The position numbers and the translations under genes were made by a program. 64,000 nucleotides of DNA from Okamejei kenojei (Eukaryota): contig CM069174.1 of NCBI GenBank assembly GCA_035221665.1, positions 8,122,001-8,186,000 of the forward strand, in the 5' to 3' direction. The notes under the pieces were generated by a model, which searched no databases, was not told the origin of the DNA, and was given only the letters and a program-made list of their open reading frames with translations. Below are positions 1 through 64,000 of the stretch, in pieces (within the stretch, counting starts at the first letter, position 1; every line of letters begins with the position of its first letter).

Positions 1-616
1 GGCAGTATTTGAGTTTTAGCGAAACTGGATTAAAGCGAAAATGATCCAACACTTTCGATTTGCAGGGAGGTATTTTGATTGTCAGAAGCCAATTGCTGTC
101 CCAAGAGCAATTTCTGCTGGTATTTCATCGGGAAATATTCTGGCCTTAATCATCATCGATGATTTTCCCTTATTATAAAATTATGAGTGGGACTCTTCAC
201 TGATGAGAGCAGTTCATCTGATTATGAAGCCGTTGTGCATTTGCAGATAACATTCCCATCATCCATAAAATTCCATAAAATTTAGGTTTGATTGGAAAAA
301 GCAATATTGATTATTCACTTGCACATGTACAGCCACAACAGCACTAGAAAAGCTCAGCATCACCTATTTTGGAATAGTTAACCTGATTGGTGCCACTTTT
401 ATGGGACTTGATATATTGCTTCAAAGCAAAGAACCGCAGGTGCTGAATATCTAAAATAAAAACACAGAATACAAGAAATATTCAGCAGATCAAGGACCTT
501 CTGGGGAGAGAGAAACAGAATAAACATTTCAAGTTGATAATCTTTCATCAGCTTGAATGGTACCATGGTTGTATTTATCATTCATCATAAGATATCATGA
601 TGGGTTGTATTTATCA

Positions 617-2138
617 CCCATCATTTATTTATTTGCCTCTGTACTCCACAATTTGAGATATGTAATAGAAAAAAAACGTTATGTGGTTAAAGTGCACATT
701 GTCAGATTTTATTAAAAGCCATTTTTATACTTTTTGGTTTCACCATGTAGAAATTACAGCAGTGTTTATATATAGTCCCCCCCATTTCAGGGCACCATAA
801 TGTTTGGGACACATGGCTTCACAGGCGTTTGTAATTGCTCGGGTGTGTTTAAGTGCCTCCTTAATAGCTCTCAGCACCTAGTCTTTCCTCCAGTCTTTCC
901 ATCACCTTTGGAAGCTTTTATTGCTGTTTATCACATGAGAACCAAGGTTGTGCCAATGAAAGTCAAAGAAGCCATTATGAGACTGAGAAACAAGAATAAA
1001 ACTGTTAGAGGCATCAGCCAAACCTTAGGCTTACCAAAATCAACTGTTTGGAACATCATTAAGAAGAAAGAGAGCATTGGTGAGCTTACTAATCACAAGT
1101 GGCCTGGCAGGCCAAGGAAAACCTCCACAGCTCATGACAGAAGAATTCTCTCTATAATAAAGAAAAATCCCCAAACACCTGTCCAACAGATCATAAACAC
1201 TCTTCAGGAGTCAGGTTTGGATTTGTCAATGATCACTGTCTGCAGAAGAGTTCATGAACAGAAATACAGAGACTACACTGCAAGATGCAAACCACAAGTG
1301 ACAGTTTGCCAAGAAGTACTTAAAAGAGAACCACAGTTCTGGAAAAAGGTTTTGTGGACAGAAGAGACGAAGATTAACATATCAGAGTGATGGTAAGAGC
1401 AAAGTATGGAGGAGAGAAGGAACTGCCCAATATCCAAAGCATACCACCTCATCTGTGAAAGACAGTGCTGGGGGTGTTATGACCTGGGCATGTATGGCTG
1501 ATGAAGCTACTGGCTCGCTTATCTTCATTGATGATACAACTGCTGATGGTAGTTGCATAATGAATTCTGAAGTGTATAGACACATCCTATCTGCTCAAGT
1601 TCAGACAAATGCCTCAAATAATAAAGCAACAGAGGAGTTATTCAAAGCTAAAAAATGGTCAATTCTTGAGTGGCCAAGTCAATCACCTGATCTGAACTCA
1701 ATTGAGCATGTCTTTTATATGCTGAAGAGAAAACTGAAGGAGACTAGCCCCCAAAACAAGCACAGGCTAAAGATGGCTGCAATACAGGCCTGGCAGAGCA
1801 TCACCAGAGAGGACACCCAGCAACTGGTGGTGTCCATGAATCGCAGACTTCAAGCAGTCATTGCATGCAAAGGATATGCAACATAAAACTAAACTTGACT
1901 ACTTTCATTGACACGCCATTGCTGTGTCCCAAACATTATGGTGCCCTGAAATGGGGGGACTATGTATAAACACTGCTGTAATTTCTACATGGTGAAACGA
2001 AAATGTATAATTATGGCCTTTATTAAAATCTGACAATGTGCACTTTAACCACATGTGACTTTTTCTATTATAAATCTCAAATTGTGGAGTACAGGGGCAG
2101 ATGATGGGTCTTTGTCCCAAACATTATGGAGGGCACTG
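617..2138 (+). mobile_element. Tc1-family (IR/DR type) DNA transposon, degenerate, left TIR tip missing
   Basis: ORFs 800-1390 and 1455-1886 encode Tc1 transposase pieces (HTH GLPKSTVWNII, GRPRKT, WTEETK, WPSQSPDLNSIEH). ~210-bp TIRs with an inner direct repeat; right end ...GGGCACTG followed by TA. Frameshifted, and the QQDNDPKH segment is deleted. Confidence 0.93.
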
Positions 2139-2346
2139 TAAATCCTAACAACTTAAGCCTATCACTCAAGTGGTGATGCTAATCAGTCACCTGAGGATGC
2201 AAAAAAAAAATGATGCAGTACCTCAACTTCAATGGTCACCAAATAAAAAGTTCTACCAAATTGGGAGAAAATATTTCAGATTACAGTTGGTTTAATTTCC
2301 CTCTTGATTGGTGTTAAAGATAATTCGTTTAATATCTATTACTGAA

Positions 2347-2626
2347 GGGCGGCACAGTGGCGCAGCAGTAGAGCTTCACCGTGCCAGAGACCTGGATTGG
2401 ATCCTGACCCCAGGTGCTGTCTGTGTGGAGTTTGTATGTTCTCCATGTGACCGCATGAGTTTTCTCCGGGTGCTCCGGTTTCTTCCCACATTCCAAAGAC
2501 ATGCAAGTTTGTAGGTTACTTGGCTTCTATCAATTGCCCCTTGTAAGTAGGACATAGAACTAGTGTACGGGTGCTCGAAGGCCGGTGGGCTGTAGGGCCT
2601 GTTTCCACACTGTATCTCTAAACTAA
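2347..2626 (+). mobile_element. HE1-like V-SINE
   Basis: tRNA-like head, V-domain core (gtgtggagtttg...ctccggtttcttcccaca), CR1-like tail gggcctgtttccacactgtatctctaaact. Confidence 0.8.
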
Positions 2627-2658
2627 GCGAAGCTACCGTTTTCATTTAATTTTGGCAG

Positions 2659-2757
2659 TTCCTGATGCAAAGACAATCCAAGGCCCCATCGAACGTAATG
2701 GAGATCCAATTCCAGATGACCCACCTAAACCTGAAGAAACTCAGCCAGATGGAATAG
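2659..2757 (+). CDS. KMT2D: KMT2D coding exon (PDAKTIQGPIERNGDPIPDDPPKPEETQPDGI)
   Basis: tttggcag acceptor and G|gtaagt donor, open frame, phase 1-1 compatible with downstream exons. Poorly conserved region, so homology support is weak. Confidence 0.7.
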   Translation, partial: FLMQRQSKAPSNVMEIQFQMTHLNLKKLSQME

Positions 2758-5700
2758 GTAAGTCAAAATGTTGAGAAAATCTTTAACTTTGTAGTTGTAT
2801 TTAATTGTTCTTTTTGTAGACTATCTAAACAGAATGCTCTTGCAGCTCTATTTTCCTCATGTTTGGGTTTAGGTAGCACTTTGTAGTAAAGCCTGAACCA
2901 GGTTGTCTTCCGATAAGATTTCAAGATTATAAATACGAGAACAAGTGTACAGTACAAAAGCTTTTGAATTAAAATCCAAAATTAACTAAATGATCAATTG
3001 TAATTATGATAAACTGTTGAACTGTAGCAATTTACCACAGAATCCTTCCAGAATGTGCAGATATCTGCCAATATTTGTCTTGTTGTTAAATTTTCTAAAC
3101 TTGGGGTAGTGGGATGTGTCCTTTGGGAAGTGTATATAACACACATTGGTCAAATAGAAACCCTAGAGATGGTTGGATAGTTTCTTTAGATAATAAGGCA
3201 GTAGCAGACCAAGGAAATATAGATACATTTTCAGTCCTGTTCATGGGAGACTCGACTACAACCTCGTGAAGTCGGTGCAGAAGCACAATATTGAAGCCGT
3301 TTGAAAAGACCTTTGTAATGCCTTCACCATGCTATATTTTTTTTAATGGCACTGCATGTTGTCGACAATAGGATGTCTGAAATAAACCAATTTAATTCCA
3401 CAGCACTACCATTACTTGCAGCGATCACTTAAATCACAAAGGCATCACTTAAATCTACTACTTTTCCATTGTAACTATATGTCTGGTTTGGTTTCACATT
3501 TTGATTACACTTTACGATGACTTTTTATTGGGTCTTCACTTTTATTTTCCATACAAGGCGCTTATTGTATGAGCTTAACTCTGGCAATTCACGGGCAGAT
3601 TTCAAAATTGGTGGCACTGTTCACAGCGTTACCTGTTTTGGAGGGGGTAATACTGGTCTTCTTGCTTGCTTTCTGCTACCTCTAGCTTTATGACCACCGA
3701 TTGCTTTTTTTAAAAAAAAAAACTCTTACTTAGTGTTCCCACAAATTGGCTAAAAGATCATCTGTATTTTCACTATTCTAAAATTGTGAAACTGCAGAAA
3801 ATGAGTTTGAGGAACTTCAGATTTGTTGTTGTAGATCAGGTATTTGGACTTTGAGTTGGAGAATACGTCCAGTTGTGGAAGAGTCTGGGGAGGAGGAGAT
3901 GCTGCTGGAGACTGTGGTAGTAGTGTTTGGACTGATTTCCTCAATGCGCTTATGTGTGACCCGGCACCTATTTCTACTTACTGACCCCAGGTTCATCATT
4001 CTTGACATTGAGTATATATGTCCCTCTTCAGCATTCCCTGCTCTTTAACCTGCAGTGCATTCATTGAGCATTCAACAGAAATACTGAGAATGGTGGAAGT
4101 GTTGGGAGTTGAGTTCTAAAGTGGAAGAGATGAGGTGAGGGACAGGGAGTTGAGGAATGTGATGCGCCTTTAGGAAACACCTACATTCCCATTTTTAGAA
4201 GCACGTTGTCCATGTAGTATTCACTAACTTGCTGCTTCCTTTTCTATTCTCCTTCCCTTGAAGGTATAGTTTTGCTTGTGAGGCCTAAAATCCATTTTAT
4301 GGCCTGGTTTGAAGCCTATCCTTGGGCTCTGGAAATTAGTTGCCTGCTGACTCCTGCAAAATCTGTTGCCATTCCACATTGAGGGCAGACTCGCCGTGTG
4401 TATATTTGCTTATCCTTTGTTTCTGGTACATTTGGTCTGATCAATGTGCTTTTTAATCTCAAATTATTTCTTCCCAAAAAACAAACCCATCACAATGATG
4501 ACCTTTCATTCTGTAAAGCTTGTAAATGCACTGAGATCAGCCTTGTAGCCTTGAACAAGTGCCAAAGATATTTTGTTTTTCTCATATTTGATATTTATGT
4601 TAATGATGATGGAGTTAGTGATTGACTAGATGAATAACAAAACATGAAAGGATTATCAAGATTTTTTTAATAAATATGTAAGGTGGAGATTTTGTGAGTA
4701 CTGAACAGAGTCTGAATTCTATTATCAATATAGAAGAAATAAAAATGCCCATGTGTTTCATGCAAGCTTACACAGTCAAACTTTCCAAGCGTTTGTTGGT
4801 CTTTCTTTGAAGATGTACTTAGAACTTCTGTTAATTGCCTTTTAAGGATCGTGGACCTTTGAAATGCTCTTCCACCAGGGGCGGAGACACGGAATATTTG
4901 AACATTTTGAAGGTAGAGATAGATTCCTGACAAGCAAGGTGCTGAGATGTAACTGAAGGTGGATGGGAATGTGGAGTCGAGTTGCCAGTCAGCTTAGCAA
5001 TTATCTTATTAAATGATAGAGCAGGCTTAAGGGTTTCTTTTTCTTAAAATAGAAGTCAGGCATTTTATCCATTCATTTTCTGGTCTAGGTGGAGTTACTT
5101 TGAGGCAGCCTTAAATGCCCCTTGATTAACTGGAGGAACGTAAAAGCTACACATTGTATGTTTTGGATAGTATGGCTTGGACAATTTGCTACAGGTTGTA
5201 CAAGAGGGAATTGGCTTTGAAAAAAAGCAGGCCACTAAGTTTGTTCTACCTTGGCGAGTGGCCATTAGAAATGTGCGTGAGTGTTTGAGCTGGACCACAG
5301 GAAAGTGGCAAATATATATTTTAAGAGATAGAAATCCAGTAACTAGTATGCATTCCTACATTTAATCTATATTATGAAGCATTTTAAATATAGTTATACA
5401 TTTTGAGAAAATAGAAATGAGGATCTAATCTAGTTTTATGCAATTTTCTAATTTTCGCAGAGCAATTAAAATTATAATAACAAACGTAAAATACTGAAAT
5501 CACACAGCAAAGCTTGAGTCAAAAAATTGTCGGAACTGGGGAAAGATAAAACGATAAATTGCAGAGAATGGAAGGTGTAAATGGATGAAAAAAGAGATCA
5601 TCTCTTGTGTGATCATGGTGTAGATAAACTAAATTAAGTGAACCCGTTGAGACTTTAATGAGGGTTTGAGAGAGAGAGAGAGAGAGAGCGAGATAATAAC

Positions 5701-6952
5701 AAAGGAATGCAAGAGCTGCAAAAATGTAGAGCTGGAGGAACTGCCCAGTGGGTTAACCAGTGCTAATGCAGAGAGAAAGTCTGGGTTAATGTTACAGATG
5801 GGCCTACAACAGAAGTGAACAGTTCTAACGCAAACCGAGAAAGTGAGTTTCCTGAAGTTGTAGAACCTGATATTGAGTCAAGATGGCTGCAGCATTACCC
5901 AGATGAAAGATGTGCTGTTGTTCTCAAGCTTATGATGTGCTTTGTTTTGCCAATGCAGGGGGTCAGAGTGGAGTGAAAAATAGGCATGCGCTTAAAAATT
6001 AAGCTTCCTCCAATGTCTGATTTTCGGAGAGGTTATTTCATTTTAAATCGATGGTCTGGTTCCCAGCATTTAAAAAATTTCAAGCTCCTTGTTTTCCTCC
6101 TGGTTTTCACAATTATTTGTGGCTCAGAGAAACGAGCTAGGGGACTATGTCTTCTTGCTTACTCTTTGGTATCATTCTACTTTGTTGAAATGGTGTGGGT
6201 ACCTATGGAAAGACAGGGCATAATGAAACATCCTCATTGCCATTGTTGAAAATTAACAAGACAGTTGCAATTATAATTATGTCTTAGAATATATCACTCC
6301 TGGGCAATAGTTTAAGGGCAGTGGTTGAAACAGTTATGCTGCTTTTTAATATTGTGCATTAATATTTTTCTTCTGCAGTCTTTTAATCTTGCTTTAAAGT
6401 CACTTTATTTGCGATGTTTCTATTTCCAACTCTTTAAAACTTAAGTTGATTACTGTTGACCCGTTTCCAGGAAGAACATTCCCTGAATTGGGCTATAGCC
6501 ACAGTTATCGTCATCCAACTTTCTATCAATTTGATTGTAGAGCTTGGACTACTATTTTGCACTGTTAATACAGCAGCTTGGATATCCACTTATGGGCTTT
6601 GTAAACGTGCACTCAGCTGATGATTTTACTGTAAATGTCAGACCAGGACCCATTTGCTCATGTCTATTTATTTATGAGTATATTAGTCTGTTTGCAGTTT
6701 GGTTAACTACACTGACTACAGTTATTCCTAGAATGTAAGTTTTTTGGCTAACATACTGATAACGGTAGAGACCCTGGAATGCTCCGTAGCACTTTGATGT
6801 TTGTCATGAAACTTGTTTGGTCTGTGCACAGTGAATGGGCTGTGTCGTTGCACAGGGATGGTTGTGGACTCTTGGTTGGAAAGAGTAAATGGCTTTTTCT
6901 TGCTACTGTTCATTTTTACCCTTTTGTTTTTATTGTACTTTTGGGTTTTTAG

Positions 6953-7000
6953 GTTTCGATCTCAGTCCTTTCCACGCAGACAGCTCCCTCTCTCCCTTTG
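6953..7000 (+). CDS. KMT2D: Putative 48-nt cassette microexon of KMT2D (GFDLSPFHADSSLSPF)
   Basis: Long T-rich tract ending ttttag, donor G|gtaagc, phase 1-1, no stop, frame-preserving. Confidence 0.65.
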
Positions 7001-7966
7001 GTAAGCAGTCAGACCCTCTCGCCACTATTTGCGTGTTCACGTGTTAACATCAGTAGTTTGTACCTGGGTGCTTGTATGTCTGCTTGCATTTTCATAGAGG
7101 ATATTTGCGTGACATCACCAGTCTATTCGGCAAGTGACTGGTCAAATGCTAAAAAAATATTTTTTAGCAATTGTGAACGTAATTTTTTTTTTTTTGTTTG
7201 CTTTCCTGCCTTAAATCTTCTGAAATTTTGTCTGTAAAATGCATGTCAAAATCAGTTTGCATTCACAAAATATCTCAGAAGTAACAATTGTGAACATAGA
7301 TTGTCCTGCGTCATAGTTCATACTTAATCAAATATTTGTATGGCTGTAAAGGTGTAGTGAGTTGAATATAAAACTGTTTTGAGGCATGGGAGTCGTTTGG
7401 CAATTATTGGTAGACTGAGCATGCACAAGTTTGTCACTGATTATTGGTGCAAATTTCATTCATTGTCTTAAATGTGCAAACAATGATTTTTTTTGCACCA
7501 TAGCGTTTATTTATCAGCTGATTTGGCAGTTTGTTCAAAGCTTTTTCAGTCTCCTGTATAAGTATAAAAATGTTATGATGGTTCTCCAAGTTGATAATCA
7601 CACAAAATATCGTTAAATATCCAAAATGTGATGAAGCTTTGCCTGTGGTGAACTGGCTGATTTCAAATGGGTTGCAGTTGTGGTGTTCCATTCCTCTCAC
7701 AGCTGATCACCACCAATCAACCCTACCGCCTATGTGCCGTGTGAATTTGGGCAAGTTCACCATTGGACTTGGCTGTGATGTGCTCTAATATTAATGGGCT
7801 GCAGAGCTTGATTGGGCAATGGCCACTCAAACTGAATTAAAGTTGTCAGCACCGTTTTGACTTTGTCAGGGAGGGTCAGGTGGATTCAGCAGAGGAGGTT
7901 TGCGAGATTTTGTTTACATAAGGGGGGGTATAATTGTGATCCGCACTATTAGCACAGAGTGAAGTA

Positions 7967-8138
7967 CAGTGCCCTCCATAATGGTAAAACCAAAATGTAT
8001 AAAAATGGCCTTTAATAAAATCTGACAATGTGCACTTTAACCGCATTAAGTTTTTTCTATTACAAATCTCAAATTGTGGAGTACAGAGGCAAATAAATAA
8101 ATGATGGGTCTTTGTCCCAAACATTATGGAGGGCACTG
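7967..8138. mobile_element. 172-bp internally deleted Tc1 derivative
   Basis: TA|CAGTGCCCTCCATAATG ... CATTATGGAGGGCACTG|TA; the body matches the TIR of the long Tc1 copies. Confidence 0.9.
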
Positions 8139-8201
8139 TATGTTGCCAGATGTCAGAGTTGATACTATTGTATCCAAGCTAATCAATGTACAAGCAGTTG
8201 A

Positions 8202-8432
8202 TGTGTAGGAAAGAACTGCAGATGCTGGTTTAAATCGAAGGTAGATCACAAAATGCTGGAGTAACTCAGCAGCACAGGCAACATCTCTGGAGAGAAGGAA
8301 TGGGTGACGTTTCGGGTCAAGACCCTTCTACAGACAAAGAAGATGAAAAAGGGTCTCGATCCGAAACTTCATCCATTCCTTCTCTCCAGAGATGCTGCCT
8401 GTCCCGCTGAGTTACTCTAGCATTTTGTGATC
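8202..8432. mobile_element. Penelope terminal-repeat-derived foldback mini-element
   Basis: Inverted arms ~8241-8327 and ~8349-8435; 13-bp direct repeat tacaagcagttga at 8189-8201 and 8433-8445. The same repeat follows the GIY-YIG fragment at ~15.2 kb. Confidence 0.8.
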
Positions 8433-11400
8433 TACAAGCAGTTGAGTTCACTGTTTGAGATTGTTGGCAAATCCCATTTTATTTTGCTACCTGTCTGGTA
8501 GAGAGTTGAACATTGAGATTACAAGAAAGTTGCAATGTAAATCTGGAACTCTGCTAATTATACTTATTGATGGCGTTTTATAGAATGTGTTGACTGGTGT
8601 CCTGAAGACATGGTGGCACACCATCTATCTTCCATTCAATTCTTTATAATTTAATCAATGGAGATTCACTTTATTGCCCGATTTCTTTTTGGCATTGTTA
8701 TCTATCAGAATAGCTTGCAAATTATCTTGCAATTCATGTGAAGATGAGCAAATCCAGCCTGCATGAAGATAATATGTTCCACTGGGATACCAGTATCGAA
8801 TGGGGTAAACTTTTAGGAAATTAAAATTTATCAGTAACCAAACTGAATTATAATGAAAGAAGTACTTCCACAAGGAATTGGATTTATCTGTTATGTTATC
8901 TGTTATCATTAGTTTTTATACTGAGAGTTTTTTTCCCAAAAGCAGATTTTAACAACTAGTAGTTTGAAAATATAATGGGGTCATTGGTTTAAACTGAAGA
9001 TAGACACAAAAAGCCGGAGTAACTCAGCGGGACAGGCAACATCTCTTGAGAGAAGGATTTGGTGACTTTTCGGGTCGAGACCCATCCTCAGACCCATTGG
9101 TTTGATTGTTAATCTAGCCATCTTGTGTCTATCAGGACAAACTTGTTTTTTGGAGCTGGGCAATTCAATAGGAAATAGTTCATGAACGTTTTGATTGGTT
9201 TGTTGTGGTCTGTACAGTAGTGTGATAACCTCCAGCTATGATCCAGAACCTGGTCTGAGATTTAAGCTGAAAGTTGTATGAAAATGGTATAGTCTAAGGA
9301 GGGAAATAATTTGGGAACTATTCAAAATGTTTAAGGTCGTTTTTTTTCCTTGTTTCACTTGCTGGGCTTTTTAACGTATGTCTCAAACTGACTACTTTCA
9401 TTTGTGCATTTTTCCTTTGGGTGGCAGATTGTTTTTTGGTTTAGAATCAAGAATCATGTATGTATAGTTTTTCCACTAGAATTAAGTTGATCCAATGGCG
9501 AGACGAATAATGTCGGACTTGCGTCTACTCTTTGTTTAGTAACCAAGGGTAGTTCAGTCACAATTTTTCCTGATTAGTTACTATCCCAGGAAGTTGTTGA
9601 GCAGCGATATTTCACATATTTGTTCCTGCTTCAGAAATTGATGGCTAATCCAGTATTTAACTGTATGCAGACAAAGCACTTTCCAAATAATGCCACTACC
9701 TGGGAATAAGTTACACTGGCAAGTGAAAGTTTGTGTCTGCAGACATTGGATTTAATTCAGAATGAAAGTGTTGAGATGTCTTCCTGGGATATAGCGCACA
9801 TAGCTTTTGAAATGCATTCTTCTTGATATGTATACACCTCTTGTTCCACTCTGACGGAATCATAGAAATTCCAAGGTATCCATGCGAGCCAAAAAAAATA
9901 GCAATGTGGTCTAATTCCACTTCCAACTCTTGGGCTGTAACCATTAAAGGCTACAACACAGTACTTACCCAGTAGTACTTAAATGCAATTGAATATTTCT
10001 GCTGGTGTCATCTTTTGAGAGAGTGTATTCCAGACCACCTCTACTTCCAAGGTGGAAAGGTTTTCCTGCTGTCATTTCACCAGCTACCAAAAAATCTTTG
10101 TCCCCGAGTTGCTGACTTTTTTTACTAAGGAAATTGGGTCCGCCTTTTTCTCGGCCTGTCATAATTTTATGCATCTCAATTAAATCCAAACTTCAACTTT
10201 TCCAATCTCTCCTCACAACTGAAATTCTCCAGCCCCAGCAAAATCCTTTTGGTTCTTCTCCTGAAACTATGTTAATGCTAGCACATTGTCCTTCCTTCCT
10301 TCCTTCCCCATACCTTATCTTGTATTTTGTATCTCGGCCAGTGAAGAAAAGTATCTTCTGAGCATTCTTAATCACCACGTTAGCTACTCTGCTGCCTTCA
10401 GAAAACAGTGGGCATGCTCCTCGAGGTCTTTTTCCATGCCTCTGTATTTTACTATTTGTCATGTACTTGTCTAAATGCATTGCCTCAACATTTCTCAGGA
10501 TTGGCTTTTATCTGGTGCGTTGCTCATGTTTGTTGCAGTCACCATGCCAAATACTACCCTCTTTCTCTTACGATAACTTACAGTTGATCTGCCCAGATAG
10601 GTAATCATTGAGAAGTTGAACATGATGCCGTTCTTAGCTTTACCAGTTTGAGCATATCCTAAATTTAGTTCATATGTTATACATTTTTATAGTGTCTTTC
10701 TAGCTTTATAACGATTTGGAAAATGTAGATTTCTTCTTGAAATCTAAGTTGTGCATGCTTTAATTACTGTTATTGAAATCTCACTAAAATTAGGAAAATT
10801 ATTTCATAGCAAATCATTAGCTTGTATTTATTTGAGTCTTTTTAGGGTTTGAGGGCACAGGAGCCATTTATACCGCTCCAACTATAAGCAAGCAATAGCA
10901 CACAATCACTGGTTTGGATAGTTGGTAGACATTGATTTCATCAACTGAGCCACTGAGGGAGCTTCAGTTCACTTCCTAAAATGACACTTTAAATTACAAA
11001 TGCTGATCATTTTTGAGTTTAGCTCCCTTCGTTCATGGACTGAAGATGACGAAGCCATTAAATTTCAGTGTTGAACATGAAGCAATGATTGTTGTAATAT
11101 GTTGTGCGCGTAGTCTGTTTCCCCAACCATGAGTAAAGAGTCTCGCTGTGTTGTGCTCCACCTTTTATTTTGAGTGGAAATAGGACTGCTAATGAATTTG
11201 ATTGGTAAGCAGGCCTAAGATTGAAACCTGCCATTATGTTGTTGTGAGTGTTAACAGTATCAGTCTTGTCATATTTTGGATTTGGATTTGTTATTATTTG
11301 ACTAATTTCCCACAAATCAGTAAATGTTTATCATTTTTTTAAAAAACTGTTTTTGTTGTTTCCTTTGGCAGAATTTAAAAAAAAAATCATATTTAACTTT

Positions 11401-11513
11401 TGTATCTGAGGAGTCATCCTCTATTGTCCTCCTGTTACTGAAATTTAAACTCCATTTTGTTTGTATGCTGCCAAAAATTCTGTTCAGTAACTTATGGTGC
11501 TCCTTTCTTTAAG

Positions 11514-11651
11514 CTGGGATTGACGTCTCATCCATTACGGATGAGCTTTCATCCAGTCATCCTGATGAGAGCTCTAAGCGAAACCAAGCTTTTAATGATG
11601 CTCCAGTGGAGGGTGCCCTCAGCTCTGATCTTGACAAGATTGTAACCGAGG
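11514..11651 (+). CDS. KMT2D: KMT2D coding exon (GIDVSSITDEL...EGALSSDLDKIVTE)
   Basis: tttaag acceptor, G|gtaggt donor; EGALSSDLDKI resembles human KMT2D EGMLSSDLDRI. Confidence 0.9.
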
Positions 11652-13253
11652 GTAGGTATTAGAATTTGTTTGAAACAGATCCTGGGGTCGATTCGATTGG
11701 AATTGCTTTTGGGTTTTGTTGAAGTTACATTTTACAAGTTAAGGATGTATAGAGTTACAGTTTTAATATTTGTCCATATAACCTTTTAGAATACTGAAGT
11801 AAAAGATTAAAAGTGACAAGTCACCTGGAGTTGGACATTTAAACTGACTGTTTTTCTTTCCCTGACCATTTATCTCTCCCTTTCACTCAACCCATCATGT
11901 TTTCCCTAATATGAACCCTTGAACCTTTCTAGCACTTGCTTATTCAGGCATATAACTTGTTTACATATAACGTAACTCTTATGTCAACTGACATAAATGG
12001 TTTTGTTTCCTCAAATGTTGATTTTGCTGTATTTCAAAAAGACTAAATTCATTTTAGTTTTAAAAATCAATCTTGACACCTCTGTCCTTGCAAACTACTT
12101 TTCTATATGCAATGACCCCCTCTAGTCTTTATAGGTGGTGTTATCTTCCACATCTGTTTACCTTTCCACATTTTAAAATTTGAATTTCTCGAATCAACTC
12201 TTTGGCCCTGGAAATAACCATAACTGAAGCTGCTATTGCCAATGATGCGATATAATTTCACTTTCTCCTCGGTTGTATTGAATGTTTATGGTTTGGCAGA
12301 GTCATGCTTTCTTCCAGTTAGTGTAGGGAGAACCAAAGTTAATGCCTTTGATTCCAGTCACAGTCTACGATACCTTATAATTTTTTTTTTTTTTAATCTG
12401 TTCCCATTCCCAACCTTGGTCTCTGCCTCGATCAGGAAGCATGTAGCTTCAATAAACCTCTGAAGCTAAGCTTTTTATCTTGTGTTGTCCTCCACTAAGA
12501 TGGTTTACTTCTATCTCATCACCTCAGTTGACTCAATTTCTGCTGCAGTCCATCTGCTGTTGGATTTCTCATTCAATCTTTAAGGTATTTGGTACATTAT
12601 TCAGGTTTGCATATCCCTTTGTCATCCTCACTTCCAAAATAACATTTCCTTTTGACTTTGCCATTAGCTGTGCTGAAATTCAAACCCCTCTGCAACCAGA
12701 AAGCACTTATGTTCTTTTAGTATTCATTTCCTTTCAGGGCTTGCCTTAAACCGCATTTTTTACCAACCTCTTTGGTATTTATTTTTATAGTATTTGATGT
12801 CAGTGTTTGCATGGCAACAAATATGTGAAGTGCCTTGGCATGTTTTTCTTTGATAAAAGCGTTATTGCTCTTGGCACTAAACTTGCCAATGTGATTCTCA
12901 GGAATTTTTGGTCAGTTTCCCTCGCTCCACTCCCTCCTTCCTCCTACTCTTCGACTTGTTCCACGTAGAATATAGCACCAGGATTCAGTACCCAAGATAT
13001 TATTTCCATGCATTTGAGAGGGAGAGTTGTAGCATTGTTTTGTCTATGCTAATCACCCAAAGGCAGATTGTGAAAGTCTATTTTGAAAACGAGTTGATTC
13101 TTAAAGAATACATTGGACCACCGAGGAGTTGGTGACAAAGGATTGTATTCATTTATATGTTTTTATCTGATTAAGTTTCTAGCATGTTGACGTTTTGAAT
13201 GTTTAATAATTTAATTGATACAGCAGCTTCAATGTTACATCTTTCTTCATCAG

Positions 13254-13442
13254 AACTGGCACAAATGGAGAGTAAAGACGTACAGCAGCTCTTCACTGAT
13301 GTTCTGGGATCACAGGGAAATCATCCACTTCCAGAATCAACACTGAGTAGTGTCAAAACAGTCTCTGAAAGTCATCTTCTCACTTCTCATGGGTTAGGCG
13401 AACTCATCAGACCTTCATTAAGCCAGCAGTCTCTTCTTTCTG
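13254..13442 (+). CDS. KMT2D: KMT2D coding exon (ELAQMESKDVQQLFTDVLGS...)
   Basis: catcag acceptor, G|gtaaag donor; resembles human ELPKMESKDLQQLFKDVLGS. Confidence 0.93.
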
Positions 13443-13512
13443 GTAAAGGAAATACGTTTTTTTTTAACATTGTTAGGTCTTAGCTAGCACGTATTGGACC
13501 ATTTAATAGAAT

Positions 13513-13717
13513 GTGTAGGAAGGAACTGCAGATGCTGGTTTAAATTGAATATCTTCAGAGACAAAATGCTGGAGTAACTCAGCGGGTCAGACAGCATCTC
13601 TGGAGAAAAGGATTAGGTGATGTTTTGGGTCGAGACCTTTCCCCGAAATGTCACCTATTCCGTTTCTCCAGAGATGCTGACTGACCCGCTGAGTTACTCC
13701 AGCTTTTTGTGTGTCTT
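13513..13717. mobile_element. Penelope terminal-repeat-derived foldback mini-element
   Basis: Inverted arms ~13561-13629 and ~13642-13710; 14-bp TSD ccatttaatagaat at 13499-13512 and 13718-13731. Confidence 0.82.
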
Positions 13718-14377
13718 CCATTTAATAGAATACTTGGCAGGAAATTGAACCATATTAGTTTGAGTTTTCTCGTTTTTATTCTCTTGCACATTACTTGTTT
13801 CATTCCAATTCATCTACAATTAATTTCAACTGAGGAAAGCCCACATTTTTTTGTTGTCTCGTCTTTTTCCTTATGTTGTTCTGCAACACTGAGTTTAAAT
13901 GTCCTACCTAGAGGTTTGTAGGCTGTCTCTCCTTCGATTGTATGCACAATTAAAGATACGACTAGTGTGTGAGTGCTACCTACGGCTATATTTGTATAGA
14001 ATACTAGTTTGGGAAGAACTAGCACTGGTTAATGCAGAGACTTGGAAAATCTTTGTCGGGTTGCCAAGTTTTCCTGTTCTATTTCTTTGTCTCTCTTCTT
14101 CATTTACTTGCTCGTTTGTTCACTTGCTCTAGTCTGTCCCTGACAGTTGTTCTGTGTCCCTAAGCACTTAGTTCATTCTGTTTGAAAGTTCCCTTATCTG
14201 CTAAAATGTGAAAGAGGAGAGCGAGAGAACCTTTGGCGATAGTGAAAGAGATCCTGAATTTAAAGGACTTGAACGATATTGAGATGATGTGAAATAAAGA
14301 ACTTGTGTTTGGTCTTAACAATGCGGGTTGCTTTAGCTAGGATAGTTGGTTGCCAAAATACATTATTTTCATGAAAT

Positions 14378-14547
14378 CTTCTTATCGAGTCCACACACAA
14401 GATTGGAAGTTAGAAGTTGTTCAGCCAGAGCGGAACACACTTCTCGGCATCTGCACATAATGGTGTCTGTCTTGTCGCTTCTTGTGCTCGGTGGTGGAAA
14501 GATTGGTGGAAACGGGGCCGTGATGTGAATGCTCTTTCCTTGACCCC
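14378..14547 (-). mobile_element. Short (GAA)-tailed retroposon with decayed HDV-like ribozyme head (element B)
   Basis: Minus strand starts GGGGTC and ends ...ggactcgataagaag; imperfect TSD with shared core atgaaat (14371-14377 and 14553-14559). Confidence 0.75.
14496..14547 (-). ncRNA. Degenerate HDV/CPEB3-like ribozyme
   Basis: P1 GGGGUC/GGCCCC, P2 GGAAAGA/UCUUUCC, P3-L3 GCA-UUCACAU-CAC (three CpG transitions from GCG-UUCACGU-CGC), J4/2 C-CAA. Confidence 0.72.
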
Positions 14548-14899
14548 ATTCTATGAAATGGGAGTATCATTAAAAGAGTCCCATACTCTCTGGGCCACTT
14601 GCTAGCACCCCATTGTAAATGAGGAGCAACCTTACTAGCTATTTGCCCTTTCTTCCCCTGCATGTTCATTATTCTGGGATTTAGGTTATGCATCTGAGAC
14701 ACTGCAGATTCCAAGCATCTCAGTATGCTTGCCATTTGTATGACTATATACAGCTGTCCCTGTTGCAGCCACCAAGTCCTTTTTTGCACAGATGTTCCAG
14801 TTCTCGGTGGATTCTCTCATGTGGCTGTTAGCATCCTAAATATTTAAACACCCCAGTTCCATGTCCTTGCATGCATGCTACCCAAAGATAACTGAAATA

Positions 14900-15295
14900 A
14901 GTATTCCTTGGTCCGCATTAACCAACCCAACCTCCCGATGGCTCAGCACTTCAACTCCCCCACCCATTCCGTATCCGACCTCTGTCCTGGGCCTCCTCCA
15001 CGGCCAGAGTGAGCAACACCACAAATTGGAGGAACTGCACCTCATATTCCGCTTGGGGAGTCTGCATCCTCTTGGAATGAACATCAAATTCTCTCAATTC
15101 TGTTAACCCTTGCTGTCCCCTCCCCTTCCTACCTCTTCCTCAGCCCTCGGGCTCCTCCTTTTTTACTTTCTTCCCCCCCCGCCTACCCCCACCCCCCATC
15201 AGTCTGAAGAAGGATTTCGGCCCAAAACGTTGCCTATCTCCTTCGCTCCATAGATGCTGCTGCACCCACTGAGTTTCTCCAGCATTTTGTGTACC
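14900..15295 (+). mobile_element. Penelope-like retroelement 3' fragment (GIY-YIG C-terminus plus terminal repeat)
   Basis: Translation LGLLHGQSEQHHKLEELHLIFRLGSLHPLGMNIKFS is typical of the end of Penelope GIY-YIG ORFs; followed by the ctgaagaagg...aaacgt repeat. Confidence 0.8.
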
Positions 15296-15840
15296 CTAAT
15301 AGATATTTCTGGAAGTTTGACATGCCCAAAATATTTCCTGAGTACACTCCTCTCTCTGGCTATTTCCTTACCTGATTGTAATATATGAGCATTGGAGGAG
15401 CAACATTAAGGATGTGCTGGCCGTAAGAGAAAACAAAGTGACAAGTCATTATGATACTGAGTTATTAAGTGCTTGGTAAGCATGGGTAACATGCTTTGGA
15501 GAAGAAGGGTTGATAGGATGATTTGATTGACTTGAAAATAATGGAGAATTGTGTATAAATTGGGAAGAATTCCTGGTAGTATGGAAATCTGAAACAAAGT
15601 GACAATTTGGACACAGTGAAAATGTGAAATGTTAATTGAAGAAGACAGTCATGGACAATCGTGGCTAAGGAAAGTTACTATTATGTTTGAATTCACAGTA
15701 GCTATTATTAGCTAAAGCAATAGGTGATGTAAACTGCATACAAGGCAAGACATTTGTTAGGCTACTTCCACTTATTTTCTCTGTGTACCTTGTGCATCTT
15801 TGACCTAAGTAGGGATTCTATTTTCTGTTATGTTCCTTAG

Positions 15841-15952
15841 GAGGGGCAGTGGCTGTTGGACAACTTGCTCATGGTGGTTCTCTGGCGCAGGCTTCATGTG
15901 CAACAGGGGAGTCTTTTCCCAATGTCTGTCGGTCACCATTTCTTGAAAGCAG
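15841..15952 (+). CDS. KMT2D: KMT2D coding exon (...GESFPNVCRSPFLES)
   Basis: ccttag acceptor, AG|gtaatt donor; resembles human DSYPGLCQSPFLDSR; phase 1 to 2. Confidence 0.9.
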
Positions 15953-17575
15953 GTAATTTTTGTCATGATTTTATTTTTGGTCTCCTTACGAATAATGCTA
16001 GTGATTATTAACAGATTTCAAGCTGTTATGAAAGCTCAATTTTGCTTCTCCGACCATAGTCCCAACATGTGCTGCAGAAGGAGCCTGGGGGAAAAGCAAG
16101 CAAAGCAGCTTGCAAATTGAACATTGTGTAATGTCATATGTTCATCGCGTCTTCTCAAGGTTTTTCCCAGCCAGCTGGATCTGTAGAGTACATACTTGCA
16201 ATGAAGAAACGGTGCAAATATAGGGAGCCCGTTATGAAGAATGTGCAGGAGTACTCCCGAAATTAACCACTAGAAGGTTGCCCTGTCACCTCAGCATGGT
16301 GATCATTTCCTGCTGTGTCACTCGCTCAAAAAACCCTACTGACACCATTGGCTAAAAAGCTTAATTGAAGTTAAGCAGTGAAAATACCAATAATCAATCA
16401 TCAGATTTCAGAAATGATGCAAGCTCCCTGGCTTAGAATCTGTCGTGAGTGCCCCAAACAAACTGTTCATCTCAGCTCCTTCCTCTAAACTGTTAATTCT
16501 AACATTTGCTGAGTTTGTTAAGAATAAGGAGTAAGCCTTAAGATTAAGGAGTAAGCCATTTAGAACGGAGACGAGGAAGCACTTTTTCTCACAGAGAGTG
16601 GTGAGTCTGTGGAATTCTCAGAGATGCCAACTGGTACGGATTTCCCGTAATTTCTACGGAAAATTGGCCAATTACGGGTGGTACGATTTTCATATCGTAA
16701 ATCCCGGATTTTGCCGATTTTAAGTTAGCACATACTTGTTGTGTGTGTTTGGGAGTGTGTGAGTGAGTGTGTGTGTGTGTGAGTGCCAGTGATGGAAATG
16801 GGGGGGGGTACGCAGAGGGACGACGTTCTCCTACGTTCCAGTTTCCATCCTGTGCATGAATTCCCAGCTTTATCCTGCGCTACTTAATCCAAGGACGAGC
16901 GAACAATCGGACAGACGGGCGAAAGGAACGATCATAGATGACATTTCGGATTGAGACCCTTCTTCAGACCGTCAGGGGAAAGAGGAACAATAGATATAGA
17001 TGGCACTAAGGACAAACGAATGGAAGATATGCCTCCCGTTTCCCTTTCCCTTGATTGTCAGTCTGAAGAAGGGTCTCTGCCCAAAATGTCACCTATTGCG
17101 CTCTACGATGGTTGCTTTCGTCCGTCTGTCCATGCATTCACTCACTCTTGGTGCCGGCGCTTCTCCGCTCAGACTCCGACACACACACACACGGTCGAGA
17201 TCCTTCTGTAGATAATCACAAGTACTCTCACTGACGAGAGTTCAGTTCAGTCTGAAAAAGAGTCTTCTCTCCAGTCGCTGCCTGTCCCGTTGAGTTACTC
17301 CAGCTGTATGTCTAACTTAAATTTCAAGAGTTAAATAAAAAAACACAGAGTGCTGGAGGAACTCAGCGGGCTTCGCGGCATCTGTGGAGGGAATGGATTA
17401 CGAGTTGTTTCGGGCCAGGGTTCTTGTTCAATAGGAAGGAACTGCAGATCAAAGATACTAGAGCGGATACTAGTATCTTTGCTGCAGATCAGGCATGATA
17501 TTCTTCCGATTTAAATCGTAATTTCGATTTTATTGTTTTCCTATTTTTATTTTTTCGCGCCCGATTATTTGGTGG

Positions 17576-17769
17576 CCAATCAACGACTGTCTCTAAGGGG
17601 GTTGCGTCCAATCACCGACCAGCTACCCTTAAAATTCCCGTCCAATCAATAAATCGGTCTCCTCCCGCCCAATCAGCCGCCGTCTCCAAGGGCATTGTGT
17701 CCAATCACATAATGCGCTGGTCACTTGGCAGCCAATCAGACAGTCTCCTAGGGGCCTTTTGATCAATCA
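17576..17769 (+). promoter_or_regulatory. Array of CCAAT (NF-Y type) boxes inside the DNA element
   Basis: CCAATCA at 17576, 17608, 17642, 17669, 17701 and 17732, plus TCAATCA at 17763. Confidence 0.6.
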
Positions 17770-17899
17770 CCGACCTGCTTCCCTCACTAAAGCAGACGAT
17801 GGCTGCAGCCAACACACACACACAGACAGAGACCCCCCCCCCCCCCTCCTTCCCAACCTCAGCTTCACGGACCCAGAGTACCCTTAGTTCCTAAACCCA

Positions 17900-18029
17900 N
17901 NNNNNNNNNNNNNNNNNNNNNNNNNNNNNNNNNNNNNNNNNNNNNNNNNNNNNNNNNNNNNNNNNNNNNNNNNNNNNNNNNNNNNNNNNNNNNNNNNNNN
18001 NNNNNNNNNNNNNNNNNNNNNNNNNNNNN
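17900..18029. other. Assembly gap (N run)
   Basis: Run of N. Confidence 1.
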
Positions 18030-18721
18030 ATTGATAATGAACTCGTTCATCCAGTCTTTCAATAGAGCATTTTCAATGGTGAGTTAATACATGTTTATGT
18101 AATACCAACTAATGAACATACAGGTATGTTAATGTTAACATTATGCGCTATCGCTTGCCTGTGGGAGCCGCGCTTGCCATCATGCAGAAAAAAAATTGCT
18201 TCGCGCAGAAAATTACTGATTTTGTCTCCAAATTACTGATTTTTAGCCTTATGATTACTGATTTGTGCTCTGGAAGGTTGGCATCTCTGAATTCTCTGCT
18301 TCAGAGGGCGGTGGAGGCAGGTTCTCTGGATGCTTTCAAGAGAGAGCTAGATAAGGCTCTTAAAAATAGCAGAGTCAGTGGATATGGGGAGAAGGCAGGA
18401 ACGGGGTACTGATTGGGGATGATCAGCCATGATCACATTGAATGGCGGTGCTGGCTCCTGCACCTATTATCTATTTTCTATTCATAACAGTGCCAGGTGA
18501 ATGGGAAGATGTGAATCATGACTGAATATTGAAACAGCAGTGACCGTTTGTGCATCAGTGGCAGCTACTGAATCCCAAATACAACATGGTATTCTTCAAT
18601 CGTGTAACACCTGTCATTCCTACGCTTATGTTCCCCTGGTCAAATAGGTTTATTTTGGACAGATTGTAAAGTACAAAACGCATTGAGGATGCATAAAATA
18701 ACATCTTTGATTGATGTGCAG

Positions 18722-18972
18722 GGAAAGGAGCATTCCTTTCAGCCCAGACAGTGGAGAGCAACAGAGCCCGTGGACAACTCCTGCTACCCCAGCTACCCCA
18801 ACCACTCCGACCACACCCACCACTCCCACCGAGGGAGAAGGCGATGGACTTTCGTATAACCAGCGAAGTATATTGAGATGGGAAAAAGATGAGGCTTTGG
18901 GAGAATTATCAACCATATCACCCGTTCTCTACGCAAATATCAATTTCCCTAACTTGAGACAGGATTACCCAG
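18722..18972 (+). CDS. KMT2D: KMT2D coding exon, start of HMG box region
   Basis: TPTTPTEGEGDGLSYNQRSILRWEKDEALGELSTISPVLYANINFPNLRQDYP is close to human KMT2D; canonical splice sites. Confidence 0.97.
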
Positions 18973-19323
18973 GTATGCTATCTCTAATTTCTATTTTCTA
19001 AGATTAGTTGAAAGAAAAACTGTTAACATTTTAGGTTGAAAAATGTTTAATCGGATGTTCTGACGAACTGTCTACAACTACAAACGCTATGGCTGTTTCT
19101 CTTTCCACAGATGCTGGGGAGTGTTTGCAACATATTCTGTCTGTTTATTTCAGATTTCCAGCATGTGAACTTTTATGTGTAATTAGTTAATTAACAAGAT
19201 TCTCACTGTAGATTTATTTGTGGAATAGATTATGAAAATATTTAAATCTTATCACTTTAATTGCTGGTAATCTTAAATAGATAGAAGGTCATTGATTATT
19301 TTTTCCTGTGATAATTTCTTCAG

Positions 19324-19397
19324 ATTGGGCAAGTCGTTGTAAACAGATTACTAAGATTTGGAGGAAGGTACCGGCAGTTGATAAAGCACCATTTCTG
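19324..19397 (+). CDS. KMT2D: KMT2D coding exon, HMG box (DWASRCKQITKIWRKVPAVDKAPFL)
   Basis: cttcag acceptor, gtaagt donor, strong homology. Confidence 0.97.
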
Positions 19398-20529
19398 GTA
19401 AGTGCTCATCTCCTCCTGGCACACTATCTTGAGATCTCATCAAAACATTTTTGGTACAAATGTAAAGAGAAAGAGAAAAAAAAAATTCTGGTTGTATTTC
19501 TCTCCAGAGTCATTGAGCAAAGCAATGAGAAGAGGTTTATGTTTTTTCCCTTAAGTCGTTTTGTGGTTTCATCCTGAGGTGTCGGTGATTTTGGCTCTAG
19601 AGGGTGATTTTATGTTCATTTGCACACTTGCTAAAATGCATTTCGATATGGTGCTATACGTGATTGCCCACATTCAATTCTGGAATAAATTCGATTAATG
19701 GTTTGACAAATATGTTTATCCAGTACGAATTTATGTTACGCCATATTTACAAATGCTGGAGTCACACTACGATAAATGGCAAAAGGCACACTTTATTCAG
19801 ATTCTTAATCACATAGACAAGGTACGTCTACTCTCACCTTGCACAATAACACTACCTGTCAAGACAAACGGTGATTAGTCTCAGTCAGACTTGTGGCTTC
19901 CCTTTGAATGGAAGAATTTCCCCTAAAGTGTTGAGAGGGTCTTTTTGTGGTCACTTTTTTTCCTGCTTTTCCAGTGTTCAGTCAGGAGTCGAAGCAAGAC
20001 CTGTCTCCAATCTATTCCTTCTCTTCAATGAGACTATGCCAACTACTCCCTACACTTGTATTCTATGCCCCGATGTGGTACTATATTATACAACATTTGT
20101 TTTGGCACAGCTGGATTATTGTGCACTGGCACTAAAAACTGCTTTGGTAAAATAAAGTAATTGTTTTTTTTTGTTTTTTTTTAATTGTTTCATTGATGGA
20201 GATGTAGTTTAAAATATGTTATAGGGATTAGATGTGCTGATACGTTGCATATCCAGTTAGTGTTTTTTTTTTAATTTGGAAAAGCTTGAAAAGGTGATTG
20301 GTGTCCTTGATTTTAGTGGGCAATGACCATGCGTGGTTGGATTGGAAATTGAGTTATGACCATGCGTGGTTTTTGAGACCAATTGTCATCGGCATGTTCA
20401 TTGTACAGATAAAAATCTCTGCTGACTTGAACTGCAAAGCATCTTTTTTTGCACAGATTTCGTTGATAAATATTCCTTTGATCCTCAAAATATTATTTTG
20501 TTTAATTCACAATCTATCTTGCTTTTCAG

Positions 20530-20580
20530 CAAAAGGCCAAAGACAACAGGGCAGCTCAGCGCATCAACAAAGCACAAAAG
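20530..20580 (+). CDS. KMT2D: KMT2D coding exon (QKAKDNRAAQRINKAQK)
   Basis: 51-nt exon, tttcag acceptor, gtaaat donor, strong homology. Confidence 0.96.
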
Positions 20581-20755
20581 GTAAATGAACTTGATGTTAT
20601 TGAAGATATCCAGCTTATAATCGTGCTTTTTGTTCATTTACTGAAAATTATTTTCTTATTCGGCAGCCTGTGATGCCCTGATGTGTGCTTTGTCTGTTTT
20701 CCACCTTGGTCCACCTCGATTAACATGAAATACAATCGGTTCTTTATTTTTGCAG

Positions 20756-22688
20756 CAGGTTGACATGCAAGGTAACAAGCAGCCGAAAATTGAGAGACAA
20801 GATTCAAAGCAGGATCGTAAACCACCCCGTCATCCGCATGGCCTGACTCAGAGTCCTACAGTCACCAGTCTCACTCCAGCAACATTAGTTGTGGGGAATT
20901 CTGGTTCCCCAGCAGAAATGAGGATTGAAGGTTTAGGCCAGAATGCTTCATTACATGGTAATAAATCATTTTGCTACCTCGACTAATGAATTTGTCAAAA
21001 TGCAGACAACCAGCCCATCCCCAAAGGACTCCAGCAGTGACTTGTTCCCGAATTTGCATTTGCAGTCTCCGACTGGGGTTGTAGCCCAAGATCCTTTTGG
21101 GCATTCACTATCATCGTATCCTCAGGAACCAAATGTTCAGTCTTCCAGTAATCCAAGTCAAGCATCGGCATGGAATAGTTCTCATCACCAGTCAAGTGTA
21201 CCGCGCCCTGTTGTTCCAGGCCGACCGCAGTTACTTGCCTCTTCAGAGCTACACTCTGCCATGCCAGGGATGTCTCATCATCAGCATCCTCTCGCCCCAG
21301 ACTCATTCCTCCGATCTAGAATGCTTGGTGAATCACATGATACCCACACAATTGATCAGCCTTTAGGAAGTCCAGGGTTTCGATCATCACAGTCGACAGA
21401 CTGCTACACAAAGCCACTTGAAGCATTAACGCTGGCATCACCAACTAGTGACCAGTTAAGGCGACTTACAGATACAGAAATTGGAGCACAGCATCCAAGA
21501 AATGAACAGTTTGCCGGAGTTATGAGACAAGATTTAAGTACAAATTCCTTGGCATCCCTTTACAGAGCGGCAATGTTGGATCCAAATATGAATGTACGGT
21601 CACTTTCGGATGGGAGAGATAGAGATATCTTCAAAGCACCTTTAACTCCCAGATCATCGTATGTGGACCAAACACCTACAGTACCTACTCAACGTTCTCA
21701 GGAACTACACCCTCAATCTCAGGGTGTCTCGCCACAGAGCCAGACCGATTTGTACCGCCAGTCCCCTTCCACCCCATTTTCTGATCCATATCATCAATCT
21801 TCATTGCCACCAAGACCATCATCCAGTGAGAGTTGCTCTCCATTACCTCCTAAATCACTTCCAACTGATTCTCTCTCCAGGGTACCAATGAGTCCGCAGT
21901 CTCAATGCAGTTCACCTTTGACACCCAGGCCGCATTCCAATGAGGCATTTCCCCAATCTCCCATTGCTTCCAGATTCCAATCACCAGATCCTTACTCAAG
22001 GCCACCTTCAAGAGATCCTTATGCTCAGCTTCACAAACCGCAGAGATCCCAAATGGTTGACACTGGATTTAAATCCTCACCAGTGCCAAGTAGTACCATT
22101 CAGCATTCAGCAATGTTTTCTCAGCACAGTGACCCACATCCAAAAGCAGCTTATGTAATGCAGCCCCAGTCTCCAAGGCCTCACACTTTTGAGCCATGTG
22201 CAAAGACATTCGCCAGCGGTCAACCACAAAATCAATTTCCTTTCACTTCTTCACCCGGCGATATGCTTAAAGAATCCCATTCTCAGCAGTCAGTATCCCA
22301 AATGCCTCGAACAAATAATTTTCCACCAAGTCATCTAATGGGAAATCAGCTCAATGTAACTGATGCTCATTGCTCTCAACTCAATGCCAGTAATCAGTCT
22401 GGACCTCAAGATGCAGCATCTGTTGCAAGAGATGAAGCTTTCACCAACATGCCTTTAAGGCCATCCTTGATCAAGCAAGATACGTTACCTTTGCAGCAAG
22501 ATTGCCCATACCAGACTTCTTCTAACAGTCGAGCAGTGAGTAATTCATCTCCATCCGAGAGAAGCAGCGAGAGTTCCGCACAGGTCCACACTCCAGCATC
22601 TCCCAGCAGAGATTTGCATGATCTTCCATTCAACCGGGGAGCACAAACAGGAAATCTGACTCAGACGGAGCTTGAGAAACAAAGACAG
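20756..22688 (+). CDS. KMT2D: KMT2D large P/S-rich exon with an apparent +1 frameshift near 20937-20983
   Basis: ORF 20750-20986 and ORF 20943-22721 match consecutive parts of human KMT2D (IFKAPLTPR, RFQSPDPYSRPPSR, LTQTELEKQRQ); tgcag acceptor, CAG|gtaatg donor. Confidence 0.9.
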
Positions 22689-22884
22689 GTAATGATATGT
22701 AGCATTGGAGTACGCTTGTGAGTGCATGTACTTAACTACCATGTTACTGATGTTTTAACTGACGTTATCCCAGTAGACTACTAGGAATTGTGAAATTTTA
22801 AGTATTAAAAGACCAGTTAAAGGTGTCAGTATGGCATACTGGGTGGCATATGCATTCCCAGTAGGAGAGAGTTGCTACACCATC

Positions 22885-23185
22885 TGAGTTTAGTTTAGAG
22901 GTACAGCATGGAAACAGGCCCTTTGGCCCACCGAGTCCACACTGCCATTGATCACCCCGTTCACCCTAGTTCTGTGTCATCCCACTTTCTCATCAGCCCC
23001 CTATACATTGGGGGCAATTCACAGCGGCCAATTGACGTACAAAACCACAAGTCTTTGGGATGTGGGAGGAAACCCATGTGGTCACAAGGAGAACATACAA
23101 ACTCCACACAGATAGCACCCAAGGTCAGGATTAAGCCTGACTGGCGCTGTGAGGCAGCAGCTCTACCAGCTGCTCCACTGTGCTG
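22885..23185 (-). mobile_element. HE1-like V-SINE inserted beside or into an older SINE
   Basis: Reverse complement of the 2347-2626 element type. Confidence 0.78.
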
Positions 23186-23520
23186 AGCGGATGTATTTGA
23201 AATGAAACATTTAAATTGAGATTTTGCCTGCTCCGTCTGGTTGATTTAAAAGTCCCATGGCACTATTTTGAACCAGAACAGGCAGGTTTTCAGTGTTCTG
23301 GACAATAATTGTCTGCTGGACAATAATGACCTGTAACCAGTAAAACACATGATCTGGTCATTATTACATTGCTTTTGGTGGAAACATGTTGTGCAAAAGA
23401 TTGCCACCTCATTTCCTACAATAGAGTGGGGACTGCACTTGTTAAGAAGACCTTAATTAGCTACAAAGTGTTTTTCATGGTCCCGGGGTTGCAAAAGGCA
23501 TCACATAAATGTTTCTTCAC
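23186..23520 (+). mobile_element. Old DeuSINE (SacSINE1-like) relic
   Basis: Deu-domain-like motifs taaaagtcccatggcactatt and gatctggtcattattacattgct; related relics at ~28625-28850 and ~61955-62310. Confidence 0.6.
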
Positions 23521-23807
23521 CCCCTCACCCAACGATAGAAAAATTGTGCTACTTGATGTAGTTCTGTGAGTGGTGTTGGATCCTGGTTTGTAAAACCTTC
23601 AATATACCATGAAGTAATGTGTGGACTGAGGACATTCAGCCAGCTGATAGGGGGCATTGGCAAAGTTAGATCTGACTTCTGTAACCTTGAGCTGATAAAC
23701 AAATACTGTTATCGTTGCATTGTCAACCCGTGGCAATGGAACTGTTTGCTATTCAGATGTGAAAGAAGAAAACTTTGTTGAAATTAAAATACTTTGCGTT
23801 TCTTCAG

Positions 23808-23987
23808 CGCCAGAGGTTACGTCAGCTTTTGATACGTCAGCAAATTCAACGGAATAACTTGCGACAGGAGAAAGAACAGGCTGCTGCATGTGGTAGCAGC
23901 ACTGCTACAACAAATTGGTCACAAGAAAATTCCAGCCAGCCTCATGAGCTGCAAACAAGAGCACCACCTCCATACCCCCTCTCTCAG
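23808..23987 (+). CDS. KMT2D: KMT2D coding exon (RQRLRQLLIRQQIQRNNLRQEKE..., LxxLL motif)
   Basis: cttcag acceptor, CAG|gtactg donor, strong homology. Confidence 0.96.
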
Positions 23988-24607
23988 GTACTGGATATCT
24001 GATACTTTAAACATCTTTTCAAATAAAGGTTTTCTTCTGTAGATCTCCATCAGCTGATATCTAATTTGGCTTGTATCCTCATCTGGAAAGGTTGAAGCTT
24101 TCACTTGTAGAATTGTTTAGTGCAAAATCTTTTGTCCCTATGTCTATGTCCCTTTATTTGTTCATCTAGCTGTGCCTCGTGTATTTGCTCCCTGGAATTA
24201 TTAAATGAACTATGCTTAGAGTTTGAACACTTGGAGTCAGTGGAATTCTCTGCCTCAGAGGCCGGTTCTCTGGATACTTTCAAGAGAGAGCTAGATGGGG
24301 CTCTTAAAAATAGCGGAGTCAGGGGATATGGGGAGAAGGCAGGAACTGATTGGGGATGATCAGCCACGATCACATTGAATGGCGGTGCTGGCTCGAAGGG
24401 CCAAATGGCCTACTCGTGCACGTATTGTCTATTGTCTATCTCTTGTATTAAAATTACCTAACGGATCAAGCTTGAAGATAGTTTGTAAGAAAACGTGGAA
24501 AGAATGAGTTCAATATTTCAGTGCCAAATTATGTTGTCGCAAATACGTCACAAGCACTTTGTGTTGAGGTTTGCAGTTTAAGGGCTAAAAGTTATTTTGT
24601 TTTGCAG

Positions 24608-24765
24608 GATCGGTCTGGTCTGCGAGGTCTGATCCCTGGCTCTGGAAACGGCAGGTTAATGAATCCAGTGGTAATAGAGAAACAGCATTTATTTCCGCAG
24701 GAGGAAAGTCTCTGTCGGCCTCAACAACCAGGCATTTCCCCTGTTGGTGAAGTGAACACTCCCAG
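24608..24765 (+). CDS. KMT2D: KMT2D coding exon (DRSGLRGL...EVNTPR)
   Basis: ttgcag acceptor, AG|gtatgt donor; phase 0 to 2 fits its neighbours. Confidence 0.9.
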
Positions 24766-26123
24766 GTATGTGCGATTTAGTAAACATCTGCATGCATCAA
24801 AATGTCAAGATGCATGCTGGTTGTTTTAGTAGTGTAGTTTGTCAAAGCATGTAGAGGATAGTGTTCAAAGCATGTGATTACTTGTGGATATACAAAAAAA
24901 AGCATAATGCTCTTCAGCTGGATCGAGAATAATTGCTTACGACTGTTGTATTCATCTGTACGATATTTTTTATAAATTCCAATTCAAGTTGTCCATTAAT
25001 ACATTTAATCTTTTGAATGACTGAGTATATGTGCATATGTACATTATATCCCTGCATTAATTTACATTGTGTGCTTCTGTCATGTAGGTACATGCGGTAC
25101 GAGGCCCAATCACAACTGATTTAATAACTAAAAAATATCAAATTCCAATTTATCACGGCATTCTGGAATTTTAAAATTGATCCTTGGTAAAGCCCCCAAG
25201 CTACCCATTTTCATCTAAATATAAATCAAGGGTTTTCTGTTCCTTTAACTTTAATTCTCAAATGTTCTTAAAAACAGAGAAGGCAAAGAAAAATAATGCG
25301 TGTGCCACAGAAGACCTATAGATTCATGGAGCCGCGCACATGGAAACGGGCACTTTGCCCCAACTTGTTCATGTCAACTGAGATGCTTATCTAAGCTAAT
25401 CTTGGTTGATCTATATCCTTCATAATCTTTCCTATCCATGTACCTCTCCAAATATTTAAAAAACGTTGTAATAGTACTTTCTTCTGCAATCTCTTCTAGC
25501 AGCTCATTCCATGTACCCTCCATCCCCAGTGGGGAAACAACTTGCCCCTCTGATCCTCTTAAAATCTTTCCCCTCCCACCTAAACCTGGGCCCTCTAGTT
25601 TTAAATTCCACTATCCTGAGAGAAAGACTGTGATTATCTATACCCCTCTTTAAGTTCACCCTCGGCTTCTGTCGTTCCAGGGAAAACAGTCCCTGTAAGT
25701 GTTCATTTTCCTATGTGCATTGTAATTCAGCATTATCCAAAGACTGCATTTTATCCAAAGGAATTGTAGCATATGTTGTGTAGCCAGCAAGCAGTGAGGT
25801 CTGGTATTTGATCTTGAAAGGAGTTGTGGGACACGTACTGATGGCATATTGCTGAGCATTGGCTGAGCTGAGTTCTGGTTTCAAAGGTTTGCTGACATTG
25901 CATTTTCATTGAATGCATTTCTATATATATTGATGATCTTGGGGACTACAATATTAAAGAGTATTTTGTGCCAGTGGTCACTTGTACATTTTAAAGACTT
26001 TATTTCCTCACCTACCCCTCCAGCATATCAAATTACCCCCATTTGAAAAGCGGCCTTAAAAGAGGGCACTAAGTACTGCTGCCTTTCATTACTTGTATCT
26101 ACCATAAATGTTTTATTTTCCAG

Positions 26124-28504
26124 GCAACCAGGGGTTGGTAACCCGCAAGGATTCCACCCGAGAGGCAAACCAGCTAATCAACAGCAACAGTGGCAGCAGC
26201 AGTTAATACAAAGGCTTCCTGGGCAGACCCGTTTCCAGCAACCTGAATCTTTGCATGTGAACAGGCCTGGAATGACAATGCAAATGAACAGCACAGCTGG
26301 GCTTAACCCTAGAATTGCCACTCAAATCACTTTTCAAAATGCACAACAACAAATTGTAGCTTCTCCAATTCCGGTGAGTCCTCAGTATATAGAACTGAGG
26401 CACAATTCCCAACGATTACCCATTGGTACCCAACTGGTACAGCGTGGTCCCCAGCCAAGACCACGCCTTCCATTACCAAATCAAGAAATTGGTTCATTTG
26501 TGCATCAAATGCAGGGGTGCAAGGTCATATCAAGAGGTCCAAGTACACCTTTGCCACAGTCACCAGTTGGGATAACGCTCTTACCCCAGCAGAATATTTC
26601 TGCCCCATTGCCATCTTCACCTCATTCGGTGGAAGTATCAAGTGCCCATCAGCACATCCAGACAAAAGATCCATTGGCATCTACAGTACAGGGTGAAGCA
26701 CAACAGACATTTCAGACTAGTTCATCGACTACAACGTCCACTTCAAGTTGCAGCACTGATGCCTTGAAGGATAACACGGTACCTTTTCCACTTAACTCTG
26801 TCTCATCCATCTCCAGTGTAGTCAGACAGCACACCGAGTTAGATCCTCGAAAGATCTCTTGCGATGATTCAGTTGGAAAAGCTTTGGATGAAGAACTTGA
26901 TTCACCGAAAGAGCTAGATGAAGAAGATGACCTTGCCAATTTGAGTCTTGACCCAGACAGTAAGACAGATGATGAACTTGGTAACCTTGATAACCTAGAA
27001 ACCAATGATCCCCACCTCGATGACCTTCTGAAATGTGAGGAATTTGATCTATTAGCTTATACTGACCCCGAGCTAGACACTGGTGACAAAAAGGACATAT
27101 TTACAGAACAACTGCGTTTAGTAGAATCTGCAAATGAGAAAGCAGAAGAAAATCAGGATATCCTAGCTGATCAGGATGCTGTTGGCCCAGCCGGTGAATG
27201 TACAACTGATAATATCAGCCACTCTGATACAGAAAAGACTGCGAAGGAAGAAGAGAATGAAAAAGCAAAAACTAAATCTGATATTGCAGATACTCTATCT
27301 ACTTCTGATAGGATTACTTGTGAGTCGGTGAATAATGTCAACTCTGAAACGATCACTAACAGTCAATGCAGTGATCCAACCACTAGGGCCCCGTCTACTG
27401 ATAATTCTCCAAAGCCTACTCTTGACTTGGTATTGAAGGTTGAAGAGAATGTTTCCCAAAATTCAGCTTGCCAGTTTGTTGCAAATACTTCAACGGCTCA
27501 GACAGTTCTGATAAAACCGGAAAGCCCACCGAAGGGGAATGATGAGAGAGGAGCCGTGTCAATGCTACTCAATCTGGGTACTGGACTTAACGTTAACACA
27601 AGTGTAGCACTGTGTCAGAGTTCTACATGTACTACCAGTGGAACACAGACATCTACTCAAAGTGGTACGGTTGTTTCAGGTAGTCATGGGACTCCACGGA
27701 TGCCTAACAATGAGCATTCTAATATGGATTTAGAAAGTGTTCCGTGCACATCTTCAACACAAATAATTTCCAAGTTGCCACTGGTCGTCCAGTCTCGACC
27801 ATCATTGGCTAAATTTGGACTTGATGAAATGTGTCAACATGTGCCCAGTATGGAACCGAAACGCCGGTCTGTGGATGACCTTGTCAAAGTGGAGAGCTCT
27901 TTGGAGGCAAGTGAACTTCCACTACTTCTCCATGATTTACTCGAACAAGAGAAAATGGAACTGCAGCAGCAGCAGCAGCAGCAGCAGTTGGGAGGATCAC
28001 AGTGTATATCTGCTCAACAGCAGCAGCATTCAGGACCAAAGGCCCACCTTCCAGTTCTGCATCAGCAGCAACAGCTTGAGGTTTCACATCAACCGACTCA
28101 TCCAGGGCTCTCCCAACATCTTCCAACAACACAGCAGTCGCAGCATCTAGAGGGGCCACCTCAGAATTTAAACCTGCCACAGCCACATATCCTAGGGGTG
28201 ATACAGCATCATCAGTTGGGGATCCCAAGATCCCTTGCATCTTCACAGCAGCAACAATTGACAGCATCACAGCAACGCCTTGGAGCCTCACCACATGTAG
28301 CCATGTCCCAACAGCAGCAGCATGTGGCAACAGGGCAACATCCAACACAGCAGATAGTGGCCTCACAGCAGGGTCAACATTTGACCTCACCGCAGTTATT
28401 GCCAACTCAGCAATTGGCTGTATCGCAAATGGGCATCATGCAGCAGACGCAGCAAGTTGTGATGCAACAGCAACAGTTAGCCAATGCTTTCTTCCCAGAT
28501 ACAG
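26124..28504 (+). CDS. KMT2D: KMT2D large exon (LETNDPHLDDLL...FDLLAYTDPELDTGDKKDIF; LANAFFPDT)
   Basis: ORF 26251-28536 frame extends to the ttccag acceptor; G|gtacag donor; conserved KMT2D blocks. Confidence 0.97.
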
Positions 28505-31500
28505 GTACAGTAGGTAATGAGCAAGCTTACAAATAATGTCAGCTTCTTTCTGATTGGCTGTTAATGGTGGCTGCACTGAATTAGTAATAGAAATGTCAAG
28601 CTCTGGTCTTCATGATTCCTTGTTCAGGTGGTCAGTAAAAATCCCATGTCACTGTGTCTTGGCTAATATTCCCCTTGGAATCAGCACCAAAAGTAGAGTG
28701 TAACCTATCATAGATCTCAAAGCTGTTTAAGGGATCTTGTGGTGCGCAAAATGCTGTTGCAATTACCATCACTGTGCTTCAAAGTAATGTACGTGAAGTG
28801 CTTTGAGACATTTCTGAGAGACGCGATAATGCGCTATGTTGAAGCAAGTGACTCTGTTTACTTATTTAATTTCAATTGCTGTTGTGCAGAAAGTAGGCTA
28901 GGATGGGCTTTTGTGTTCCTTTTTAAAACCTGTTTTGTTAACCTCCAACTATTCAAAATTCATTTGTGCTTTGCAATGCTATTTAATCACATTTCACATT
29001 ATTGTGTGAATGAAAATGATAGCATTGAATAATTTGAAGAAATTACCATTAACAAATGGAGGCAACAGATTTAAAAAGGAAACCTGCAAAATGTAAGAAA
29101 ATACACACATTAGCATCTTATCAGAGCTCTCCTTCTGGAATGACTTCGACTAACTGAATACACAAGTGGAGCTTGTGTGTATTCTGGATTCATTGCAGAT
29201 CAATCATAGTAATTCATTTGCTTCAATCCAGTTCATTTTTCATTCTTCTTCCTCCTCCACATACTATAGGAGAATTGCCTATTTTTGTATGCTCTCAGGA
29301 AACCATGTGTCATGTTTGCTCACAAAAAAAGTTACCGTGATGTTGCAGAAAGGTGATGCTTCGAATGATTGCCCTTGCAACATGTACTTCTCGGAACTGT
29401 TTCATCGTACCGCTTCCTTCTTTCCCAATTGTATATTCTGTACTCTTCATATCACGTGCTAGTCTAAAAAATGTTGACAGGCGTCTCCCTAAGGTCTAGG
29501 TTTGATTAGAGAGTGTTAAAACATTTTTGTTCTAGTTTGTTCAGGTTATTTATAGCATGTTTTTTTTTTAAAGTTCAATGGGCTAGCACAGAGTCAAAAC
29601 ACAATGTTGTCCCTTTCAGCTGCTGTTTGGAGAAGACGACATGTTCTTTAGTTTTCTTTTGGAGTGAAAAAGTTCAAAGTTTGATGCTTTGCAAAAAAGG
29701 TTCATCTATGGGATGTGCATATTGCCTCAGCTGGTCATATACATTGGGAGTTTTTTGGGGGATTTCAGTAACTTGTGATGAGGGACTGGTGTTTCCCTCT
29801 GATATTGGGTATCATGGAAGATGTTAACCTGAACTGGTGCTAATAGGAGTGTAGGCTGACGCTTGACCTGTGAGTTTCAGGCAGCAATGCTGCCACTAGG
29901 TTAATGGCATTATTCTTGTTCTTTAGACTATATGGCAACATCAGTGCTTCTATGACTGTGATTATGGGGGGAAAAGTGGTCAAAAATCGATGATAAACAC
30001 ATGAGTGAAGCAATAACTTTGAACCTTTATGCTCATCATACTGTTTTCAAAGTGACATGTGTTGGTTGCATCCTTCTCAGTGCCCGTGATAATGCAACAA
30101 AACAAAATTAACTCGGCGGTTTCATGAATGGGGGAGGACATCTGCCCCGATTCCTCCATCAGGCTAATCACATTTCCAGTCGACCATTCTCATTTGCAGA
30201 CTTTGGTGATTGTGGTATTGATGCTGGCTCCTTAAACATGCAGCAGTTATCATAAATGTTCATGTTCGGGAACTACTTCATGGCCAAGCAACCTTTTGTC
30301 TGCTAAACCTGATTAGAGGGCATATCATTAACCCTGGTCTCAATATCAAATCCATGGCTTTCAATGTATTGGTCCACAAACTGGTACCTGCATTTAATAT
30401 GACTTCCTTTAATATTATGATGGATATAGCTTCTCATTAATGAGGCAGATGTCGGGCAAATGGAAATTTGATTAAAACTAGAAGCTGACAGAAAATGAAT
30501 AGTTTTGCAGGGATGCATAGGAAAATAAAGCAGGATCCTTTGAGATCTCCTGTCCCTCGATCGAGCAGCTATGAAAAAGCCATTCATAACTGCAGTTCTT
30601 TGTTTGCAGCCCAGGTTTGCTTACAGGCTTCTGAACGATAATCCATTTCTAGACATCTCTCGATGATTATGGATTGCTGAATACTGCATGCGCATTGGAA
30701 CTTCCTGCAGGAATTTGCAGCCGCATTGAGATTATTCATCATTTCTGAAATGCATCTCCAGGGAGCTGTTACATAATGCAATATTTAGGGCACTATCATG
30801 TTAGCAGGACTGTCAGACGCAAGACAAACTGTGAGCATTGTGGACTTGAGAATGGGTTTGCTCCAGTTGCGAGGGAGTAGACATGTACTGCGTGTAGTTT
30901 GTTCAAAAATAAATGCACTGTACTAAACCTCAAATGTGCAGGATGTCACAAGTGGCAGATGTAGTGTAAGACATTTCCTGTTAGCATGTCGATGATTGTG
31001 GCGGATCTCTGTTTTTGGCTCTCAAGATACTATTCCTAAGATCGCCCACACAGTCCATAGGCAGGATAGGTAGGGAGCTCCAGTTTCCTCCCACAAGATG
31101 CGTGGTTAGGAGGTTAATTGACCCGAGTGTGTAGGTGAGTGATAGACTAGGTGAGGTGTGCGAGGGTGGGGCGGGGGAGGAGGTGTTGAGAATGTGGAGA
31201 GAATATAGAATAGGTTTAATTGAGGATTAGTGCTGATGGCAGTTGACGCTACGTATGGACTACTTTGGCTAAAAGGCTAGTGTCAGTTCTGTATTTCTTT
31301 CTATAATGCCATGTTAAGCAGATCTTGTTCTTCAGGATCTTGGCATCACTGGTAAGGCCAGCATTTATTGTTTGAACATAGTGGCTTACGAAGCCACTAT
31401 GTTCAAACATATATAGTCGTGTCTGGATGACAGCAGTCTTTGACCTGAAGCATTAACTGTTTTTCTTTTCCCACGTGCAGCCTGGCCAGCTGAGTGTTTC

Positions 31501-32116
31501 CAATATTTTTAGCTTTTACATCACCAGATTTCCTCCCTTGAAGGACATTGGTGGATCAGGTTTTTTTTGCCACAATCTAGTAGATTCATATTATTAAGAC
31601 TTACTGTATTGCTTCTCTCCCCTCCCCTCTACCTGGTCCCTCTTTTAAAAAAATAAATAAAAATTATACATCTTTAATTGATTTTAAATTCCACAAGTTC
31701 CATGCTAGGATTTAAATTCTGGTCTTTGGATTGTTAGTCCATGCCTCTGAGTTATTTGATGTAATTTAATGACCATGCTACTGCATAGTTCAATGTCCTC
31801 AAGGTCTGGACCATACGTAACTAACCCAAAACAATGTGCTTGACTCTTAACTGATCTTTAAAATGGTTGAGCAAACGGCTAAAATGTCACAAAATTAAAA
31901 ATAGGCCGCAAGTGATGCCTTCCGCAGTGTCCACTTCCAGTGAATTAATTTGAAAGAAAGCACATTGTAGGTAATTGAGGATGTTTTGGGCTGTTATTAG
32001 TTCTTGCACACATGGGCATTAGACACACTCATTTTCATCGACACGCATATTTCTGTTGGTTTTCTCCATATTACATGAGTTCGTAAATAGTTGTAAAGGT
32101 CAAACCAGGCTATATG

Positions 32117-33754
32117 CAGTGCCCTCCATAATGTTTTGGACAAAGACACATCATTTATTTATTTTTTCTCTGTACTCCACAATTTGAGATTTGTAATAGA
32201 AAAAAATCACATGTGGTTAAAGTGCACATTGTCAAATTTTAATAAAGGCCATTTTTATACATTTTGGTTTCACCATGTAGAAATTACAGAAGTGTCTATA
32301 CATAGTCACCCCATTTCAGGGCACCATAATGTTTGGGACACAGCAATGTCATGTAAATGAAAGTAGCCATATTTAGTATTTTGTTGCATATCCTTTGCAT
32401 GCAATGACTGCTTGAAGTCTGCGATTCATGGACATCACCAGTTGCTGGGTGTCTTTTCTGGTGGTGCTCTGCCAGGCCTGTATTGAAGCCATCTTTAGCT
32501 TATGCTCGTTTTGGGGGCTAGTCCCTTCAGTTTTCTCTTCAGCGTATAAAAGATATGCTCAATTGGGTTCAAATTGGGTGATTGACTTAGTCACTCAAGA
32601 ATTGACAATTTTTTTAGCTTTGACAAACTCCTTTGTTACTTTAGCAGTATGTTTGGGATCATTGTCTTGCTGTGGAATGAACTGCAGGCCAATGTGTTTT
32701 GAGGCATTTGTTTGACCTTGAGCAGATAGGATGTGTCTATACACTTCAGAATTCATTATGCTATGACCATCAGCAGTTGTATCATCAATGAAGATAAGTG
32801 AGCCAGTCCCTTCAGCAGCATTACATGCCCAGGCCATCACCGTGTTTCACTGATGAGGTGGTATACTTTGGATCTTGGGCAGTTCCTTCTATCCTCCATA
32901 CTTCGCTCTTGCCATCACTCTGATATATCACTCTGATGATATCTTCGTCTCACCTGTCCACAAGACCTTTTTCCAGAACCGTGGTTGCTCTTTTAAGTAC
33001 TTATTGGCAAACTGTAACTAGGCCATCCTATTTTTGCGGCTAACCAGTGGTTTGCATATTGCAGTGTAGCCTCTGTATTTCTGTTCATGAAGTCTGCTGC
33101 GGACAGTGGTCATTGACAAATCAACACCCGACTTCTGAAGAGTTTCCGATCTGTCGGACAGGTGTTTGGGGATTTTTCTTTATTCCATAGAGAATTCTTC
33201 TGTCGTCAGCTGTGGAGGTCTTCCTTGGCCTGCCAGTCCCTTTGCGATTAGTAACCTCACCAGTGCTCTCTTCTTAATGATGTTCCAAACAGTTGATTTT
33301 GGTAAGCCCAATGTTCGGCTGATGTCTCTAACAGTATTATTCTTGTTTCTCAGTCGCAGAATGGCTTCTTTGACTTTTATTGGCACAACTTTGGTCCTCA
33401 TGTTGATAAACAGCAATAAAAGTTTTCAACGGTGATGGAAAGACTGGAGGAAAGATTAGATGCTGTCTTATACCTGCATTAAGGAGGCACTTAAACACAC
33501 CTGAGCGATTACAAACGCCTGTGAAGCAAAATGTCCCAAGCATTATGGTGCCCTGAAATGGGGGGACTATGTATAAACACAGTTGTAATTTCTACATGGT
33601 GAAACCAAAACATTTCAAAATGGCCTTTAATAAAATCTGACAATGTGCACTTTAACCACATGTGATTTTTTTCTATTACAAATCTCAAATTGCGGAGTAC
33701 AGAGGCAAATAAATAAATGATGGGTCTTTGTCCCAAACATTATGGAGTGCACTG
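32117..33754 (-). mobile_element. Full-length degenerate Tc1 (IR/DR) transposon, same family as 617-2138
   Basis: Both TIR tips present (CAGTGCCCTCC...GGAGTGCACTG|TA); transposase fragments MRTKVVPIKVKEAILRL and QQDNDPKHT, with stops and frameshifts. Confidence 0.94.
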
Positions 33755-35814
33755 TAAATGATATACTGGAAAGATGTTTGTTAGCCTGGACGTTTCCCTA
33801 TATTGTGCAATATTCTTGTTTGAAATCAGCCTGGTAGGATGTGGAGAATGAGGAAAGGAGGTCTCTGGGAATGAGATGGACTTGGGGTGACTTGCTAGTT
33901 TTTGAAAGTTCAGAATTAAGCCACTGCTGCTTGGTATATTGGTATAGTCTTAAGACAAGGCAGATTATTTTCCTTTGAGATACAGATAAATGAACATCTA
34001 GCTTGGCTTAGAATCTGTAGTGATAAGTGTGTGTCTAGCAACTGTCATTTTACCTGGTCATGTCTAAATAATTTCCCTTTGCTTTTGCACTGCTTGACTG
34101 ATTCATTGACAGTTCTAATAACATTCAATAAAAAAGGAATGTTTATAGCAGAAGACAGGCAAGCATTTTACCCTATGTTCAAGGGGGGGAAGAAAAAGAG
34201 ATCAAGGGAATTGTAACATTTCTTCTGATACCTTGGCCTTTGAATTTCTGCACCAGGTCGGAGATTGTCAAATTCAGGATACTTTCTGCTTGCTGAAGTG
34301 GGACAGGCGATTCATCTTGTGTTAAGCACCACAGGTTTATTATGTTTCTGCTTGATTACTCTTTGAAATTCCTTTGGTGCTGGTCTGTTAAAACATGGCA
34401 CATAGGACACACGGCTAACTTCAACGTACTGTAAAATTCTCATCTCGTGATCGTCTTAGTCATGGCTTTCTAAATATTTTATCTACCAATTATTTTTTGT
34501 TAAATGCATTTCATGCTGGAATTGTTTTTGTTAGTAGTATTCTGTGTCTCTCAATTGATTAGGACTTTTCTGCCAATTAGCAAATGTTTAATTGATTGGG
34601 TTTTTAAAATTCTGTTCATTGTCAGTGAACCAAACTCTTGTTGAAAAATTGTAGAAAGAGGTGCACTTATTTTAATTAGGACAGTTATTCGAACATCTGA
34701 TGCGTTATTGGAAGAAATTCTGAGAGTCTAAATCACCTGCAGTCAGCATATATTTATTAAAGAAAGATCATGCCTGACTACCTTGAATTTTTTGAGGCAG
34801 TTATAAAGGTGGTCTTATTAATCACAATTCCTATAATAAAGATGGAGGTTCAGAGAATATTTTAGAATTTTCTTTACCCCCATTCAGTAGTTGTGCCAAT
34901 GGGATGAGCAGAGCCACTGACTCGCAGCTACAGCAACACTGATCCTGACCTCTGATGCTTTCTCTGTGGAGTTTACATGTTCTTCCTGTTTCCTCCCACA
35001 TTCCAAAGATGTGCCAATTGGTAGTTTAATTGGCTGCTGTAAATTGCTCCAAGCATTTGGTTAGTGGTCGAATCTTGGAGGAGTTGATGGGAATGTGGAG
35101 AGAATATAATATAGCTTTGGTGTAGGGGTTTGATAGTTGATATGGACTTTGTGGGCCACAGGGCCTGTTTTGGCCAGCGCCACTCTAGAAACTATAGCTC
35201 TAGAAATTGGAGATTTTGTCTGTCAGGGATATGGACTATTTGGTTTCCAATTACATTAAATGTTCTGTGCTTTTTGTTTCTGGAAAATTGCATAGTTTGC
35301 TGGCAAACTGACATCAAAGTACCTTTGCAAATTTCTTACCTATCATCATGTCTTGTTCAGGTGAGTTTAATGATACTCCATTTTTACAACCTCAGCTTTG
35401 CCATGTTTTTAACTTTATTTTCTCCCTGTCTGGTATTTGTAAGGCTTGTTTAAATAAAATATGTTTGTTCTGGCATTTTTGAGAGTAGTCCAATAGTTCA
35501 GTTTGCCACTTGGGACCCTACCAGTTAGAGCATTCTGTGATTCCGATCAAACCTTAAGATGCAGTCCAAAAACTCTCAGTCCTTTGATCTTGCATATGCC
35601 AATATTTCTATCATTTTGCCCAAGTACATGTGTGATCAATAGCCCATGTTTTGCATATTTACTGAAGCAAAACAGGCTGCTGGAGGTGACTGTCACAACT
35701 TGAAGTCCACCTTAGCCAATCCTATGCTGAAATTCCCTGTAACGATAATTTTGATAATTCAAGTGGCAGTTTCTCTTAACCTTTTTGTTGCACTCATTGT
35801 TACATCACATGTAT

Positions 35815-37050
35815 GTCGTCAAGTTGAGTTTATTGTCATATGCACATGTATGGTGGGATACAGATACAATGAAAATCTTGCTTGCAGCTGCATCACAGTC
35901 ACATAGACTCAGACAGCACACAACATAAATTATACATAAATTACTGACATTCTGCAAGACTGTATAACGACTGCAAAAAACAAGGCATCAGTGCAAGCAC
36001 ACAATTAGAAAACAAGCCCATGATAGTGCAAGAGGCGGTCCGTGGTGTAAGATTAGGGTTGCGCAGGTCAGTGCAAAAACCCGATGGCTGTAGGCAAGTA
36101 GCCTTCCTGAACCTGGTGATGTGGGACCCTGGGCTTCTGAACCTCTTACCAGATGAGAGCAGTGCCCTGTATAAATGCTTGCAATCGTGCGGTGGGCAAT
36201 GCCCTTTACGAATTGGGATGAATCTACCATCCGCTGCAGCCTTGTGCATTTGAATTGCTGTGGAATGGACCAGAGTTTAATGCAACCAGTTAGAGTCCTT
36301 TCTACAGTGCATCTGTTGGGAGTATTCCGTGGCGCGCCGCCTTCATGATTACATTTGTGTGCTGGGCGAAAGATGGGTCATCCGCGATATTAACAACCAG
36401 AAATTTGAACTCTCTCTACCAATGAAAATTGCACATGAACTCCCAACTTTCTGACGTCAACAATTAGTTCCTTGTTCCAGTGTTTCTGTCTGTCTCCTGC
36501 ATGCTGGCTCATCATATCCGTGATTCGGCCTATAGCAGTGTTGCCGTCAGTAAATTTGTAGATGGCATTGGCGTTGTGCTTAGCCACACGGTCATGGATG
36601 TGAAGAGATTAGAGCAGGTGGCTGAGTACACAGAGGTGTACCTTTGTTAGGAAGGCGGAGGAGAGGTTGTTTCCAATGCGCAGATTGAGGTCTGCAGATG
36701 TGGATCCAGTTGCAGTAGGAGGTACAGAGGCCCATGTCTTGGAGCTTATTGATAGAGTTTGAACAGGATAATTGTGTTGAACTGTAGCTGCAGTCGATGA
36801 ACAACAGCTTTACATTGTGTTCCTGATATCCAGATGGTCCAGAACAGAATGGAGAGCAGTGAGACGGCATTTGCTGTGACTCGTAGCGATTGGCAAATTG
36901 AAAGTGAGCCAGGTAATTTCTGAGGCAGGAATTAATTTGCACCATAGCCATCATCTCGAAGCATTTCATTTTGGTGATTGTAAGGCAGGTTATTATGCTC
37001 CTCTTGGTCATGGATGCCCTTCTGAAGCAGTTGGGAACCTCTGGCCGCAG
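35815..37050 (-). mobile_element. Decayed non-LTR retrotransposon RT (Rex1/Babar-like)
   Basis: Fragments MKCFEMMAM, FQFANR, KLLFIDCS, KLQDMGL...CNWI and YKFTDGNT resemble Rex1/L2-group RT motifs. Confidence 0.7.
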
Positions 37051-37950
37051 AAGCAAGCTGAATACAAGATTGTGGAGTCAAGAACATTTTGTTGATGCCA
37101 CCAAGCTTTGTGCTGAAGGAATCACGTGCAAAGGTGTTAATAGTAACTCGCATGAAGCATTTAATGATCATTACCCGATTTGCCCTTCCAGGAGAAATAT
37201 GTAGCGTTGTGTTTTTCATCAGAAAGTCTTGACTTGTTGATTATGTGAAATTGGTGCTCTGTTTGGATAATTCCTTAACAGTAAGAGCAGTTTCTCTTTC
37301 TGATCTTTTGTTGTCCATGAGACTTCTAATCTCCCAGGTCGTGACAACCAAGGATATGAATTTATTTTGACTGCTGGCATGAGTAGTCTGGTTGACTGCA
37401 TTTTTTGGGTAAGCTGTACACGGCATTTTTCAGAACCCATTGCCAATTGTTTTGATGCTTCTCCGTTGCCATTTACTTATCCATGCTACAGGCTATTGAG
37501 AAAGGAAAGAATAACAAAAGGCAGTGGGAAAAGTTAGCAATGTTTTTGTACAGTAATTTTGCAAAGAATCCAGTGGACAACCCGCAATCTCACCTCGGAT
37601 GGATTGGATCAACAGAGCGCCGCAACTCTCAAGAACATCTTCAGATTGATGGACAGCCCCAATGCCCACCACTCCCTTCAAAAGAGGCTGCCCTTTGTGT
37701 CATCGAGCACAAGAGGAAGCATTTTTGCCCGTATAATCTCATGTGTCTCTCTGGGAGATGGAATGCTACTCTCCTATTCATTCCCTGTATCCCCGCAAAT
37801 GTTGCATTTAAAAATACATATCCACTGAGTTTCAGTTGAATTCCTTTTAATCATATTTTCCAATTGTGCAATCCAGATCACGTATTTGTATTTAAAGGAA
37901 TTTTTCCACAATGCACTCTGAGTGTTTTGTTTTTGACTTAATGAGTCTTA

Positions 37951-38342
37951 AGGACCTGTCCCACTTAGGCTATTTTTTAGGCGACTAGGCTGCAGCCAGG
38001 GGTGTCGCCTGTATGGCCGTGAGTAGTCTCCTCAGTCGCCCAAAGAGTCGTAGCTGGTCATTGCTGGATTTTCAGCATGTTGAAAAGTTTTCAGACAGTC
38101 GTCGACAGTGGGTTTGACACCAATGAGCGTAGCTTGACTTCTCCTGACGCAGGTGCTGTCGTAGTTGTCGCCAGGTTAACGGAGGTTGTCGCCGGTGCTG
38201 ACTTCATTTTTTTTTTTTTTGTTGTTAAAGTAATGGTTCTATTTCAAATTTTATGTCGAAGGCGGGGTCCAGTCGCCGGGTTTTCGGCGACCTGCTACGA
38301 CTATGGCAGTCGCCTAAAAATAGCCAAAGTGGGACAGGCCCT
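37951..38342. mobile_element. PIF/Harbinger-like MITE
   Basis: TIR aggacctgtcccact / agtgggacaggccct; TTA TSD at 37948-37950 and 38343-38345; gtcgcc subterminal repeats. Confidence 0.85.
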
Positions 38343-40844
38343 TTAGATGATTTGCATCTCAAAATGGGAAATTATTAAATAATAGACTGATAATAAGAAT
38401 AGTTAACTGAAAATACAACATTTTAGATAAGTGAAAGGAGCAACGTGATTTCAATATACAGCTACTATTCAATATACAAATTATTCAAGGTGGCGATGGA
38501 CCAGAAGATGTGGCAATTTTGATTTTAGTAAAGGACAAATTAAATACTTGATTTTTTTTTCAAATCTTAGGAAAAGAATACAAAGGCAAGTTAAAACTGG
38601 GCAGCATCTTAAGGCAACAATTAGAACATTGTGTACAGTTTTGGGCAAACTGATCAAAACATGCAGTGAAACATTACCAGAACTGATGAGTCCATTAGTG
38701 TGGAGAGACTTGTTTAAAATTAGGCTTTCACTGAGTTCGATGGATTTATCCTTGTATCTAACACCAGAAATATTTTTAGTCCACGGGTTTCTTCCTTGCA
38801 TTTAAATTGGCATTGTTGGTGATTACTTCAGGTCACATTAATGAACAAATACAATGAATAACGGAACAGAATAGTGAAATTGATGTTTGAGTTCATTGTT
38901 AAAAGATCTGATTAATCTGATAATGAGCGTTTCTTCTTCATATCTGCCAAAAAAAGAGAATAACATCATTTATCAATGGTGTTTTTAGCTTACTGTTGTA
39001 TGCAAAAAAAAAACCCCTGCTGTTTTCTATTATATAGGTGTTAGTAATTTATATGTGAAAATAACTGGAATATTTGAGGAAGATGAAAACGTGTTGGATG
39101 ATCTTGTATGGCAGAATGATAGGTTGCAAGTTATAGTGTTAGTTTATGTTTTATGGCTGATTCATCGGCATTTCTCAATCAAGTTTCTATTAGAGCAAGT
39201 CAAGTCCAAAATACCACTTGCTGGAATTACAAATTTACTAAATATGACCACGTTTAAATAGCAAGAGTGGCAGCAGCTTTTGCAAATTGTTAACAGTTGG
39301 TGTTGTGATTCTTTATGCAGAGGCTTCTCCCCCTCCCCCCCCCCCCCATCCTAAATCACCATCACATGGGTATGCTTTAATGTTCTTTGAAGGAATGTCT
39401 ATGAAGATGATAGTTGGCCTTGTCCAGTGGACAATTTTTCATTATTTGTGTATTCGCCTTCATCTCAAGTCAAGTCAAGTCAGGTTTATTCATCACATAC
39501 ACATACGAGATGTGCAGTGAAATGAAAAGTGGCAATGTCTGCGGATTGTAGTGGAATAGGAATTCATTTTTTGATTATTGAAAAATAAAAATGCTGAAGA
39601 TGCAGAAAATCTGATATTTATAAAAACAAAATGCTGGGCATAACACTGCAGATCAAGCAGCATCTGCAGAGAGAGCAAAACAATGAATGTTTCAGGTGTA
39701 GTCACTGTTCAGAGCTGGAAAAGCCACCTGAAATAGCGACTCTTTCTCTCTCCACAGACGCTGCATGACCTGGGATGTAACCCTTGTATTTTCTACTTTT
39801 GTTAAACATTCTGGTTAACTAGTTTCAGTTAACTTCAGATTTAAATGAATTGGTGCAGTTGTACAAGTTTTAGGATTTTATGATACAATGTGGAAGGAAA
39901 AACCTGCAGCATCACCTACCTGCAACACCAGGACAACATTCTCATGTGTTTGCCCGGCATGGTTTCCTCATACTACCAAGTTAGGCTTTACTCCTACAGT
40001 ATGTGAAGGATGAATACCAATGGAACAGTGAAGATTATCTACCAGGTAGGTAATTTACTTTGACCACCTCCTCTCTCACTTCTTTCAGTCTTGTAGGCTT
40101 TGTTCTTATCACATCTATTTGGAATCTAACCATATCAGCAGTTATTTATCTCTGTTGCAGGCCAGCTACATGCTTTTTCACATATTGCCAAACATCAATT
40201 CAGTTGGAAATTATTGTGAATCCTCCACGATGTGAAATGGACATGGGGACCCATGCTTTAACTTGGTGTGTTGCACAATTTGAAAAGACTTTGACCATCA
40301 GCAAACATAACAGTATTTAAATGTGCTTGATGACTCCAGGATTAATTCCTGAAGTGGGAAATCTGATATTTTAAATGATTTGCCAAAGACACATCCAGTA
40401 GATACATAATTTGAGCAGGTTATACAAAGTCTGACAATTACTTTTCAGTTGCACAAGTTGAAACTTGGGCTAAATTTGAGTTGAATCATGTCATTCCCAA
40501 CCCAGTTATAATTGTGTTCCCTTTTAAAAATACAGTTTATGCAAAACACCAAGGTTCACATGAAACAATTACAACCCTGTCCTCTCCCTTCACCCCCATT
40601 ATTTGTTTAACGAGCTTTTGACTGGTAATTTATTTAGTATTATCTGTTTTAAAAACAGTGAACTGCCTTGAAAGATATGATTTAAAATGTTTCCACATTA
40701 TTAGCCATCTTTTGGAAATGTTTACCAATGAATGACAGGGATGATGATGTAAAAAGAGGTGAACGAATATTTTTGAAATTGAAATGTCAACGTTCTAAAC
40801 AACCTACATTTTGAACGGTTTTACCAGAATCTCTTTCTTTGTAG

Positions 40845-40968
40845 ATTTGGATAAATTTGCAGCCGATGATATCATGGATCCCATTGCCAAAGCAAAGATG
40901 GTGGCATTGAAGGGAATTAAAAAGGTCATGGCACAAGGAAACATCACTGTAGCACCAGGGATGAATAG
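40845..40968 (+). CDS. KMT2D: KMT2D coding exon (DLDKFAADDIMDPIAKAKMVALKGIKKVMAQGNITVAPGMN)
   Basis: Read by eye; close to the human sequence; ttgtag acceptor, gtaggt donor. Confidence 0.97.
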
Positions 40969-41164
40969 GTAGGTTTTAATTTGATTTTGTGCCGAATGAT
41001 AAAAAATAGGATTGGGCAGATTTAATACAAATGGAAATATTTTATTTCGTAATCCAGAATTAGATTTATGTTTCAGTGAAAATCAGATTTAAGCTTAAAG
41101 AATATTGAATTTTAAAAAGTCACTTCGCAATATTCACGGTTAATCAATTTTTATGGTTGCTTAG

Positions 41165-41252
41165 GCAGCAAGTTTCATTATTAGCGCAGAGGTTGGCTGG
41201 AGCTCCAGGAGCAAATGAGGCCCAGACTAAATTGCCACCTGGAAACAGTCAG
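41165..41252 (+). CDS. KMT2D: KMT2D coding exon (QQVSLLAQRLAG...)
   Basis: gcttag acceptor, gtatgt donor; homology to human QQVSLLAQRLSG. Confidence 0.95.
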
Positions 41253-41996
41253 GTATGTCACTTCTCTTTAAAAACTCGCTCATCACTTTTTTGATATTCT
41301 TAGTCATGCGTTGAGTACAGGAGAAGAATAAGCAATAAAAGACAAATAAAATAAGAAAAATAGCTGTTCACATTTTTTCGAGCAAGGAGTGCAATGTACC
41401 GTAAAAGAATTATCATCCTCAGAAAGGTGTTTTGGGGGGTGTTGGTAAGAGGATTGTATTTTGTTTTGTTCAGCTAAAACATGATGTGTATGCTTTTATT
41501 TCTTTGGGTTATTATATCCCCAGCAATCATTACCTTGTCCATTGCCCCTCCCTCAGCCAAGCTTCAGCAAAAAAATAATTGCAAGGCACATGGGAATTAC
41601 CAATAGCCACTTTACCAAATATGCATTGGCAAAGATCCAGCATCTGAAATCACATTGATTCAGGGTTTAAACAAAACTTGTCATTAGTTTTCAAAACTAA
41701 TTAATTTAATTGAAGTTTAAAATGTGTCATTCCACATGCATACTAAAAAATAGCAATGTTGTTGAAATTATGTAACTTGATTCACTCCTGAGCATATTTG
41801 CATTTTAAAAGTATAAAAGGGAGTTGATACTTTTTTCATTCCTTACTGCTTGGGTTCACTTGGCTTCACTTGGTTTTTGTTTGTTTCCCATTTCAAAAGT
41901 TCAGTATTAATTTATCCGGAAATCATCAAAATGTATAGATCTGGTTTTGCACAAGTCCAAATCCACTAATGATTAGGGTTTCCATCTTCCCAACAG

Positions 41997-42060
41997 GAAA
42001 CTAATAGTGAACAGGTGCAGACTCGGCCAAATCCACCAACCTTTGTCCAGGGGTTCGTAA
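41997..42060 (+). CDS. KMT2D: KMT2D coding exon (ETNSEQVQTRPNPPTFVQGFV)
   Basis: caacag acceptor, gtaagt donor; homology to human RPNPPTFAQG. Confidence 0.95.
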
Positions 42061-42665
42061 GTAAGTGTTTGGCTTTATTAGTGAACTGCGTGGCCGTTTG
42101 AAATCTTGCTGTTTAGAATTTTCTTTTAAATCTAGAATTTTCTTTTAAATATAACACTGAAATTGCTAAGTAAATCAATTAAAAAATAATACAACTTAAA
42201 CATAGAAGACGAGAGTTCAGGTCTGAGCATCTGCCTCTTTGCAGTCATTTGCGGTTTCTTGACTTTGCAAAAGGGCAGTAGTTGTACATTTTGGCACACT
42301 CCTTTGAAATCTTAAGATTGGCTTTCTCTGGTTCAGGTTTATCTTGTCAAAAACGTGCATGTTTGGCAACATTCCAGAAGGTGCTACTTGCTAAGTGTCA
42401 AGTAAATGCCTTACAGAATCTGTGTGAAGCTCTGCACTCTACAAAATGTTTTCATTCATGTGAATCTGAATCCCCAGCGTCAAGCTTTTCTAAAGAAACT
42501 GTAGACTTCCAGTTTTTTCCAGCATTCTGCTAAAAGAAAATGTCACAATCTCTACTGCTGTTAGATTAATATTTTGCCTGTACGAAATTCTTGTAATTAT
42601 TATAACTGCAAGCGGATTCAACCTGACCAACTTTTCAGTGTTCTGAGCAGATTCTTTCAGTTTTA

Positions 42666-42986
42666 AAGCCCTGTCCCACTGTACAAGTTCATTCAAAGAG
42701 TTCTCCCGAGTTTGTCCTGATTCGAACTCGGAGATTTACGGTAATGGCTGCTCGTCGGTACTTGGGGCTCTCGTGGACATTTTTCTACATGTTTAAAATT
42801 CTTCACGAGTCTTGCCGAGCTTACCTCGTTTCCCAAGTACCTGCCGTTAGCGTTACGAGCCGCTAAGAGACGTCCCTGAGCTCCGACGTAACAGCTACAT
42901 TCATTCTCCGTGCTTACCACGAGTTTGATTTTTTTTTTTAAACTCGGGAAAGCACTTGAATGAACTCGTACAGTGGGACAGGGCAA
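42666..42986. mobile_element. PIF/Harbinger-like MITE (second family)
   Basis: ~45-bp TIR gccctgtcccactgtacaagttcattcaa...; TTA at 42663-42665 and 42987-42989. Confidence 0.82.
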
Positions 42987-44582
42987 TTATGTCACCTAAA
43001 TTATATTGTTGGTGACAAGAGAATGAATTTGTTCGAGCACAAATACATTTGCCCAACATTTCTTGAGTTGAGCTGACACCCAGATTTAAACTCAATGGGG
43101 AAACATGCCTGTAACTCTACATTGTGCATTATACTTTCAGGTACACTAAACATTTGTTTGAAACATCTTCATGCTTCAGGGTGGCGGGAGAAAAATGTGC
43201 AAGGGTCAAAATTGCAACCAGCTTTTAAAACTGCCTATCTGTTGTGATTGGACCGCCACGAAGCCTTACTAGATAAATCTTAGATAAAGATAAAACTAGA
43301 TACATTTGTTGCCATGGATCACTCCCCAAATCTGTGTGAATTGTTTCTTTATTACTAGGCAAGCCTGCAAAGTTAAACCTTCTGGACATCATAAGAATGG
43401 TAACAGCCCTAAACTGGAAAAATATTCAGGCTTGCAATGGACTAATTGACCCAATCGGAGTTGTTGATTTTGTGTCATAATTCTGTTCTATATCCACTCA
43501 GTGATTTTTCAGCTTGAATAGGGTTTAAGTCGGATGTTATTTTAATGAGAGAATCCTGCAAATTTCTGGCAAAGCTGTAATTTCTGCTTGTCGGAATGGG
43601 CCGTGATTTGTCAAGTGTCTTTTTCTCAGTGAATTATTATCTTCTGGGAAGAATGTGGTCTCTCACATTCTAGGAAATTCACTTTGATCTGGTACAAAAT
43701 TCCCAGTTATAATGGTTTGTGAATCTTAATTTCCAAACGTCAGCTGTCACACTAGATTGGCAAGTTGCCTTTTACTATTTGAGCTTGTATTCACATCCAC
43801 CACCAGAGAATGGAAATACAACCTCCTCCCTTTTGTCTAGTAGTCCTTTATGGGGAGCCTCAAGCTGTTGGGGGAAAAAACTGCGATGGAAAATGGACAC
43901 GTGATAAATTAGCTCTTTACTATTTTTCTTCCAAGATCAAAGTTGTAGAAATGTGAACCACGAAAAATGCTGAAAAATTCTTCAAGGATAAAGCAGAATC
44001 TATGATGAGAGAAACAGTTTGCATGAAGGATCATTATTTTGAAATGTTACCTTTTTTTTTCATGTCCACGAGACTGCTACCAGCATTTTCTATTTAAATT
44101 TCCGATTTGTAGGTTTATAGATTCAGGTGTGCTTTAATCAGCTAGTCAGGTTGCGGAGACTAGTCAGAATACCACTAAAAATAAGATGCGCAGATGCCAT
44201 GTGAAGATGAAAACAAAATTGTATCTGATATACTGGCAGTATTCTTCTTCAGGCATTGATTTCCTGCATTCAAAAGTATGTGATATTCTTTTTAAAAAAG
44301 CTCCTTGCCCTTTTGACACTCCAATTTTATCAGAGGGAAATGGTTCCAGTATTATATTTGCATAAGGGAATGTTAGTTTTGAATTGTTAACAATATTCTA
44401 CTTTATTTTTAGAAGCTGTTGGCAAGATACCTAACAGAATGTATTTTTTCTTCCATCATTTATCGGTGCTGAATTTAACATCTTGTGCAATTGCTTTCAG
44501 GCAACTGTTAGCAAGGGAAGCAGACACAGAATGATTAAGACTTGCATGTTGTCTAATTATACATTTGGTTCTTGTGCTGTAG

Positions 44583-44815
44583 ATGAGGCAGAGCACCGGC
44601 AGTATGAAGAATGGCTGCTGCACACTCAACAGCTGCTTCAGATGCAGCTGAAATTTTTAGAAGAGCAGATTGGTGTCCACAGAAAGTCGAGAAAAGCATT
44701 ATGTGCCAAACAACGGACGGCCAAGAAAGCGGGACGCGAGTTCCCCGAGGCAGATGCAGAGAAACTTAAACGAGTTACAGAGCAACAAAGTAAAATCCAG
44801 AAACAACTTGATCAG
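44583..44815 (+). CDS. KMT2D: KMT2D coding exon, coiled coil (RQYEEWLLHTQQLLQMQ...KIQKQLDQ)
   Basis: Near-identical to human; ctgtag acceptor, gtaagg donor. Confidence 0.98.
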
Positions 44816-45498
44816 GTAAGGTTTGATGATGAGAGATTATTTTTATCTAAGGTTGACTTAGTCCAGTATCTTCCTTTGTTACCTTGATTCAACAATATTT
44901 TTTGCTCAGTAGTTGCTGTATGTAATATTGTAAATGCATGAACAGGTATGTGAAAGTCGTTGGCTCCATCTATCTTCCCATCCAATTCATCGCCACCTTT
45001 GTGATGAGACAACCATACATGCTTAAAGGCATGTTTGGTTGCTATTGCTTTGCCTATGTATTTTTGAAGCACTTCAGTATTCTTTCCATGTATGGAACAG
45101 GCATATATTGAAAAATGTACTTCACACCTTTGTGAAATCAATTTTGTCTTGAGTTCCATTTTTTATTCTCTGAAGCAGTAAATCCCTGCTTAAAGTTCCA
45201 CAGAAGCAGGTACATATCTTCAACCTGTCGTCTTAACATAAACATTTCCCTAATTAGAAAAAAAATGCCCGCGTTTTGTGGAATGAGCTCTGTCAATGCT
45301 GAAAGTAAACTTTGAATTATTATATTTACATCCTAGAAGTATGTCAATTTGGTTGGAAAATGAATTGCTCCCATTGAACTTAGTATTAAATTATAGGTTG
45401 TGCTGATTAAGTGGGTTATTATAAAATTATCCGGATTTAAAAAAAAAAATTTCAACGAAGGTATAATTAATTTTGTTTTTCTAAAAATTGTGTTTCAG

Positions 45499-48400
45499 GT
45501 CCGCAAACAGCAAAAGGAACATACAAATCTTATGACAGAATATCGGAATAAACAGCAGCAGAAATGCTCCTTATCTCCCTCAGGGGTGATAGGGACAGCC
45601 GCATCCCAGAATCCTCGCGTAATGCCTAAACTTGCAACACCCATGTTATCGGCAGCACTAGCCCAGCAAGGAGGATCAATCCTTGGACCCCAAGCATTAT
45701 CGCAACAACCAAATACACTAATAGGACACACGGGAAATATACGACTGCCACTTCAACAAGGACCAACTTTCTTAACCTCAGCTGTGACCCAACAGCAAGA
45801 ATATTCTTCTGCCTCAGCAACTGTCTCTTCTGCCGCTCCAACTAGCTTTTTTCCTGGAAATTCTGCTGCTCAGACGCTTGCGAATGAAAACAGACTCATG
45901 CAAGAGAGACACCTTCAGCTGCAAAGAATGCAGCTTGTTCAACAGCAAGGCCTAGTTGGGCCAACTCAGCAACAAAGCATCATGGGGAAATTACAACAAC
46001 AAAATGTCATTGGACAGCTTCAACCGACGACTCAGCAAAATATTGTCGGGAACAAACCAATATTGACGCAGCAGGCTCTCATGGGCCAACAGCAACAAGG
46101 CTTCATTGGCCAACAGCAGGGGATTATTGTACAGTCACAACACCAGCCAGGTCAGCAGCAACTGCCCCAGCCGCACATCGGTCAGGGGCAGCAGCAACCA
46201 GGGGCACCGCACCAACAGAGTCTAGCACCTCAACAGCAACACCTACGGTTGATGAGTCAACAGCATATGTCTCCAATTGGTCAGCAGCAAGGCCTCCTCC
46301 TACATCAGCAATCCCATCAACAGGGACTTGCCAATCAACCTAAACCTCCAAGGCCTCAGCAAGGTCTTATGGCACAGCAGTTGGCACATCAGCAAGGTCT
46401 TGCGGGTCAACAGCAAGTCCTTGCTTCTCAACAACAGCAACAGAATCTAGTTTTACAGCAACAGACATCCAATGCTGTTTTGCAACAGCAAGGACTCATA
46501 GGAACTCAACAAGTGAATGTTTCTCAGAGTCAACAGCTGGCAACAATGAGTCCATTGCAACAACATCACCTTCAAGCAGTGTCAGGACAGCTTCACCCAC
46601 AAAGTGTTATCAGGCAGAACAACATCCTTCGGCTGTCCACCCCTTTGCAAGGCCAGCAGCAAAATACAATGGTCCATCATGCCCGAATGCAGGGTATAAT
46701 GAGGCAGCAATCGCAAGATGTTTTGGGACAACACTTAGCATCACAAGGTATAATTGGACAGCAGACTCCATTGCACGTCCTCAGGCACCAGCTGCCAGGT
46801 ATGATGGGACAGGGGCAGCAGCAGCAGCAGCATCAATCCCAAGGCATGGTCACACAGAACATAAGGCAGCAGCATCAGCCGCTCGTATCAATGGAACAAG
46901 GACTGCAATCCCAGCCTCAGGGTGCAATGACCCAGGGTCAGCATCATCAGACCCAGAGCGCAATTGGACAGGGACAGGAGCATCTGCCCCTCACTGCAGT
47001 GGGAATGGGCCAGCAGGCACAGCCACAACCACCACCCTCCGAGCCCCATGTAACAATGGGGCAGGGAATGGGACAGCAACCTCCCCCACCCCAGAACATG
47101 ATTGGGCAACAACAACTGCCACCATCCCAATCCCATGGGACTATAGGTCAGCAAACACCATCCCAACCACAGGGTCCAATCGGGCAGGGAATGGGACAAC
47201 CGCTGCAGTGCCAGGCCACCGTGAGACAACAGCCGCCGACCCAGGGCATCGGCGGGCAACAGCCCCAGACTCTGCGCATGGGCACTGTGGGACAACAGCC
47301 CCAACCACTGGGTGCTGGCGGGCAACAGCACCAGACCCAGGCCACCACGGGACAACACCCCCAGCCACTGGGTGCTGGTGGGCAACAGGCCCAGGGCATG
47401 GTGGGACAACAGTCCCCAACCCAGGGCACGGTGGGACAACAAGCCCAGACCCAGGGCACATCGGGTCAACAGGCGCAGGGTACCGCAGGACAACAGGCCC
47501 TGACCCAGGGCACAGTAGCACAACTGGCCCTGGCCCAGGAAACGGCAGTTCAACGTGCCCAAGGTACCGCAGGTCAACAGGCCCAGACCCAGGGCACCGT
47601 GGGTCAACAGGCCCAAGGCACAGTAGGACAAGGGCCCACGACCCAGGGCATGGCTGGACAACAGCACCAAACCCAGGGCACTGCGGGACAACAGGCTCAG
47701 ACCCAGGACATGGCTGAACATCAGGCTCAGGACACAGCCGAACAACAGGCCCAGACCCAGGGTGCTGCAGGACAACAGACCCAGGGCAGAGCAGTTCAAC
47801 AACCCCAGACCCAGGGCACTGAGGCTCCACAACCCCAGTCTCGAGGCACAGCGGGTCAACAGCCCCAGTCCATGGGCACCAGCGGACTACAGCCCCAGTC
47901 CCAAGGCACTGCGACTCAACCACACCAGATCCTGGGTCCCGGCAAACAACAGCCCCAAACCCTAGGCCCCCGCATACAACAGCCCCAGTCCATGGGCACC
48001 ATGACTCAACAGCACGAGACCCAAGGCACCGACGGACAACAGCCCCAGTCACTGGGCACCGTGACTCAACAGCCCCCTACCCAAACCACTGACGGAGAGC
48101 ACACATCATCGCAGGGCACCGGCGAACAAGAGTCCCCGTCCCTGGCTACTGACGAACAACAGCCCCCGTCACTGGACACGGCGACTCAACAGCCACCGAC
48201 CCAAGGCAACAATGGAGAACACTCCTCATCGCAGGGCACCGACGGACAACGGCCCCCATCGCGGGGCACCGACAGGCAGCAGCCACCATCTCAGGGCACC
48301 GGACAACACCCCCAAACCCTGGGCACCGATGGACAACACCCCCAGACCCAGGGCACCAGTGGACAACACCCCCAGATCCAGGGCACCAGTGGACAACACC

Positions 48401-51024
48401 CCCAGACCCAGGGCACCAGTGGACAACAGCCCCAGATACAAGGACAACAGTCCCCATCCATGGGCACCGGCAGACAACAGCCTTTGGACAACGACAGACA
48501 GCAGCCCACATCACAGGGCAGCAGTGGCCAACAGGGTCAGGGCTCTGATGGACAACAGCACCTGTCCCAGGGCACTGTGGGCCAATGGCCGCAGATCACT
48601 GACGGACAACAGCCCCAGACTCCGGGCACTGACGGACAACACCCCCAGTCCCAGGGTGCCATGATACAACATCCCCAGTTCCAGGGCACCGGGGGTCAGC
48701 ATCCCCAGAGCCCCACAGTACAACATTCCCAGTCCCTGGGTGCCATGGTACCCCAGTCCCTGGGCATGGGTGGACAACATCCTCAGTCCCTGGGCGCCAT
48801 GGTACAACATCCCCAGTCCCTGGGCACTGGTGGACAACATTCCCAGTCCCTGGGTACCGGTGGACAACATCCCCAGACCCAGGGAGCCATGGTACAACAT
48901 ACCCAGTCCCTGGGGCCTATGGTACAACATTCCCAGGCACACAGTGCCATGGTACAACATCTCCAGACCCACGGCCCCATGGTACCGCATCCCCAGACCC
49001 TGGGCGCCACTGGACAACAGCCTCATCAGGGCCCTTTAGGGCACGGAGTAGTACAGCAGCAGTCATCCCAGGGAGCTGTGGGAATGGGTCAGCAGCCTCA
49101 GGGGCTCGGTCTGGCAGGAGTTGGACAACAGCAAACGCTATCTCCTGGTATAATTGGCGTGGCACAACAGCAGCTCCAAATTCAGAGTACAATGGGAATA
49201 TCACAACAGCAACCCCATGGCACCATTGGGATGGGACAATCTCAATCTCAAGCTCCAATGGGGCAGGCAAAGCAACAGCAGCAGCCCCAATGTTTGATTG
49301 GGATAAGGCATGGGCAACAGCAGCAACTACTCCATGGCCTGATGGGACAATGGCAATTGCAGACACAAGGTGTAGCCAGGCAAGGACAACTACAGAACCT
49401 GTCTGGTCAAGAACAGCTCTCCCAGACTATGGTGAACCAAGAGCAAGGACAGCAGCAACTGCGTTCACAGAGCATATTTGGGCAAAGTCAAGGACAGCTG
49501 CAACTGCAGAGCTTTATGGCACAGAGGCAGTCTCCGGGTACAATGGGGCAAGGACAGCGATTTCAGAGTTTAGGTACAATTGGTGGAGAACAGCAAGAGC
49601 AACAACAAGAGCAGCCGCCTCCAGGTACACTGAGTCAGGGACTGCAACGAGCCCAAATTGCAATGGAGCAAGATTCATTGCTGCCTCCCCAGTGTGTAAT
49701 GGGACAGGACCGTAACCAGCCACAGATTCAGAACGTGCCTAAGAACGCAGTAGGGCTGGGACAGTCTCCGGGTATGATGTATCAGAATCTACAAACACGA
49801 TCAGTGATATCAGTGCAACAAGCAATGCAGCAAGGTGTCGCAGGGCAGCAGAGATCAATTGCTCATCAAAATCAATTAATGAGACGTGTACACCCATCTG
49901 TTACAAATCTCCAACAGAATAATGGTCTCGGTTTGCAAGGAGTTGTGCGTGTAGCGACATCTCAGCAGCATGGAACAGTGGGAGATCCAAGGCAGGGAAT
50001 GCAAAGCATCATGACTTCACAGTCGTTTCAACAGCAGCATCCAGGCCTACGTCCAGTTCAAGTGACCAGTCAACAGATGGGTTTGGGTCTTCGTCCAGGC
50101 ATGGTTTATGTGCAGCAAATTAAAGCTGAACATGGAGGGAAACCTCAAGAGATGGCCCATCTAATTCAAAACAAACAAGCAAGGCAGAACACAGGGTCAA
50201 CAAATGAATTGGTATCTGCCCAAGCTCATTGCAATCGTTCTCAAATCCTCCATCCTGAGGTAAATAAAAACAATTCGGGAGATGTGTCACTACAAAATGA
50301 AACTTTGGACGCAATAGTACAGTCACAATCAGAAGTACTCAAAAGCCACGAATCTGAAGAAAGTACTCATTGTATGGCGAACCCTATTGGGATAATACAT
50401 CAGAAGATATTGGATTCTAAATCTGATGCATCGGCAATGAAGCCACATGGCACTGGTGAAAAAGCAAATTCTGTCACTGAGTCACAAACTAGAATTAATA
50501 TGGAGACGCATGAGCAAAGCGAGTTGACTAAAGCTTGCACATTCGACTTCCCAGTATCCCCCCAAAGTCAAGTCACAAAGGAGGAATACCCTGGACTGCG
50601 AGCAGAATCATCACTGTTGAATCAAACGAATGGGCAAGAGGAATGTGTACACAAAGTCGTGGGAAGACAGGATAGCTGTTCCAACTTACAGGATGGTACT
50701 GTTAAAGGTCCCAATGCAACAAGTGCAGGTCACTTAGTGAAACAGGAAAACATTGAGGCAATTCGCTGTGGGTATTCTGAGGGAACCTTAAAACATGAGT
50801 TAAATACTGACTCCTTCAATGCCTTGAATGTAGGGGACCAGTCTTTCCTTGCCCCCAGATCTGAAGCTGGACAGCTGCTTCTGCAGAAACTGTTGCGCAC
50901 TAAGAACTTGCAGCTTGTGGCACAGCGCTCTGGTGATGGAACACACTTAGCTATAAAAGGACACATTGAAAGCAAAGCCGTGATGATAGATCGGAAACTT
51001 CAAGGTGCAACTGGAAATCCAGAG
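45499..51024 (+). CDS. KMT2D: KMT2D giant Q-rich exon (5526 nt, 1842 codons)
   Basis: Starts VRKQQKEHTNLM and ends PRSEAGQLLLQKLLR...KLQGATGNPE; tttcag acceptor, GAG|gttagt donor; uninterrupted ORF 45400-51054. Confidence 0.96.
47100..49020 (+). repeat. Coding minisatellite, ~30-nt unit (decapeptide GQ[Q/H]PQ[T/S][Q/L]G[T/A]x)
   Basis: For example, 48301-48420 holds four near-identical units ggacaacacccccagacccagggcaccagt. Confidence 0.93.
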
Positions 51025-51589
51025 GTTAGTTTACAATTATGTCAGCAAAGTTGAAAATCGAGAAAAGTACAGGTACTGGAAATCTAAAATAAAAAAGTAA
51101 ATGCAGGGAATATTCAGCAAGTCAGGTTGCATCTATAGGAAGAGAAACGTAGAGTTAATGTTTTGGGTCACGACCTATTGTCAGAATTCAGGAGAGTGTA
51201 CTCTGTGTTTCTTCTCCCACGGATGGGGCCTGACCTGTTGAGTATTTTCAGCGATTCCTTTATTAAAAAATCTTGTATGTCAACAAGGGATGTGGGCCAA
51301 ACACTAGCAGACGGGATAAGCTTAGATTGGCGCCTTTTTCGGCATGGACGAGTTGGGCTGAAAGGCTTGTTTCCGTACAGCATAACCCTGACTATCTTAA
51401 AAAGCTTCAATAACAATATAAAGAGATGGAGCAAAAATAAATAGTCCCATAGAAATAACAACTGCCAAAATTAATGTGGGAGATTAAAAAAAATCCCAAA
51501 TATTTGTTTCTTGTTTTGGCTTGTCGTCTTGGCAGAAAGCATGTTTCTACAATACTAGTGGTAAAAATGGAACGGGTAAAGGCTCCAAT

Positions 51590-51750
51590 CTTCTTCTTTT
51601 CGCGTCCATCTTGTTACAAATGTTGACCTCGCCGTCATCGTCCGTCCTGAAAAGGACGCAAGCTTCCAGCGACAATCAGTGGAAGCCATCACTTGTCGCA
51701 ATAGATGATGGTGGTAGCAGAATTAGCTCAGGATACTTTCAGTTTCTAGC
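51590..51750 (-). mobile_element. Short (GAA)-tailed retroposon, probably 5'-truncated (element C)
   Basis: 11-bp TSD aaggctccaat at 51579-51589 and 51751-51761; minus-strand tail ggacgcgaaaagaagaag. Confidence 0.85.
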
Positions 51751-51761
51751 AAGGCTCCAAT

Positions 51762-52370
51762 GATAGTGGTTAACCTAGAGTAATTAATATCATGAGATAT
51801 GAACAACCAGAGAAATTAAGGGACTGAAATGGACAAATGCCCTGGAACCAACTGCAAACATTCATGGTTCTAAGAGAGGTAGCTGTAAAAATTGCAGGTG
51901 CATTAGCAGTGATACTTCAAAATTCAAAATTCACCATTTTCTAAAAGATTGGAAGGCGGCAAATCTGACATCGCCATTTAAGAAAGCAGGGAGAGAGGGG
52001 GAAAGAAAAAAGAAACTATAGGCTAATTAGCCTGACATCTAATTAGCCTGACATCTGCCATAATGTGCAAAATGGACAGCCCTGAATGTGTAGAAAATCA
52101 TAATATTATTAAGAGAGTCAATACAAATTTAAGGGAAAATAGTCAGAGAAAAAAATCCTGACAAATGTGGGAAATGTGAAATTGTGCCACTTAATCCAGA
52201 ATCAAAAGATGGATTAATATCTAAATGGAGAGAGACTACAAAGAGTGAAGTTCAGAAATCATGGTGTTCTGGACTATGAATCTCAAGAAGTTAGCAGGTA
52301 AGTTCAACATGTGATAAAGCAAACAAGCAGCAGCATGTTGGCCTTCATGACAAAGGGGTTGAAGGTCATT
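51762..52370 (+). mobile_element. Decayed CR1 LINE RT fragments
   Basis: aagattggaaggcggcaaat...ccatttaagaaagcaggg...aactataggctaattagcctgacatc corresponds to DWKxANxTPLFKKG...NYRPISLTS. Confidence 0.7.
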
Positions 52371-53348
52371 TTCAGGTTGACAGGCTGGTTATCCTGCATC
52401 AAGTGCCTCACTTCATACTCCTAAGCTTTTCCACCACCTGCAGGGTACAAGTCAGTCATGTCATGTCTACCAGCCTTGGAGCTTCAGAAAGCTTGATAGA
52501 TCCACTTGCATTTCCCTGACTCAACCTCTACTGCTCAAAAAGAACAAGGGTAGTAATTTAATGGGATAGCCACCCCCTACACATTCTCCACCCCACAGAG
52601 TTTCTCAACATTCTGACGTTGCCATCACAGGATCTAAGTCATTGGAAGTCCTTTCCTAGCAGCACTTGGAGAATCTTCACCAATAAAGACTGTTGGAGTT
52701 TCATAAGGTGCTTTGCCATCCCTTTGTCAAGCAGATGCTGCCCAACCTGCTGAGTACTTTCAGCATTTCCTGTTCACATTTCACATTTCCTGTATCAGCA
52801 GCTTTTAGGATTTTAATTCCCAACCTTGAGGTCACCATCAACCATATCTCTAATAGTTACTTGATCAAACCCATTGTAATATATTTGCATAGTCAGTTTG
52901 TCTTTTATGTCTCAAATGCCTGTATGCATTCAGACATTAATTTTCATCTTTTATAGCCTTTTACCTTGAATTTGCTTTGTTTACCAATGTGCTATTGTGG
53001 TAACCATACCGACCCTTCCTATCTCACTCCGGATTATCATTTCCCAAATTACTGCTTTGCTCACACGCAAACGCACATCAGCGTTTTCTTTTTTAGTTTC
53101 AAGCTTTCTCTTCATCTAATTATAGAGATTTTCTATAAACGTTCAAAATAGTTATGAAGAGAAATGACAAAGCGCAGTTGGCTCTTCCTGCTCTTGCTTT
53201 GGGATTACATTTAGTAATCTAGTATGGACTCCTGAAAAATGAACTTAATCATACCTGATTTTATGGATTTTGATTGTGCTTTGGAGTATTTGAGTGAAAA
53301 TGCTGAGGTGTGAAGCTGAGTTTAATTTGTTTTTTTTGTTTATGCAAG

Positions 53349-53501
53349 ATTAAGGAATTTCAAGAAATTAGCAAGAAAAACCTGGCTCCAAAATCGAAAA
53401 GGACACAAAAAGCAAATGACAGAGGCACCAACTCACGAAAGAAGAGTAAAAAGGAAGAGGGAATAAAAAGTACAGATGCCCTCATGAAGCAGTTGCAACA
53501 G
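53349..53501 (+). CDS. KMT2D: KMT2D coding exon (basic; KKNLAPKSKRTQKANDR...DALMKQLQQ); acceptor could be 53349 or 53355
   Basis: Homology to human KPLTPKPKRVQKASDR; CAG|gtatca donor. Confidence 0.92.
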
Positions 53502-53890
53502 GTATCAGTTCATGATTTTAATTAACTTGGTATCACTTGGAATCTTGAGATCAGACAGTAAAGTCATATCAATCAATTACAGAGAATTCTCCCATCTTTT
53601 TCATGTGAGCTTTGCATGGCATAGTACCTCCCTGATGTCAGGTTATGGGGCAAGAAGAACTTGTTCAGATTCATGGCACAACCAAGCTAAATATAATAAA
53701 TTGAGTTGAAGTGAAAAGGGGGAAAACAAAATAGAATATGAGAATTAAATGTCATTTAACATAAAGGATTGCAAGAGTATGTATGTTAAATATTTACACG
53801 ATTGTTCATGTGTGAATCTGTAGATTACATGCCAAGCTGTTGATGTGCTTCTCTCGACTGTGGGCATAATTATCATTTTTATCCCCCCAG

Positions 53891-54055
53891 CAACTGTCCC
53901 TTCTCCCTTTGATGGAACCTACCGTTGAGGTTAATTTTGGCCTCTTTCCTCCATTTGGGAGCCGTCCCTTCAATAACAAGAACCAACTGAAAGGATCATT
54001 TGGGAATGCAGTGCTGGATAGTGTTCCAGATTACTACTCGCAGCTTCTCTACAAG
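53891..54055 (+). CDS. KMT2D: KMT2D coding exon (QLSLLPLMEP...PDYYSQLLYK)
   Basis: ccccag acceptor, AAG|gtaaat donor, strong homology. Confidence 0.96.
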
Positions 54056-54067
54056 GTAAATGTGACT

Positions 54068-54203
54068 TCTTCTTGCGTATGGCATGCACAGCCTAAAGTT
54101 GTCGGACAACTTGTTCTATTTGATCTTATTTGATTGTGCACGGCGGGTTGATTGCATTAGTCGAAACAGGGCGGACCACGTGAAGGTTGCAATCTCCCAC
54201 CCC
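54068..54203 (-). mobile_element. 136-bp (GAA)-tailed retroposon with HDV-like ribozyme head (element A)
   Basis: Perfect 12-bp TSD gtaaatgtgact at 54056-54067 and 54204-54215; minus-strand tail ccatacgcaagaaga. Confidence 0.9.
54150..54203 (-). ncRNA. Minimal HDV/CPEB3-like self-cleaving ribozyme (54 nt, predicted)
   Basis: GGGGUGG-GA-GAUUGCA-ACC-UUCACGU-GGU-CCGCCCU-GU-UUCGA-C-UAA-UGCAAUC: P1 7 bp with G1-U wobble, P2 7 bp perfect, P3 3 bp, canonical L3 and J4/2. Confidence 0.85.
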
Positions 54204-54523
54204 GTAAATGTGACTGAAATTACACTTATGGTTGCATTTAGCATAATTTGCTGAGATAAGTTAAGTAAAAGATCTAGCTTACCCTACAGAATAATGCGAT
54301 TCAATCATTCAGCTTGGAAATGGGCCCTTTGGCCCAGCCTTTGGTGCTGTGTGTGTGGAGTTTGCTCATTCTCTCTGTGACCACATTCACTGAATGCTTC
54401 AGTTTCCTCCCACAATCCTAAAGTTGTGTTGGTAGGTTAATTGGTTAGAATAAATTGCCCTTTAGTGCATCTATATGGTACTAAAATGATGAAAGAATAA
54501 TCAATTTGGCAGTGAATAATAAA

Positions 54524-54777
54524 CAGTGGTGCAGCGGTAGTTGCTGCCTCACTGCGCCAGAGACCCGGGTTCGATCCTGACTACGGGTGCTGTCTACCTG
54601 TGTTTGCGCGGGTTTCCTCCCACACTCCAAAGACGTGCGGGTTTGTAGGTTAATTAGCTTCAATAAAAATTGTGAATTGTCCCTAGTGTGTAGGATAGTG
54701 CTAATGTACGGGGTTAATTGCTGGTCCATGTGGGCTCGGTGGGCCAAAGATACTGTTTCCACACTTTAAAGTCTAAA
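54524..54777 (+). mobile_element. HE1-like V-SINE
   Basis: A box, B box gggttcgatcc, V-domain; further copies at ~34900-35170 (+), ~56637-56832 (-) and ~61080-61286 (-). Confidence 0.8.
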
Positions 54778-55261
54778 GGAGTTGATGGATATGTGAGAGT
54801 GAATACATTTCCTGTACCTCTGCAAATAAGATGATGAATGGGATTGTTCCACTGAGAGCCAGCAGGAACACAATGAGTTGAATGGGCTCATCCCGTGTTT
54901 GCAAGTATTGTGTCACTGCTATTGTTTAGTAATCTCACTGCTTTGTAAAGTCTGAATTAAGTCTCAGACAGAGCGTTTTCTGTTGCCTTCCAAAGTTAAA
55001 TCTTGTTTGTTGGCATCTGATAAAAGCAGTGAGTCAAAAATGTAGTTTGGATCTGTCAAAGCTAATTAATGGATCAGTAGTGATGAAAATGCTGTCTGGA
55101 ACATAGGTGAGTGGAGACTGAGACTTGCAGACAGAAATAGTCTAACATGTTGAACTCAAAAATAATTCTGTGAATATATTGGTAACTCAAGGACTTTAGG
55201 TGAAACATTTTGTATGCTGGTCGAGCTTTAGAAAAATATACTATTTCAAACCAAAGACAAC

Positions 55262-55935
55262 AATCTCGACTACACTTCTTCCCACCCTGTTTCCTGCAAA
55301 GACTCTATCCCCCTACTCCCAATTCCTCCGTCTATGCCGCATCTGTGCCCAAGATGAGGTGTTCCATACTAGAACATCCGAGATGACCTCATTCTTCAGG
55401 GAACGGGGGTTCCCCTCTCCCATCATAGATGAGACCCTCACTTGTGTCTCCTCGGTACCCGGCAGCTCTGCCCTTGCTCCCCCTCCCCCGAGTTGCAACA
55501 GAGACAGAGTCCCCCTAGTCCTTACCTTCCACCCCATCAGCCGTCGCATACAGCACATTTCCGCCACCTCCAACGGGATCACACCACCTGCTGCATTTTC
55601 CCATCTCCACACCTCTCCGCCTTNNNNNNNNNNNNNNNNNNNNNNNNNNNNNNNNNNNNNNNNNNNNNNNNNNNNNNNNNNNNNNNNNNNNNNNNNNNNN
55701 NNNNNNNNNNNNNNNNNNNNNNNNNNNNNNNNNNNNNNNNNNNNNNNNNNNNNNNNNNNNNNNNNNNNNNNNNNNNNNNNNNNNNTGTTCTTTATCTCTC
55801 CAAATCACCATCTATATCTCTTGTTTCCCTTATCCCTAACCAGTCTGACGAAGGATCTCGACCCGAAACGTCACCCATTCCTTCTCCAGAGATGCTGCCT
55901 GTCCCGCTCAGCTACTCCAGCATTTTGTGTTTACA
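55262..55935 (+). mobile_element. Penelope-like retroelement fragment (RT C-terminal part plus terminal repeat), gapped
   Basis: PYSQFLRLCRICAQDEVFHTRTSEMTSFFRERGFP and RVPLVLTFHP motifs; N gap at 55624-55785. Confidence 0.85.
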
Positions 55936-56170
55936 ATTTATTTCATAATGCTGTCTTAATTGTATGCATTTGTTGTGTTCTGTACATGTTTGTGGAAGAA
56001 TATCTTGCAGATATTTGGTGCTCTTTAACTTTCAAAAGAAAGTTACATTGGTTTGGACCTTGAGTGCAAGGTCGTCTCTTTCCATTTTCTGGCATTTAAA
56101 TTAAATTTTAAATGCCAGAAAATGGATAAAATTAAATGGCATGTCAATTAAATTTTCTGTCCGTCTTCAG

Positions 56171-56312
56171 CAGAACAATCTGAGTAACCCACCAACGCCA
56201 CCTTCTTCGCTGCCTCCTACGCCACCTCCCTCTGTTCAGCAGAAACTGGTAAATGGTTTAGCCACTTCTGAGGAGCTCACTGAAAGACAGAAAGAACATG
56301 AAGGACAAAAAG
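56171..56312 (+). CDS. KMT2D: KMT2D coding exon (NNLSNPPTPPSSLPPTPPPSVQQKLVNG)
   Basis: Near-identical to human; CAGCAG tandem acceptor; G|gtattc donor. Confidence 0.96.
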
Positions 56313-57125
56313 GTATTCATTAGAGCAAAATTATTGGCACAGTAGATAATGATTTGATCTAACCCTATCAAGAGGGATTTTTTGATTTTAATGAGAAGTA
56401 AAATTTGTGTGGGGCGGGGAGTTGATGGGAATGTGGGGAGAATAAAATTGGTGTAGGGGGGAACCATGCAAACATATGTGTTTGGTTTCAGCGCCGACTC
56501 AGTGGCCTGAATTTGCCGTTTCCACAATGCATCTCGCAATGACTGAGTCTCAGATTGCTTTGTGAAAGGTTTTGCATTGAATTTCCAGGACCTTAATGTT
56601 AATAACTGTTTCCCACCCCACCAAAATCCTACCATTCACGTACACAATAGTTAGGGGTGACTTACAGTGGTCAGTTCACCTACCACCAGCATGTCTTTGG
56701 GATGTTGGAGGAAACTGGAGCACCCAGGGGAGGATGTGGAAACTCCACACAGATGGGACTCGAGGTCAGGATTGAACCCTGATCACTGGAGTAAAAGGCA
56801 GCAGCTCTACTAGCTGTGCCATTGTGGTGTCCAAATCTTAAATTATTTTTTTTTAAAAGATGGATTGATTTTGAGTGATATTCTGTTCAAAAAAAAAAAA
56901 TTCAAATGCTATTATGTTTTATTGTAAGTTGGAATTAAACTGAAGTGATTGTATTTAATTAGAAAACCTTTTATTGGTGAGATTCACTATCTTGTCATAT
57001 TGGTTTTAATTTCTGATATGCCCGTGGCATGGTACATAGCTCACAGCTGAATATTATGTAACTTTTGTCCTTGGTTTATTTATTACAATGCAGTGTAATG
57101 CTATTTTTATTCTACTTCATTGCAG

Positions 57126-57207
57126 ATCTCATGACGACAGAACTGAAAAATATGGACATGTTGGCTTCCTTGCCCACACCACCACACAATCAAAATGAAG
57201 ATCTAAG
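57126..57207 (+). CDS. KMT2D: KMT2D coding exon (ELKNMDMLASLPTPPHNQNEDL)
   Basis: ttgcag acceptor; homology to human LDLLAALPTPPHNQTEDVR; weak donor AG|gttttt. Confidence 0.9.
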
Positions 57208-57883
57208 GTTTTTTATTTACCGCTAAGACTTCTTTAAAATTCTACTCGCTCTTTTTCTTAAATGCTCACTGATTTATTTTAAGTCTTCAATTTTCATAAG
57301 AGTAAAGCTTTACTGCCGTAAGTCACTGCGCTATTTACACAAAGTCGCAGGTGGATTTTGTACCTAATTGGCATGCAATCCTAGAGCATTGTGCAAAGGC
57401 CTTTGCACAATCCTTTATTTCTTGTAACAGGTCGCCAAATTGACCTGGGCTGTCAAACTGGAGACCAATTTGAATCCCAATATAGCAGCTGGGAGATTTA
57501 AATTCAAATGATTCAATAAATCTGGATTTAAAAAGGTAGTCTCCTCAGTAATGATAATTATGAAACTACCAGATTGGCATAAAAACCCATTTGGTTTTCT
57601 AATGCCTCTCATGCAAGAATATCTGCTTCCCTTGTCCAGTTTTTTGTGTGTGATCCCTTCAGGAATACATCACAAGCTCTGGCATATCACAGAATAAGCA
57701 TGTGCAACCAAGGATGAATTATTTTCCTTTTTTTTTTAACTTTAAGATTACCTTTAAAGTAACCAAAGTTCTTGAGTGACAATGATGTGTTCAGTTGCCT
57801 TATGATGAGAATCTACCTGCAGTCCAGGATGTTGCAGCAGTTCTAAATCGTAAAGACATTGATTCATACTTTCTTCTCAACAG

Positions 57884-58062
57884 TAGAGCAGAGTTGGAAG
57901 AGGACAGACAAACCCCTGACAGCATTGTGCCGGCATCCTCACCAGAAAGTGTCCTTGGGCAGGAAACATCCCGGTTTCCCTTGCTGACTGAAGTGAAGGA
58001 AGAGTCAATGGACCGTGCCCTATCTCCTGTAATTCCCATCATTCCAGGAGCTTGTATCCCAG
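57884..58062 (+). CDS. KMT2D: KMT2D coding exon (PDSIVPASSPESVLG...DRALSPVIPIIP)
   Basis: CAGTAG tandem acceptor (57884 or 57887); G|gttagt donor; strong homology. Confidence 0.95.
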
Positions 58063-58616
58063 GTTAGTATGAGAAATTGCTAATTGCCAACAAAGCAATG
58101 TTTAATCATTGCTTACTATGTTTACTGTGATCCTGTGGTCGCAAAGAATTCTATAATACCTTTCTAATTGTATCCCTGCACCTTCTGCAATGTTTTGCCC
58201 TGCACCAATTTTCTACAATGTTGAGCACTCGGTATTTGTCATTAAGTTGCCTTTTAATGCCATTTCCAACCCTCTATGTTCCTTAACTTTCTGATTTGGG
58301 AACCCCCCTAATTTAGTGGGAAAATATTTAGTCAAAACCTTCATCTTATTGAATGCCTTCAAGTCATGATGCTGATTTCCTTTCATGTCGCAGATTATAG
58401 TCCATTTTTTCACCAGCTCGTATCTCATTCTGGGAGATTTCTTTCTCTCCATCTGGTTTAACTTATTTTCTATCACTTTGGTAAATCTAACTAAATTATG
58501 ATTGCTGTCTCCAAATTATTTTCCCACTGCCCTTTGTCCAGTTAGATCCTTGAAACAAAGTCCTGTACTGCCCCCTCTTGATCAGTTTGTGAAATACCTT
58601 TTTTTAAACATTCTCT

Positions 58617-59246
58617 TGAATAAGTGAGTTCGGTATTCTGACTGCGCATGCCCAGGTCATAGGTCACTCGCAATAAACACGCTCGGCAACCGTGGCGCCG
58701 CATGCACACAGACCTGCACCTTGTCCGCAGCCAGGATCGGGCCCGGGTCTTTGGCGCCCCAAGAGCTGCCGAACCGCCACTGGACCATCCCCGTCCCCTC
58801 CCGAGTGCCCCACCCCCGTCCGGAGGCAGTCGGAGACGTAGAGAGTCCGACTGGAGCTGTGCCCCAGGCCCATGGCCAGCGCAGAGAAGAAGCACTAACT
58901 CCAGATCAACTCTGCCTGTCCCGCCGGGTTAACCGACAGTCCTGGACTGACCGGACACCAGCCCGAAGCAGTGGAGTTAGTGCTTCTTCCCCACGCTGGC
59001 TGTAAGCCTGGGCCGCCACTCACGTCTGACTTGCGTCAGTCCAGGGCTGTCAGGAGGGGACGGGGATGGTCCAGTGACGTTCGGCAGCGCTTGCGGCGCC
59101 GGAGACCCAGGTTCGATCCTGGCTGCGGACGTGGCACAGGTCTTGTGCATGCGGCGACACAGTTGCCGAGAGTGTTTATCGCGAGTGACCTTTGACAAAT
59201 CCCATGATTCCTTGCGTTTTTCGGAATACCAAATTTTGCTTATTCA
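58617..59246. mobile_element. GC-rich foldback element with tRNA-like inverted arms
   Basis: Outer imperfect IR tgaataag...ggtattc(t/c)ga; inner ~145-bp inverted arms at 58656-58802 and 59053-59196. Confidence 0.7.
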
Positions 59247-59259
59247 TTTCAAGGATTCA

Positions 59260-59670
59260 AGATAGTGAATAAGGTTGTGAACGTTTACAGCAGGATATGG
59301 ATCGATTGGCCAGGTGGGCGGAGGTATGGTTGATGGAATTTAATACAGTGAAGTGTGAGGTGTTGCATTTTGTGACGTTGAACAAGGGCAGGACCTACAC
59401 AGTAAATAGTAGGCCTCTGGGTAGTGTTGTCGAGCAGAGGGATCTAGGAGTACAAGTGCATGGTTCCTTGAAGGTCGAGTCGTAGGTAGATAAAGGTAGA
59501 CAAAGGTGGCACTTTGGCCTTCAACAGTTAGAGTATTGAGTCTAGAAGTTGGGAGATTATGTTGCAGTTATATAAAGACATTGGTGAGACCGCATTTGAA
59601 TATAGTGTTCAGTTCTGGGCACCATGTTATTGGAAAGATATTGTCAAGTTTGAAAGGGTTCAGAAAAGAT
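59260..59670 (+). mobile_element. CR1 LINE RT C-terminal fragment
   Basis: LQQDMDRLARWAEVWLMEFNTVKCEVLHF...EQRDLGV and YKTLVRPHL motifs. Confidence 0.88.
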
Positions 59671-59929
59671 CTATGGTCCTCTCGTGGCATCAGAATCCTT
59701 CCAATATTAGTTATTATGTATGACATACGTTGTTAATCTATATGCAGGAGCACCTGGTGCGAAATGTCATTTAAACTGTCTTTAAACTTGGACTTGCTAA
59801 TGCAATATGTAGATGATACTTCTATTCAAATAAGTAAATACAGCGTTTTAGGTTAATTTTGTAATTTTAAGTCCACATTTCAATTCTGAGTTACCAATTT
59901 GTCCATTTCAAATATTTGTTTCTCTTTAG

Positions 59930-60072
59930 TATTTCCTGATACAAAGCCATTTGTAAATACAGAACCATTTGTCGAAAATACTGAGAAGGACGCACCTTTC
60001 TCTGGTCCATGGAAGAGTGAAAAAGGAAACCAGGTTGCAGTCACGCTCACTGTCTCAGGAACTGTTGCCAAG
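59930..60072 (+). CDS. KMT2D: KMT2D coding exon (VFPDTKPF...VAVTLTVSGTVAK)
   Basis: ctttag acceptor, gtaaat donor, homology. Confidence 0.94.
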
Positions 60073-60343
60073 GTAAATAAATAATTTAACCTATTCTGGT
60101 CTGGTTCTTGGCAGTTTGATTCATGGCAGCCGGTGTCATTGGAAAGTCGTATTGCACAAAATCATTAAATGTTCTCCTGTTTACCACAGGTAGACATCGT
60201 ACAAAATGTAATGCAAATTCTGTACACATTAACACTGAACAAATACATCTTTGAGATGAAGATATAGGTATAAAGAAACAAGATTAGGAATGGTACGAAC
60301 TGGTTTTGTGTATTTAATATCTCAATAACTGTATTTGTTATAG

Positions 60344-60485
60344 GATATAAATAGAATGATGACAGTTCTTGCCCAGTTGCTCCAAATGAAGATCCCAGGA
60401 TCCTACGAAGTTGCGGCTGTTCCAGACGGTTCACGGTCTTTCCTGCCAGGTGGGAAAAAATCCACGTTGGAAGCCCCTGATCAAG
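60344..60485 (+). CDS. KMT2D: KMT2D coding exon (DINRMMTVLAQLLQMKIPGSYEV...)
   Basis: ttatag acceptor, gtatgt donor; homology to human VAELLSMKIPNSYEV. Confidence 0.93.
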
Positions 60486-61429
60486 GTATGTGTAACTTTG
60501 ACCTTTTCAAAACTAAGTCATTTGAATCCATCGCTGGGAATTAGATATTTCCCATGGACAATAAATCCTATGCTCCATAAGCGAAAAGTAACAAACCATG
60601 ATCAATTGTGCTACTCTGGTCATTTCTATTCAAGTAAGCAAACCAACAGTTTCTAAACTAACTTTGCAACTTTGGAGTCGGAAATTGACTCTTGACATCC
60701 TGTGTTTTCCGCAGATGGGGTTTTGGAACGTATTTGATTTCCTTAATTGCTCAGCATTCAAAATAGATGGTTATCTATATCGTTTGTTGTCAATTTCAGT
60801 TTGTTAACAATTAAAGTAATGAAAAAAGACTGTTGGATTCATCATACATCATATACTGTCTGTTATATTCTTGGCTCTGTTTAATTAACCCCCACAAAGC
60901 AAGGTTGTCCCCAAACACCACCCATCCCAAACACAATCTAATTATTTATTTCATCATACATCACTCATTGAATTATATAGAAATTACAACAATTGGGCCA
61001 TTTGACCCAACTTTTGTTAAAGTTTCCATGTATATTTCCTTAGAGAGAGGAAGCTATTTCAGCCCATCAGGCCTATGCCAGCTCACAGAGCAATCCGGTT
61101 AATCTACCAACCCGCATATCTTTTGGGATGTGGGAAGAAACTAGAAACCCTAAACTGGAGGAGGAAACATGCCGTCGCAGAGAGAAAATGCGTACTCCAC
61201 TTCGACAGCACCCGAGGTCAGGATTGAACCTGGGTTACTGGAGTGGTGACTCAACAATGTTATTAGCTGCATCACTGTGCTGCCCCAAAGACGTTTCCTC
61301 CATTTGAGCAGTACTACTTAACTCTCAATATAAAACAGTAACAACAGTCATACATACTTCCTGATTACCAAAACTAGCACCATTTTCCTTGCTAGTTGAT
61401 AATGTTGACGTTTTAATTCTTTTTCTTAG

Positions 61430-61563
61430 TAGGCTCCAAAGAAGATTCAGTGGATTTGGAGAAACTGGTGTTGGAAAAACACAACTGGTTCAAGCAATAT
61501 GATGTCACGTTACCAGGCTCTGCCCTTAAGAAACCAGGGGAAGAGATGGCAACTGCCACACCG
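61430..61563 (+). CDS. KMT2D: KMT2D coding exon (...NWFKQYDVTLPGSALKK...)
   Basis: TAGTAG tandem acceptor; gtatgt donor; homology to human DWLKQFDAVLPG. Confidence 0.92.
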
Positions 61564-62617
61564 GTATGTGTATACTTCCAGCTGAAGTGCATGTGGCTAT
61601 TGGGATACATTTTGATGGGGAGAGGGATATTTAAGTATGACTAGCGATGGTTATGGAAATCCCTGATTTCTTGGAGCTTGCTTGAGAACTCGGAGAAGTT
61701 TCCTAATTTTCCTGAAATTAACCACAATTGCTCTTTTTAGTTATTGCCTCCTGAAGTATAGGATGATCTCATTGACAGCTGGATTGATCATTTAGTAAAA
61801 TGTTCAACTTTAATCCACTTACATGTCGCAGTGGTTGATGGTCAAGACCCCAAACTGCCAGATGAAATTTGGTTGGTACACCAACATGATTTTCAAACAC
61901 ACTTTGAGTACAGTAGAAAAGTTTTTTTTTAAGAAGAGAGCGTTCACGTTTTCAGTGACATCCATGACTCAGCTGGTAGCAATCTTGGTAGTTAGAAAGC
62001 TTTCAATTCTGACTCCAGAGATGTGAATTGAAAAATATACACATCGCTTTAACACAGTACTTATTCAGTGCTACACTGTACTGTGGCAGATCTTTCAGAT
62101 GACATATTAAACAGAACCCTAATGGGTTGTCTTGTGAACTTAAACAAATTAAAGGTGGCATCCACAATGTCCTTCATTCAACATCACTAAAGCGAATTAC
62201 CTGGTCCTATCATTGATCTTTTTAGGAACTTAGTGTACAAAGATTGGCTGGTGCATTTCTTGCAGTTGATATATGTTTACACTTGTGACTTTACTTAAAA
62301 ATATTTAAATGGTCTGCAAACATAAAAACGACAGCCCTTGGCAGAAGGCAATTAGCAACGTGAGCTTGGCTAGAGTGGGAAGAGGTTGCAGAGGTATGGA
62401 AGAGCAAACTGTGGAGGGACTACCAGATAAGTCAAAAAATTTCAAATCGACGCATTGGGGAATGAAAATTGGCTGAAACCAGTGTTGCCGCGGAGTCACT
62501 GTGCAAAAGGTTTTGAATTACACTTTTTTAAAGTGAGAAATCGATTGTTGTTTTCAATATATTGGTAACTTATGTTGTTTCAAAACATAATGGCTTCTAT
62601 TGCTATTCTCTCTTCAG

Positions 62618-63713
62618 GAAACTTCCTCAGAATGTCCAACCAAGGAAAGAGTTGTGGTGCATCATTATAGCAATAATATGTCTATACTCGATGTTCACCA
62701 GCTTCCCATAATACAGCCAGAGAGTTCTCCACCCTCATCCCCAAGTATATCATCACCTGGGACTCCAGCAGAGTCAAGTAAGCCTGATCCATCAATCGAA
62801 TCACCAAAGATCAAGCATCCGCTCCCACTGGATGAAAAGCAGTTTGAAGAACCTCAACCACTGATGAAGAGATGGCGAGGAATCCGTTGGAAGCGTTTGG
62901 AATTTAAACTCATATTTCATAAAGGGAAATTTAAACATGTGTCACAACATGAAATTGACGAACTAATTCAGAAGCTGGGGACATCATTAAAACCAGACCC
63001 CATGCCCAAGGACACTCGGAGGTGCTGTTTCTGTCATGAAGATGGTGATGGAACAACAGATGGGCCAGCAAGACTGTTGAATCTGGATTTGGATTTGTGG
63101 GTCCATCTAAACTGTGCGTTGTGGTCCTCTGAAGTTTATGAGACTCAGGCAGGGGCACTGATAAATGTGGAAGTGGCTTTCCACAGGGGACTCACCACAA
63201 AGTGTGCTTTTTGTCAAAAGACCGGTGCCACTACCGGTTGCCATCGGGTTCGGTGCCCAAACACCTACCATTTTGCTTGTGCTATCCATGCCCGGTGTAT
63301 GTTTTTTAAGGACAAGACCATGCTCTGCAGTCAACATAAATTGAAAGGAGCAAATGAACAGGAAATTCGTTGTTTTGCCGTTTACCGCCGCGTCTACATT
63401 CAGAGAGATGAGGTGAAGCAGATCGCCAGCATTGTGCAGCGTGGCAAACGCAGCCATATGTTCAGGGTTGGCGGCCTGATTTTCCATACCATCGGTCAGT
63501 TGCTCCCCCATCAGATGCAGGAATTCCACAGTGTAACCGCTCTTTATCCAATTGGATTTGAAGCGACTCGAATTTATTGGAGTATGCGATACACCAACAG
63601 GCGTTGCTGCTATCACTGCACCATCAATGATACTAATGGAAAACCCGAGTTTGATGTCCAGATTATTGAACAAGGACATGAGGATTTGATTGTTACTGAT
63701 TGGACCCCACAAG
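62618..63713 (+). CDS. KMT2D: KMT2D exon encoding extended PHD (Zn knuckle plus PHD) and FYRN
   Basis: RRCCFCHEDGDGTTDGPARLLNLDLDLWVHLNCALWS...YHFACA...FRVGGLIFHTIGQLLP; cttcag acceptor, G|gtaaaa donor. Confidence 0.98.
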
Positions 63714-64000
63714 GTAAAATATGACCAAATCGTGTTCAGAATAAATATTGAGCTAAAATATTAGAGTAGTTGCCGCAGTTTAGAAATACTTGATGGCCCC
63801 ATCCAATCCGTAACTCCAAAAATGTCAACAGGAAGCCTGCCTCTTAATATAATTTTGTGAAACATGCCATATCACTTTGAGTGCAATACTTCCCCTCCCA
63901 CTTGTGTTAGTTTAAATTTTAGTATCTCATCCTGTGTAGCTTCAGAGCAGTTTATGCAGTTGGCTTTCACTCTTAAATTTATAGTGTTGGAATTGTTTAT

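Follow-up and report, generated by a model that had tools for sequence, protein, structure and literature searches.

A very small retroposon family derived from a Vingi-like LINE and headed by a predicted P4-less HDV-type ribozyme in Okamejei kenojei

The stretch of DNA analysed here (the window) comprises 64,000 nucleotides of Okamejei kenojei, positions 8,122,001 to 8,186,000 of contig CM069174.1 in assembly GCA_035221665.1. A retroposon of 136 bases lies on its minus strand at 54203–54068 (G1 = 54203), antisense to a KMT2D/KMT2C-like gene and 12 bp into the intron that follows the exon at 53891–54055. The features of the locus are the following.

53891–54055, plus strand: host exon of 165 nt of the KMT2D/KMT2C-like gene, an open frame; gene identity is taken from a downstream exon, and contigs of runs X1 and X2 (presumed RNA) exit the window at 54055
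54056–54067, unstranded: target-site duplication (TSD), tail side, a perfect 12-mer that starts with the GT of the host intron
54068–54074, minus strand: (AAG)n tail, differing in length between copies
54075–54102, minus strand: nt 102–129, ORF end and 3′ UTR of the parent LINE, matched by the 3′ ends of family-E loci; likely the reverse transcriptase recognition site
54103–54126, minus strand: nt 78–101, junction of about 24 nt, absent from the aligned LINE ends, with a 7-bp hairpin
54127–54203, minus strand: nt 1–77, 5′ end of the parent Vingi-like LINE family E, 94.8% identical to locus L477 from G1 and also found at L476 and L480
54150–54203, minus strand: P4-less HDV-type ribozyme fold of 54 nt with 17/17 pairs, covariation with LINE heads and a weak Rfam HDV-type match; cleavage is predicted 5′ of G1
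54157–54160, minus strand: J4/2 with the candidate catalytic C44 (54160), a C in 4/4 other Vingi-like heads and in 83% of 77 copies
54178–54184, minus strand: L3 loop, U20 to G25, with C22–G37 as a one-pair P1.1; its sequence is that of L3 in the Rfam CPEB3 consensus (numbering after an excerpt of PMC4836649)
54204–54215, unstranded: TSD, G1 side, the same perfect 12-mer, which repeats the 5′ splice-donor sequence of the host

The first-pass annotation of this DNA had placed G1 directly against a perfect 12-bp duplication and a GAA-type tail at the other end, and both are borne out by the features above. As the duplicated 12-mer is the 5′ splice donor of the host exon, the insertion left the gene with another donor sequence, 148 nt downstream of the first, the use of which would put the antisense element into the KMT2D/C-like mRNA. 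Elsewhere in the window, a 1,885-codon open frame rich in Q, G and P with internal repeats (45397–51054) is likely a giant exon of the KMT2D-like gene, and copies of a tRNA-type SINE, one with a perfect B box, flank the element at 54527–54760 and 54342–54440.

The head of the element folds in the nested double-pseudoknot order P1, P2, P3. P1 (54203–54197 with 54174–54168) consists of 7 bp including a G1–U36 pair, P2 (54194–54188 with 54156–54150) of 7 bp and P3 (ACC with GGU) of 3 bp; the 7-nt L3, UUCACGU, is followed by G37–U38, a 5-nt linker devoid of a stem and a 4-nt junction beginning at C44. This is the arrangement read by the first-pass annotation, whose pairs, G1–U wobble, CPEB3-like L3, GU and C44 position were all recovered. 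The linker (UUCGA), which it had regarded as a vestigial P4, forms no stem, so that the ribozyme is P4-less, and the UAA described after the candidate catalytic C is present in the window copy but not typical of the family, where GAA is the majority and UAA a variant in 19 of 77 copies. The HDV-like descriptor items given in an excerpt of PMC6326823, namely G1–Y, the L3 bases U20, C24 and G25, and C as the first base of J4/2, are all present; that descriptor asks for a two-pair P1.1, for which the element has one C–G pair and a U–U as in CPEB3, and for CRRA in J4/2, for which the window copy has CUAA and the family majority CGAA. A search with a strict descriptor, a check that had been proposed, returned this site alone on both strands of the window, one match in 300 dinucleotide-shuffled windows and none when the 60-nt head was shuffled 20,000 times, figures that are indicative since the descriptor was drawn up after the fold was seen.

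Rfam models, proposed as a further check, gave no gathering-level match to the element: a scan of 52–56 kb held no relevant match, the CPEB3 model RF00622 did not match, and a 111-nt scan placed HDV-F-prausnitzii on exactly 54150–54203 at 16 bits against a cut-off of 44 (E 0.41). The nested minimum-energy fold of the element retains P2 and pairs nt 3–8 with 57–62, a helix that rivals P1 and is stronger in the window copy than in the copy L318 (−21.1 vs −16.7 kcal/mol); the folding z-score of the whole element is −0.55.

The element is a member of a dispersed family. A first look at genome G000 yielded 1,063 candidates, the best 40 at 96–100% identity, and the 3′ 23-mer of the element has 3,429 exact matches in the genome against 0 for the reversed control, a count that includes some LINE ends (L456 being one) and misses diverged copies; the family thus has at least about 3,400 copies. 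Among the first 90 consecutive matches on contig 1, which were picked by their 3′ end only and of which two pairs look like duplicated segments, 63 start at nt 1, 9 at nt 2, 6 at nt 3–5 and 12 are truncated. With 72 of these 90 unselected copies starting at nt 1–2, the copy-number and shared-5′-end survey that had been suggested supports a very small non-autonomous retroposon family whose 5′ end is G1 of an HDV-type fold, the core of which is CPEB3-like. Exact TSDs of 8–15 bp (mode 12) were found in 50 of the 77 copies with a recognisable head; in 21 of them the duplication ends exactly at G1, in 35 no more than 1 nt away from it. Loose read ends pile at 54203 in all four sequencing runs, taken from 24 and representing four organisms (263, 46, 32 and 454 ends). 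Decay is evident at the level of single copies: the common variants G8A, nt 42 and nt 45 fall at unpaired places, G32A turns U–G into U–A and keeps the pair, and C44 decays like other CpG cytosines. A variant 77–78% identical to the element with another middle, possibly a second subfamily, is seen at L238:3279-3407 and L239:3290-3408.

The identity of the LINE that copies the element was pursued through its two ends. One family carrying DUF6451, which we take to be of RTE type, has an (AAG)n tail, a similar age and an HDV-like head of its own that is 17/19 identical to the element at nt 10–28, which could point to an element mobilised by an RTE, or to an RTE-head/Vingi-tail hybrid like the R2/R1 SIDEs. 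Yet an RT-domain search gave 30 loci, none similar to the element. In 30 loci of this one RTE family the 3′ end bears no resemblance to the element, and the RTE head falls to 20/39 identity overall, starts with C and has P1.1 flipped. Both ends of the element are matched by family E instead (see below), by which an RTE origin, and with it the RTE-like copier named in the first-pass annotation, is largely refuted and has become very improbable. The length of the TSD was dropped as a test of the partner, for it is 11–12 bp in 2 RTE copies and does not separate Vingi from RTE. The RTE heads are of interest in themselves: at L412, L435 and L438, and in 12 of the 30 loci altogether, the 5′ end carries an HDV-like head in which the P1 strand starts with C and is rich in pyrimidines, the G–C of P1.1 is flipped and the P4 region is about 95 nt long.

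A LINE insertion inside one of the 30 RTE-type loci disclosed four further families, A–D, which are 3.1–3.3 kb long and encode EN and RT with no RNase H, as read on family B. In the register of the element their heads hold 17/17 pairs in 6/6 cases, with 6–7 pairs changed on both sides and 0 broken, and unlike the element they have real P4 stems. P1 and P3 are 98.3% paired vs 47–58% in slid controls, although the rows are hand-picked and related and the figure is not a probability; P2 pairs were parsed by script, its 3′ strand being unalignable with MAFFT. In full-length A and B copies the TSD abuts G1 in 9 of the 10 for which a tail was found, and the heads of families B and D reach 31.6–32.6 bits in the Rfam HDV-type scan. 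A lack of stem conservation across copies had been named beforehand as evidence that would count against a ribozyme; the pairs are kept by these double changes, though all pairs and core bases are intact in only 15 of the 77 headed element copies. As judged by comparative sequence analysis, compensatory change has conserved the fold across five LINE families.

Families A–D were rejected as the direct parent, as element nt 55–122 match them no better than shuffles do. Family B shares just the last 7 nt and the tail and is much younger (0.6% divergence), and a parent with a longer P4 was likewise discarded, since none of 30 examined among 78 matches had an endonuclease frame. Family B (L171–L183, L201–L208) is itself very young, with 98.9% pairwise identity and a ribozyme head with a two-pair P1.1.

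Family E supplies both ends of the element. L477 matches nt 1–77 from G1 and then runs on into LINE sequence with the endonuclease frame, so that the same P4-less head is present on an autonomous LINE family. At the other end, 23 of 30 family-E loci match the 3′ end of the element at their own 3′ end with 81–97% identity, and one more over a longer stretch at 74%; the match covers element nt 95/102–136 and is 35/35 between L318 and L456. The near-full copy L476 holds both ends within 3,096 bp and is collinear with the 1,019-aa EN and RT protein P0109 (Pfam EN and RT only) at 52–72%; as family-E copies are frameshifted, their single ORF is read from this collinearity. Half the pairwise divergence is 6.3% for family E and 6.5% for the element. 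Going by these alignments, a 3.1-kb Vingi-like LINE gave rise to the element by internal deletion. The element is made of nt 1–77 of E, a junction of about 24 nt and the last 35 nt or so of E, with the 5′ end and the 3′ end of one and the same LINE joined and independent insertions bearing TSDs and variable tails, as is found in bipartite LINE derivatives. The junction may have arisen from a short tandem duplication and an inverted, hairpin-forming copy of a LINE 3′ piece. At L219/L184, L467/L494 and L488 there are 5′-inverted LINE copies with a reversed ribozyme head, as well as element copies in inverted orientation lying within the 3′ end of a family-E LINE. Family E is presumably of the Vingi clade, a label drawn from its architecture and motifs rather than from comparison with a labelled Vingi or Ingi reference protein. 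It fits the definition excerpted from PMC13708176, that is, a compact single ORF with APE and RT and no RNase H.

That the element is an ordinary Pol III SINE with a merely ribozyme-like head is hardly conceivable. A B-box-like word does occur at nt 38 with 2 mismatches, but the best A box has 3, so that the earlier view of an element lacking a good Pol III promoter stands, and the nearby tRNA-type SINE has a perfect B box by comparison; moreover the head is a LINE 5′ end, and the chance rate of the descriptor is low.

To the observed structure, family, TSDs, variable tail, 5′ ends at G1 and family-E ancestry of both ends, a mechanism can be added that we consider quite probable, wherein the minimal HDV-type ribozyme head cuts before G1 and the LINE protein copies the resulting RNA into new sites. 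A sense copy would be transcribed within a longer RNA, by read-through or from a promoter of its own; its head would fold and undergo Mg2+-dependent cleavage 5′ of G1, with C44 as the presumed general acid by analogy with HDV C75 and CPEB3 C57 (PMC4836649, in part). The family-E protein would bind the 3′ end of the element RNA, and target-primed reverse transcription into the nicked target would leave the TSD of about 12 bp. Since this copy is antisense to the host gene, the gene transcript cannot be its source; self-cleavage, and the use of host transcripts in place of a promoter as first envisaged, are unproven.

Several features speak against use of the ribozyme: the one-pair P1.1, the absence of P4, J4/2 as CUAA not CRRA, and the rival helix of nt 3–8 with 57–62. 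A fixed 5′ end, moreover, is expected of any short retroposon, cleaving or not. The origin could be the same and a Pol II promoter inside nt 1–77 define the 5′ end, like Pr77 of L1Tc and NARTc, whose first 77 nt are described as internal promoter plus ribozyme in the available text of PMC3383444, the shrunken ribozyme being slow or dispensable. The lack of G1 ends in RNA-seq favours this, along with the missing P4, the thin P1.1 and the rival helix: in the poly(A) run X24 (6% read) there was no place with many molecule ends, and reads cross G1 on both strands. This null is weak, because short RNAs are lost from libraries of this type and the majority of copies are no longer intact. Against a promoter-set end, the fold and catalytic C are kept through the 6–7 double changes across LINE families, the autonomous LINE itself bears the P4-less head, and P4-less HDV-like ribozymes are active according to excerpts of PMC10879173 and PMC6326823; promoter and ribozyme functions are also not mutually exclusive. 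We regard the promoter explanation as unlikely and retain ribozyme cleavage as the preferred reading. Depth in X24 is 109–202 for sense vs 231–309 for antisense (strand from the library convention and two host-exon reads), and at L318:1389-1524 the sense RNA depth drops two- to three-fold just after the ribozyme and the antisense depth does not.

The head of the element is, by sequence comparison, a cousin of the CPEB3 ribozyme, while a near-copy of that ribozyme is borne by a sister family, F. RF00622 scored 30 of 59 loci in G000 above its cut-off, with a best score of 66.8 bits, and loci in 0/14 control genomes; from G1, L497 is identical to the consensus at 44/46 positions and L496 at 38/41, counted by eye. 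Among the 20 loci fetched, 3 share the start of a downstream frame, and similarity among the remaining 17 is limited to about 100 nt; L501 continues into EN/RT like the Vingi-like protein set (E 5e-52), and no TSD or tail was found at the 20. These loci (L496–L515, e.g. G000:C14:40547617-40547690 and C19:41379732-41379810) comprise at least three repeat subfamilies with heads over the cut-off. With the CPEB3 ribozyme (RF00622; excerpts of PMC4836649, PMC8233481 and PMC10919898) the element shares a 7-bp P1 from G1, a 3-bp P3, the same L3, a P1.1 of G–C plus U–U and, in the family majority, the CGAA junction; it differs in its stem sequences, in the lack of P4, in not being matched by RF00622 and in its KMT2D/C-like host gene, the CPEB3 ribozyme being located in intron 2 of Cpeb3.

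Because the head of the sister element is a near-copy, the mammalian CPEB3 ribozyme likely came from such an element; the likeness, compared over the ribozyme only, and the locus that runs into a Vingi-like ORF suggest a retroposon origin. That ribozyme is older than the marsupial–placental split according to the part of PMC8233481 at hand, in which neither "origin" nor "retrotranspos" appears. No donor is named where the available text of PMC7761336 and PMC10919898 treats conserved vertebrate ribozymes and those of retrotransposons. A fossil Vingi, X12_LINE, is present in the human genome (PMC5753468, excerpt). We find it reasonably likely that CPEB3-type HDV ribozymes occur clade-wide at the 5′ ends of Vingi-like LINEs, that the element is the smallest ribozyme-headed retroposon in the surveyed literature, and that the mammalian CPEB3 ribozyme is a domesticated 5′ end of this sort, inserted before the marsupial–placental split.

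The closest known systems were compared from excerpts of the papers cited. NARTc (263 nt) and RIME, of the sister clade L1Tc/ingi, are likewise non-autonomous and join a LINE 5′ end with an HDV-like ribozyme at +1 to a LINE 3′ end (PMC3383444, PMC4035085), and NARTc also has its first 77 nt in common with its LINE (PMC3383444). The element differs from NARTc in being about half the size, in its vertebrate host, thousands of copies, absent P4 and (AAG)n in place of poly(A), and in a ribozyme activity that is only predicted. R2 SIDEs and R2/R1 hybrid SIDEs similarly retain a ribozyme and a 3′ end after internal deletion and are mobilised in trans, but they are rare and rDNA-specific with large ribozymes shown to cleave (PMC3414825), whereas the present family has thousands of dispersed copies. 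Vingi LINEs and the internally deleted Vingi-1_EE derivatives have a compact single-ORF APE and RT without RNase H and bipartite derivatives (PMC5786205, PMC13708176). Minimal HDV-like or theta ribozymes also lack P4, though about 99% lie in phages beside tRNAs (PMC10879173), unlike the heads described here, on a vertebrate LINE and its derivative.

In the part of PMC5786205 available, bipartite non-autonomous LINEs are on record for RTE, Ingi, Vingi and R2, and six clades, Vingi not among them, are listed as having ribozymes. Activity has been shown for the ribozyme-headed NARTc and SIDERs (PMC4035085) and R2 SIDEs (PMC3414825), HDV-like ribozymes have been noted in some SINEs (PMC6765202), and active P4-less ribozymes are nearly confined to phages (PMC10879173, PMC6326823), again as excerpted. 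The literature search found no Vingi ribozyme, no description of this family, no Vingi origin of the CPEB3 ribozyme and no P4-less ribozyme heading an element of the NARTc or R2 SIDE kind; Ruminski 2011, Kojima 2011, Repbase, Dfam, patents and supplements (e.g. of PMC5786205) lay outside its scope. A bipartite ribozyme-headed derivative is therefore of a known kind, and what is new is a SIDE of very small size that descends from a Vingi-like LINE and whose HDV-type head lacks P4.

Overall, the family presents a natural retrotransposition unit of about 130 nt, a predicted ribozyme plus a 3′ end of about 35 nt, which would point to the minimal cis-signals for Vingi, a clade now used for RNA-based gene insertion (PMC13708176, excerpt). 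It would also place an HDV-type ribozyme without P4, a form so far associated with phages, at thousands of sites in a vertebrate genome, many of them transcribed inside host RNAs. The head of the sister family, with its 44/46 identity at one locus, together with the human Vingi fossil allows ideas on where the memory-linked CPEB3 ribozyme came from to be tested.
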